Assembly (NCBI GenBank): GCA_947085505.1
Contig: CAMTWI010000001.1
Location: forward strand, 1 to 44,943
Reading direction: 5' to 3'
Origin: an uncultured bacterium
GTDB taxonomy: Bacteria > Patescibacteriota > Minisyncoccia > Phycocordibacterales > Phycocordibacteraceae
Length of the DNA stretch: 44,943 bases
The notes under the pieces are model-generated. The model was not told where the DNA came from. It worked only from the letters and a program-made list of their open reading frames with translations, and ran no database searches. A program made the translations under genes and the position numbers. Shown one piece after another: positions 1-44,943 of the stretch; positions within the stretch are counted from its first letter, which is position 1; each line of letters begins with the position of its first letter.

Positions 1-72
1 AATGATACGGCGACCACCGAGATCTACACGTAGGTGGTGACACTCTTTCCCTACACGACGCTCTTCCGATCT
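1..72 (+). other. Illumina TruSeq adapter contamination (P5 + 10-nt i5 index GTAGGTGGTG + Read1 primer site); not genomic
   Basis: AATGATACGGCGACCACCGAGATCTACAC (1-29), index 30-39, ACACTCTTTCCCTACACGACGCTCTTCCGATCT (40-72). Confidence 0.99.
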
Positions 73-144
73 AACTTCCGCTTCTCGGTTCGCGAGGGTG
101 GCAAGACGGTGGGCGCAGGTGTGGTTACGAAGATCGTTGCCTAA
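73..144 (+). CDS. tuf: Elongation factor Tu, C-terminal fragment (5' truncated at contig edge)
   Basis: NFRFSVREGGKTVGAGVVTKIVA* is the EF-Tu C-terminus; lies directly upstream of rpsJ. Confidence 0.95.
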   Translation, partial: NFRFSVREGGKTVGAGVVTKIVA

Positions 145-167
145 CTCGATCTAACTTCTTACTCGTT

Positions 168-524
168 ATGGCTACAACCGCGAAGAAGACCGTAAAGAAG
201 GAGGCAGCTCCTGCTAGTGAGCCGAAGCTCCGGATCCGCGTTCGTGCCTACGAGCACAAGATCCTGGATCTCTCGGTGAAGCAGATCATGGACACAGCAA
301 ACCGTTTCGACGCGCAAATCGTCGGCCCGGTGCCGCTTCCAACCGAGATCAAGCGCTGGACCGTGAACCGCTCAACGTTCGTTCATAAGGACGCACGCGA
401 GCAGTTCGAGATGCGCATCCACAAGCGTTTGATCGACATCCTCAGTCCGAACCCGAAGGTTATCGAGGCTCTCACGAACCTCACCCTGCCTTCTGGCGTT
501 ACGATTGATGTGAAGATGGTCTAA
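168..524 (+). CDS. rpsJ: 30S ribosomal protein uS10 with Lys/Ala-rich N-terminal extension
   Basis: [10 protein letters not shown]...GPVPLPT...[19 protein letters not shown]. Confidence 0.98.
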
Positions 525-540
525 CCCCGAAAGGGAACAA

Positions 541-574
541 AGCAAAACCGTCCGAGAGGGCGGTTTTGCTTTTA
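541..574 (+). terminator. Intrinsic terminator after rpsJ
   Basis: AGCAAAACCGTCC-GAGA-GGGCGGTTTTGCT followed by TTT. Confidence 0.85.
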
Positions 575-619
575 TATGTAGCCTATGAGATGTTCATTCC
601 AGAAAGGGAGGCACAGCAC

Positions 620-889
620 ATGAATCTGTCTCGATGGTGGCGTATGCGTCAAGCGCGCAAGCGACGCTCGCTTATAACGAAGCTACGGTTGGCAAATCGC
701 TCACTGCAGTACTCGTACGAAGGCATGAGAGCAAACCAGGCGTATCAGCCGGTCTGTTTGGGTGGCGTGGAGGACAAGTACGAGGGCGAACTCGAGTGGC
801 AAGGCAGGATCCACTACTGGAGCTGCGAAGTCAGGCATCTCGCACGCAAGCTTCGCCTCACCCGGGAACAGGCGGCCATATACCGGTAA
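620..889 (+). CDS. Small basic hypothetical protein (89 aa)
   Basis: SD AAAGGGAGG 9 nt before ATG 620; hairpin at 906-933 downstream; no recognised family. Confidence 0.65.
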   Translation: MNLSRWWRMRQARKRRSLITKLRLANRSLQYSYEGMRANQAYQPVCLGGVEDKYEGELEWQGRIHYWSCEVRHLARKLRLTREQAAIYR

Positions 890-905
890 GGGTCTGATTC
901 GGACA

Positions 906-933
906 GAGCCCCGTTGCAAGAGCAACGGGGCTC
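906..933 (+). terminator. Hairpin, likely terminator after the 620 ORF
   Basis: GAGCCCCGTTGC-AAGA-GCAACGGGGCTC. Confidence 0.65.
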
Positions 934-1013
934 CCTCTATTTGAAGCGTGTTGCGTTGGTTGTGCGAGAGCAGTATGCTCACCCTCTGTTCTTTGTTTGG
1001 AAAGGAGACCCGC

Positions 1014-1295
1014 ATGGGCTTTGTAAGGAGTAGCAAACCTACTGACGAGGTGATACGCGAACGCAAGCGTCTTGCCGGAGTTGGGGTGGTTCTAAAGGCC
1101 ATGCATGATGCACGGCCGCCAGAAACGGGAGTAACGAGACTGCCCCCGCTTACGAAAAAGCTTTGGAACAAGAAGGCGAGACGGTACCGGTACGAAAGAG
1201 GAATCGTTATCGCTGGAAAGAAGGTGGGTGGAAGGTTTACGACCGCCCCTGACGATGCTCCATCAGAGCGCAAACGCAAGAAGCCCCGTCGCTAA
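1014..1295 (+). CDS. Small, very basic hypothetical protein (93 aa)
   Basis: SD AAAGGAG before ATG 1014; Lys/Arg-rich; ends inside the hairpin at 1282-1307. Confidence 0.6.
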   Translation: MGFVRSSKPTDEVIRERKRLAGVGVVLKAMHDARPPETGVTRLPPLTKKLWNKKARRYRYERGIVIAGKKVGGRFTTAPDDAPSERKRKKPRR

Positions 1296-1307
1296 CACGA
1301 CGGGGCT
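1282..1307. terminator. Hairpin between convergent ORFs (possible bidirectional terminator)
   Basis: AGCCCCGTCG-CTAACA-CGACGGGGCT. Confidence 0.6.
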
Positions 1308-1315
1308 CGCTTTAT

Positions 1316-1501
1316 CTAGTCCAGAATGAAGTTCCTTCGAAGCAAGGCTGCGACGTTCCTTCTGTTCTGGCGCTCCATCTCCTCAATTTCGTCGATACAC
1401 TCCTGAGATGGGCTGAGCGAGAGTGCATCAAAGTCAGGGTCTCCTTCCCGTAGAACTACGCGTCCTTCGGTAGGGAACACAAGTATCTTCGCTGTCGGCA
1501 T
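1316..1501 (-). CDS. Small hypothetical protein (61 aa)
   Basis: Strong SD GAAGGAGGT 5 nt before ATG; protein-like composition. Confidence 0.65.
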   Translation of the reverse strand: MPTAKILVFPTEGRVVLREGDPDFDALSLSPSQECIDEIEEMERQNRRNVAALLRRNFILD

Positions 1502-1534
1502 GATGTACCTCCTTCTGTATGAACAGTATCAAAC

Positions 1535-1727
1535 AGGTGGACCCAGCGCGATAGAGTGCGCTGGGCCCGGGTAGAACATGAGGAGCTTTCACTGCCTCAT
1601 GAGAAAAGGATCACCTCCTCACGCGGTGCGCAGGCTGATTCCCGCGCACGCCCTGCTTGCCGCAGGCGGGCATCGAACAATGTGTCGCATGAGAAACCTC
1701 CATCACTGCCAGGCCGAATGCGTGGCT
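1535..1727 (-). ncRNA. Candidate structured small transcript (~190 nt) with an extended SD AGGAGGTGATCC and two short ORFs (1619-1690, 23 aa; 1589-1600, MRQ*)
   Basis: -10 TACACT at 1738-1733; several hairpins; closing GC hairpin at 1539-1568; function unknown. Confidence 0.4.
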
Positions 1728-1778
1728 CCTTTAGTGTACCGAGAATAGGTCCCGTTCTCTGAACATAGGTGTGTATAG

Positions 1779-1806
1779 AAAAAGGCCCGGCGCATGCGCC
1801 GGGCCT
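1779..1806 (-). terminator. Intrinsic terminator for the minus-strand GDGG peptide gene
   Basis: AGGCCCGGCGCATGCGCCGGGCCT with the U-tract only on the minus strand. Confidence 0.8.
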
Positions 1807-1842
1807 CCATCGAGCCTTGGGCTCAGTTGTTTCGGACAGACT

Positions 1843-1968
1843 TCAGGTCTTGGTCCCGCCGTCGCCGAGACACCCGCCCCCGCCGTCTCCGAGGCAGCCA
1901 GTGCCGCCGTCGCCGACGAGGGTGTCGGTACTGATTCCGAGACCGTTGTCTCCTTCGATGTCTTGCAT
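1843..1968 (-). CDS. 41-aa Gly/Asp-rich repeat peptide MQDIEGDNGLGISTDTLVGDGGTGCLGDGGGGCLGDGGTKT (absent from the ORF track; alternative in-frame ATGs at 1980 and 1992)
   Basis: Own extended -10 (TGC-TAGAGT, 2016-2011), 5' hairpin, AGAAAGGA SD-like site, correctly oriented terminator; the 24-nt repeats differ at synonymous third positions in this frame. Confidence 0.7.
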   Translation of the reverse strand: MQDIEGDNGLGISTDTLVGDGGTGCLGDGGGGCLGDGGTKT

Positions 1969-2025
1969 CGGAAAGATCATCCTTTCTGTCATCCAAACGA
2001 TGACAAAGGCACTCTAGCACGGGAT

Positions 2026-2054
2026 TTGCATCGGGAAACAGAACCGTGTATAGT
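2026..2054 (+). promoter_or_regulatory. Sigma70 promoter for the rplC-rplB unit
   Basis: TTGCAT-17 bp-TATAGT. Confidence 0.7.
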
Positions 2055-2154
2055 CCCTGAGTTGCTATGTACGGCGTCTTCGGACCCCGGACCAATGGCC
2101 GGGAGGCTCAAGAGGAGCTGAACGCGCTATTGAAGGCGCGCTTTATTTTTACCC

Positions 2155-2769
2155 ATGAAATTCATCCTCGCTCGCAAAGGACGCATGACCCAGGTCTTCA
2201 ATGACAAGGGTGAAGTGTTTGCCGGTACCGTGGTTAACGCGGGGCCGGTTGTGGTGACGCAGGTGAAGACCTCAGAGGGAGCTGACAAATACTCGGCCGT
2301 ACAGGTCGCGTACCAGGATCAGAAGGAAGCGCGCGTAAACAAGGCTCAGCTTGGTCACACCAAGGGCAAGGCCTACAAGGTCATGAAGGAGTTCCGCGTT
2401 GATTCAACCGATCTTACGGTTGGTTCCGAGATCACCGCTGACACCTTCTCTGAGGGCGACGTGGTCGTTGTTGCTTCAACCTCTAAGGGTAAGGGCTTTG
2501 CGGGTGTCGTGAAGCGCCATGGCTTCCATGGAGGCCGTCGCAGCCACGGTCAGAAGCACTCGGAGCGCGAGGCTGGATCGATCGGTGGTGGTGGTCGCGC
2601 AGGCGGCAGGGTTGCCAAGGGCATGCGCATGGCTGGCCGCATGGGTTCCGATCGTGTTACGGTAGAGAACCTTAAGGTTTTGAAAGTAAACGCCGCAACA
2701 GGCGAAATGATCATCTCCGGTGCTATTCCAGGAGCTCCTGGCGCACTCGTCGAGATTCGTTCGATGTAA
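2155..2769 (+). CDS. rplC: 50S ribosomal protein uL3
   Basis: KGRMTQVF, SKGKGFAGVVKRHGF, KGMRMAGRMG. Confidence 0.98.
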   Translation: MKFILARKGRMTQVFNDKGEVFAGTVVNAGPVVVTQVKTSEGADKYSAVQVAYQDQKEARVNKAQLGHTKGKAYKVMKEFRVDSTDLTVGSEITADTFSEGDVVVVASTSKGKGFAGVVKRHGFHGGRRSHGQKHSEREAGSIGGGGRAGGRVAKGMRMAGRMGSDRVTVENLKVLKVNAATGEMIISGAIPGAPGALVEIRSM

Positions 2770-2779
2770 TTTTAGTACT

Positions 2780-3541
2780 ATGGCTACCCCCGCAAAGAAA
2801 ACCGTCGCTAAGAAGGCTCCTGCCAAGAAGGAGGCTCCTATGCCGAAGAGCGCTTCAAAGGAAGTGTCTCTTGAGGCAACGGTCTGGTCCGTAAAGGGCG
2901 AGAAGGCAGGTTCTGTTTCTCTTCCTGCTGAGCTCTTTGGGGTTAAGTGGAATTCAGACCTCGTGCACCAGGTTGTCGTTGGTATGCAGGCAAACGCTCG
3001 CCCAACAACCGCACATACGAAGTTCCGTGGTGAGGTTTCCGGTGGCGGCAAGAAGCCATGGAAGCAGAAGGGAACCGGACGCGCGCGTCACGGCTCGACG
3101 CGCTCTCCAATCTGGAGGGGTGGAGGTGTGACCCATGGTCCACGCGCTGAGAAGGACTACACCGTTAAGATCAACAAGAAGATGCGCGTTGCAGCTCTTG
3201 CAACCGTGCTCTCCCGCAAGCATCGCGACGGCCAGGTTATCTTTGTTGATTCGTTCGCATTCGCTACTCCAAAGACCGCTGACGCGGTAGCGATGATCAA
3301 GGCAGTCGCAAAGGGAGCAGGAGTTTCCGAGCTCGCAACTAAGCGCAAGAACGCAGCGGTGTTTGCGTTTGCGAAGAAGGATGAGAATACGGAGAAGTCC
3401 TACCGCAACATCGGTAGCCTTACCCTCGAGGAGGTTCGTAACCTGAACCCAGTCGACCTCGTGAACAAGAAGTTCCTCGTCATCGAGAATCCAAATGAGT
3501 CTCTTCCGATTCTTGCGGCTCGCCTAACAAAGAAGGCATAA
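2780..3541 (+). CDS. rplD: 50S ribosomal protein uL4 with PAKK-type N-terminal extension
   Basis: TKFRGEVSGGGKKPWKQKGTGRARHGS; ATG 2780 follows the rplC stop. Confidence 0.97.
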   Translation: MATPAKKTVAKKAPAKKEAPMPKSASKEVSLEATVWSVKGEKAGSVSLPAELFGVKWNSDLVHQVVVGMQANARPTTAHTKFRGEVSGGGKKPWKQKGTGRARHGSTRSPIWRGGGVTHGPRAEKDYTVKINKKMRVAALATVLSRKHRDGQVIFVDSFAFATPKTADAVAMIKAVAKGAGVSELATKRKNAAVFAFAKKDENTEKSYRNIGSLTLEEVRNLNPVDLVNKKFLVIENPNESLPILAARLTKKA

Positions 3542-3551
3542 CACTACTTGT

Positions 3552-3929
3552 ATGGCACTTTTCTCTAACGATAAGAAGACAACCAAGGCCAAGAAGGCCA
3601 AGTCCGAGACCCGTAACTGGGGTCGCGGTATTCTTGCCTCTGACGATGCTCGCCTCGCGAACATCCTGAAGCGCCCATGGTTCTCTGAGAAGGCACTCAT
3701 CTCTTCCGAGAATGGTGTGTACGTTTTCGAGGTCTCACCTTCAGCAACCAAGATCGACGTGGCTAACGCGATCATCGCAGCCTACAAGGTCACGCCAATG
3801 AAGGTTCGTATGGTTAACCTTCCGGCAAAGAAGGTATCCCTCCGCACTCGTCGCGGTGTAGGAACTCGCGCACGCCGCCACAAGGCTTACGTCTACCTGA
3901 AGTCAGGTGACACCATCACCTTCGCATAA
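3552..3929 (+). CDS. rplW: 50S ribosomal protein uL23 (N-terminally extended)
   Basis: ILKRPWFSEKA...YVFEV...ATKIDV...KAYVYL; synteny. Confidence 0.95.
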   Translation: MALFSNDKKTTKAKKAKSETRNWGRGILASDDARLANILKRPWFSEKALISSENGVYVFEVSPSATKIDVANAIIAAYKVTPMKVRMVNLPAKKVSLRTRRGVGTRARRHKAYVYLKSGDTITFA

Positions 3930-3939
3930 CCTGATTACT

Positions 3940-4785
3940 ATGAAGTCTTTCAAGCCAACATCCGCATCTCGCCGCAGCATGACCGTCGTCACGTACCGTG
4001 GCGTGCTTACGCCTGGCGTGAAGCCGCACAAGGCGCTCCTTTCTTCGAAGAAGAATCAGGCAGGTCGCAACAACGCAGGTCGCATCACCACTCGTCACCA
4101 GGGTGGCGGTCATAAGAAGCGTCTTCGCGATGTCGACTTTAAGTACAACAAGCACGACATCCCCGCACGCGTTGAGACTATTGAGTACGATCCGTACCGT
4201 ACTGCGTTCATTGCACTCGTTGTATTCGCTGATGGCGAGCGTCGTTACGTCACTGTTCCTAAGGACATGAAGGTTGGCGACACGTTCATCGTGTCTGAGA
4301 AGGCACCGATTAAGACCGGTAACCGTCTCCCGCTCGGCAAGATTCCTTCCGGAACCTTCATCTACAACGTTGAGCTTCGTCCCGGCGCTGGCGCGCGCAT
4401 CGCACGCTCAGCAGGAAACTACGCAGAGATCGTTGCGCATGACGCTGGGTACGCGCAGATCAAGATGCCGTCGTCTGAGATCCGCAAAGTTATCGAATCC
4501 GCATGGGCATCGGTGGGTAGCGTAGGTAACGAAGAGCAGCGCCTCCAGAACTACGGAAAGGCAGGTAAGAGCCGTTGGAAGGGTATTCGCCCAACCGTTC
4601 GCGGTACTGCGATGAACCCAGTTGATCACCCACACGGAGGTGGTGAAGGTAAGCAGGGACGTGGTCTCCGTCGCGCAAAGTCCATGTGGGGCAAGCCAAC
4701 CGGCAAGGGACAGAAGACTCGTACGCCGAAGAAGTACTCAAACAAGTTCATCGTCTCTCGCCGAAAGGTTGGGAAGAAGCGATAA
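3940..4785 (+). CDS. rplB: 50S ribosomal protein uL2
   Basis: GRNNAGRITTRHQGGGHK, IEYDPYR, MNPVDHPHGGGEG. Confidence 0.98.
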   Translation: MKSFKPTSASRRSMTVVTYRGVLTPGVKPHKALLSSKKNQAGRNNAGRITTRHQGGGHKKRLRDVDFKYNKHDIPARVETIEYDPYRTAFIALVVFADGERRYVTVPKDMKVGDTFIVSEKAPIKTGNRLPLGKIPSGTFIYNVELRPGAGARIARSAGNYAEIVAHDAGYAQIKMPSSEIRKVIESAWASVGSVGNEEQRLQNYGKAGKSRWKGIRPTVRGTAMNPVDHPHGGGEGKQGRGLRRAKSMWGKPTGKGQKTRTPKKYSNKFIVSRRKVGKKR

Positions 4786-4786
4786 G

Positions 4787-4829
4787 CAAAAGAACAAACC
4801 GCCCGAAAGGGCGGTTTGTTCTTTGTGTT
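4787..4829. terminator. Bidirectional terminator between rplB and the convergent gene
   Basis: AAAGAACAAACCGCCC-GAAA-GGGCGGTTTGTTCTTT. Confidence 0.85.
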
Positions 4830-4830
4830 C

Positions 4831-5655
4831 TTACTTTGTCTTATATTCTGGCTTTAAGATCTCTGCGAGTTGCTCGAGCGGAATCGACACTTTCTGGCTT
4901 CCTGCTGCATAGGGTGCCACCTGATATGGGGGGAACAAGAGAACGAGCGCATTGTCTTTAATAACGAAAGCTTGGTAGTTCAAGGGTTCAGGACCTGTGC
5001 CCTGAGCGATGTATGCAACGTTTGCAAACTCGCCAAGAGACTTCGCGAGCTCGAACTGAGAAATTGCTGAGAGACGACGCAGATAATCGGAACGGGGAAC
5101 AAAGAGACTCGCGATATCAAGTTTTGCACCCGACGTAAGGTCGAACGTGAAGGTGCGATAGAAGGTATTCGGGTGTGCGCCGAGCGTATCTACAAAGAGT
5201 GTATAGGCGTAGGAGACAGTGTTTTTTCCGCGCATCTCCTCGTATGCAATTGTTATGCTCTCCTTTCGGTCCGCAGAGAGACCCATAATCTGGATGTTTT
5301 CAGGTGTAAGGTTGTCGAAGTTGCCTTGTTTCTTGAATTGGCTCACAGAGGCTTCGACAAAGTCTTCCATAGCGGCAACTGCCGCTGCGTCTGCTTCGAC
5401 GCCTAGAGAAGCCTTGAGGGCAGTCTCAGCAGGGTACGTGGCCACGATGTCGAAGTACTGGCCATGCTCCTCGATAACTATAGGGGGAAGTGCTTCTGGG
5501 GTGGTTGTCGCAGTCTCCTCAGGAATACCTGTGAAGGGTTCTGGAGCTTTATGGGTAGCCATGTACCAGACGGTAAAGGCGAGTACGAGTCCTACGAGGA
5601 TAACGACACCAAGGATTTCTTTTTGGCGCGCTTCTGGGGTGTTGAAGTCGATCAT
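4831..5655 (-). CDS. Membrane-anchored DUF3298/DUF4163 (PdaC/RsiV-like) domain protein
   Basis: N-terminal TM helix; GAHPNTFYRTFTFDL and FPPYQVAPYAAG motifs; ATG 5655 is 7 nt after TATACT. Confidence 0.8.
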   Translation of the reverse strand: MIDFNTPEARQKEILGVVILVGLVLAFTVWYMATHKAPEPFTGIPEETATTTPEALPPIVIEEHGQYFDIVATYPAETALKASLGVEADAAAVAAMEDFVEASVSQFKKQGNFDNLTPENIQIMGLSADRKESITIAYEEMRGKNTVSYAYTLFVDTLGAHPNTFYRTFTFDLTSGAKLDIASLFVPRSDYLRRLSAISQFELAKSLGEFANVAYIAQGTGPEPLNYQAFVIKDNALVLLFPPYQVAPYAAGSQKVSIPLEQLAEILKPEYKTK

Positions 5656-5730
5656 GGAGCTAAGTATACGTCCTTGGTACCTCCTTATAGGGTTGTGGTC
5701 GTGGAAATAGCCTAAAAGAGCCCGTAAAGT

Positions 5731-5759
5731 TTGACACTTCCTCACGTTTCCTATAGATT
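5731..5759 (+). promoter_or_regulatory. Sigma70 promoter for the rpsS-rplE unit
   Basis: TTGACA-17 bp-TAGATT. Confidence 0.8.
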
Positions 5760-5797
5760 CTATCTATCCCGCTTGGCGGGCTTTCCATTGTCTATCT

Positions 5798-6145
5798 ATG
5801 TCCCGCTCCCTTAAAAAAGGCCCATACGTCGATATCAAGCTCCTGAAGAAAGTTCAGGACAAGAAGCCGAGTTCAACCCCGGCTATTAAGACGTGGGCAC
5901 GGGCAAGTCAGATCGCTCCTGAGTTCGTTGGGTTCACTTTCGGTGTCCATAACGGCCAGAAGCACATAGATGTCCTCGTTTCCGAGGAGATGGTAGGTCA
6001 CCGCCTAGGCGAGTTCGCTGCTACCAAGAAGTTCACCCGTCACGGAGGAAAGATGCAGAAGCAGCTCGAGCAGAAGAAGCAGCAGGCTGAGATTGCTGCT
6101 GCGAAGGCCGCTAAGGCAGCTCCTGCTGCACCTAAGAAGAAATAA
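5798..6145 (+). CDS. rpsS: 30S ribosomal protein uS19 with Lys/Ala-rich C-terminal tail
   Basis: [12 protein letters not shown]...VHNGQKH...[10 protein letters not shown]. Confidence 0.98.
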
Positions 6146-6147
6146 TC

Positions 6148-6540
6148 ATGGCCTCTACTGGAACTCACAAGCAGCCAGCCGCAATCCGCAAGGAGGAAGC
6201 AAAGAAGGCTATCCGCGCGTCTATCGACACGTACAACCAGTCGCCCCGCAAGGTGCGCCTCGTTACGGAGCTTGTGAAGGGAAAGAAGGTCTCGGAGGCT
6301 GTTGCAGCGCTCACGTTCCTCCCAAAGCGCGCTGCGCTTCCTATAAAGAAGCTCATCGAGTCAGCAGCAGCGACCGCAAAGGCTCGTGGCGAGGACATGG
6401 ACACCCTCAAGGTTGCAGAGATCCGCGTGGACTCCGCAGGCATGATCGTCCGTGCTATGCCGCGCGCTATGGGCCGTTCGGCTCCTATCCGCCGCCGCCG
6501 TTCTCAGGTTTTCGTACGTCTTTCATCTGACACCAAGTAA
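6148..6540 (+). CDS. rplV: 50S ribosomal protein uL22
   Basis: SPRKVRLVTELVKGK...MPRAMGRS; synteny. Confidence 0.96.
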   Translation: MASTGTHKQPAAIRKEEAKKAIRASIDTYNQSPRKVRLVTELVKGKKVSEAVAALTFLPKRAALPIKKLIESAAATAKARGEDMDTLKVAEIRVDSAGMIVRAMPRAMGRSAPIRRRRSQVFVRLSSDTK

Positions 6541-6545
6541 TTACC

Positions 6546-7259
6546 ATGACTCACACTGTCCATCCGTACGCGCATCGCCTTGGCATCATCCGTGACTGGA
6601 AGAGCCGCTGGTTCGCTGCAGACAAGAAGTCCTACCGCGAGAACATTGCGGTTGATGCGGCTATCCGTGGCTACTTTAAGAAGCGCGCGAAGGCTATGCA
6701 CATTGCGGACATGGAGATCGAGCGCTCACAGGGTGAGGTTCGCGTGATCCTTCACACCGCACGTCCTGGTATCGTTATCGGCCGCTCGGGCGAGAACGCA
6801 ACCAAGCTCCGGAACGAAGTAACGGCACTCATTAATTCAAAGGCAACCGGTGCTAAGCGCGCGGTAAAGCTCGACATCATGGAGATCCGCCAGCCTGAGA
6901 CTTCGGCCTCGGTTGTCGGCTACATGGTTGCTGAGGGACTCGAGAAGCGCATGCCATTCCGCCGTGTGCTTAAGCAGACGGTTGAGAAGGTCATGGCCGT
7001 TCGCGAGGTTATCGGTGTTCGAATCGTTCTCTCAGGACGCCTTGGTGGCGCTGACATGAGCCGCACCGAGCAGATAAAGCGCGGTCGTATCCCGCTTCAG
7101 ACCTTCCGTGCAAACATCGACTACGCACACGTTGAAGCACTTCTCCCGTACGGTCTCCTTGGTATCAAGGTGTGGATCTACCTCGGTGAGACGTTCAACG
7201 CTGAGTCTGGAACCCGCCCAGCTTCTGAGCGTCCGACCACTAACGGCCCGCGCCGCTAA
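6546..7259 (+). CDS. rpsC: 30S ribosomal protein uS3
   Basis: VHPYAHRLGI, RPGIVIGRSG, GRIPLQTFRANIDY. Confidence 0.98.
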   Translation: MTHTVHPYAHRLGIIRDWKSRWFAADKKSYRENIAVDAAIRGYFKKRAKAMHIADMEIERSQGEVRVILHTARPGIVIGRSGENATKLRNEVTALINSKATGAKRAVKLDIMEIRQPETSASVVGYMVAEGLEKRMPFRRVLKQTVEKVMAVREVIGVRIVLSGRLGGADMSRTEQIKRGRIPLQTFRANIDYAHVEALLPYGLLGIKVWIYLGETFNAESGTRPASERPTTNGPRR

Positions 7260-7270
7260 ATTTCAGTACT

Positions 7271-7690
7271 ATGCTATTCCCTAAGAAAGTTAAGCACCGC
7301 AAGTGGCAGACCGGACGAAAGTCCCCGGAGCGTCTTGCGCGTCCTGATACTCGTGGGATTACGGTTGCGTTTGGTTCCTATGGTCTACGTGCGACGACCC
7401 CGTCTCGCGTTACTTCAAACCAGATTGAAGCTGCTCGTAAGGTGCTTACCCGCGTTACCGGAAAGGGAGGCAAACTCTGGATTCGCATCTTCCCGGACCG
7501 TCCAATCACAAACAAGCCGGCTGAGGTGGGCATGGGTAAGGGTAAGGGAGATCCGAAGCACTTCGTGTTCGAGGTTCGTCCAGGACGCATCCTCTTCGAG
7601 CTCGACGGCGTCGACGATGCAAAGGCTCGTGACGCACTTCGCCGCGCAGGATCGAAGCTTCCTTTGAAGACAACCGTCATCACCCGCTAA
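7271..7690 (+). CDS. rplP: 50S ribosomal protein uL16
   Basis: QIEAARK, WIRIFPDRPIT, MGKGKGDP. Confidence 0.98.
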   Translation: MLFPKKVKHRKWQTGRKSPERLARPDTRGITVAFGSYGLRATTPSRVTSNQIEAARKVLTRVTGKGGKLWIRIFPDRPITNKPAEVGMGKGKGDPKHFVFEVRPGRILFELDGVDDAKARDALRRAGSKLPLKTTVITR

Positions 7691-7694
7691 TATC

Positions 7695-7892
7695 ATGGCT
7701 AAGAAACTTTCATTCAAGGATAAGAAGCCAGAGGAGATCACTAAGCTCCTCGGCGAGAAGCGTGAAGAGCTCCGTTCTCTTCGCTTCGCAGCCAGCGGTG
7801 GTCGCGCAAAGGACGCCTCGAAGCTCTCAAAGGTCCGTAAGGACATCGCTCGTCTTCTTACTGAGCAGACTGCGCAGAAGAACAACGCATAA
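7695..7892 (+). CDS. rpmC: 50S ribosomal protein uL29
   Basis: ELRSLRF...KVRKDIARLLT; synteny. Confidence 0.95.
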   Translation: MAKKLSFKDKKPEEITKLLGEKREELRSLRFAASGGRAKDASKLSKVRKDIARLLTEQTAQKNNA

Positions 7893-7896
7893 ATTT

Positions 7897-8145
7897 ATGG
7901 AAACTACACCAACAACTGTTAAGCCTCAGTCCTTCAAGGGAACCGTCGTAAAGACGGCCATGACTGACACGATCACCGTTGCGGTATCGCGTTACGTGAA
8001 GCACCCGAAGTACAAGAAGTACCAGACTCGTACCAAGAAGTACCTCGTTCATGACGAAGGCAACACTGCTAAGGTAGGGGATCAGGTTACTATCGTCGCC
8101 TGCGCACCGAAGTCGAAGCGTAAGTCATTCACGCTCGTAAAGTAA
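7897..8145 (+). CDS. rpsQ: 30S ribosomal protein uS17
   Basis: GTVVKTAMTDTITV...HPKYKKY...VHDE. Confidence 0.97.
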   Translation: METTPTTVKPQSFKGTVVKTAMTDTITVAVSRYVKHPKYKKYQTRTKKYLVHDEGNTAKVGDQVTIVACAPKSKRKSFTLVK

Positions 8146-8155
8146 TCTCTTATTT

Positions 8156-8533
8156 ATGGTACAGCCCCAGTCAATCGTAGCGGTTACAGACAACTCAGGC
8201 GGAAAGGTTGCGCGCGTCTTCAAGGTGCTTGGAGGTTCAAAGCGCCGCTACGCTGAGATTGGCGACGTGGTGGTTGTATCCATTCAGTCAGCTGAGCCCC
8301 GCAAGGCGGTTAAGAAGAAGGATATCTACAAGGCCGTTGTTGTTCGCCAGCGTAAGGCATTCCGCCGCGCGTCGGGTATCTATGTTCGCTTTGATGACAA
8401 CGCGGTTGTCCTTATCGAGAAGCAGGGTAAGGAGATGGGTCCAAAGGGTAACCGTGTGTTCGGACCGGTTCCGCGCGACCTTGTTGAGAAGGGTTGGCAG
8501 AACATCGCGTCTATCGCGCCTGAAGTTGTATAA
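8156..8533 (+). CDS. rplN: 50S ribosomal protein uL14
   Basis: DNSGGK...VRFDDNAVVLI...RVFGPV. Confidence 0.98.
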   Translation: MVQPQSIVAVTDNSGGKVARVFKVLGGSKRRYAEIGDVVVVSIQSAEPRKAVKKKDIYKAVVVRQRKAFRRASGIYVRFDDNAVVLIEKQGKEMGPKGNRVFGPVPRDLVEKGWQNIASIAPEVV

Positions 8534-8544
8534 CCCTATTACCT

Positions 8545-8889
8545 ATGTCTAAAGCAACTCAAGGAAAGCAGACCGCTAAGTTCAAGCTCAAGAAGGGCGA
8601 CACCGTTGTCGTTATCTCAGGCAAGGACAAGGGCAAGACGGGAACCGTCGAGCGTATTCTTCGCGAGGATGCGAAGATCGTTGTTGAAGGTGTTGGTCTC
8701 GTAAAGCGCCATAACCGTGGCGTGCGCGGCCAGACTGGACGCATCGTCGAGAAGCCAGCGGCTATCGCTATCTCGAACGTCATGTTCTACGACCCGAAGG
8801 AGAAGAAGGGTACTCGTGTAAAGCGCGAGACCAACAAGGACGGCAAGAACGTGCGCATCTCCGTAAAGAGCGGCACCACCCTCGCATAA
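8545..8889 (+). CDS. rplX: 50S ribosomal protein uL24
   Basis: KOW motif KKGDTVVVISGKDKGKTG. Confidence 0.97.
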   Translation: MSKATQGKQTAKFKLKKGDTVVVISGKDKGKTGTVERILREDAKIVVEGVGLVKRHNRGVRGQTGRIVEKPAAIAISNVMFYDPKEKKGTRVKRETNKDGKNVRISVKSGTTLA

Positions 8890-8899
8890 CGATTTCAGT

Positions 8900-9436
8900 A
8901 TGATCACCAAAGAAAAGCAGGCTAGCGCATTCGAGACTCTCAAGGAGAAGTTCGGTTACACGAACGTGAACGCTTCTCCGAAGCTCCTCAAGATTACGGT
9001 TTCGTCCGGTGTTGGAAAGGCAGACAAGGCGAAGAAGGCACTCGTGGAGAGCCGTCTCGCTCGCATCACGGGCCAGAAGGCATCCGCACGTCCTGCAAAG
9101 CAGTCCATCGCACAGTTCAAGATGCGCGAAGGCGACATTGTGGGCTACCAGGTTACGCTTCGCGGCGCTCGCATGAACGAGTTCCTCGAGAAGCTCATCC
9201 ACATCACGCTTCCTCGTACTCGTGACTTCCGCGGCTTGAACGCCACCGCAATCGACGAGATGGGCAACCTCACCATCGGCATCAAGGACCATACGATCTT
9301 CCCTGAGACCGCTGAAGAGGACCTCAAGGACGTATTCGGCCTCGCGATCACCCTCGTTACAACCGCAAAGACCAAAGAGGAGGCAGACGCATTCTTCCGC
9401 CACCTCGGGATTCCGTTCAAGAAGGACGCTGAGTAA
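8900..9436 (+). CDS. rplE: 50S ribosomal protein uL5
   Basis: ITGQK...SIAQFKMREG...VTLRG...LPRTRDFRGL. Confidence 0.98.
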   Translation: MITKEKQASAFETLKEKFGYTNVNASPKLLKITVSSGVGKADKAKKALVESRLARITGQKASARPAKQSIAQFKMREGDIVGYQVTLRGARMNEFLEKLIHITLPRTRDFRGLNATAIDEMGNLTIGIKDHTIFPETAEEDLKDVFGLAITLVTTAKTKEEADAFFRHLGIPFKKDAE

Positions 9437-9456
9437 TCCAGAGGTAAATAAGAGTA

Positions 9457-9490
9457 TAGAAGGCCCCATAAAGGGCCTTCTTGCTTTTTA
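9457..9490 (+). terminator. Terminator after rplE
   Basis: AGAAGGCCC-CATAAA-GGGCCTTCT then TGCTTTTT. Confidence 0.75.
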
Positions 9491-9531
9491 TTAATTAGTT
9501 TGTATAGTTGTCTTCAGAGGAGGATCATCAC

Positions 9532-10014
9532 ATGAAAGAAGACATGCCCGGTCTAACCAGGATCGGAAGTTTGGTTGTACCAGATAACCCCGGTGGGTTC
9601 GATGCGGAAAAGTTCATCCGGCCAGGTTCTCCTGGTATCAATGGTGTCGGCGCGAAGCTTGCTGAAGAAATCAAAGAGCATGCGTTGGACTCGGTCTGTG
9701 GGGGAAAAGTACTGTTCTACCGGTCCTCCTATGCCGAAACCAATGAGATTCCCGAGGCACTGCGAACCACGTCACAGCCAATCAACTGGTGGCAACTGTA
9801 CTGGGCTCTCCAGTGGCCTGGCGTCGAACTGTTCAAGGCGCTCAGGTACAAGGATCAGATTGGTTGCTTCGTCGTGATTGGGCGAGGTTCTCGGCCTGTT
9901 CGCGTTAAGCTCGATTGGAGGGAGGGTCACAGTATAGGTGGCAGGCCCACAGATCAGCCCAACTGGGCCTGGAACGAGGGCACCATCTTCGCTGTCCAGG
10001 AGCCAAGATTCTAG
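9532..10014 (+). CDS. Hypothetical Trp-rich protein (160 aa) inserted in the spc cluster
   Basis: SD GAGGAGG before ATG 9532; UUCG-capped hairpin downstream at ~10044-10066. Confidence 0.75.
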   Translation: MKEDMPGLTRIGSLVVPDNPGGFDAEKFIRPGSPGINGVGAKLAEEIKEHALDSVCGGKVLFYRSSYAETNEIPEALRTTSQPINWWQLYWALQWPGVELFKALRYKDQIGCFVVIGRGSRPVRVKLDWREGHSIGGRPTDQPNWAWNEGTIFAVQEPRF

Positions 10015-10096
10015 AAGAACCTTGTGCGCTGTTGCACACAGAAAGGCTCCGCTTCGGCGGAGTCTCTCACTTTGTATGCGGGACGGCTTCATTGGT

Positions 10097-10125
10097 TTGA
10101 CAGCCTACTTCCTAGCTGATAGATT
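10097..10125 (+). promoter_or_regulatory. Sigma70 promoter for the rpsN-secY unit
   Basis: TTGACA-17 bp-TAGATT (with TG extension). Confidence 0.8.
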
Positions 10126-10157
10126 GTCTTTACGGCTCCCCGGAGCTATTTTTTCTT

Positions 10158-10427
10158 ATGGCCAAAGCATCCCAAATCGCCCGCAATGAAAAGCGCATTA
10201 AGCTCGTCGCGAAGTACGCTGACAAGCGCGCTGCTCTTAAGGCTGCAGGTGATTGGGAGGGCCTTCAGAAGCTCCCGAAGAACTCGAGCCCTACCCGCGT
10301 GAAGAACCGCTGTGCGGTTACGGGACGCGGACGCGGCTACATGCGCCCGTTCGGCCTTTCCCGCATCATGTTCCGCGAGCTCGCCCGCGAGGGTAAGATT
10401 CCGGGCGTTAAGAAGGCATCCTGGTAA
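10158..10427 (+). CDS. rpsN: 30S ribosomal protein uS14, 89-aa zinc-independent type
   Basis: [25 protein letters not shown]...GVKKASW; only one Cys. Confidence 0.98.
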
Positions 10428-10434
10428 TTTTCGT

Positions 10435-10824
10435 ATGGTATCTGACCGCGTAGGAGATTTCATCATCCGCCTCAAGAATGCAGGCGCAATCAACAAGCCG
10501 ACTGTGTCGGTGCCTTTCTCGAAGCATGTCGAGGAAATCGCGCACAAGTTGAAGTCTCTTGGCTACGTCGCTGAAGTTTCGAAGGGAAAGAAGCCCTATG
10601 AGTTCGAGGTTACCCTCGCGTACGATGAGCGCGGCCGCCACGCAATCAACGGCGTAAAGCGCGTCTCAAAGCCAGGTCGTCGTCTCTACACCCCGTCCGC
10701 AGAAGCGCACAGCGTAAAGAACGGTATAGGCGCTCGTCTCATCTCGACTCCTCGTGGTGTTCTTACGGACGCTGAGGCACGTAAGGTCCGTGTCGGCGGC
10801 GAGAATCTCTTCGAGATCTGGTAA
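10435..10824 (+). CDS. rpsH: 30S ribosomal protein uS8
   Basis: DRVGDFIIRLKNA...RVSKPGRRLY...ISTPRGV. Confidence 0.97.
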   Translation: MVSDRVGDFIIRLKNAGAINKPTVSVPFSKHVEEIAHKLKSLGYVAEVSKGKKPYEFEVTLAYDERGRHAINGVKRVSKPGRRLYTPSAEAHSVKNGIGARLISTPRGVLTDAEARKVRVGGENLFEIW

Positions 10825-10839
10825 TTCTATTTCAGTACT

Positions 10840-11373
10840 ATGTCCCGTCTTGCAAAGAAGCCAATCGCTATCCCTTCTAAGGTAACTGTCACCACTGACG
10901 GCGGTGTCTTCACGGTAAAGGGATCAAACGCAACGCTTGCGATGCCGATTCACTCGGCAATCACCATGGACCTGACTCCTGAGGGACTCCAGATTGCTCC
11001 AGCAAACTCTTCAAAGCTCGCTCGCGCACTCACCGGAACATTCGCTGCACACGCTCGCGCGATGATGTCAGGTGTTGAGACTCCATTCAAGAAAGTACTC
11101 ATCATGAAGGGCGTGGGATACAAGGTAGAGCTTCGTGGTCGCGATCTCGTTTTCAACGTTGGATTCTCGCACCAGGTAACTATGCCGATTCCTGAGGGAC
11201 TCGAGGCAAAGGTTGAGAAGCTCACCATCACTATTGAGGGCCCAGACAAGCAGAAGGTTGGTCAGTTTGCAGCGGAAATCCGCGCAATCAAGCCACCGGA
11301 GCCATATCTCGGAAAGGGTATCGCGTACGACAACGAGGTTATCCGTCGCAAGCAGGGTAAGAAGGCCGTCTAA
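10840..11373 (+). CDS. rplF: 50S ribosomal protein uL6
   Basis: GVGYKV, GFSHQV, PPEPYLGKGI. Confidence 0.98.
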   Translation: MSRLAKKPIAIPSKVTVTTDGGVFTVKGSNATLAMPIHSAITMDLTPEGLQIAPANSSKLARALTGTFAAHARAMMSGVETPFKKVLIMKGVGYKVELRGRDLVFNVGFSHQVTMPIPEGLEAKVEKLTITIEGPDKQKVGQFAAEIRAIKPPEPYLGKGIAYDNEVIRRKQGKKAV

Positions 11374-11382
11374 TAATTACGT

Positions 11383-11727
11383 ATGGCTACTCAAACTAAG
11401 AAGGAACTCCGCGATCGACGCCATAACCGCGTCCGCGCAAAGATTAGCGGCACTGCAGCGCGTCCTCGCCTTGCGGTCTACAAGTCGAACAAGTTCATCT
11501 CGGCTCAGATTATTGATGATGAAGCAGAGAAGACACTCGCTGCCGCACATGGCCGTTCGTTCCCAGGTTCTCTCTCGGTACAGGCGGCGGCTGTTGGCAA
11601 GGCAGTTGCTGAAGCCGCGAAGAAGGCTGGTATCGATACCGTTGTCTTCGATCGTGGAGGCTTCGAGTACGGCGGCCAGATCAAAATGGTTGCTGACGCG
11701 GCACGTGAGAACGGCCTTACTTTCTAA
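11383..11727 (+). CDS. rplR: 50S ribosomal protein uL18
   Basis: RPRLAVYKSNK...VVFDRGGFEYGG. Confidence 0.97.
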   Translation: MATQTKKELRDRRHNRVRAKISGTAARPRLAVYKSNKFISAQIIDDEAEKTLAAAHGRSFPGSLSVQAAAVGKAVAEAAKKAGIDTVVFDRGGFEYGGQIKMVADAARENGLTF

Positions 11728-11730
11728 TAC

Positions 11731-12360
11731 ATGACTGACACTACTACTCTCGACACAAATACCGACGCACCAGCAGTTGTCCCAGAGGCAGCGGTTGAGG
11801 CGCAGGCTCCGGCTGCAGACGCAGCAGCAACTCCAGCTCGTGGCGGATTCCGTGGAGCTCAGCGTGGCCGTGGAGGACCTGGTGGAGGACGTAGGGATTC
11901 TCGTGGCCCTCGCGCTCCTCGCGAGCGTTCTGAGTTCGAGCAGGCTACCCTTGAGGTTCGTCGAGTGGCTCGCGTTATGGCCGGTGGTCGTCGTTTCTCT
12001 TTCTCTGTGACCGTTGTTATCGGCGACAAGAAGGGAAGGGTTGGTGTAGGTCTTGGTAAGGGTGCTGACACCGCACTTGCTATCGACAAGGCAGTTCGCG
12101 ACGCTAAGAAGCACCTCATCACCGTAAAGCGCACCCCCGAGAATTCAATCGCACACGATGTGTCGGTTAAGTACTCGTCTTCCATTGTTACTATCATCCC
12201 TTCTCCGGGCCGTGGTGTGGTGGCAGGATCAGCTATGCGTACCGTACTTGAGCACGCAGGCGTCACTAACGTAATCGCAAAGATTCTCACTCGCACTAAG
12301 AACAAGCTCACCATCGCTCGCGCAACGGTAGCTGCGCTTGCAATGGCCGGTTCCCGCTAA
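11731..12360 (+). CDS. rpsE: 30S ribosomal protein uS5 with long acidic/Ala then RGG-rich N-terminal extension
   Basis: RRVARVMAGGRRFSFSVTVVIGD...VGVGLGKG. Confidence 0.97.
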   Translation: MTDTTTLDTNTDAPAVVPEAAVEAQAPAADAAATPARGGFRGAQRGRGGPGGGRRDSRGPRAPRERSEFEQATLEVRRVARVMAGGRRFSFSVTVVIGDKKGRVGVGLGKGADTALAIDKAVRDAKKHLITVKRTPENSIAHDVSVKYSSSIVTIIPSPGRGVVAGSAMRTVLEHAGVTNVIAKILTRTKNKLTIARATVAALAMAGSR

Positions 12361-12371
12361 TCCTTATTTCT

Positions 12372-12824
12372 ATGCAGTCCAACACTCTCCAACCTAAGAC
12401 CGTCCGCATAACAACACCTCGCGTTGGTCGTGGTGGTAAGCGCGGCAAGACCTCGGGCCGCGGTACCAAGGGACAGAACGCTCGCGCAGGACACAAGAAG
12501 CGTCCTGAGATGCGCGACATTTTGAAGAAGCTTCCAAAGCGTCGTGGACACGGAAAGAACCGTGCGCGTACGGTGCGCGCAAAGCGTCATGAGTACGAGC
12601 CAATCAACCTCTCAACCCTTGAGGCTGCGTTTGATGCTGGTGACACGGTTAACCCAGAGACGCTCTACAAGAAGGGCCTTATCACTGCGCGCGGCGGCAA
12701 GGTCTCGTACGTAAAGATTCTCGGTACTGGTACGCTTACAAAGAAGCTCTCAATCTCAGCGTGCTCGTTCTCAGAAGCAGCCAAGAGTGCTGTTGAAAGC
12801 GCGGGAGGTTCAATACTCGCCTAG
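12372..12824 (+). CDS. rplO: 50S ribosomal protein uL15
   Basis: RVGRGGKRGKTSGRGTKGQNARAG; VKILGTG. Confidence 0.96.
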   Translation: MQSNTLQPKTVRITTPRVGRGGKRGKTSGRGTKGQNARAGHKKRPEMRDILKKLPKRRGHGKNRARTVRAKRHEYEPINLSTLEAAFDAGDTVNPETLYKKGLITARGGKVSYVKILGTGTLTKKLSISACSFSEAAKSAVESAGGSILA

Positions 12825-12828
12825 GCTT

Positions 12829-14091
12829 ATGTTTAGCAAGGCGATTCACAAGGTACACATCATCTTCTCGGATCGGGTTATACGAAACCGGATACTCTTT
12901 ATCCTGGGCGCCTTTGTTGCATTCCGCTTTCTTGCTGCTGTTCCAATCCCCGGTGTAGATCGCATTGCACTCGAGCAGTTCTTCACGAACAACCAGTTCC
13001 TCGGCCTTTTGAATATCTTCTCGGGAGGTGGTCTCTCGAATCTTTCTATCGTTATGCTCGGTGTGGGCCCGTACATTACAGCCTCTATCATCATGCAGCT
13101 TGCTACCGTACTGATTCCAAAAGTGAAGGCGATGTACAGCGATGAAGGAGAGGCAGGACGCACCAAGTTCACCTCGATAGCACGAGTGCTCACCATTCCA
13201 CTTGCGGTTCTGCAGGGCGTGGCATTCCTCTCGCTTCTCGAGAGTCAGGGTATTGTTCGCACCATCACGCCGTTTGATTTCGCCATCAACGTATTCCTCA
13301 TTGCGGCAGGTTCCATGCTTCTTATGTGGATCGGCGAGCTCATCACTGAGTTCGGTATTGGCAACGGCGTCTCGCTCATCATCTTCGCAGGTATTGTGGC
13401 CGCCCTCCCGGCTGGTCTCTCGCAGCTTCTCTTCACTGCAACGGCTGCCAATATTCCGGCATACCTCGGATTCATCGTTCTCGGACTCTTCGTTATCTTC
13501 ACGGTTGTGCTTGTGTCGGAGGCCGAGCGCTCGATTCCAATCCATTACGCACGCGCAGCACGTGGGGGCTCAGCACCAACCTACCTTCCAATCCGCCTTC
13601 TTCAGGCTGGTGTGATGCCAATTATCTTCGCGCTCTCGCTTCTTCTGCTTCCGCAGATGGTCCTTTCCGGTCTTTCGGCTATTGGTGTGGCTGGTATGAG
13701 TGCAGCGCTTGCAGGCTACACGGCATTCGCCGCCAACCCGTTTGCGTACGGCGCGTTCTACTTCGTACTCGTGGTTATGTTCACGTTCTTCTACACCTCA
13801 ATTACGTTTGAGCCAAAGCGCGTTGCGGACAACCTGCAGAAGTCTGGAGCATTCGTTCCCGGTGTTCGTCCAGGACGCGAGACGGAGAGTTTCATTGGTA
13901 CCGTGGTCAATCGCGTGACACTTCCGGGCGCTATGTTCCTCGGTTTGGTTGCCGTTATCCCGTTCATTATCCAGGGTCTCACGGGTATCACCGCAATCTT
14001 GATTGGCGGTACCGCACTCCTCATCGTTGTGAACGTTGTGCTCGATCTTATCCGCAAGATCGACGCGCAGGCTTCGCTTCGCGAGTATTAA
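12829..14091 (+). CDS. secY: Preprotein translocase subunit SecY
   Basis: LGVGPYITASIIMQL, GIGNGVSLIIF, FVPGVRPG; about 10 TM segments. Confidence 0.98.
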   Translation: MFSKAIHKVHIIFSDRVIRNRILFILGAFVAFRFLAAVPIPGVDRIALEQFFTNNQFLGLLNIFSGGGLSNLSIVMLGVGPYITASIIMQLATVLIPKVKAMYSDEGEAGRTKFTSIARVLTIPLAVLQGVAFLSLLESQGIVRTITPFDFAINVFLIAAGSMLLMWIGELITEFGIGNGVSLIIFAGIVAALPAGLSQLLFTATAANIPAYLGFIVLGLFVIFTVVLVSEAERSIPIHYARAARGGSAPTYLPIRLLQAGVMPIIFALSLLLLPQMVLSGLSAIGVAGMSAALAGYTAFAANPFAYGAFYFVLVVMFTFFYTSITFEPKRVADNLQKSGAFVPGVRPGRETESFIGTVVNRVTLPGAMFLGLVAVIPFIIQGLTGITAILIGGTALLIVVNVVLDLIRKIDAQASLREY

Positions 14092-14127
14092 AACATGGGG
14101 TCTCTACCCCGTGATACAGTGGCTTCC

Positions 14128-14721
14128 ATGAGCGCCAAACACCGAGGAAAGTTTGTGCCGGTTGTGGCGCCAACAGGAAGCGGGAAGGACACCCTTATTA
14201 CATACGCGAAGTCAGTATTTCATGATCTCGTGTTGTCTGTGTCTTGCACAACCCGGAGTGCGCGTGTGGGCGAGGAGCACGGAAGGGACTACTTCTTCCT
14301 TTCTCGCGAGGAGTTTGAAGCGAAGATAGCAGAAGGAGACCTTCTTGAATGGGCGGAGTATGGGGGGAATTATTACGGCACTCCTAAAAAGGAGATCGAG
14401 AGGCACCTGGCAGAGGGTGCACTCATTATGGGAGACATCGAGGTGCAGGGCGTGCGCTTGATTCGGGACTTACTGCCACCTGAGGAATTCGGTACTATCT
14501 ACATTGATGCTGGCTCTTGGAGCGTGCTCGAAAAGCGGGCTCTTCTCCGTGCTCCTATGAGCGAAGAGGAGCTCGAAAAGCGTCGGATGCGGTATGTGGA
14601 TGAGTCTTCATTCAAGACCGAGGCGACGTATGTCGTTTCGAACCCGGAGGGAATGCTCGAGGACGCGAAGCGAGACTTCATTGCTGTAGTTGCAGCGTTC
14701 CGCAAGGAGATTGGTCTCTAA
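14128..14721 (+). CDS. gmk: Guanylate kinase (start could be 14095)
   Basis: APTGSGKDT P-loop, SCTTRSARVGEEHGRDYFF, LEWAEYGGNYYGT. Confidence 0.9.
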   Translation: MSAKHRGKFVPVVAPTGSGKDTLITYAKSVFHDLVLSVSCTTRSARVGEEHGRDYFFLSREEFEAKIAEGDLLEWAEYGGNYYGTPKKEIERHLAEGALIMGDIEVQGVRLIRDLLPPEEFGTIYIDAGSWSVLEKRALLRAPMSEEELEKRRMRYVDESSFKTEATYVVSNPEGMLEDAKRDFIAVVAAFRKEIGL

Positions 14722-14761
14722 GAGTAGCAGGGGACTTTTATAACTGATACATTTTCTATAC

Positions 14762-15340
14762 ATGCAGCAATCATCAATATTGACCGTCATCCTTACCGGC
14801 CGCCCTGGCTCAGGCAAAGGAACCCAAGCAAAGCGCCTAGCAGAGAAGCTAGGCTGGATTCATTTCTCTACCGGAGAGCGTTTTAAAGCACTCCGAGAGG
14901 GCGAGGGACCGCTCGCTAATCACGTGCGCGAGGCATATGATGCAGGCGAACTTCTGCCAGACTGGTTTGCGAATTATCTCTTTGAGGGTGCGGTGCTCGC
15001 GCTCCGGCCTGACCAGGGTATTGTTTGCGATGGTTATCCGCGCACCCGTGCACAAGCAGAGCGCTTCGCGACCGTCATGGATTGGGTTGAGCGGCCATAT
15101 ATCGCTCTTGATCTCGACGTCCCTGAGGAAGAGGTTGTGGCGCGTATGCTCGGGCGTGCCAAGGAGGAAGATCGCCCGGATAGTTCCACAGAAGGGAAGA
15201 TCCGTGTGCGCCTTGGTGTCTATGACGCCCATACTGCCCCTGTGCTCGATTACTTCCGTGAGAAGGATCTCCTAACTGTTCTTGATGGCACAGGGACGCC
15301 TGAGGAGGTAGAGGCGGCTATACACGCGGCGCTCATCTAA
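14762..15340 (+). CDS. adk: Adenylate kinase family NMP kinase, short (LID-less) type
   Basis: GRPGSGKGTQA, DGYPRT; lies before map. Confidence 0.9.
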   Translation: MQQSSILTVILTGRPGSGKGTQAKRLAEKLGWIHFSTGERFKALREGEGPLANHVREAYDAGELLPDWFANYLFEGAVLALRPDQGIVCDGYPRTRAQAERFATVMDWVERPYIALDLDVPEEEVVARMLGRAKEEDRPDSSTEGKIRVRLGVYDAHTAPVLDYFREKDLLTVLDGTGTPEEVEAAIHAALI

Positions 15341-15341
15341 C

Positions 15342-16124
15342 ATGATTGTACGGACCCCAGAGGAGCGCGAGGGCATTATCGAGTCAGGGAAGCGTCTTGC
15401 GGCTATTCTCGAGGTACTTGAGGGTATGGTTGCGCCTGGGGTCTCAACCGAGGCGCTTGAGGACACGGCACTCAAACTTATCCTTGCCGGAGGTGATCTC
15501 CCAGCCTTCAAGGGGTATACCCCTGAGGGAGCTCAGCGTCCGTTTCCGGCTGCGTTGTGTGTTTCGGTTAACGAAGAAGTGGTGCATGGCATCCCGAATG
15601 AATCCCCGAGAATACTTAAGACCGGCGACATTGTTACGCTCGATTTCGGTCTCGTACACAAGGGACTTATTACCGATTCTGCCGTAACGGTTCCGGTTGG
15701 GAAGGTGAGCAAAGACGCGAGCGGACTTATTGCTGCAACGGAAGCCGCGCTTGAAGCGGGAATTGCCGCTGCACGTCCGGGTGCGCGTATTGGCGACATC
15801 TCGCATGCAATTGAGACCGTGTTTAAGGGAACGAAGTTTTCTATAGTGAAGGTACTTGGCGGGCACGCGGTAGGGCACAAAGTGCACGAGGAGCCCTACA
15901 TCGCGAACTTTGGGCACGCAGGAACAGGCGAAGAGATTAAGGCGGGTATGGTGCTTGCGCTTGAACCTATCGCGAACGCAGGGAAGGGTTCGGTTATTTT
16001 AGCTCCGGACGGTTATACGTACCGGACTCGTGACGGATCAATCTCTTCGCATTCTGAACACACGATCCTTATTGAGGACGAGGGGACGATTGTGGTGACG
16101 AGGAGATCGAACGAACGGGTATAG
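15342..16124 (+). CDS. map: Methionine aminopeptidase type I
   Basis: CVSVNEEVVHGIP, DSAVT, GHAVG...HEEP, ALEP, HSEHT. Confidence 0.97.
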   Translation: MIVRTPEEREGIIESGKRLAAILEVLEGMVAPGVSTEALEDTALKLILAGGDLPAFKGYTPEGAQRPFPAALCVSVNEEVVHGIPNESPRILKTGDIVTLDFGLVHKGLITDSAVTVPVGKVSKDASGLIAATEAALEAGIAAARPGARIGDISHAIETVFKGTKFSIVKVLGGHAVGHKVHEEPYIANFGHAGTGEEIKAGMVLALEPIANAGKGSVILAPDGYTYRTRDGSISSHSEHTILIEDEGTIVVTRRSNERV

Positions 16125-16154
16125 AAAAGGGCCGTCCTCAGGGACGGCCCTTTC
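16124..16154. terminator. Bidirectional terminator after map
   Basis: AAAGGGCCGTCC-TCAG-GGACGGCCCTTT. Confidence 0.8.
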
Positions 16155-16164
16155 GACGTTTTGA

Positions 16165-16530
16165 TCAGACCCAGACTGCTTCTGCGATGGCAGCCTTTTT
16201 CGGTCCGATGGTTACGGCCCGGATACTCCAGCCCTTAACTCGGTTGCCTGGCGGATTGTCCGAGTAGCGGGCACCTTCTTGAGCGAAGGTGACAAGCTCC
16301 TGGGCGACCTCGCTGGCAGTTGAGCTGCCATCTGGTAGATCGACTGCGCCGTCGAAGGGTCCTTGGTGGAAAAGCCGGATAGAGCCCATACCTCCATGAA
16401 CAATCGTGAAGTGAGTGAACGAAGTCGCGCCGTCCAGGATCTTTTCCAGTGCTTCTCTCAGGTCATGGAAATACCGTGACGAGGAGAGCGGGGCCGTGGG
16501 GCCAAGGTCAGCGAGCTGTTGAACGTCCAT
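16165..16530 (-). CDS. Hypothetical protein (121 aa)
   Basis: Promoter TTGACA(16602-16597)-17-TACAGT, so the ORF-track TTG start is the -35 box; GGAAGGA before ATG 16530. Confidence 0.65.
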   Translation of the reverse strand: MDVQQLADLGPTAPLSSSRYFHDLREALEKILDGATSFTHFTIVHGGMGSIRLFHQGPFDGAVDLPDGSSTASEVAQELVTFAQEGARYSDNPPGNRVKGWSIRAVTIGPKKAAIAEAVWV

Positions 16531-16678
16531 CTCTGGATTCCTTCCAAGTTGTTTCAAAAAAGAACGTGGAGGTACTGTACGTTTTATTCGCCTTCCTGTC
16601 AAAGCGCTGGTATCCTGCGTTACCCTAGGCTATACTCATGATATTAGAACGCCCCAGGGCGATTTTTAGTATCATCTT

Positions 16679-17287
16679 ATGCCTATTCCGCACCCCAAGC
16701 TCGAGCGAACCTTCGTTATAGTGAAGCCTGACGGCGTCCAGCGATCCCTTATTGGAGAGATCATTAAGCGCTTCGAGCGCACCGGTCTTAAGCTTATTGG
16801 TCTTAAGCTTACGGTTCTCGATAGTGATCGCATCTGGAAGCACTACAACAAGGACGATGCCTGGTTCATAAAGAAAGGCACCAAGATTGCGGAGGATCGT
16901 GCTGCAGCTGGCCTCTCGGTTGAGAAGGAGCCTATTGAATACGGTAAGGATATTATCCGCGCGCTCGAGAAGTTTATGACGAGCGGCCCAGTCGTGATAA
17001 TGGCGTGGGAGGGTAATTCAGCGGTGTCGATTGTCACAAAGATTGTGGGTGGCACGGAGCCTGCAACCTCTGACGTCGGTACTATTCGCGGTGACTACAC
17101 GGTTGACTCCTACAACATTGCTGCAATTGATGATCGCGCAGTTCGCAATCTCATCCACTGCTCGGATACTCCGGAGAACGCAGAGACTGAGATTAACCTC
17201 TGGTTTACACCTGAGGAGCTTCTTACCTATCGTCTCGTTGGAGATCAGATTCTCTACGACGTGAACCTCGACGGTATCCTAGAGTAA
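16679..17287 (+). CDS. ndk: Nucleoside diphosphate kinase
   Basis: ERTFVIVKPDGVQR, GTIRGDY, NLIHCSD (catalytic His). Confidence 0.96.
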   Translation: MPIPHPKLERTFVIVKPDGVQRSLIGEIIKRFERTGLKLIGLKLTVLDSDRIWKHYNKDDAWFIKKGTKIAEDRAAAGLSVEKEPIEYGKDIIRALEKFMTSGPVVIMAWEGNSAVSIVTKIVGGTEPATSDVGTIRGDYTVDSYNIAAIDDRAVRNLIHCSDTPENAETEINLWFTPEELLTYRLVGDQILYDVNLDGILE

Positions 17288-17299
17288 GTAAACTCTCTG

Positions 17300-17337
17300 A
17301 AAACAAAGCTCGTCTCAAGGACGGGCTTTGTTTTTGT
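17300..17337 (+). terminator. Terminator after ndk
   Basis: AACAAAGCTCGTC-TCAAG-GACGGGCTTTGTT TTT. Confidence 0.75.
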
Positions 17338-17368
17338 TCCAAGAATACAAGAGCGCTATACTGTCCCC

Positions 17369-17510
17369 GGAGCCGCTCCTAAAACGCAACTTGATTCTAT
17401 CTCGGGAGCCTTATATCCCGCGTTTCCGGTACGCGTCTTCGGACGCTCGACGTCGCGCGATGCGGGCACCCACGTGGCTTCAAAAAGTTGCCACGACGGG
17501 GGCGGTTCCA
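17369..17510 (+). ncRNA. ssrS: 6S RNA (compact, ~140 nt)
   Basis: TATACT at 17357-17362; 5' GGAGCCGCTCC pairs with 3' GGGGCGGTTCC; GCAACTT/AAGTTGC stem, central bubble, GGGAGCC/GGCACCCAC...TTCAA 6S-type motifs, UUCG apical hairpin; strong hairpin follows. Confidence 0.75.
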
Positions 17511-17546
17511 TGCTAAAACCCTCACCAACGTGAGGGTTTTAGCATG
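17509..17546 (+). terminator. Hairpin terminator after 6S RNA
   Basis: CATGCTAAAACCCTCAC-CAAC-GTGAGGGTTTTAGCATG. Confidence 0.75.
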
Positions 17547-17562
17547 GTAAAGTTGAGAGACT

Positions 17563-17922
17563 ATGCGTTTCGCCTGGCTCCTTTCAGCACTCATTCTCGC
17601 GGGTATTCTTGCACTCCTCCAACACTACGCGCTTGCGAATCTTCTGTACTGGCACTATCTCTGGTTCGACACCCTGATGCACTTTGTGGGTGGTCTCACG
17701 GTTGCGACGTTTGGTATAGCACTTCTTGTAAAGCGCCGCGCCCTCGTATTCCTTATTGCTATGTTTGGTGTTGCTATTGGATGGGAACTATTCGAGTTAT
17801 TGATTAATGCAGAGCGCGAAGCGAACTTCTATTTCGATACCTCGCTTGATCTTCTTATGGATGCACTTGGTATGACGACTGCGTATTTCCTGGCGAGACT
17901 TTCTATATGGCGCTACGCATAA
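17563..17922 (+). CDS. Small multi-pass membrane protein (DUF2238/VanZ-like motifs)
   Basis: 4 hydrophobic segments; FDTLMHFVGG, GWELFE, DTSLDLLMD. Confidence 0.75.
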   Translation: MRFAWLLSALILAGILALLQHYALANLLYWHYLWFDTLMHFVGGLTVATFGIALLVKRRALVFLIAMFGVAIGWELFELLINAEREANFYFDTSLDLLMDALGMTTAYFLARLSIWRYA

Positions 17923-19298
17923 CCTTTCACGGCGGCGCAGGAGCCGTTACCGGATCTAACTTTCTTATAGAAGGAACGAAGGGAAAGATTCTTATCGATG
18001 CGGGTCTTGAGCAGGGAAGAGACTTCTGCATGAGGTGCATGTACGAGCCGTTTCCGTACGATGTACCGTCTATCGATGCGCTCGTTATTACGCACGCGCA
18101 CCTTGACCACATAGGTCGTGCTCCCAAGCTCGTTCGTGAGGGTTTCAAAGGGAAGGCCTATATGACCGAAGCAACACGCGATCTTATGGCCTTGATGCTT
18201 AAAGACAGTGTTAACTTGCTCACGCAGGAAGCCAAGCGCTACAACCAGGAGCCGTTATATACAGAAGCAGACGTGGAGCGATTGTTGTCGCTTGTTGAAA
18301 CCATCCCGTATCATGATGAGCGCGAGATAGCGCCAGGCCTCTCCATCTATCTGCGCGACACCGGACACATCCTTGGTGCTGCCTCTGTTCGAGTAAAAGA
18401 TACCGGAGACGGTACGAGTCTTGTTGTTACGGGAGACATCGGCAATTCGCCAAATCCGTATCTGAACGATGCAGAGATGGTACCGGATGCCGATGCCGTT
18501 ATCATGGAGGCCGTGTACGGAGATCGTGTGCATGAGCACCTGGAACAGAGAGTGCCGAATCTACGCGATGCGTTGAAGCGTGCCTTGGCCCGTGGCGGAA
18601 CAATCCTCATGCCTGCATTCTCTATGGAGCGTACGCAACTTATGCTCTACCAGATCTCAAACCTCATGGAGTCGGGCGAGATTCCGGAGTTTCAGGTGTT
18701 CCTTGATTCACCGCTCGCAATTGGTGTAACGGATATCTATGAGAAACATGCGGGAGAATATTTTAATACGGCCGCACAGGCAGAAACAAAGAAGGAGGGA
18801 AGCATTTTCCGGTTCCCGTTCCTGACCATGACGCCGTCTCGGGAGGACTCCGAGTCTATCGCACGGGAGCCATCTCAAAAACTCATTATCGCAGGAGCGG
18901 GCATGAGCCATGGAGGACGTATCGGGAAGTGGGAGGCGAAGTACTTGCCGGATCCCACAACCACTCTTTTCATTGTTGGATATCAGGCTCCAGGAAGCCC
19001 TGGAAGACTGCTTCAAGACGGTGCACCGAAGGTTAAGCTCGACGGACGTGAAGTGAAGGTTAAGGCGAAGGTAGAGAACCTAACCAGCTGGTCTGCACAT
19101 GCGGATCGCGAAGGACTTCTCAAGTTTGCCGAAGGGACGCTTCCGCGTGCCAAAGCAATTTTCGTCTCTATCGGAGAGCCAAGTGCCCAGCGTTTCCTCG
19201 CACAAAGAATCCATGACTTCCTCGGGGTCAAAGCGATTGTCCCAAGCCAAGGGGAGGTGTGGACAGTAACGAAGGAAGGTGTTCATAAGGAGAAATAA
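17907..19298 (+). CDS. MBL-fold beta-CASP metallo-hydrolase (YSH1/CPSF-like, probable RNase)
   Basis: GGAGAVTGS, THAHLDHIG, GHILGAA, AGAGMSHGGRI, GYQAPGSPG, SAHAD. Confidence 0.92.
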   Translation: MALRITFHGGAGAVTGSNFLIEGTKGKILIDAGLEQGRDFCMRCMYEPFPYDVPSIDALVITHAHLDHIGRAPKLVREGFKGKAYMTEATRDLMALMLKDSVNLLTQEAKRYNQEPLYTEADVERLLSLVETIPYHDEREIAPGLSIYLRDTGHILGAASVRVKDTGDGTSLVVTGDIGNSPNPYLNDAEMVPDADAVIMEAVYGDRVHEHLEQRVPNLRDALKRALARGGTILMPAFSMERTQLMLYQISNLMESGEIPEFQVFLDSPLAIGVTDIYEKHAGEYFNTAAQAETKKEGSIFRFPFLTMTPSREDSESIAREPSQKLIIAGAGMSHGGRIGKWEAKYLPDPTTTLFIVGYQAPGSPGRLLQDGAPKVKLDGREVKVKAKVENLTSWSAHADREGLLKFAEGTLPRAKAIFVSIGEPSAQRFLAQRIHDFLGVKAIVPSQGEVWTVTKEGVHKEK

Positions 19299-19331
19299 GA
19301 AAAGCCCCGCAGTAGCGCGGGGCTTTTCTTT
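19297..19331. terminator. Bidirectional terminator
   Basis: AAGAAAAGCCCCGC-AGTAGC-GCGGGGCTTTTCTT. Confidence 0.85.
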
Positions 19332-19342
19332 GTAAAACGGGC

Positions 19343-19693
19343 TTAGCCCTGAATCTTTGCGGCGACGCGTGCGAATACCTCAGGCTCTTGTGCAGCGAGG
19401 GTTGCGAGGACCTTACGATCAAGCTCGATACCTGCCTTTGCCTTAGCAGCGATGAAGGTGCTGTAGGACTTGTAGCCGAGGTCACGGATAGCGGCGTTCA
19501 AACGAACGATCCAAAGCTGGCGGAAGTCAGTCTTCTTGTCGCGGCGGTGATTGAACGCGTTCTTTCCTGCGTGTACGAGGGACTCCTTCGCGAGGCGAAC
19601 CTTTGTTGAACGGCCATGGCGATAGCCCTTGGCGCGTACCAATATATTGCGGCGGCGCTTAGCCGATGCGACTCCTCCTTTTACTCGTGCCAT
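19343..19693 (-). CDS. rplT: 50S ribosomal protein bL20
   Basis: MARVKGG...AKGY...FRQLWIVRLNAA...LDRKVLA. Confidence 0.98.
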   Translation of the reverse strand: MARVKGGVASAKRRRNILVRAKGYRHGRSTKVRLAKESLVHAGKNAFNHRRDKKTDFRQLWIVRLNAAIRDLGYKSYSTFIAAKAKAGIELDRKVLATLAAQEPEVFARVAAKIQG

Positions 19694-19712
19694 ACGTTAA
19701 TGATTACTGAAA

Positions 19713-19904
19713 TTACTTGCTCGTCTTTGAGAGGAACTGGCGCACAATGCGCTTTGGAACGGTAAGAATGTTTGCGCGCCTCTTCACGCCCTTGGTGCGT
19801 CCGCGCTCCTTCGCGTTGAAGTGGTCCTGACCCGGCTTACGCGCAACAAGCGTCCCATTCTTGGTTACGCGGATACGCTTTGTGTATGACTTGTTTGTTT
19901 TCAT
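19713..19904 (-). CDS. rpmI: 50S ribosomal protein bL35
   Basis: MKTNKSYTKRIRVTKNG; infC-rpmI-rplT synteny. Confidence 0.95.
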   Translation of the reverse strand: MKTNKSYTKRIRVTKNGTLVARKPGQDHFNAKERGRTKGVKRRANILTVPKRIVRQFLSKTSK

Positions 19905-20479
19905 GCTGGGGTTGTTTCTGTTTCAGGACTGTCTGGCTTCTTTGCGGGAGCTGCTGCTTTCGCGTCGCGCTCGATGATGGCGGCAAATCCTTTCGGAGCG
20001 CGCGTCACCGGCTCGGCAATTTTGTAGGCGTACGGAATCATGAGCATGAACTTCTCGAGGCGAGTTTTGAGGAATGCCTCGTCCATGCCCTTGTACCGTC
20101 CCTTAAGGAAGAGCTCCATGCGAACGCGGTGTCCGTCGGCGAGCCATTCGGCTGCCTTCTTCGCCTTGAGACGCATATCGTTCTCTCCTGTACCTACTTT
20201 GATTTGAACCTCCTTGGTCTCAGAGACCTTTACCTTGCTGCGCGCGGCACTTTCTTTCTTGCTTCGCTCGTACTCGAATTTACCATAATCCATGATTTTC
20301 GCAACGGGAGGCACCGCGTTTGGCGAGATCTCAATGAGGTCCAGACCGAGGTTCTGGGCCACTTTAATGGCTTCGTCCGTGTCGAGGACGCCGAGGTTCT
20401 CTCCCTCGGCGCCTATAACTCGGAGTTTCGGAGCCCTAATCTCTCGGTTTATGCGGATTCTATCGGTGTTCGTGCTCAA
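19901..20479 (-). CDS. infC: Translation initiation factor IF-3, probable TTG start
   Basis: RINREIRAPKLRVI, GLDLIEISPNAVPPVAKIMDYGKF; promoter TTGTTT(20527)-17-TAGAAT places the start downstream; no in-frame ATG before the domain. Confidence 0.93.
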   Translation of the reverse strand: MSTNTDRIRINREIRAPKLRVIGAEGENLGVLDTDEAIKVAQNLGLDLIEISPNAVPPVAKIMDYGKFEYERSKKESAARSKVKVSETKEVQIKVGTGENDMRLKAKKAAEWLADGHRVRMELFLKGRYKGMDEAFLKTRLEKFMLMIPYAYKIAEPVTRAPKGFAAIIERDAKAAAPAKKPDSPETETTPA

Positions 20480-20572
20480 GGTTTCTTGGTGTGTACGGAT
20501 TCTAGCACGTAAATAGGCCGTAAACAAGGCAAAAACCCGAGTTTAGGCTGTAGATGCTATGCTTTCGGAATC

Positions 20573-21121
20573 ATGTCGTTTGCGGAGATACTCATACTGG
20601 CCCTGAGCCTCTCCTTGGACGCGGCAATAGTGGGGGTTGGTGCTGGGGCACTCGCTCGCGTGAAGCCTCTCGTCGCTTTGAAGATTGCGCTCCTGTTCGG
20701 TGCCTTCCATGTGCTCATGCCCCTACTCGGACTCCTTCTTGGGTACGGGTTCCGAGAGTACCTGTCCGCATACGGACACATTGTCGGTGGTGGACTTCTT
20801 CTCTTGGTTGGTGTACAGATGCTGTGGGAAAGCTTTCAGAAGGAGGATACAGAACGTGAGAAGGACATACTCCGCATCCGTACGCTTCTTGTACTTGCGG
20901 TTGCAACCAGTATTGATGCGTTCGTAGTGGGCATAACCTTCAATTTCATATCCGTGAACATACCGCTCGCTATAGGCACTATTAGCGTAACGGCTCTCCT
21001 CATGTCATTTATAGGTATCTATTTAGGGAATCGAGGGAAACTCCTGGTTGGAAATCGTATCGAGCTTCTTGGAGCGTTCGTTATTTTCTTCCTCGCGCTT
21101 AAGACTCTTTTGCTTTCTTAA
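20573..21121 (+). CDS. mntP: Manganese efflux pump MntP family
   Basis: LALSLSLDAAIV, MPLLG, LAVATSIDAFVVG repeated motifs. Confidence 0.9.
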   Translation: MSFAEILILALSLSLDAAIVGVGAGALARVKPLVALKIALLFGAFHVLMPLLGLLLGYGFREYLSAYGHIVGGGLLLLVGVQMLWESFQKEDTEREKDILRIRTLLVLAVATSIDAFVVGITFNFISVNIPLAIGTISVTALLMSFIGIYLGNRGKLLVGNRIELLGAFVIFFLALKTLLLS

Positions 21122-21178
21122 TGAAGTGTTCATCTGTATAGGAGTAGGGTGCGGGAATACTTCTAATCAAATACGTAC

Positions 21179-21382
21179 ATGGCAACCATCGTAAACAACC
21201 CAAACTCAGGCAATGAAGGCGGCTCAGGTGGCTGGATCATTGCGGGCGTCCTCATTATCGCCGTCGTGCTCATCGCAATCTTTGTGTGGCCTGGATTCGG
21301 TAAGGGTGGGGGAGCAGCAACTCCTACGCAGGTAAACGTTGAGATCCCAACGCCAGATATGGGTGGCGAGGGCGCGCAGTAG
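21179..21382 (+). CDS. Small single-pass membrane protein
   Basis: One TM helix (WIIAGVLIIAVVLIAIFVW); terminator downstream. Confidence 0.75.
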   Translation: MATIVNNPNSGNEGGSGGWIIAGVLIIAVVLIAIFVWPGFGKGGGAATPTQVNVEIPTPDMGGEGAQ

Positions 21383-21402
21383 TATTCTGTATTTGCAATA
21401 AG

Positions 21403-21438
21403 TAAAAGAATGGTCCGGGTATCCGGACCATTCTTTTA
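21403..21438. terminator. Bidirectional terminator
   Basis: AAAAGAATGGTCCGG-GTAT-CCGGACCATTCTTTT. Confidence 0.85.
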
Positions 21439-21452
21439 TATTTCTCGTTGAT

Positions 21453-21884
21453 CTACTCTCCAGGGCTCTCAACCCGCACGTCCGCGGAGAAACGTGCGAT
21501 GAGACGAGCGAGGACATCAAGGAAGTTACTCGTGCCCTCACGTGCTGATGCTTCAAACTCGTCGAAGTCGCTACTAATCTCTGCCCACTCTTGAGCAGCT
21601 TCGCCTTCTACGTTCTCGTATGCGGCAGCGAGATTGGTGCGTACTTTGGCGAAGTCATCCTTCAGTGAGTCATACGTCTCTCCGGCCACAACGCGTGCCT
21701 GAAGTGCTGTGAGTTCTGCGGAGGCTTCCGTGCGTGCTGCGGCGCGGTTCATTGCCTGTGCGGTACTCGTCGCTGCCTGGTCCATAGACTCATCTACGTC
21801 AGCGGGACTCCTAAAGGCAAGAATGAGAAGGATTCCAAGGACGACAAGTCCGAGAACAATCCAAATTGAAGCTGCTCTGTTCAT
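21453..21884 (-). CDS. Hypothetical membrane-anchored acidic helical protein
   Basis: N-terminal TM helix; Ala/Glu-rich helical body. Confidence 0.75.
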   Translation of the reverse strand: MNRAASIWIVLGLVVLGILLILAFRSPADVDESMDQAATSTAQAMNRAAARTEASAELTALQARVVAGETYDSLKDDFAKVRTNLAAAYENVEGEAAQEWAEISSDFDEFEASAREGTSNFLDVLARLIARFSADVRVESPGE

Positions 21885-21945
21885 AGGTGTTGGTTATTGC
21901 TTATGTACAGGAACCATACCCTCAAGTGTCTGAGGCTTTCATGAA

Positions 21946-21968
21946 GAAAACCGCCTAGGGCGGTTTTC
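21946..21968 (-). terminator. Terminator after tmRNA
   Basis: GAAAACCGCC-CTA-GGCGGTTTTC (minus strand) followed by TTC. Confidence 0.75.
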
Positions 21969-21973
21969 AAATA

Positions 21974-22383
21974 GGTGGAGGTGCGGAGAGTTGAACTCCG
22001 GTCCGAACCCTGCTTTAAGAGCGAGTCTACGACGCGTAGCTAACGTTGAGGGTTCAGCAGAAGCATAGGAACGTTAGCCAAAACGCTTCTGCCTAGTCCC
22101 GTCTTTTAAGCCGAAGGCAGGGAGACCTTCGATACCGATCCTTCAGAAGATTCCGCCCATACATATTCCTGAAGGAACGAAGATGTATGAACGTCGCTTA
22201 GGCGAAAGCGCGAAGCTTTTACGCGTAAGCGAACGCAAAGTCCTTCTTACCGAAGTAAGGCGACTTTACGCTTGCAAGAGTGTTCTTGGCAAGTTTGATT
22301 GAATACGTTGATAAGGCAGTCAGTATCCTTCTGCCGCGTCGCACGTCTCTCAAAGTACAGGACCGTCAAAGCCGGTCACCCCC
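21974..22383 (-). ncRNA. ssrA: tmRNA; tag frame 22290-22219 encodes AKNTLASVKSPYFGKKDFAFAYA*
   Basis: 5' GGGGGTGA pairs with 3' CACCTCC-A-CC including G3:U; T-arm GGAG-TTCAACT-CTCC; adjacent to smpB. Confidence 0.95.
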
Positions 22384-22430
22384 GTTCTGGAACCAGTCAG
22401 GAGAATGGTTCCAGAACGGGACTGATCGAA

Positions 22431-22877
22431 TTATTTCTGTCGCATCGCTCGGTCCGCTTCTTTCTTTGCCTCAAGGCGTTTCAAATCTTCACGCTTATCA
22501 GCTTTTCCTTTTCCGCGAACTATGGCGATGCGCGCCTTCAGGTATCTCCCCGCATTATACATTTCTAAAGGCACCAGTGTCAAGCCCTTCTTTGCTTCTG
22601 CTTCAAGAAGTTCGACGATTTCCGCGCGCTTCAGGAGAAGCTTCCGGGGACGCTCAGGATCATAGGTTTTGGGGGCGTTCGGAGCTTGGTACGGAGGGAT
22701 GGTCATACCCACAATAAAGGCTTCGCCACCGCGGACGATAACTCGGGAACCGTCCAAAGAGCCGAGCTTTGCTCGGATAGATTTAACCTCGTAGCCATGC
22801 AGCTCAAGCCCTGCCTGATAGGTCTCGAGCACCTCGAATCGGAGGGTGGCTTTCTTGTTCTTAATGAGTGCGGTCAT
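22431..22877 (-). CDS. smpB: SsrA-binding protein
   Basis: NKKA...AGLELHGYEVKSIR...DPERPRKLLLK...GLTLVPL...DKRE. Confidence 0.97.
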   Translation of the reverse strand: MTALIKNKKATLRFEVLETYQAGLELHGYEVKSIRAKLGSLDGSRVIVRGGEAFIVGMTIPPYQAPNAPKTYDPERPRKLLLKRAEIVELLEAEAKKGLTLVPLEMYNAGRYLKARIAIVRGKGKADKREDLKRLEAKKEADRAMRQK

Positions 22878-22960
22878 GGATATATAAAAGGTAGCAGGAT
22901 TTAGAGGAAAACGCCTGTTCCTTCGCGCTTCATACGTCTCTGGCGTATACTCTCCCTATT

Positions 22961-24895
22961 ATGGCACCTACCAAGAAACCGGCCGGAAAGCCCGCGCCAG
23001 AGAAGAAGGGAGTAAAGAAATTACCAGGAAAGGGAGGCATCCAGATGCCAGGGAGCGGTGGAGGGTTTACTGCAAACCTTTTGTCTACGGTTCTTGTCCT
23101 TATTATCCTCACGAGCCTCTATAGTCTCATCGTCGGACAAGGCGAGAAGCAGGAGCCGTTGTCTCTCTCTCAGGTGGCGAGCGACGTGAAGGCCGGTACG
23201 GTCTCAGAGATTCTCATCAGCGGAAACGAGCTTGTTCTTGCGTACGCAGACGGCACTGAGAAGAAGGCTATGAAGGATCCTGAGGCTGCGCTTCCGGAGA
23301 CACTTGCCGCGTATGGTGTTACTCCCGAACAGCTTACGGCGGTGAACATTACCGTTAAGAGCGAGTCCGGATTCAAGTACTGGTTCTTTAACCTTGCACC
23401 AATCCTTCTCCCGATTCTATTCCTCGGTATCCTCTTCTGGTTCCTTACGCGCCAGGTGCGTGGAGCGGGCATGCAGGCATTCTCCTTTGGGCAATCAAAG
23501 GCGCGCATGATCGATCCGGCTGATACCAATCAGCGCGTACTCTTCTCTGACGTTGCAGGGGCCAAGGAAGCAAAAGAAGAGCTCCTTGAGATCGTGGACT
23601 TCCTGAAGAATCCGAAGAAGTTCCTCGATATCGGTGCACGTATCCCGAAGGGTATTCTGCTTATGGGTGCGCCTGGTACCGGAAAGACCCTACTCGCTCG
23701 TGCGGTTGCTGGCGAGGCTGGGGTACCATTCTTCTCAATCTCAGGCTCTGAGTTCGTTGAGATGTTCGTGGGTGTGGGAGCGTCTCGTGTGCGCGATCTT
23801 TTTCTTATGGCCAAGAAGACGTCGCCATCCATCATCTTCGTTGACGAGATCGATGCGGTTGGACGTGTGCGTGGTACGGGCGTTGGCGGCGGAAACGACG
23901 AACGCGAGCAGACCCTGAACCAGATCCTCGTTGAGATGGACGGATTCGATCCGACCGAGAAGGTTATCGTTATGGCGGCAACGAACCGCCCTGACGTGCT
24001 CGACCCAGCGTTACTGCGTCCAGGACGCTTTGATCGTCGCGTTACCATCGACCTTCCAGATCGCAAAGACCGTCTCGAGATTCTCACGGTGCATGCACGC
24101 AAGAAACCATTTGGCCCTGACGTCGCGCTCGATGTTATTGCGGAGCGTACCCCAGGTTTCTCGGGTGCCGAGCTCTACTCACTTATGAACGAGGGAGCCA
24201 TTCTCGCTGCGCGGGAGAACCGCAAGGAGATTACGCAGTACGACCTCATCCGTTCTATTGAGAAGGTTATGCTCGGTCCTGAACGAAAGAGTCATCTCCT
24301 TGGAAAGAAAGAAAAACGTCTCACCGCGTATCACGAAGCGGGGCACGCACTCGTTGGTTCCGTGCTTGAACACTCAGATCCAATTCATAAGATCTCGATT
24401 ATCAGCCGTGGACGCGCTGCAGGGTACACGCTCAAACTTCCGTTTGACGATAGGCGTATGCACTCTCGAAAGACCTTCCTCGACGATATTGCGACCACGC
24501 TTGGCGGGTACGTCGCAGAAGAGATGATCTATGGAGACCTCACAACCGGTCCGTCGAACGACCTTGCGGTTATCGCAGCTCTCGCACGCGATATGGTGTC
24601 TCGGTACGGCATGAGCGACACACTCGGGCCTGTTGCGTACGCGGGAGACCGTGCCTATGGAGACGCCATGTACTCTCAGGAAATCGCGTCAAAGATTGAT
24701 GCGGAAGTTGCACGCATTATTGCTGAGGCAAAGGGACGTGCTCGACAGGTGCTCGAAGAACACCGCAAGGCACTTGATGCAATTGCAGAGCGTCTGGTTG
24801 AGGTTGAGACGCTTGAGCGCGAAGAATTCGAGACCATTCTTATTGCGAACGGCATAACGCCGAAGAAGAAAGAGGAGGAAGACGTATCTATCTAG
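22961..24895 (+). CDS. ftsH: ATP-dependent zinc metalloprotease FtsH
   Basis: 2 [32 protein letters not shown]. Confidence 0.98.
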
Positions 24896-24911
24896 TTAGG
24901 GTTACGTAAAG

Positions 24912-24946
24912 GAAAACGGCGGCATCGGATGATGCCGCCGTTCTTC
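24912..24946. terminator. Hairpin terminator between ftsH and the convergent ORF
   Basis: AACGGCGGCATC-GGAT-GATGCCGCCGTT. Confidence 0.8.
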
Positions 24947-24948
24947 GT

Positions 24949-25230
24949 TCAGTGGGATTTCAGGATGTCTTTCCAGTCGAAGTGCGTTACTTCCGGGTCG
25001 CCCTGCAGGGTAAACCAGAAGAAGCCGCCCATGACCACATAGAGCCCGTAAGAACCAGCCATGAGTGCCAGGCCGAAGGCTGTGGCGTCGTTCTCAGCCA
25101 CCGACCAGATTCCATAGCCCATACCCACAGCAAGACCAACGGCGAGATAGGGGAAGACGCCGGTGTCGAGCCAGTTCCTGATAGCGTGTGGCCCCCATAG
25201 GAAGAAAATGAGCAACGTGTTCATCAGCAT
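24949..25230 (-). CDS. Hypothetical small membrane protein (93 aa)
   Basis: SD GAAAGGAGGT before ATG 25230; hydrophobic segments. Confidence 0.7.
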   Translation of the reverse strand: MLMNTLLIFFLWGPHAIRNWLDTGVFPYLAVGLAVGMGYGIWSVAENDATAFGLALMAGSYGLYVVMGGFFWFTLQGDPEVTHFDWKDILKSH

Positions 25231-25293
25231 AGCTGACCTCCTTTCATATGCTCTGAAATGCACCATATCAAAATCTCACTTTCTCTGCACGTT

Positions 25294-25370
25294 TGGTGCA
25301 CCCTCTTGGATTCGAACCAAGGACCGCGGAGGTATAAGCTCCGTGCTCTAACCAACTGAGCTAAGGGTGC
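25294..25370 (-). tRNA. tRNA-Ile, anticodon UAU, CCA encoded
   Basis: GCACCCT/AGGGTGC acceptor, D-arm GCTC/GAGC, anticodon arm CGGAG-CTTATAC-CTCCG, T-arm CTTGG-TTCGAAT-CCAAG, ACCA. Confidence 0.92.
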
Positions 25371-25390
25371 CTAAGTACTGTAGCGCACAC

Positions 25391-27571
25391 TTATTCGGGA
25401 TGCACCTCCTCGTCCGCTTTCTTTGCAAGCTTCGCGAGAAGGGGATGCTTCTTAAGTTCCGGATCTTTTTTTACGAGCTCCTGTGCCTCGTTTCTCGCGG
25501 CCTCTACCATCTTTATATTCTTAAGCGCCTCCATAGCGATATCCGACACGCCCCACTGCCGTGCACCATACAGTTCGCCCGCCCCGCGAAGTGCAAGATC
25601 GTACTCGGCGAGTTCAAACCCATTCTTGGCGGTCGTAAGGGCAGTGAGGCGCTCTTTGGTTGCGGGTCCGTAGGATTCAGGGAGGGCGAAACAATACGCC
25701 TGATTCGATGAGCGAATGACACGCCCACGGAGCTGATGCAATTGGGCGAGTCCGAAGCGCTCTGCGCCTTCAATAAGAATAACGGTGGCGTTTGGAACAT
25801 TCACACCAACCTCAACAACCGATGTCGCAACGAGTATCTGTACGTCTCCATTTTCAAATCGCTTCATAACCGCCTCTTTATCCTTCGGTGTCATCTTGCT
25901 ATGTAGGATATCGATTGAAGCGTCCGGGAATACGTTGAGCTTTAATCGTTCTGCTTCTGCTTTCACAGACTTTGCCTGCACGGCGAATTCCTTTTGGGGA
26001 TCCGGTTCGTTAATGCGGGGACAAATGACATATGCCTGGTGTCCGAGTGCAAGTTCGCTTCGCACACGCTCGTATGCCTTCTCGCGCTTCTCAGGACCAA
26101 GAACTTCCGTGAGAATAGGCTTGCGACCAAGCGGCATTTGATCAAGAAGCGACAGATCGAGATCTCCATAAATCGAGAGCGCAAGTGTGCGTGGGATTGG
26201 CGTCGCGGTCATTGAAAGAAGGTGGGGCGAGAGTGCACCATCCTTCTTTGTAAGCTTTTGGCGATGTGCTTTTCCGAAGCGGTGCTGCTCGTCAATAATT
26301 GCGTACGCAAGATTCTGAAACGCTAAGGATTTGTACACGAGTGCATGGGTACCAATAACAATTGGGATCTCGCCGTTCGCGACCCATTTCGCAAACTGTG
26401 CTCTCGAAACCTTTGCGGACTCCTCGTATCGAACCTTCGAAGGGAATTTGCGGCACTCGTTTCCGGTTATGAGTCCAATGGGGATTGGGTGGTCTTTGAA
26501 GTAGGAAACGAACGTTGAGAAGTGTTGTTTCGCAAGGATTTCGGTAGGGCACATGTACGCAACCTGGAGTGTACCGGCAATACGCCCCGGAGGTCTTGAG
26601 GTAGCAACCATGTATGCGGTTGCAGCCGCAACCGCGGTCTTCCCGCTCCCCACATCACCCTCAAGAAGTCTTCTCATGGGGTGCGGTTTCTCAAAGTCCG
26701 CCACAATGCTCTCAATGGATCGCGCCTGTGCTTCGGTTGGTGGAAACGGAAAGGAATCCATAAAAGCAGAAAGAGATGTCCGGTCTGCGTGTACCGGGAG
26801 CGCCCGTTCTTTCGTTGCTTCAAGACGCCGGCGTTGTGTCGTGAGTTGTATCGCGAGTACTTCTTGGAACGCAAAACGTTTCTTCGCTGCTTGCGAATCC
26901 GGAAGCTTTCTCGGTGCGTGCATCCAGATGAGTGCCGTAGACAAAGTTGGCAAGCTGTAGCGGTCGAGCATCTCCTTGGGAATTGGGTCGGGGAGACGCT
27001 CGTGTACACCTGCTTCAAACACACGCTTGAGTGCATGAAGGAACCAGAGTGAGGAGACCCCTTTTGATTCTGGATAAATTGCGTACTGAGTGTCCTCGAT
27101 GAGAGCACTTCCAAGGTCTTCGGTGTTCGTGAAGAGGGAGTCGTGTACTTCCTCGGGATTAATAGGAGAACGGTCGATCTCGGGGTTTGCGAGATAGATT
27201 TTGTCGCCTGTCCCAGTTATCTTCCCGCTCGCCTTTACAACCATGCCGTCCTTGAGAGACTTCGCAATGTAAGGCTGCGAGAACCAGCGCAGCTTTATGC
27301 GGCCCGAGGCATCCTCGAGCCACGCCTCACCCATAGGACGCTTCGTAGTCCACGACTTTTTCGCTTCAGGTTTTCTGATAGTGCCGTAGAGTGTAACGTC
27401 GGTTCCAGACGTTGCGCTCCCGATAGTGCCGGTCGGTCCTGCTGCTTCGTAGCGAGCGGGGAAGTGGTAGAGGAGATCGTGTATCGTTTTAATACCGAGC
27501 CGCTCGAGTGCGTTCTTTTGGTCAGGCTTGAGGCGGGTGAAATGCTGTGAGACTGGGTCTTCAGGCTTCAT
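25391..27571 (-). CDS. recG: ATP-dependent DNA helicase RecG
   Basis: MRRLLEGDVGSGKT, IIDEQHRFG, MTATPIPRTLA, RFGLAQLHQLRGRV. Confidence 0.97.
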   Translation of the reverse strand: MKPEDPVSQHFTRLKPDQKNALERLGIKTIHDLLYHFPARYEAAGPTGTIGSATSGTDVTLYGTIRKPEAKKSWTTKRPMGEAWLEDASGRIKLRWFSQPYIAKSLKDGMVVKASGKITGTGDKIYLANPEIDRSPINPEEVHDSLFTNTEDLGSALIEDTQYAIYPESKGVSSLWFLHALKRVFEAGVHERLPDPIPKEMLDRYSLPTLSTALIWMHAPRKLPDSQAAKKRFAFQEVLAIQLTTQRRRLEATKERALPVHADRTSLSAFMDSFPFPPTEAQARSIESIVADFEKPHPMRRLLEGDVGSGKTAVAAATAYMVATSRPPGRIAGTLQVAYMCPTEILAKQHFSTFVSYFKDHPIPIGLITGNECRKFPSKVRYEESAKVSRAQFAKWVANGEIPIVIGTHALVYKSLAFQNLAYAIIDEQHRFGKAHRQKLTKKDGALSPHLLSMTATPIPRTLALSIYGDLDLSLLDQMPLGRKPILTEVLGPEKREKAYERVRSELALGHQAYVICPRINEPDPQKEFAVQAKSVKAEAERLKLNVFPDASIDILHSKMTPKDKEAVMKRFENGDVQILVATSVVEVGVNVPNATVILIEGAERFGLAQLHQLRGRVIRSSNQAYCFALPESYGPATKERLTALTTAKNGFELAEYDLALRGAGELYGARQWGVSDIAMEALKNIKMVEAARNEAQELVKKDPELKKHPLLAKLAKKADEEVHPE

Positions 27572-27645
27572 GCGGTCAGTATACCGTTTGGCCTTGGAAG
27601 AGTGACACTAGTGTTTCTTTCGCAATCATGGTCTCATACCCATAT

Positions 27646-28026
27646 ATGACTACACGACGCATTGTCTTTTTTGCTGCCACATTCATGCTTTTCTTTGTTG
27701 CCCTGCCTGCTATACCTGCGCAGGCAAAGGAACTTTCAATCTCCGTTGCAAACGTAACGGTGGTTCCAGTACCACCAACCTGCGAAGTACGTGCAACGAA
27801 GAGAGTCATGCATTCAGGAGGATCTGTCGACATTGTTTGGAAGAGTCGCGGAGCAGAGAAGGTGGTGGGTCTCGTACAGGGAGACAAAGAGTGGCCGACA
27901 AAAGGCCGTCAACGCGTCTCAATAGCGGTGCTCGGCAAGCACGTGTTCCCGATGACCTTCATCGCAAAGAGTGGAGCCATAAGCACTTGTAGTGCAACAG
28001 TTTTCGTTCACACCAAGAGGTGGTAA
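27646..28026 (+). CDS. Secreted hypothetical protein, beta-rich (Ig-like) domain
   Basis: Signal peptide MTTRR-hydrophobic-AQA; PTC...TCSATVFV Cys pair. Confidence 0.7.
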   Translation: MTTRRIVFFAATFMLFFVALPAIPAQAKELSISVANVTVVPVPPTCEVRATKRVMHSGGSVDIVWKSRGAEKVVGLVQGDKEWPTKGRQRVSIAVLGKHVFPMTFIAKSGAISTCSATVFVHTKRW

Positions 28027-28055
28027 AACTTCAAAACTGAGATACTGCTCCGGCT

Positions 28056-29216
28056 ATGCCATTGGCAAGAAAGAAAATAAAAGTGCAGACTCGTGCACAA
28101 ATACTCGCAGCGTTTAAAAAGACCGGTGCTCGGATTGAAACTAAAGGAAGGGTCAGGTTAAAAAATAAGGAAGACTTTGCGCTCTACTACACGCCTGGAG
28201 TTGGTGTTGCGTCATTGCATCTTGCGAAGCATCCTAAAGATGCACGGAAGCTTTCCGTAAAAAAGAATAGTGTTGCGGTTATTAGTGACGGCTCAGCAGT
28301 GCTTGGTCTTGGGAATATCGGCCCGTATGGTGCACTTCCTGTTATGGAAGGGAAGGCACTAATATTCAAGGAGCTCGCGGATGTAGATGCGTGGCCTATC
28401 GTGCTTGATACTCAAGACCCAGACGAAATCGTGCAAACAATCATACATATTGCCCCGGGCTTTGGTGGTATAAACCTCGAGGACATTAAGGCCCCCGAGT
28501 GTTTTGATATCGAGAAGCGACTTATCACGGCACTTGATATACCGGTGATGCATGACGACCAGCACGGCACTGCCATTGTTGTGCTGGCAGGGCTCATTAA
28601 CGCTGCAACTGTTGTGGGGAAGCCGTTTAGGAAACTGAAGGTTGTTATATCGGGCGCTGGCGCTGCGGGGAGTGCGGTTGCAAAACTACTACATGCCGCA
28701 GGTGTTACAGACATCATCGTGCTCGATCGCGAGGGTGCTCTGTATCAGGGCCGCACTGCTCTTAACGAAAGCAAGCAGGAGCTCGCTCGTCTAACCAATC
28801 CACGAAACGTGTCAGGGGATCTCGCTTCCGTACTTGAAGGAAGCGATGTGTTCGTTGGTGTTTCAGGACCAAACCTCCTTATGGCTGGCGACATACAAAC
28901 CATGGCAAAGGACTCTATTGTTTTTGCGCTTTCCAACCCAATACCTGAAATTATGCCAGAGCAGGCGAAGAAGGGTGGCGCCATGGTTATCGCAACAGGA
29001 CGCTCTGATTTTCCAAATCAAGTTAATAACGCACTGGTGTTTCCGGGCGTATTCCGTGGTGCTCTCGACCATAGCGTTACAGAAATAACGCAGACAATGA
29101 AACTTAAAGCAGCAAAGGCGCTCGCTGCACTCGTTGAAAAACCAACCGCAACAAAAATTATCCCTGACGTCCTCGATAAGCGCGTGGTGCCAGCAATCGC
29201 TAAGGTAATCCGGTAA
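28056..29216 (+). CDS. NAD(P)-dependent malic enzyme (short form)
   Basis: YTPGV, SDGSAVLGLGNIG, PVMEGK, INLEDI, HDDQHGT, GAGAAG, ATGRSDFPNQVNN. Confidence 0.95.
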   Translation: MPLARKKIKVQTRAQILAAFKKTGARIETKGRVRLKNKEDFALYYTPGVGVASLHLAKHPKDARKLSVKKNSVAVISDGSAVLGLGNIGPYGALPVMEGKALIFKELADVDAWPIVLDTQDPDEIVQTIIHIAPGFGGINLEDIKAPECFDIEKRLITALDIPVMHDDQHGTAIVVLAGLINAATVVGKPFRKLKVVISGAGAAGSAVAKLLHAAGVTDIIVLDREGALYQGRTALNESKQELARLTNPRNVSGDLASVLEGSDVFVGVSGPNLLMAGDIQTMAKDSIVFALSNPIPEIMPEQAKKGGAMVIATGRSDFPNQVNNALVFPGVFRGALDHSVTEITQTMKLKAAKALAALVEKPTATKIIPDVLDKRVVPAIAKVIR

Positions 29217-29224
29217 CGAAATTA

Positions 29225-29662
29225 CTAGTCGCGTTGTATTGCGTGTCGGATGCGCTCAAAGACTGTTGTAAACCATGCTTTGTCTTTCGTGTTACCAATC
29301 TCGTTCACGATGTGCGATAGGGAAACCCAACGAGCCTCTTCAATTTCAAGTGTTGGTATGAGTTCGGCTCCTGGCTCTGCGGCGAATAGAAACATATGTA
29401 TGTTCTTCGTTTCTGCAAGGTTATCGGTTCCGTCAACATTCATCCTATACCGCTCATAACTTCCTAGATCATCGATGAGTTCAAGATTCGTGAGGCCAGT
29501 CTCCTCCATAATTTCGCGCCGCGCTGCTACCTCGTCAGATTCACCTTCCTCAAGATGTCCTTTAGGAAAGAGCCATGCACCATTGCCACCACGATTGCGC
29601 ACCATAGCGATAGTGCCACGATCGCCAAGCACAATCCCGCCCGCACAACGTGCTTTATCCAT
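29225..29662 (-). CDS. NUDIX hydrolase
   Basis: Nudix box GHLEEGESDEVAARREIMEETG. Confidence 0.92.
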   Translation of the reverse strand: MDKARCAGGIVLGDRGTIAMVRNRGGNGAWLFPKGHLEEGESDEVAARREIMEETGLTNLELIDDLGSYERYRMNVDGTDNLAETKNIHMFLFAAEPGAELIPTLEIEEARWVSLSHIVNEIGNTKDKAWFTTVFERIRHAIQRD

Positions 29663-30026
29663 GTTTTCTCTTGTTAACAATTGCGAGTGAGATTGCTGCA
29701 AGTGCGATAGAGATGTCTCGGAAGAGGATAGGGAATTGGCCTGGATTCGCGACAACAACTGCAATCAGTGCTACAGCCATAATCATGCTCGGGATAAAGA
29801 CCCTCGTGCCGAACAAGACCCAGAGCGCAAGCGCAATCTCAAGAACACCCCAGCCATGCAGAAGAAGTTCGGTGTTGCTTCCTGCGAGATCAAGGACAAA
29901 TCCCGGGAAGTATCCAATCCAAGAATCCGGATTGAACCAAGCGTCTACTGCAGGATAGGCGAACGCAAAGGCAACAGCCAGACGCATCAGGAGTCCCGGA
30001 AGAGGAAGACTGAGCGGATTCACCAT
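29655..30026 (-). CDS. DoxX-family membrane protein
   Basis: LLMRLAVA...GVLEIALALWVLFG...FRDISIA; about 4 TM segments. Confidence 0.75.
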   Translation of the reverse strand: MVNPLSLPLPGLLMRLAVAFAFAYPAVDAWFNPDSWIGYFPGFVLDLAGSNTELLLHGWGVLEIALALWVLFGTRVFIPSMIMAVALIAVVVANPGQFPILFRDISIALAAISLAIVNKRKHG

Positions 30027-30027
30027 A

Positions 30028-30519
30028 CTACTGAACAACAACGGTGCCTGTGCTGGATGCACCTACATGGTTATGGAAGCCGAAGGTACCGCTCTTAGTA
30101 AAGGTGAAGTCCCAGAACTCACCCCTTTCAACCGAGGTGCATTGATCAAAGGAAGTTCCGGTGTTCATGCCGTTTGTGCAGTGCTCGCGCGTTGATGTGC
30201 CGTCGTACCCGGTGTGTGTTGGGTGTTCATCCACACCAACCCACATACCCCGAGAGGAATCGTTAATGAAGCGTACGGTCTCGCCGCGCGCAACTGTTAC
30301 TGACGAAGGAGAGAATCCATCATTAGTGAGTGTCACAACAGCGAATGCGGGCCCCCCGTCTTCCTGGCTCTCTGCGCTCGGTCCTGTGGCTTCGGGTGCG
30401 TTCTCTTCAACTGCTGGATCGTTTGAAGGAGCGCTCGCTCGATTTGTTGAGAACGCATACGCGCCAAGCGCAATAAAAGCGATTACAAGGATGGCAACAA
30501 GAAGATTTTTGGTATTCAT
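30028..30519 (-). CDS. Membrane-anchored cupredoxin-fold protein
   Basis: GFSPSSVTVARGETVRFIN, FTFTKSGTFGFHNH; N-terminal TM. Confidence 0.8.
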   Translation of the reverse strand: MNTKNLLVAILVIAFIALGAYAFSTNRASAPSNDPAVEENAPEATGPSAESQEDGGPAFAVVTLTNDGFSPSSVTVARGETVRFINDSSRGMWVGVDEHPTHTGYDGTSTREHCTNGMNTGTSFDQCTSVERGEFWDFTFTKSGTFGFHNHVGASSTGTVVVQ

Positions 30520-30670
30520 AGAAGGCAAAGGTTACGCCGATAGGGCTGCCTCCAGTCTACCGCGTTTCCTCTAGATGGAGGCAAGGGGGTGGTAGCGATG
30601 CCCAGAGAGCCTGTGTTTCTGGTGTTCGGTTCGATTGGATCCGCGAGCATTAAGCAGAACCCAGACATAA

Positions 30671-30880
30671 TTTTGTACAAGCATCTTTAACAATGCACGC
30701 TACATATGGGGACCCACCGGTGCCTATCGCATCTACTCCAACACATCATTAGGATGTGCGACGACATATTCGTTTATGATCGCGCTCAATAATGGGAACT
30801 GGTATTGCGCTGGTAGTAGTGGGGCGCGCGGTGAATATCCGGGATATACCGACCAACGCGGCTGTTACAACAATCCGTAG
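30671..30880 (+). pseudogene. Start-less reading frame resembling a pilin C-terminal region
   Basis: 69 sense codons between two stops; YSFMIALNNGNWYCAGSSGARG...GC resembles WSISSPL...HWCIDSTGAKR...AC of the pilin at 39118. Confidence 0.45.
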
Positions 30881-30884
30881 GTAG

Positions 30885-30971
30885 CGGAGACGGAGGGATT
30901 CGAACCCTCGGAGCCTTTTACAGCTCGCCTCGTTAGCAGTGAGGTACTTTCGACCACTCAGCCACGTCTCC
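30885..30971 (-). tRNA. tRNA-Ser, anticodon GCU (long variable arm, CCA not encoded)
   Basis: GGAGACG/CGTCTCC-G, anticodon loop CTGCTAA, T-arm GAGGG-TTCGAAT-CCCTC. Confidence 0.93.
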
Positions 30972-30997
30972 TTCCGTACTACCGTATCATTTCGGCC

Positions 30998-31624
30998 CTA
31001 ATGCGCCAATGTGATACCGAGTACCGTGGTTGAGCCAGCTGATTCTAAGGCTTCTATGGCGGCAGTAAGCGTGCTGCCGGTTGTTGAAACATCATCCAAC
31101 ACAATATAGGTATGGCTAGGGTCTGGGGGAGACGATACACCGAAGGCTCCTACAACGTTTGTGCGGCGTTCCGTACCACTAAGGGTGGTTTGAGGAAGGG
31201 TGTCACAGGTGCGCACCAGTAGGTCCGTATCTAGATAAACATGGGGAAGCTTTTTCGCAGCAAGCCGTGCAATGCGTTCTACTTGATTATACCCCCGTTC
31301 CTTCCGGCGCTCGCTTGAGAGCGGAACAGGAACGAGTACGAGTGGAGAATCGTCGAGAATGGTATTGGCTGCACTCCATTCGTTTAAATAGTCTACGAGC
31401 ACACCTGCAAGGAATGTCTGAGCTTTTTCGTTGTCTTTAAACTTGGCGGCCGTGATGCAGGCACGTACAAGGGGTTTTCGATAGGGGAGGAGCGCAACGA
31501 TATTATCGGTGACACGCACCGGCCGGGCATACTGGCCGATTGATTCGAGAGTGGCGTCCTCGACGAGCACCGCTCGGTGACTTAATGGGAACAAAAGGTC
31601 GAGGATAAGGCGAAGGGCGCGCAT
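30998..31624 (-). CDS. comF: ComF-family phosphoribosyltransferase-domain protein lacking the zinc ribbon
   Basis: LVPVPLS...RGYNQ...Q..L...ERRTNV.GAF...VLDDVSTTGSTL. Confidence 0.88.
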   Translation of the reverse strand: MRALRLILDLLFPLSHRAVLVEDATLESIGQYARPVRVTDNIVALLPYRKPLVRACITAAKFKDNEKAQTFLAGVLVDYLNEWSAANTILDDSPLVLVPVPLSSERRKERGYNQVERIARLAAKKLPHVYLDTDLLVRTCDTLPQTTLSGTERRTNVVGAFGVSSPPDPSHTYIVLDDVSTTGSTLTAAIEALESAGSTTVLGITLAH

Positions 31625-31647
31625 GCCCGCATGATACAATCCCCGCA

Positions 31648-32736
31648 ATGGGCTTTCTGTCTAAACTTTTCGGTACAGGCAGCAAATCAAAGAGCGTCAT
31701 TGGCGTCGATATTGGCTCGTCCTCACTCAAAGTAGTGCAGCTGCGCCGCGAGGGCGGCACGGCTGTGCTTGAAACCTATGGCGAACTTGCACTCGGGCCC
31801 TATGCAGGAGTCGAAGTCGGACAAGCGACAAATCTGCCCGCAGCGAAGATTGCAGAAACATTGAATGATCTGCTGCGCGAGGCAAATGTCACAACGAAGG
31901 ACGCAGGAATCTCCATTCCGTTCTCTCGGTCCCTCCTTACTCTCGTTGAGCTCCCGCGCCGCAATGACCCTTCCGAACAGAAAACTGTTATCGAGCTCGA
32001 AGCGAGGAAGTACATCCCCGTCCCTGTGTCTGAAGTCCAGCTCGACTGGTTCGTTATTCCGGAAGCGTTATCTGAAGGAGCAGAACCGTCACCAAAGGTT
32101 CAGGTGCTCTTGGTTGCGGTACATAACGATGAGCTTACTCTGCTCGAGGGAGTCGTCCGGGGCTCTGCACTTGCGGCTACGTTCTACGAAATAGAGATTT
32201 TCAGTACCATCCGTTCGGTTGTGGACGAGCCGGTAAAGCCGGTCCTGGTGCTTGATATCGGTGCGTCTGCTACAAAAGTCTACGTCGTCGAGCACGGGGT
32301 GGTTGCGCTTTCTCATAACATTCCAAGCGGTGGCCAGGATGTGACCCGTACGATTGCGACCTCGCAAGGAATAACGGTTGGGAATGCCGAGATCATGAAG
32401 AAGGAGCACGGATTCGCAAATGAGGCTGGTACGTACGACCATCGCTCTATCGAACTCGTCTTTTCACGTATCTTTGAGGAGGCAAAGCGAGCACTTGCTC
32501 AGTACGAGAATGCAAAAGGGAAGAAAATTTCATGCCTTGTCCTTACAGGCGGCGGCGGTGTTACGAAGGAGCTTGCCGCGTATGCAAAGACCTTCTTTTC
32601 GGTAGAGGTTCGCATCGCAGACCCGTTCGGCAAAACACAGGCACCCGCGTTCATGCGTCCGGTGCTGGAAGCAATTGGGCCTGAGTTCGCGGTTGCCGTT
32701 GGGCTCGCGCTCCGGAAGCTCGAAGAAGAAGGATAG
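31648..32736 (+). CDS. pilM: Type IV pilus assembly protein PilM
   Basis: IGVDIGSSSLKVV, LDIGASAT, LTGGG, AVAVGLALR. Confidence 0.93.
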   Translation: MGFLSKLFGTGSKSKSVIGVDIGSSSLKVVQLRREGGTAVLETYGELALGPYAGVEVGQATNLPAAKIAETLNDLLREANVTTKDAGISIPFSRSLLTLVELPRRNDPSEQKTVIELEARKYIPVPVSEVQLDWFVIPEALSEGAEPSPKVQVLLVAVHNDELTLLEGVVRGSALAATFYEIEIFSTIRSVVDEPVKPVLVLDIGASATKVYVVEHGVVALSHNIPSGGQDVTRTIATSQGITVGNAEIMKKEHGFANEAGTYDHRSIELVFSRIFEEAKRALAQYENAKGKKISCLVLTGGGGVTKELAAYAKTFFSVEVRIADPFGKTQAPAFMRPVLEAIGPEFAVAVGLALRKLEEEG

Positions 32737-32793
32737 CGCTCTGTGCATAAGAGTGTCTGTTTCGCTCATTGTTCCCGTATACTCTAAAGTACT

Positions 32794-33513
32794 GTGGCTC
32801 TTCCTCCGACCATTCCAACCTCATTTGTGCCGAAGCAGCCGGTAGCGACGTCGTCGCGCAAGCAGCAGAGCGGTACGAATATATTCTTCATTGTTGGCGG
32901 CGTGATTGCGATTATCTCCGTCGCACTTGCTGCTGGCGTTTTTGGGTACGAGATGTACCTCAAAAATACACGAGACCAAAAGTCAGCGAACCTTACACAG
33001 GCTCAGAAAGAAGTAAATCTTGATACGGTCGAAGGTTTTATTCGCCTCAAGAGCCGCCTGAATACCGTTCAGAGCCTTCTTGACCAGCACGTCCTGCTCT
33101 CACAGTTCTTCGATACACTAGAATCGAGGACACTGCAGACCGTGCGGTTCAGCGGATTGTCACTCTCAGTAGAGGATGATCGTTCAGCGGAAATAAAAAT
33201 GGAGGGCGTTGCACGTAGCTTTAACGCTCTTGCCGCACAGAGCTCTATGATTGCTGCAGAGAAGCGCATCAAGCGTGCCATCTTCTCCGATATCTCTGTG
33301 AACAAGAATGGAACCGTTTCCTTTTCGCTAACCGCCACAATTGATCCGCGACTCATAACGTCTGGAGACGTGTTTCCCGGCATCTCTGACACACCAACAA
33401 CACTTCCAGTACCGACGACTCCCCCAACTGCAGCCACAACGTCTGCCGCAACAACGTCACCAGTGACGCCTGCAGCACCAAGCACCGCGACCACCACCCA
33501 ACCACAACTATGA
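32794..33513 (+). CDS. PilN-like protein (GTG start; Thr/Pro-rich tail)
   Basis: TM, coiled coil, then IKMEGVARSFNALA...VSFSLTA; synteny. Confidence 0.75.
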   Translation: MALPPTIPTSFVPKQPVATSSRKQQSGTNIFFIVGGVIAIISVALAAGVFGYEMYLKNTRDQKSANLTQAQKEVNLDTVEGFIRLKSRLNTVQSLLDQHVLLSQFFDTLESRTLQTVRFSGLSLSVEDDRSAEIKMEGVARSFNALAAQSSMIAAEKRIKRAIFSDISVNKNGTVSFSLTATIDPRLITSGDVFPGISDTPTTLPVPTTPPTAATTSAATTSPVTPAAPSTATTTQPQL

Positions 33514-34142
33514 TTGTTTCCCGCATCATTCCTATTCTTCTCGTAATCGGCGCCATCGGTCTTTTTATCGGGTACACGCAGCCAACCCACGGTGGTTCTA
33601 TTGCTGCACTCAAGGATGAGATTACTGGTCTCGATAGCGCGCTCAATGCGGCAGAGCAGTTTAAACTTAAAGAGGCTCAGCTTACGCAGCAACGAAAGGC
33701 AATGCCAGCAGAGCAGCTCGAGCGACTCGAGGCCTTTCTTCCGGACAGTGTCGACAATGTGCAGCTTATTGTTGATTTGAACTCGCTTGCTGCCCGCTCA
33801 GGAGTGCAGCTCTCCGAGTTTAATATCGCGAGCGGAAACAGTGGATCTGATACGAGCTCCTCTGCAAGGACCAATACTGCACCGCTTGGTGCCGCGGGGG
33901 TTGCCTCGGGCCCCGGTGCCATGGCGCCACAGTCAAATACGCTCGCACTCCAGACGTCACAGCCAACCGAGTCTCTCGAGCTTTCGGTATCTGCTACCGG
34001 CAGTTACGCAGCATTCCGTACCTTCCTCACTGGGGTAGAGCAGAGTTTGCGTCCGCTCGATGTGATTGAGTTATCCGTGCAGGATTCTGATACCGGAGTC
34101 TATACCTACGACATAACATTCCGACTTTACTGGCTCCGCTAA
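33510..34142 (+). CDS. PilO-like protein
   Basis: TM, LEAFLPD, LAARSGVQL, GSYAAFRTFL..VEQSLR. Confidence 0.8.
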   Translation: MIVSRIIPILLVIGAIGLFIGYTQPTHGGSIAALKDEITGLDSALNAAEQFKLKEAQLTQQRKAMPAEQLERLEAFLPDSVDNVQLIVDLNSLAARSGVQLSEFNIASGNSGSDTSSSARTNTAPLGAAGVASGPGAMAPQSNTLALQTSQPTESLELSVSATGSYAAFRTFLTGVEQSLRPLDVIELSVQDSDTGVYTYDITFRLYWLR

Positions 34143-34153
34143 CGGCATACTTT

Positions 34154-34465
34154 ATGGCACTCTCAAAGAAAAAAACCATCATCATTGCAGCTAGTATCGT
34201 CGTGCTCGGCGTTGTGGTGTATTTCCTCTGGCTCCGGCCCGCGCCAGTTGATAATGTTTCTATTAATAGCTTTGGACCTACAGGACAGGCGCAAGCAACG
34301 TTTCTAACGCTCGCAGCACAGCTCCAGCCAATTGCATTTAATGCGAGCGTGCTTGAAGATCCGCGCTTTCTGTCACTCGTTGATATAAAGACCGCAATCC
34401 TTCCAGAAGCGTCAGGTCGTACTGACCCGTTCGCACCCTTGGCAGGAGTTCGGAACGAACAGTAA
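34154..34465 (+). CDS. Small membrane protein at the pilP position
   Basis: N-terminal TM; GRTDPF motif. Confidence 0.7.
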   Translation: MALSKKKTIIIAASIVVLGVVVYFLWLRPAPVDNVSINSFGPTGQAQATFLTLAAQLQPIAFNASVLEDPRFLSLVDIKTAILPEASGRTDPFAPLAGVRNEQ

Positions 34466-34582
34466 TTCCCCAGTACGTTCGTCTAGAGAGCGGCATATCG
34501 TAGTACACTTCAGAGAGTGTTCACGGCTGTGCGCATTATCGGTCGTTTCATAATCTAAGGGGCTTGTGCCTCACCATTCGGG

Positions 34583-36334
34583 ATGAACCTCGTTGCCCTT
34601 CTTAAAGAAAAAGGAATACTCTCTCCAGAAGACGCTGAAAGCGTCGAGGAAGAGGCACGTACCACTGGTTTTCCGATTGATACGTTTCTGGAGAAGAAAG
34701 GAATTACTCTCGAGAAAGCGTATGCAGTTGTCTCTGAGAAGTACGGTATCCCGTACCGGGCGTTGCCAAACGAGCTCAAGGACCAAAAAGCACTTTCCTA
34801 CATACCAGAAGAATCCGCACGACACTATGAATTCGTGCCAATAGAGGTGGCAGGCGGCGCGCTTGCGGTTGGTATTTTAGATCCGGACAACATCGAGGCA
34901 CTTGATGCACTCCAGTTCATCTCATCGAGGGTGGGCATGCCCTACAAGCTGTTCATTATCTCTCGGAATGATTTTGATAAGGTGCTGAAGGAATATGAGA
35001 ATCTCTCCGGCGAGGTTGGGGAAGCGCTTTCTGAAATTGAGGGCACGGCTGCAGCACCCCTGGATGATGCTAAAGGGAAGGGGACACCAGAAGAATCTGT
35101 TGATACGAACATAAAGGCCGATGCGCCGGTAACCAAAATTGTGGCAACAATTCTGCGGTATGCGGTAGAGGGTGGGGCGTCTGATATCCACGTTGAGCCA
35201 ACACCTGAGAAGACCCGGGTTCGTTTTCGTATGGACGGCGAGCTTCATACCTCGCTCGAACTCCCAGCTAAGGTGCATCCAGCCGTCGTTGCGCGTATCA
35301 AAATTCTTTCGCAGATGCGTCTTGATGAGAAACGAAAGCCACAGGACGGTAGATTTTCCGCGACCGTGGAAGGGCGTCGTATCGATTTCCGTGTATCGAC
35401 CTTCCCGACTCAAGGAGGTGAGAAGGTGGTGATGCGTATTTTGGACAGTGCGAAGTCGGTGGCGACCCTTGAGACCATCGGACTCTCTGCAGCAGATCTC
35501 GCTCAGGTGCGCGAGATCATTAAACAGCCGTACGGCATCATCCTTATTGCAGGACCTACGGGTTCAGGTAAATCGACAACCTTGTTCTCGATGTTGACTG
35601 AGCTCGATCGGGAATCAGCGAACGTGGTGTCAGTTGAGGATCCGGTTGAGTATGAAATCGCCGGTGTTGCGCAGTCGCAAGTGCGTCCGGAGATTGGGTA
35701 CACCTTCGCCTCAGGTCTACGTTCTATCCTTCGCCAGGACCCGGACATCATTATGGTGGGAGAGATTCGCGATAAGGAGACGGCACAGCTTGCGATTCAG
35801 GCTGCACTTACCGGACACCTCGTGTTCTCAACTATTCACACGAACACTGCGGCCGGTGTTATACCCCGCTTGGTTGATATGGGCGTTGACCCCTACTTGA
35901 TTGCGCCGACCTTGATCGCGGCAATTGGTCAGCGCCTCGTGCGCAAGCTTTGCCCGGGTGCCGGGAAGCCCGTGCCTCTTTCAGAAAGTATGCAGGGGCT
36001 TTTGACGCGTGAGTTCGCGGACCTTCCGGAAGAGTATCGTCAACACCTACCAGCATTTGATCAGTTTTATCGTGCTGAACCAACAGCAGATTGTCCGAAC
36101 GGGACGAGGGGCCGCCTTGCGGTATTCGAATTCCTACGCATGGACAAGGAGCTCGAGCACGTGGTTCTTACCAATCCTACCGAGGAATCGGTGTATGCCG
36201 CTGCGCGCCAGAAGGGTATGTTTACGATGCGTGAGGATGCTATCATTAAAGCGTTAGCAGGACAGATTCCTTTTGAGGAGGTGAATGCGCTTGGCGGCCA
36301 GGTCATTCTCGAAGAAGAGGAGCTGTCTAAATAG
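34583..36334 (+). CDS. pilB: Type IV pilus extension ATPase PilB (GspE/PulE family)
   Basis: ASDIHVEP, PQDGRF, GPTGSGKSTTL, LRQDPDIIMVGEIRD, TGHLVFSTIHTN. Confidence 0.95.
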   Translation: MNLVALLKEKGILSPEDAESVEEEARTTGFPIDTFLEKKGITLEKAYAVVSEKYGIPYRALPNELKDQKALSYIPEESARHYEFVPIEVAGGALAVGILDPDNIEALDALQFISSRVGMPYKLFIISRNDFDKVLKEYENLSGEVGEALSEIEGTAAAPLDDAKGKGTPEESVDTNIKADAPVTKIVATILRYAVEGGASDIHVEPTPEKTRVRFRMDGELHTSLELPAKVHPAVVARIKILSQMRLDEKRKPQDGRFSATVEGRRIDFRVSTFPTQGGEKVVMRILDSAKSVATLETIGLSAADLAQVREIIKQPYGIILIAGPTGSGKSTTLFSMLTELDRESANVVSVEDPVEYEIAGVAQSQVRPEIGYTFASGLRSILRQDPDIIMVGEIRDKETAQLAIQAALTGHLVFSTIHTNTAAGVIPRLVDMGVDPYLIAPTLIAAIGQRLVRKLCPGAGKPVPLSESMQGLLTREFADLPEEYRQHLPAFDQFYRAEPTADCPNGTRGRLAVFEFLRMDKELEHVVLTNPTEESVYAAARQKGMFTMREDAIIKALAGQIPFEEVNALGGQVILEEEELSK

Positions 36335-36340
36335 ATCCCT

Positions 36341-36730
36341 ATGTCTACTTCTCCCTATCGTTTATATCTCGTTGATGATGATCGGTTCCTTCTCGATATG
36401 TATGCCGTTAAGTTTAAAGCGGCAGGACACACGGTAACTGCATTTTCAGCTGGAGAAGAAGTACTTGAGGCACTTCGCAAAGAACCAGCACCTGATGCGC
36501 TCTTGCTCGATATTGTGATGCCTGGTCTCACAGGTTTCGAGATTCTCGAAGTAATCAAGCGCGAGAATCTTGCAGAAACCTCAAAGGTTATCGTTCTCTC
36601 AAATCAGGGACAGGAATCTGATATCGCAAAGGCACGAGAGCTTGGTGCGGACGGCTACATCATAAAGGCGTCAGCCATTCCATCTGAAGTATTTTCGGAG
36701 ACTATGAAGATAATCGAAGCTAAAGCATGA
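36341..36730 (+). CDS. Single-domain response regulator (receiver)
   Basis: LVDDD, LLDIVMP, VLSN, YIIK. Confidence 0.92.
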   Translation: MSTSPYRLYLVDDDRFLLDMYAVKFKAAGHTVTAFSAGEEVLEALRKEPAPDALLLDIVMPGLTGFEILEVIKRENLAETSKVIVLSNQGQESDIAKARELGADGYIIKASAIPSEVFSETMKIIEAKA

Positions 36731-37794
36731 ACGAAGCAGTAGACGCTTCACTCAAGGCACTCTTCGACACGGTTGTAGCCGAAGGGGCATCAGACCTGCA
36801 CCTCTCTGCAGGGAACAACCCAATTCTTCGCATTTCGGGTTCGTTGGTGCCTTTGTTGCAACACCCCGTGCTCACTCCTGAGATGACCATTGGATACCTG
36901 AAGAGTATTGCGCCAGGTCATCGCTTTGAGCGCTTTGCGTCGGAGCAGGCAATCGATTTCTCATACGCACATACTGCAAAGGCACGCTTCCGTGTGAATG
37001 GGTATACCGTGCAGGGTGCTGCCGCTATCGCGATGCGTCTTATTCCACACGAGATTCGCACGTTCGAGTCCTTGAATCTCCCGCCTATACTTGAGGTGTT
37101 TAGCCAGCGCTCGCAAGGATTCTTCCTTGTGGTGGGTCCCGTGGGGCAGGGGAAATCAACGACCCTGGCGACTATCATCGACCGCATCAACGAAACACGC
37201 GCTGAGCACATCGTAACGATTGAGGATCCGGTGGAGTACATCTTTGAGCAAAAGAAGTCCTTGATTCATCAACGCGAGGTGCATATCGATACGCCGGACT
37301 TCCACTCCGCGCTTAACTCTGCCTTCCGCGAGGACGTGAACGTGATCATGGTGGGAGAGATGCGTAACCAGGAGACCATTTCGTCGGCGGTTACTGCAGC
37401 TGAAACGGGACACTTGGTCCTTTCAACGCTTCACACGAACAATGCGGCACAGACTATCGACCGTATTATCGACATGTTCCCGCCAAACCAGCAGGATCAG
37501 GTACGTGTACAGCTTGCAGGCTCACTTGCCGGTATCTTCTCGCAGCGTCTTATTCCGCGCATTGCCGGCGGACAGCTTCCAGCGTACGAGCTACTGATTA
37601 ACAACAGCGCGGTCTCGAACCTTATTCGCGAAGGTCGCACGCATGAGATCACAACGGTTATCCAGACCTCAAGTCAGGAGGGTATGATCGACATGGATCG
37701 CTCGTTGGCGGAACTTGTACGACGTGGCGAGGTAACAATCGAGCACGCGTATGAGCGCGCGAACGATCCGAAGACCTTCGAGCGGTATCTATAG
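36727..37794 (+). CDS. pilT: Type IV pilus retraction ATPase PilT
   Basis: ASDLHL, GPVGQGKSTT, TIEDPVEY, AAETGHLVLSTLHT, AVSNLIRE. Confidence 0.95.
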   Translation: MNEAVDASLKALFDTVVAEGASDLHLSAGNNPILRISGSLVPLLQHPVLTPEMTIGYLKSIAPGHRFERFASEQAIDFSYAHTAKARFRVNGYTVQGAAAIAMRLIPHEIRTFESLNLPPILEVFSQRSQGFFLVVGPVGQGKSTTLATIIDRINETRAEHIVTIEDPVEYIFEQKKSLIHQREVHIDTPDFHSALNSAFREDVNVIMVGEMRNQETISSAVTAAETGHLVLSTLHTNNAAQTIDRIIDMFPPNQQDQVRVQLAGSLAGIFSQRLIPRIAGGQLPAYELLINNSAVSNLIREGRTHEITTVIQTSSQEGMIDMDRSLAELVRRGEVTIEHAYERANDPKTFERYL

Positions 37795-37800
37795 ATTCCT

Positions 37801-39009
37801 ATGCTTTTCTCGTACCACGCACTTGATAAGGACGGACATGAACGAGCGGGAACCGTTGAGGCACTCTCGGTTGATGTCGCGGTTTCAACTCTGCAGCGCC
37901 GCGGGCTCATCGTTTCATCCATAGAGCCGGTTACGAAGAAGTCTGCGCTTAATATCGAGATTGGTTTCTTTAAGAAAGTCTCGAATAAGGAGGTTGTGAT
38001 CCTGTCGCGACAGATCGCGACCCTATTCGAAGCACAGGTCTCGGCCCTCCGCATCTTCCGTCTTCTTGCTGCTGAAGTAGACAACAAGTATCTCGCGGAG
38101 ATTATGACGCAGATTGCGGACGATTTGCAGGGCGGCAGTCCAATATCAAAGGCTCTCGCACGTCATCCGAAAGTATTTTCGAACTTCTATGTGAATATGG
38201 TGCGTTCGGGCGAGGAATCAGGACGACTCTCTGAGACGTTTGGGTACCTTGCGGACTATCTCGATCGCACCTACGAGGTGATGAACAAGGCGCAGAACGC
38301 GCTTATCTACCCGGCATTCGTCATCGGTGTGTTCTTTATCGTGATGGCGCTGATGCTCACCATGGTTATCCCGCGTATCGCCGGTATTCTCAAGGATTCG
38401 GGACAAGATATACCGCTCTATACGCAGATTGTTATTAGCGTGTCCGATTTCCTCGTGCGGTATGGGTTCCTCTTCCTCATAGCACTTGGTGTCGGTGCTT
38501 TCTTCGCCTGGCGCTCTCTTCAGACAGGTCCAGGGCGTCTATTTTTCGACAAACTGAAGCTCGAGGTCCCGTATGTGGGCGATCTGTACAGTAAATTGTA
38601 CCTCTCGCGTATTGCAGACAATTTTGCGACCATGCTCGTTTCGGGTGTGCCGGTTGTTGAAGCGGTTGAGATTACGGCGTCTGTTGTGGGAAGTCCAACC
38701 TATGAAAGGCTCCTTAACGATGTTGGAGAAGCCGTGAAGGGAGGTGCCTCTATTTCTGATGCACTCTCAAAGCATGCCGAGATTCCGGGCATTATGACCG
38801 CCATGGTGCGTGTGGGTGAGGAGACAGGAGAGCTCGGCAACATCCTCACCACGCTTGCCAAGTTCTACCAGCGTGAGGTGACGACTGCCGTTGATACGCT
38901 TGTTGACCTTATCGAGCCTATGATGATCGTGCTTCTGGGTCTTGGTGTTGGTACGCTCCTTGCGTCCGTACTTATCCCTATCTACAACATGGCAGGCTCC
39001 ATTTCCTAG
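37801..39009 (+). CDS. pilC: Type IV pilus platform protein PilC (GspF family)
   Basis: GEESGRL, ALIYP, VGEETGEL, LIEP. Confidence 0.95.
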   Translation: MLFSYHALDKDGHERAGTVEALSVDVAVSTLQRRGLIVSSIEPVTKKSALNIEIGFFKKVSNKEVVILSRQIATLFEAQVSALRIFRLLAAEVDNKYLAEIMTQIADDLQGGSPISKALARHPKVFSNFYVNMVRSGEESGRLSETFGYLADYLDRTYEVMNKAQNALIYPAFVIGVFFIVMALMLTMVIPRIAGILKDSGQDIPLYTQIVISVSDFLVRYGFLFLIALGVGAFFAWRSLQTGPGRLFFDKLKLEVPYVGDLYSKLYLSRIADNFATMLVSGVPVVEAVEITASVVGSPTYERLLNDVGEAVKGGASISDALSKHAEIPGIMTAMVRVGEETGELGNILTTLAKFYQREVTTAVDTLVDLIEPMMIVLLGLGVGTLLASVLIPIYNMAGSIS

Positions 39010-39117
39010 CCCTGTACGGGTTATCCCCATTAGGAGCAGACGAAGAAGGGGGGTGGCGTACAATACAAGTAAGCGGATATTTACCCATTCTGCGCATTAA
39101 ACACATTTATAGACATT

Positions 39118-39597
39118 ATGACTCTCGGACATATCAAAGCAGATCGCGGCTTTACGCTCATTGAGCTCCTCGTCGTGATCGCCATCATCGGTATTCTCTC
39201 GTCCGTCGTTCTCGCGTCCCTCAACACGGCGCGTACACGCGGCAACGCAGCATCGGTAAAGGCCAACATGGCAACCATCTCGGTTCAGTCGGAGCTTAAC
39301 TACGACACCAACGGTGTGTATGTTGCAACAGCAGTTTCTGGTACCTGCCCTACGGCAGTTGTTTCAGGCTCGATGTGGGACACCACCACCGTACAGGCTA
39401 TTGCAGCCGCTGAGGCTGTGAACGGTACTGGCGTGAACATGGTCTGCCACGCATCGACTGGTGCTTCTGGCGCATGGTCCATCTCCTCTCCACTTCCGGG
39501 TGGAACTGGCGCAACTGCGCACTGGTGCATCGACTCTACAGGAGCAAAGCGTGCAACAACTGCCGCTACCACCGGTACAGCTTGCCCAGCATCGTAA
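39118..39597 (+). CDS. pilA: Major type IV pilin
   Basis: RG^FTLIELLVVIAIIGILSSVVL; own -10 (TACAAT 39059-39064) and terminator; 4 Cys. Confidence 0.9.
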   Translation: MTLGHIKADRGFTLIELLVVIAIIGILSSVVLASLNTARTRGNAASVKANMATISVQSELNYDTNGVYVATAVSGTCPTAVVSGSMWDTTTVQAIAAAEAVNGTGVNMVCHASTGASGAWSISSPLPGGTGATAHWCIDSTGAKRATTAATTGTACPAS

Positions 39598-39611
39598 TCA
39601 AGTGTTCTGTC

Positions 39612-39641
39612 GAAAAGCCCTCGAGCAATCGAGGGCTTTTC
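39612..39641 (+). terminator. Terminator after the pilin
   Basis: GAAAAGCCCTCGA-GCAA-TCGAGGGCTTTTC. Confidence 0.85.
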
Positions 39642-39678
39642 GCTTGTGGCCGATGCTATACTTTTTATACGAAACGAC

Positions 39679-40440
39679 ATGCCAACCTCTTTGCTCCTTA
39701 TAGGTTTCTTCTTTCTTGGTGCAATTGTTGCGAGTTTCATGGCGGTTATCGCTGAGCGACTGTATACCGGACAGTCCTGGGTGAGGGGTCGCTCTGCGTG
39801 CAACTCTTGTAGTCGGGAGCTTTCTGCAGCGGACCTTGTGCCGGTGTTGTCTTGGTTGTGTTCCAGAGGACGGTGTCGCACGTGTTATGCGCGGATACCA
39901 ATCTTGTATGCGATAGGGGAGGCAACTCTCGGTATATTGTTTGTGCTTGCGTATCTGAAGCTCGGTATGTCGCTTACACTAATGGTGCTTCTCGCTACGT
40001 TCGCGGTACTCGCATTCATTGTTATGTACGATTTGCGGCATACGGTGGTTCCGACGGTCGCGTCGACCCTGCTCGTTGTCCTTTCCCTGTTCTATGCGTT
40101 TTTTACATCAGGCGGCGCAGAACACCTTGGGCAGACGCTCATGACGGCTGGCGTTATTGGGTTCGGGTTCTTCTTACTCCATTACCTCTCTCGAGGACGT
40201 GCTATGGGGCTGGGCGATAGTCCCGTCGCGCTCGCGCTCGCACTTCTCACCGGCGGATCCTTGGCTATCGCAGGACTCTTATTTTCGTTCTGGATTGGAG
40301 CGGTTGTTGGTATCGGTATATTGGTTGCCACCCCAAAAGGCCATAGAATGGGAATTGAGGTGCCCTTCGTGCCGTTTCTCGCGGCAGGATATATGCTCGC
40401 CTATTTCACACAATGGAATCCTCTCCTCTTAACTCTATGA
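39679..40440 (+). CDS. pilD: Prepilin peptidase
   Basis: RSACNSC...GRCRTC, YDLRH, MGLGD, VPFVPFL. Confidence 0.93.
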   Translation: MPTSLLLIGFFFLGAIVASFMAVIAERLYTGQSWVRGRSACNSCSRELSAADLVPVLSWLCSRGRCRTCYARIPILYAIGEATLGILFVLAYLKLGMSLTLMVLLATFAVLAFIVMYDLRHTVVPTVASTLLVVLSLFYAFFTSGGAEHLGQTLMTAGVIGFGFFLLHYLSRGRAMGLGDSPVALALALLTGGSLAIAGLLFSFWIGAVVGIGILVATPKGHRMGIEVPFVPFLAAGYMLAYFTQWNPLLLTL

Positions 40441-41117
40441 CGAAATCTGTACGAGGATTCACGCTCGTAGAGATGATCGTGGTACTTGCGATTATTATCA
40501 TCATCACTACCATTGCACTCCTTGGTCAATCGTCGTTCAATCGTTCTATGATCCTTACGGATACAGCGTATACGATCGCATTCTCCATTCGTGAAGCTCA
40601 AGCCTTGGGTATCTCAAGTCGTACGTTCGCTGGTACTCAGGACGCCGGCTACGGTGTCCATTTTGGGAATCTGTCGCCCACATCGTACAAGCTTTTTGCA
40701 GACACGCATCCAATAGCACCGGGAGACACACAGTACCCTGGTATTTGCCCTGGGCACCCGAACGTTCCAGCAAGTAATCCCGAAGCAAAGCCGGGGGATT
40801 GTATTCAGACGCTCGAATCAGAGGTTGTTCGGACGTATAGCCTCAATAACGGATTCCGTATTAGCGGATTCTGCGGCAGGCAGTCGAATGGGGTACCGCT
40901 TTGCAATGGTGCCCTTGATTCGCTCAATATCGTCTATCTGCGTCCGAATACGCAGTCTGTTATAACGGGCGTGAACGGGAACATTCGTACCGCGCTTCAG
41001 GACGCCACCATACGTATCTCGTCTCCTGATGGGACTACCGAGCGCTGCATCTACGTGTCGAAGGTAGGTCAGGTGTCGGTTGTACAAGAAGGAGAGGCTG
41101 AATGTCCAACTCAATAG
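40437..41117 (+). CDS. Minor pilin (FimT/FimU-like)
   Basis: RG^FTLVEMIVVLAII. Confidence 0.88.
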   Translation: MTKSVRGFTLVEMIVVLAIIIIITTIALLGQSSFNRSMILTDTAYTIAFSIREAQALGISSRTFAGTQDAGYGVHFGNLSPTSYKLFADTHPIAPGDTQYPGICPGHPNVPASNPEAKPGDCIQTLESEVVRTYSLNNGFRISGFCGRQSNGVPLCNGALDSLNIVYLRPNTQSVITGVNGNIRTALQDATIRISSPDGTTERCIYVSKVGQVSVVQEGEAECPTQ

Positions 41118-41119
41118 CT

Positions 41120-41671
41120 ATGCATACCTCACCTTCATCACGCGGCTACTCACTTCTTGAGATGATTGTATCGCTTGGCATTTTCAGTATGGTTATGCTC
41201 GTTGTTATGGGCGCATACGTTACGCTCATAAGTCTTGATCGGCAGGCCCGCGCGAATAATCAGCTTGCCGCCTCCCTCTCATTCGCGGTTGAGAGTATGG
41301 CACGCGCGATGCGTACCGGTACCGGCTATGACTGTGGCGCCAGAGGAGGTGCGCTAAATTGCACCGGCGGCGGTGATAGTATCTCATTCCTCGACAGCCA
41401 GGGTCAGATTATCTCTTACATCCATAAGAACGATGGGAGTATCGGGCAGTGTACTGGCTCATCGGGATGTCTTGATAACAATGCGGTCTCTTTGACGGAT
41501 CGCCGTATCAACATCACCTCGCTTAGATTTTATGTTCGAGGCGTTGGTGTCGGTGATGATACGCAGCCCAACGTTACGTTCGTAATTGCCGGTAGCATGA
41601 CTACGGAAGCGGGGGAGGTGTCGACCTTCTCAATACAGACAGGAGCGACACAGAGACTCATAGAGCTATGA
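41120..41671 (+). CDS. Minor pilin (PilW-like)
   Basis: RG^YSLLEMIVSLGIF. Confidence 0.88.
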   Translation: MHTSPSSRGYSLLEMIVSLGIFSMVMLVVMGAYVTLISLDRQARANNQLAASLSFAVESMARAMRTGTGYDCGARGGALNCTGGGDSISFLDSQGQIISYIHKNDGSIGQCTGSSGCLDNNAVSLTDRRINITSLRFYVRGVGVGDDTQPNVTFVIAGSMTTEAGEVSTFSIQTGATQRLIEL

Positions 41672-42201
41672 TGAATACTACCCCCATGCGTGGATTCACT
41701 CTTGTTGAGACCCTCGTCGCTATTACGGTTGTTGTGACGGCTATGGTTGGTCCCCTGTACGCTGTTCAGCAGTCGTTGAACGCGTCGAGGACTGCGCGCG
41801 AGCAGCTTATTGCTTCCTCACTCGCGCAGGAAGGTGTGGAGTATGTTCGCGCCATACGTGATAGCAATTATCTCTATGTATTGAGAACCAGCTCCCCACG
41901 CTCATGGCTCTTTGGTCTTGATGGAACAGGCGGTTCGGTAAACTGCATAACAGCCACGTGTGTTATTGATCCAACACAGAACACTGTGAGTCGCTCTATC
42001 GGCCCGCTCTACCTTAGCTCCACGAACCTTTACACACAGGTCGCAGTCGTCCCGACACCAACAAAATACACCCGTACTGTGTTACTTACACCAGTTTCAG
42101 GCAGTGCTACTGAGATGACGCTTACGGTTATTGTTACCTGGACAACAAAGAATCAGACGCGAAACGTGACCATTACTGAGCGTCTTCACAACTGGCTATG
42201 A
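41668..42201 (+). CDS. Minor pilin (PilV-like)
   Basis: RG^FTLVETLVAI; ASSLAQEGVEYVR. Confidence 0.88.
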   Translation: MMNTTPMRGFTLVETLVAITVVVTAMVGPLYAVQQSLNASRTAREQLIASSLAQEGVEYVRAIRDSNYLYVLRTSSPRSWLFGLDGTGGSVNCITATCVIDPTQNTVSRSIGPLYLSSTNLYTQVAVVPTPTKYTRTVLLTPVSGSATEMTLTVIVTWTTKNQTRNVTITERLHNWL

Positions 42202-42668
42202 TCAACAACGAACCACGTGGATTTACCCTCCTTATTGCCGTTGTCTTAACGTCGGTACTGCTCTCGGTCGGGCTTGCGCTGCTTGATATTGCACTCAAGC
42301 AAGTCACGCTTTCTTCGACCGCTCGCCAGTCACAGTACGCCTTTTATGCTGCAGATTCTGCAATGGAATGCGCGTTGTACTGGGATCAGCAACAGAATGC
42401 ATTTGGGTACGGTATTCCTCTTACAAGTATCCGTTGCGCTACAGTTGATATGCCGGTTACCTCAAGTATTAGTGGCGGTATGCAAACGAGCGAGTTCTCC
42501 GTCCCGTGCCCAGGGGGAGTTTCTGCCACTGTGAAAGTGTACAAGAGTGGTGGTTCAGCGACCTGTAATGCTGGCACGGCCAGAAGCTGTTTGTACGCCA
42601 GCGGCTATAACGTATGCAGCGTAACAGATCCGAAGCGAATCGAGCGCGGATTGAAGGTCTTCTACTAG
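42198..42668 (+). CDS. Minor pilin, PilX-like (no Glu5)
   Basis: RG^FTLLIAVV; QYAFYAADSAMECA. Confidence 0.85.
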   Translation: MINNEPRGFTLLIAVVLTSVLLSVGLALLDIALKQVTLSSTARQSQYAFYAADSAMECALYWDQQQNAFGYGIPLTSIRCATVDMPVTSSISGGMQTSEFSVPCPGGVSATVKVYKSGGSATCNAGTARSCLYASGYNVCSVTDPKRIERGLKVFY

Positions 42669-42697
42669 TGGTTGGGGAGGGCCGTTCGCTAGGGTAG

Positions 42698-44725
<2,028 letters not shown>

Positions 44726-44741
44726 TAGATTGCCTGTATCT

Positions 44742-44943
44742 ATGAGTGACGCGAAAGCCAGTCCCGAGGATGTGAAGCGCTTGGCGGCGCTCGCGCGGCT
44801 TAGTGTCGCAGACAGCGATCTCGCGCGGTTCGCGACCGAGTTCGACAGCATTCTCGCGTACGTCGGGAAGCTCGACGAGCTTACGCTTCCTGAGGGCGGA
44901 AAGAATCTTTCTGAGGTTCGTAACGTACTCCGGGCGGACGAAG
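44742..44943 (+). CDS. gatC: Asp/Glu-tRNA amidotransferase subunit C (3' truncated)
   Basis: MSDAKASPEDVKRLAALARL...FDSILAYVGKLDEL...NVLRADE. Confidence 0.9.
   Translation, partial: MSDAKASPEDVKRLAALARLSVADSDLARFATEFDSILAYVGKLDELTLPEGGKNLSEVRNVLRADE

Follow-up and report, generated by a model that had tools for sequence, protein, structure and literature searches.

The stretch of DNA analysed here (the window, 44,943 nt from an uncultured bacterium) carries a 1.6-kb island of small genes between those for ribosomal proteins S10 and L3 (Table 1). The other open reading frames of the window are genes for the ribosome, translation, type IV pili and repair. The best named relatives of its L3 protein belong to Candidatus Paceibacterota (81% identity) and Parcubacteria (75%), which fits the placement in Patescibacteria made from the sequence; in the nearest Paceibacterota genomes, L3 identity reaches 85-94%. 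Four small genes, each led by a Shine–Dalgarno (SD) sequence and bounded by a terminator, make up the island, and the S10 gene has a terminator of its own at 539-572. Neither ORF A nor ORF B has a family match in Pfam, NCBIfam, PHROGs or PADLOC; ORF C gave a weak DUF2735 lead (Pfam E 0.14), with an Atlas score of 0.89. The fourth gene encodes a repetitive peptide of 41 residues and is the subject of the analysis described below.

Table 1. Features of the S10–L3 island and of the minus-strand peptide gene (window coordinates).
Feature	Coordinates	Strand	Basis
Island between rpsJ (S10, 168-524) and rplC (L3, 2155-2769), 1.6 kb	525..2154		Pfam, terminators
ORF A, 89 aa, SD AAGGGAGG, terminator 906-933	620..889	+	ORF list
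ORF B, 93 aa, basic, SD GGAAAGGAG, terminator 1282-1307	1014..1295	+	ORF list
ORF C, 61 aa, SD AGAAGGAGG, shares bidirectional terminator 1281-1308	1316..1501	-	ORF list
Intrinsic terminator, palindrome AGGCCCGGCGCA/TGCGCCGGGCCT and T-run	1777..1806	-	Inverted repeat I8, fold
Peptide CDS, 41 codons, MQDIEGDNGLGISTDTLVGDGGTGCLGDGGGGCLGDGGTKT, TGA stop (1845-1843)	1843..1968	-	ORF list, homologues
Three tandem 24-nt units, LVGDGGTG / CLGDGGGG / CLGDGGTK	1849..1920	-	Tandem Repeats Finder, codon table
SD-like AGAAAGGA	1980..1987	-	Read from sequence
5' hairpin, core TGTCATC/GATGACA, loop GTTTG	1985..2007	-	Fold
Extended -10-like box TGcTAGAGT	2011..2019	-	Read from sequence

All sequence elements that the initial annotation had listed for this gene were recovered on the minus strand at the positions it gave, including the 41-codon frame, its ribosome-binding site and a terminator acting on the same strand. 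The extended -10 box is present, but it is accompanied by no convincing -35, and a consensus promoter scan returned no minus-strand promoter at 2019-2011. The promoter of the peptide gene, read from this -10-like box alone, is therefore putative. The 5' hairpin, which presumably sits at the 5' end of the mRNA, has a 9-bp stem (2007-1999 with 1993-1985), and its 3' arm covers the first 3 nt of the SD sequence. Folding of the surrounding 45 nt (2010-1966) gave -13.7 kcal/mol with a z score of only -1.95, 9 of 200 shuffled sequences folding as well. The SD sequence lies 11 nt upstream of the ATG at 1968, which is rather long; further in-frame ATGs are found at 1980 and 1992, and a 49-aa form appears in the list of open reading frames. 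The start of P0001, the closest homologue, aligns with the ATG at 1968. At the other end of the gene, a perfect 12+12 palindrome (1806-1783) is followed by TTTTCT on the minus strand, and the fold of 73 nt (-34.1 kcal/mol, z -3.78) was equalled by none of 200 shuffles.

Most of the coding sequence is taken up by the tandem units. Tandem Repeats Finder reported a period of 24 with 2.6 copies and 78% matches at 1855-1916, the top score among its 10 rows for the 45-kb window, and the 24-nt units also appear as direct-repeat families D2 and D4. The synonymous variation among the three units claimed at the outset (TGC/TGT, GGC/GGA and GGC/GGG) is exactly what the codon table contains.

Homologues were sought with the single sequence and with profiles. 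The single-sequence search gave three matches, the best being P0001 (E 1.3e-6, 71% identity over the aligned part). A profile of four sequences gave 16 matches at E<=10 among 303 candidates, down to E 2.4e-18, and when 1.84 billion representatives were searched exhaustively with a profile, 17 proteins reached E<=0.001, of which 15 were judged to be true small peptides; P0017 (1593 aa) and P0019 (137 aa) were set aside as unrelated repeat proteins. The profile searches thus delineate a family of about 20 acidic peptides of 32-67 aa with 19-40% glycine, here called GDGG-octad peptides, and the homologues keep the reading frame of the window ORF. Because significant same-frame homologues exist elsewhere, the ORF goes beyond what chance would produce. 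Together with the SD sequence and the terminator, they bear out the earlier proposal of a genuine peptide gene: 1968-1843 is a real gene for a small protein, equipped with a putative promoter, a ribosome-binding site and a terminator of its own, and on comparative sequence grounds its product is very probably a translated member of a conserved family.

The family unit comprises eight residues, hydrophobic-G-D-G-G-(S/T/G)-x-(C/x), behind a short N-terminal segment. Across 21 members with 62 units, position 1 is I, L or V in 49 units and position 6 is S, T or G in 60, positions 2-5 being G-(D/N)-G-G by definition of the counting pattern; Cys occupies position 8 in 25. The spacing between units is exactly eight residues in 34 of 42 cases, and net charge is negative in 19 of the 21 members. 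The number of units ranges from one to five, so the repeat-number variation that had been proposed as a check is indeed seen among the homologues. The window peptide, with three units spaced 8 and 8 in 41 aa, falls within the bounds of at least two units, 8-residue spacing and fewer than 70 aa. It departs from most members at its ends. They carry a Trp/Phe motif ahead of the first unit (EIDTGW, EGW or WPxD), whereas in the window peptide and P0001 its place is taken by EGDxGLGxSTDTL, which looks like a subfamily difference rather than a reason to exclude it from the family. A C(F/Y)PIKDD tail closes some members; the window peptide is without the PIKDD tail, and TGA read-through or a frameshift was discarded as a way of regaining it, the downstream frames, inspected by eye, not encoding the tail.

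These departures bear on the possibility that no functional protein is encoded here and that the ORF is either a decaying copy or a by-product of a GC-rich 24-nt repeat that can be read in more than one frame; the hairpins would then serve the divergent L3 promoter region. The repeat is in fact also open in plus-strand ORFs 1769-2017 and 1771-2121 and in a minus-strand ORF at 1823-2095, and the absence of both the aromatic motif and the tail would suit a decaying copy. The other three frames have no Pfam match, however, and the homologue searches, which covered the peptide frame alone, did find homologues. The non-repetitive N-terminus is identical to that of P0001 in 12 of 17 columns, all differences between repeats in the C-L-G-D-G-G part are synonymous, and the peptide has the commonest family ending, three residues past the last GDGG. 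Moreover, the SD sequence and the strong terminator on the minus strand frame exactly this ORF. A non-functional origin is accordingly given very little credence.

None of the families in Pfam, NCBIfam, PHROGs or PADLOC, among those tried for the window peptide, P0001-P0003, P0005 and P0007 (not every peptide being run against every library), accounts for the peptides. The window peptide itself matched no Pfam family at E<=1 and no NCBIfam model at E<=10, a PDB profile search at E<=10 turned up no match of note, the best (E 3.7) being an unrelated stretch of ELAC1, and the ESM Atlas offered no usable match. Judged against the libraries searched, none of which holds it, the sequence family is new, rare and unnamed. 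Titles and abstracts retrieved for the motifs IGDGG, LGDGG, GCIGDGG and GDGGTG and for GDGG phage peptides contained nothing relevant. A scan of species-representative genomes for the pattern G[DN]GG[GT]GCLG, which the commoner GCIG members escape, gave 203 stretches, one of which passed tblastn; this stretch, from Paracoccus indicus (L001), was rejected as a false positive, its match lying antisense inside a 325-aa ORF (9848-10825) taken as the real gene. Searches of phages by tblastn gave no match for P0011 and only chance-level matches (E 6-10) for P0009. Three resemblances of the peptide were also considered and dropped. GDGGTG occurs in papers on G domains and the Ran GTPase, but most units are without the Walker A Lys of a P-loop; double-glycine leaders have a hydrophobic residue at -4, whereas here it is at -5; and a lipoprotein would have a signal peptide, which is absent.

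The only named family members are two proteins of Caulobacter jumbo phages of the genus Colossusvirus, CcrPW gp145/HOU00_gp441 (YP_009809314.1) and an unnumbered CDS of CcrColossus (AFU88008.1), both annotated as hypothetical protein. The phage member P0005 was recovered at E 8.1e-4 with the four-sequence profile and at 4.1e-6 in the exhaustive search. In both phages the peptide gene starts 4 nt past the o-spanin stop and is followed by a terminator, so that it is the last gene of a lysis cassette ordered endolysin, holin, i-spanin, o-spanin, peptide, terminator; its neighbours are these lysis genes and a TROVE gene. Rfam found no match in the phage spacer behind the peptide gene, and the passages on the spanins and lysis cassette in a phiCbK genomics paper do not mention this gene (PMC3556154). 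Over 34 aligned codons, the two orthologues differ by 12 synonymous codon changes and 2 that are non-synonymous; third positions account for 13 of the 16 base changes, and every indel is in frame (37 aa versus 52 aa). The selection on the peptide that had been suspected from the window repeats is thereby backed in the phage pair, and the pattern of codon changes indicates that the phage peptides evolve under purifying selection.

The phage setting raises the possibility that the peptide is a cargo freed by cell lysis without need of an export signal, in the phages through the adjacent holin, endolysin and spanins, and that its site of action is extracellular, where it might serve as a bacteriocin-like peptide, as a signal or as a cation-binding peptide directed at the envelope or S-layer. 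Its position between the o-spanin gene and the terminator in both Colossusvirus phages would agree with such a role, as would the 21 sequences, which on inspection by eye show neither a hydrophobic N-terminal stretch nor a membrane segment. This arrangement is not shared by the window gene, which lies with three small ORFs between rpsJ and rplC and has no lysis gene near it. Furthermore, the matches to the spanin region in related Brevundimonas phages and in Ccr5 come without the peptide, so the peptide is not a core lysis function. Release by lysis is an improbable account of the family, although less so than a non-functional origin.

The phage homologues also bear on how the island arose. 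An SD core 4-mer is found at -20 to -4 in all four island genes versus 2 of 39 core genes (Fisher p 1.2e-4), a count resting on gene starts chosen by the analyst. Because SD usage differs from that of the core genes and the peptide has phage homologues, we infer that the island was horizontally acquired; as read from sequence features, a mobile or phage origin of the gene stands at about even odds. A blastn search of the 1.63-kb island against plasmid and phage collections gave no match, and Rfam gave only sub-threshold chance matches on 450-2250 (E 0.19-0.8).

The initial annotation had likened the peptide to a multi-core RiPP precursor. On this interpretation the N-terminal segment would be a leader, each G-D-G-G-(S/T)-G-C unit a core, and the maturase would be encoded elsewhere. 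Candidate chemistries would be Cys-to-Asp thioethers as in ranthipeptides, Ser/Thr-Asp esters made by an ATP-grasp enzyme, azol(in)es at Gly-flanked Cys, Ser or Thr, and aspartimide at Asp-Gly. The architecture is compatible with this interpretation, since the peptides are small and their N-terminus, the better conserved part, is followed by nearly identical units in varying number, and the S/T conserved at position 6, the Cys often found at position 8 (both preceded by Gly in each unit) and the invariant Asp are possible targets of modifying enzymes. The window peptide has two Cys-X2-Asp motifs, and the CcrPW genome encodes an ATP-grasp protein of the R2K clade and 2OG-Fe(II) oxygenase-like proteins.

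The genomic contexts argue against modification. The statement that no modifying enzyme lies in the window holds across the 56 ORFs scanned with Pfam, and no maturase, protease or exporter was found either there or beside the phage gene; none of the 154 CcrPW ORFs of at least 250 aa contains a radical SAM, YcaO or Lan domain. Co-occurrence with radical SAM or ATP-grasp genes, put forward as a check, was not seen beside the peptide in the window or the phages: the single CcrPW ATP-grasp gene lies about 122 kb from the peptide gene and is present in 61 phage records, among them that of Brevundimonas phage Kabachok, whose post-spanin site is without the peptide. Ranthipeptides/SCIFF peptides are recognized by a conserved Cys-Xn-Asp/Glu motif together with a radical SAM/SPASM partner, and the window has the motif without the partner; graspetides are recognized by a linked, co-occurring ATP-grasp gene, and the window has none. 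In addition, Cys is not constant, being absent at position 8 in 37 of 62 units and altogether from P0010; no NCBIfam precursor model matches; and we know of no RiPP encoded at the end of a lysis cassette in a lytic phage. With no maturase in the two contexts seen, the window and the Colossusvirus lysis cassette, the precursor interpretation is unsupported and is considered unlikely. The same grade is assigned to a more elaborate version, in which GDGG-octad peptides form a new RiPP class with an unlinked maturase and each unit is closed into a small ring. The ring would be a Cys-Asp thioether, a Ser/Thr-Asp ester or an aspartimide at Asp-Gly; jumbo phages would release the peptide by lysis, and reduced Parcubacteria genomes would borrow the class. 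Equal weight is given to an unmodified "mini beta-roll" of 8-residue units, which would need a divalent cation to fold around.

Structure prediction with AlphaFold2 gave mean pLDDT values of 50.9 for the window peptide and 50.1 for P0016, a member with five units, and no secondary structure in either. With respect to a Ca-dependent beta-roll, the models are without strands, but they carry no ions; a predicted complex of two peptide copies with four Ca received a score of 0.02 and a mark of 0.42 and speaks neither for nor against such a fold.

Based on these data, the best explanation as a whole, with a probability of roughly 45%, is that of an unmodified, disordered binding accessory peptide of mobile or phage origin. 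The island would have been acquired horizontally, from a phage or another mobile element, and the peptide would act as translated, without a dedicated modifying enzyme. Alone, it would stay disordered. Its repeated Gly turns would present Asp carboxylates, backbone carbonyls and, where present, Cys thiols, and through these groups the peptide would either bind a divalent cation or dock to a protein target, the number of units setting the valency. The binding mechanism taken by itself, which composition alone suggests, is tentative and on the doubtful side, although somewhat less so than modification; no metal- or protein-binding family was matched by the peptide in Pfam (E<=1), NCBIfam (E<=10) or the PDB profile search (E<=10).

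Small proteins of fewer than 50 aa are routinely missed, and here a call made from sequence alone has uncovered a conserved family, of which 1.84 billion protein clusters contain about 20 members. That these occur both in a reduced Parcubacteria genome and in alphaproteobacterial phages points to a mobile accessory peptide. An SD-led island in a genome otherwise without SD sequences is also an uncommon sign that genes are foreign or translated in a special way. Caulobacter crescentus with CcrColossus or CcrPW offers a tractable system for a peptide of an uncultured host. If modified, the peptides would constitute a new class of RiPPs whose maturase is unlinked; if unmodified, a minimal Gly/Asp repeat, and, should the mini beta-roll hold true, the shortest known Gly/Asp cation-binding repeat. 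The claim to newness covers the sequence family, not the mechanism.

Among known systems, the freyrasin precursor PapA and other ranthipeptides, in which the radical SAM enzyme PapB forms Cys-X3-Asp/Glu thioethers, are comparable in being short peptides with tandem Cys-Xn-Asp motifs, the counterpart in the window peptide being C-L-G-D, which occurs twice. According to one study, PapB tolerates n = 0-6 in Cys-Xn-Asp motifs (PMC9413430). The GDGG-octad family differs in that its invariant part is G-D-G-G rather than Cys...Asp, Cys being dispensable, and in that no radical SAM/SPASM gene is found in the window or near the phage gene. A second comparison is with the precursors of Microcin B17-type linear azol(in)e peptides. 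Here the likeness lies in a core that is rich in Gly and has a Gly before each Ser/Thr and Cys, whereas Asp is invariant in the GDGG-octad family, no leader family is recognisable, and neither the window nor the CcrPW ORFs of at least 250 aa include YcaO or McbBCD-like genes.

The RTX or haemolysin-type Ca-binding nonapeptide repeat, with the motif GGxGxDxUx (Pfam PF00353), is disordered without its ligand. It resembles the octads in its tandem turns, which are rich in Gly and Asp and alternate with a single hydrophobic residue, and the low-confidence AlphaFold2 models of the peptide would fit the ligand-free disorder of RTX peptides. The octads differ in a period of 8 rather than 9, in the order of Asp and the hydrophobic residue, in the lack of a Pfam match at E<=1, in having only one to five units and no secretion signal, and in that Ca binding is putative. 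The CcrPW and CcrColossus peptides belong to the same family as the window peptide. Their genes adjoin that of the o-spanin as part of a lysis cassette, whereas the window gene is on its own between rpsJ and rplC, and the phage peptides carry an N-terminal REIDTGW that the window peptide is without. They share with it IGDGG-x-G-C octads at 8-residue spacing, small size, acidity and the absence of an evident signal sequence, and the CcrPW ending GDGG-TKI resembles the window ending GDGG-TKT.

A search of a protein set of 5.8 billion clusters with the 49-aa form of the window peptide returned three small proteins out of five candidates, the top match (P0001) at E 1.3e-6. A four-sequence profile gave 16 matches at E<=10 out of 303 candidates, and a 17-sequence profile gave 17 matches at E<=0.001, three at E<=1e-10, among 1.84 billion representatives. 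The latter added three true members (P0018, P0020, and P0021); two further matches, P0017 (1593 aa) and P0019 (137 aa), were discarded as unrelated repeat proteins. The resulting GDGG family, small peptides built of 8-residue units, comprises 21 sequences of 32–67 aa, including the orthologue from phage CcrColossus. Its size, host range, and neighborhoods are those visible from protein matches and two contexts alone; the sole result of a genome scan with a narrow motif pattern was a false positive.

Members contain one to five G-(D/N)-G-G motifs, successive motifs being spaced by exactly 8 residues in 34 of 42 cases. Across 62 units, position 1 is I/L/V 49 times and position 6 S/T/G 60 times; G at position 7 and C at position 8 each occur 25 times. 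Of the 21 members, 19 have a net negative charge, and glycine content is 19–40%. In most members the first unit is preceded by an aromatic motif (REIDTGW, EGW, or WPxD); C(F/Y)PIKDD ends five, and PIKDD lies close to the N-terminus in two. The window peptide ends three residues past its last GDGG, the commonest ending type in the family. It has a non-repetitive N-terminus in common with P0001, its nearest relative (12 of 17 aligned columns identical), that is unlike that of other members, and the start of P0001 aligns with the ATG at 1968.

Independent evidence for coding comes from phages. P0005 is named in its source as a hypothetical protein of Caulobacter phage CcrPW, and its gene was placed in the CcrPW record by a motif scan. 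A 551-nt blastn query around this gene matched 12 phage records. The peptide part is matched only in CcrPW and CcrColossus, with two records for each phage; in Brevundimonas phages and Ccr5 the match is confined to the spanin part, and no GDGG-type ORF lies downstream of the o-spanin gene in Brevundimonas phage Kabachok. Over 34 aligned codons, CcrPW and CcrColossus show 12 synonymous and two non-synonymous codon differences, third positions account for 13 of the 16 base differences, and every length difference (37 aa in CcrPW versus 52 aa in CcrColossus) is in frame. Such a pattern is the hallmark of a translated gene, with purifying selection acting precisely on the GDGG frame. It bears out the initial annotation, which had suggested selection on the peptide and had asked whether repeat number varies; it does, both across the family and between these close relatives.

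In both phages the peptide gene starts 4 nt past the o-spanin stop, as the last gene of a cluster of endolysin, holin, inner-membrane spanin, and outer-membrane spanin; a terminator follows, and a TROVE/Ro60-like gene is convergent. The part of a phiCbK genomics paper that describes the lysis cassette leaves the small peptide gene unmentioned (PMC3556154). A promoter-like site, TTGACA...CATAAT, lies directly after the phage gene (CcrPW 114100-115999, L008:12100-13999; L009:3031-4851), followed by ~490 nt without an ORF and then the convergent TROVE/Ro60-vWA gene. Rfam identified no family in this spacer; a Y-RNA-like partner RNA is a candidate only, worth a look. Elsewhere in CcrPW, the terminase large subunit (L003:31980-34700) contains an intein splicing domain (Pfam).

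In the window, the best-scoring of 10 Tandem Repeats Finder rows covers 1855-1916 (period 24, 2.6 copies, 78% matches). The units read CTC GTC GGC GAC GGC GGC ACT GGC, TGC CTC GGA GAC GGC GGG GGC GGG, and TGT CTC GGC GAC GGC GGG ACC AAG; as had been noticed previously, changes inside the common C-L-G-D-G-G part are synonymous only. The signals reported earlier for the minus strand at 1779-2019, from -10-like box to terminator, are likewise all present. The terminator fold is strong (-34.1 kcal/mol, z -3.78; 0/200 shuffles equally stable), and the stability of the 5' hairpin is modest (-13.7 kcal/mol for the stretch 2010-1966, z -1.95; 9/200). Weak points are the 11-nt gap between Shine-Dalgarno site and ATG, a consensus scan that found no minus-strand promoter for the gene, and the GC-rich repeat, which is also open in several further frames. 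Taken together, the peptide gene is very probably a real gene and a member of a conserved family.

Features of the peptide gene, its phage homologue, and the surrounding island (window coordinates unless labeled)
Feature	Position	Strand	Basis
S10 terminator hairpin	539-572		
ORF A	620-889	plus	
ORF B	1014-1295	plus	
ORF C, 61 aa	1316-1501	minus	
Terminator: perfect 12+12 palindrome, then T-run	palindrome 1806-1783	minus	inverted repeat and fold
Gene D (peptide gene), frame MQDIEGDNGLGISTDTLVGDGGTGCLGDGGGGCLGDGGTKT	1968-1843, TGA at 1845-1843	minus	ORF reading
Start codon ATG of peptide gene	1968	minus	read from sequence
Shine-Dalgarno-like AGAAAGGA	1987-1980	minus	read from sequence
5' hairpin TGTCATC-GTTTG-GATGACA	downstream of -10-like box	minus	9-bp stem in fold
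-10-like box TGcTAGAGT	2019-2011	minus	read from sequence
L3 start	2155		
P0005 gene (CcrPW gp145, HOU00_gp441)	CcrPW 113987-114100		motif scan of record

The gene lies in a 1.6-kb island of four small genes between S10 and L3. The ribosomal region holds S10, L3, L4, L23, L2, and S19, then L18, S5, L15, and SecY; the window also encodes translation factors, tmRNA/SmpB, FtsH, RecG, type IV pilus genes, and LigA, and the best named relatives of L3 are from Candidatus Paceibacterota (81%) and Parcubacteria (75%). Since a separate terminator follows S10, L3 is not co-transcribed with it. Every island gene is preceded by a strong Shine-Dalgarno site and followed by a terminator of its own. With gene starts chosen by hand, GGAG, GAGG, or AGGA occurs at -20 to -4 in 4/4 island genes versus 2/39 Pfam-supported core genes of the window (Fisher p 1.2e-4), suggesting that the island is foreign or specially translated. 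For all four genes, Pfam, NCBIfam, PHROGs, and PADLOC returned nothing at a meaningful E-value, and the island DNA found no counterpart in phage or plasmid sequences. A resemblance of ORF C to DUF2735 (Pfam E 0.14, residues 3-21; Atlas score 0.89 to a Pseudomonadota DUF2735 cluster) may offer a weak lead.

Several other features were observed nearby. The terminator hairpins of ORF A (907-940) and ORF B (1282-1315), 34 nt each, are 76% identical, and their tail motif GGCxCGCTTTAT is repeated at 2135-2146, ahead of L3. A leader or attenuator may span 2025-2146 upstream of L3: TTTGCA-18-TATAGT (2025-2054) resembles a promoter, and a GC hairpin plus T-run (2123-2146) stops 8 nt short of the L3 ATG. 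The ribosomal-protein operon is broken between L2 and S19 by a 304-aa DUF3298 protein gene (4831-5745, minus strand), which is among the two core genes that show an SD-like site. At 11731-12824, L15 starts 11 nt past S5 with no L30 gene in between, which fits candidate-phyla-radiation genomes. A tRNA-Ile with anticodon TAT (25294-25370, minus strand; ARAGORN, Rfam tRNA) represents an uncommon bacterial way of reading AUA.

The initial annotation had proposed a multi-core RiPP precursor with its maturase encoded elsewhere. Conserved N-termini with variable tandem cores in small peptides, Cys-X2-Asp motifs, and glycine preceding both S/T and Cys would suit such a precursor, but Cys is not constant in the family and the neighbors of the phage gene are lysis genes. 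No maturase was found among 56 window ORFs scanned, in line with the earlier statement. In CcrPW, a scan of 154 ORFs of at least 250 aa (record positions 2001-290000, the whole record after the initial 2 kb of the terminal repeat) likewise yielded no radical SAM, YcaO, or lanthipeptide enzyme. These ORFs include two 2OG-oxygenase-like proteins and one R2K-clade ATP-grasp, gp332 (L004:34574-35509; annotated hypothetical), ~122 kb from the peptide gene. Relatives of gp332 occur in 61 phage records, Kabachok included, mostly of jumbo phages of Caulobacter, Brevundimonas, Rhizobium, Erwinia, and Xanthomonas; the enzyme therefore does not track the peptide. As the CcrPW scan covered ORFs of at least 250 aa and the contexts of three of the 21 members were in view, a maturase encoded elsewhere, though improbable, has some likelihood.

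The reading we prefer is that of an unmodified, disordered, polyanionic peptide, with its repeated turns as the proposed binding sites for a divalent cation or a protein. AlphaFold2 predicts no secondary structure for the window peptide or the five-unit member P0016 (pLDDT 50.9 and 50.1). As a mechanism the unmodified binder is doubtful, though less so than a modified precursor. Phages or mobile DNA may carry the gene as an accessory, and in phages its product is perhaps released or used at lysis. For the account as a whole (gene, family, unmodified binder, and mobile accessory), we estimate a probability of roughly 0.45.

The GDGG family is absent from all libraries searched. A PDB profile search produced nothing matching (best E 3.7), the Atlas held no usable match for the peptide, named members are annotated "hypothetical protein," and no description of the family was found in the literature searched. 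The units differ from RTX Ca-binding repeats in period, which is 9 in the RTX motif versus 8 here, and match no Pfam model; common to both are tandem glycine turns, each with one aspartate and one hydrophobic residue.
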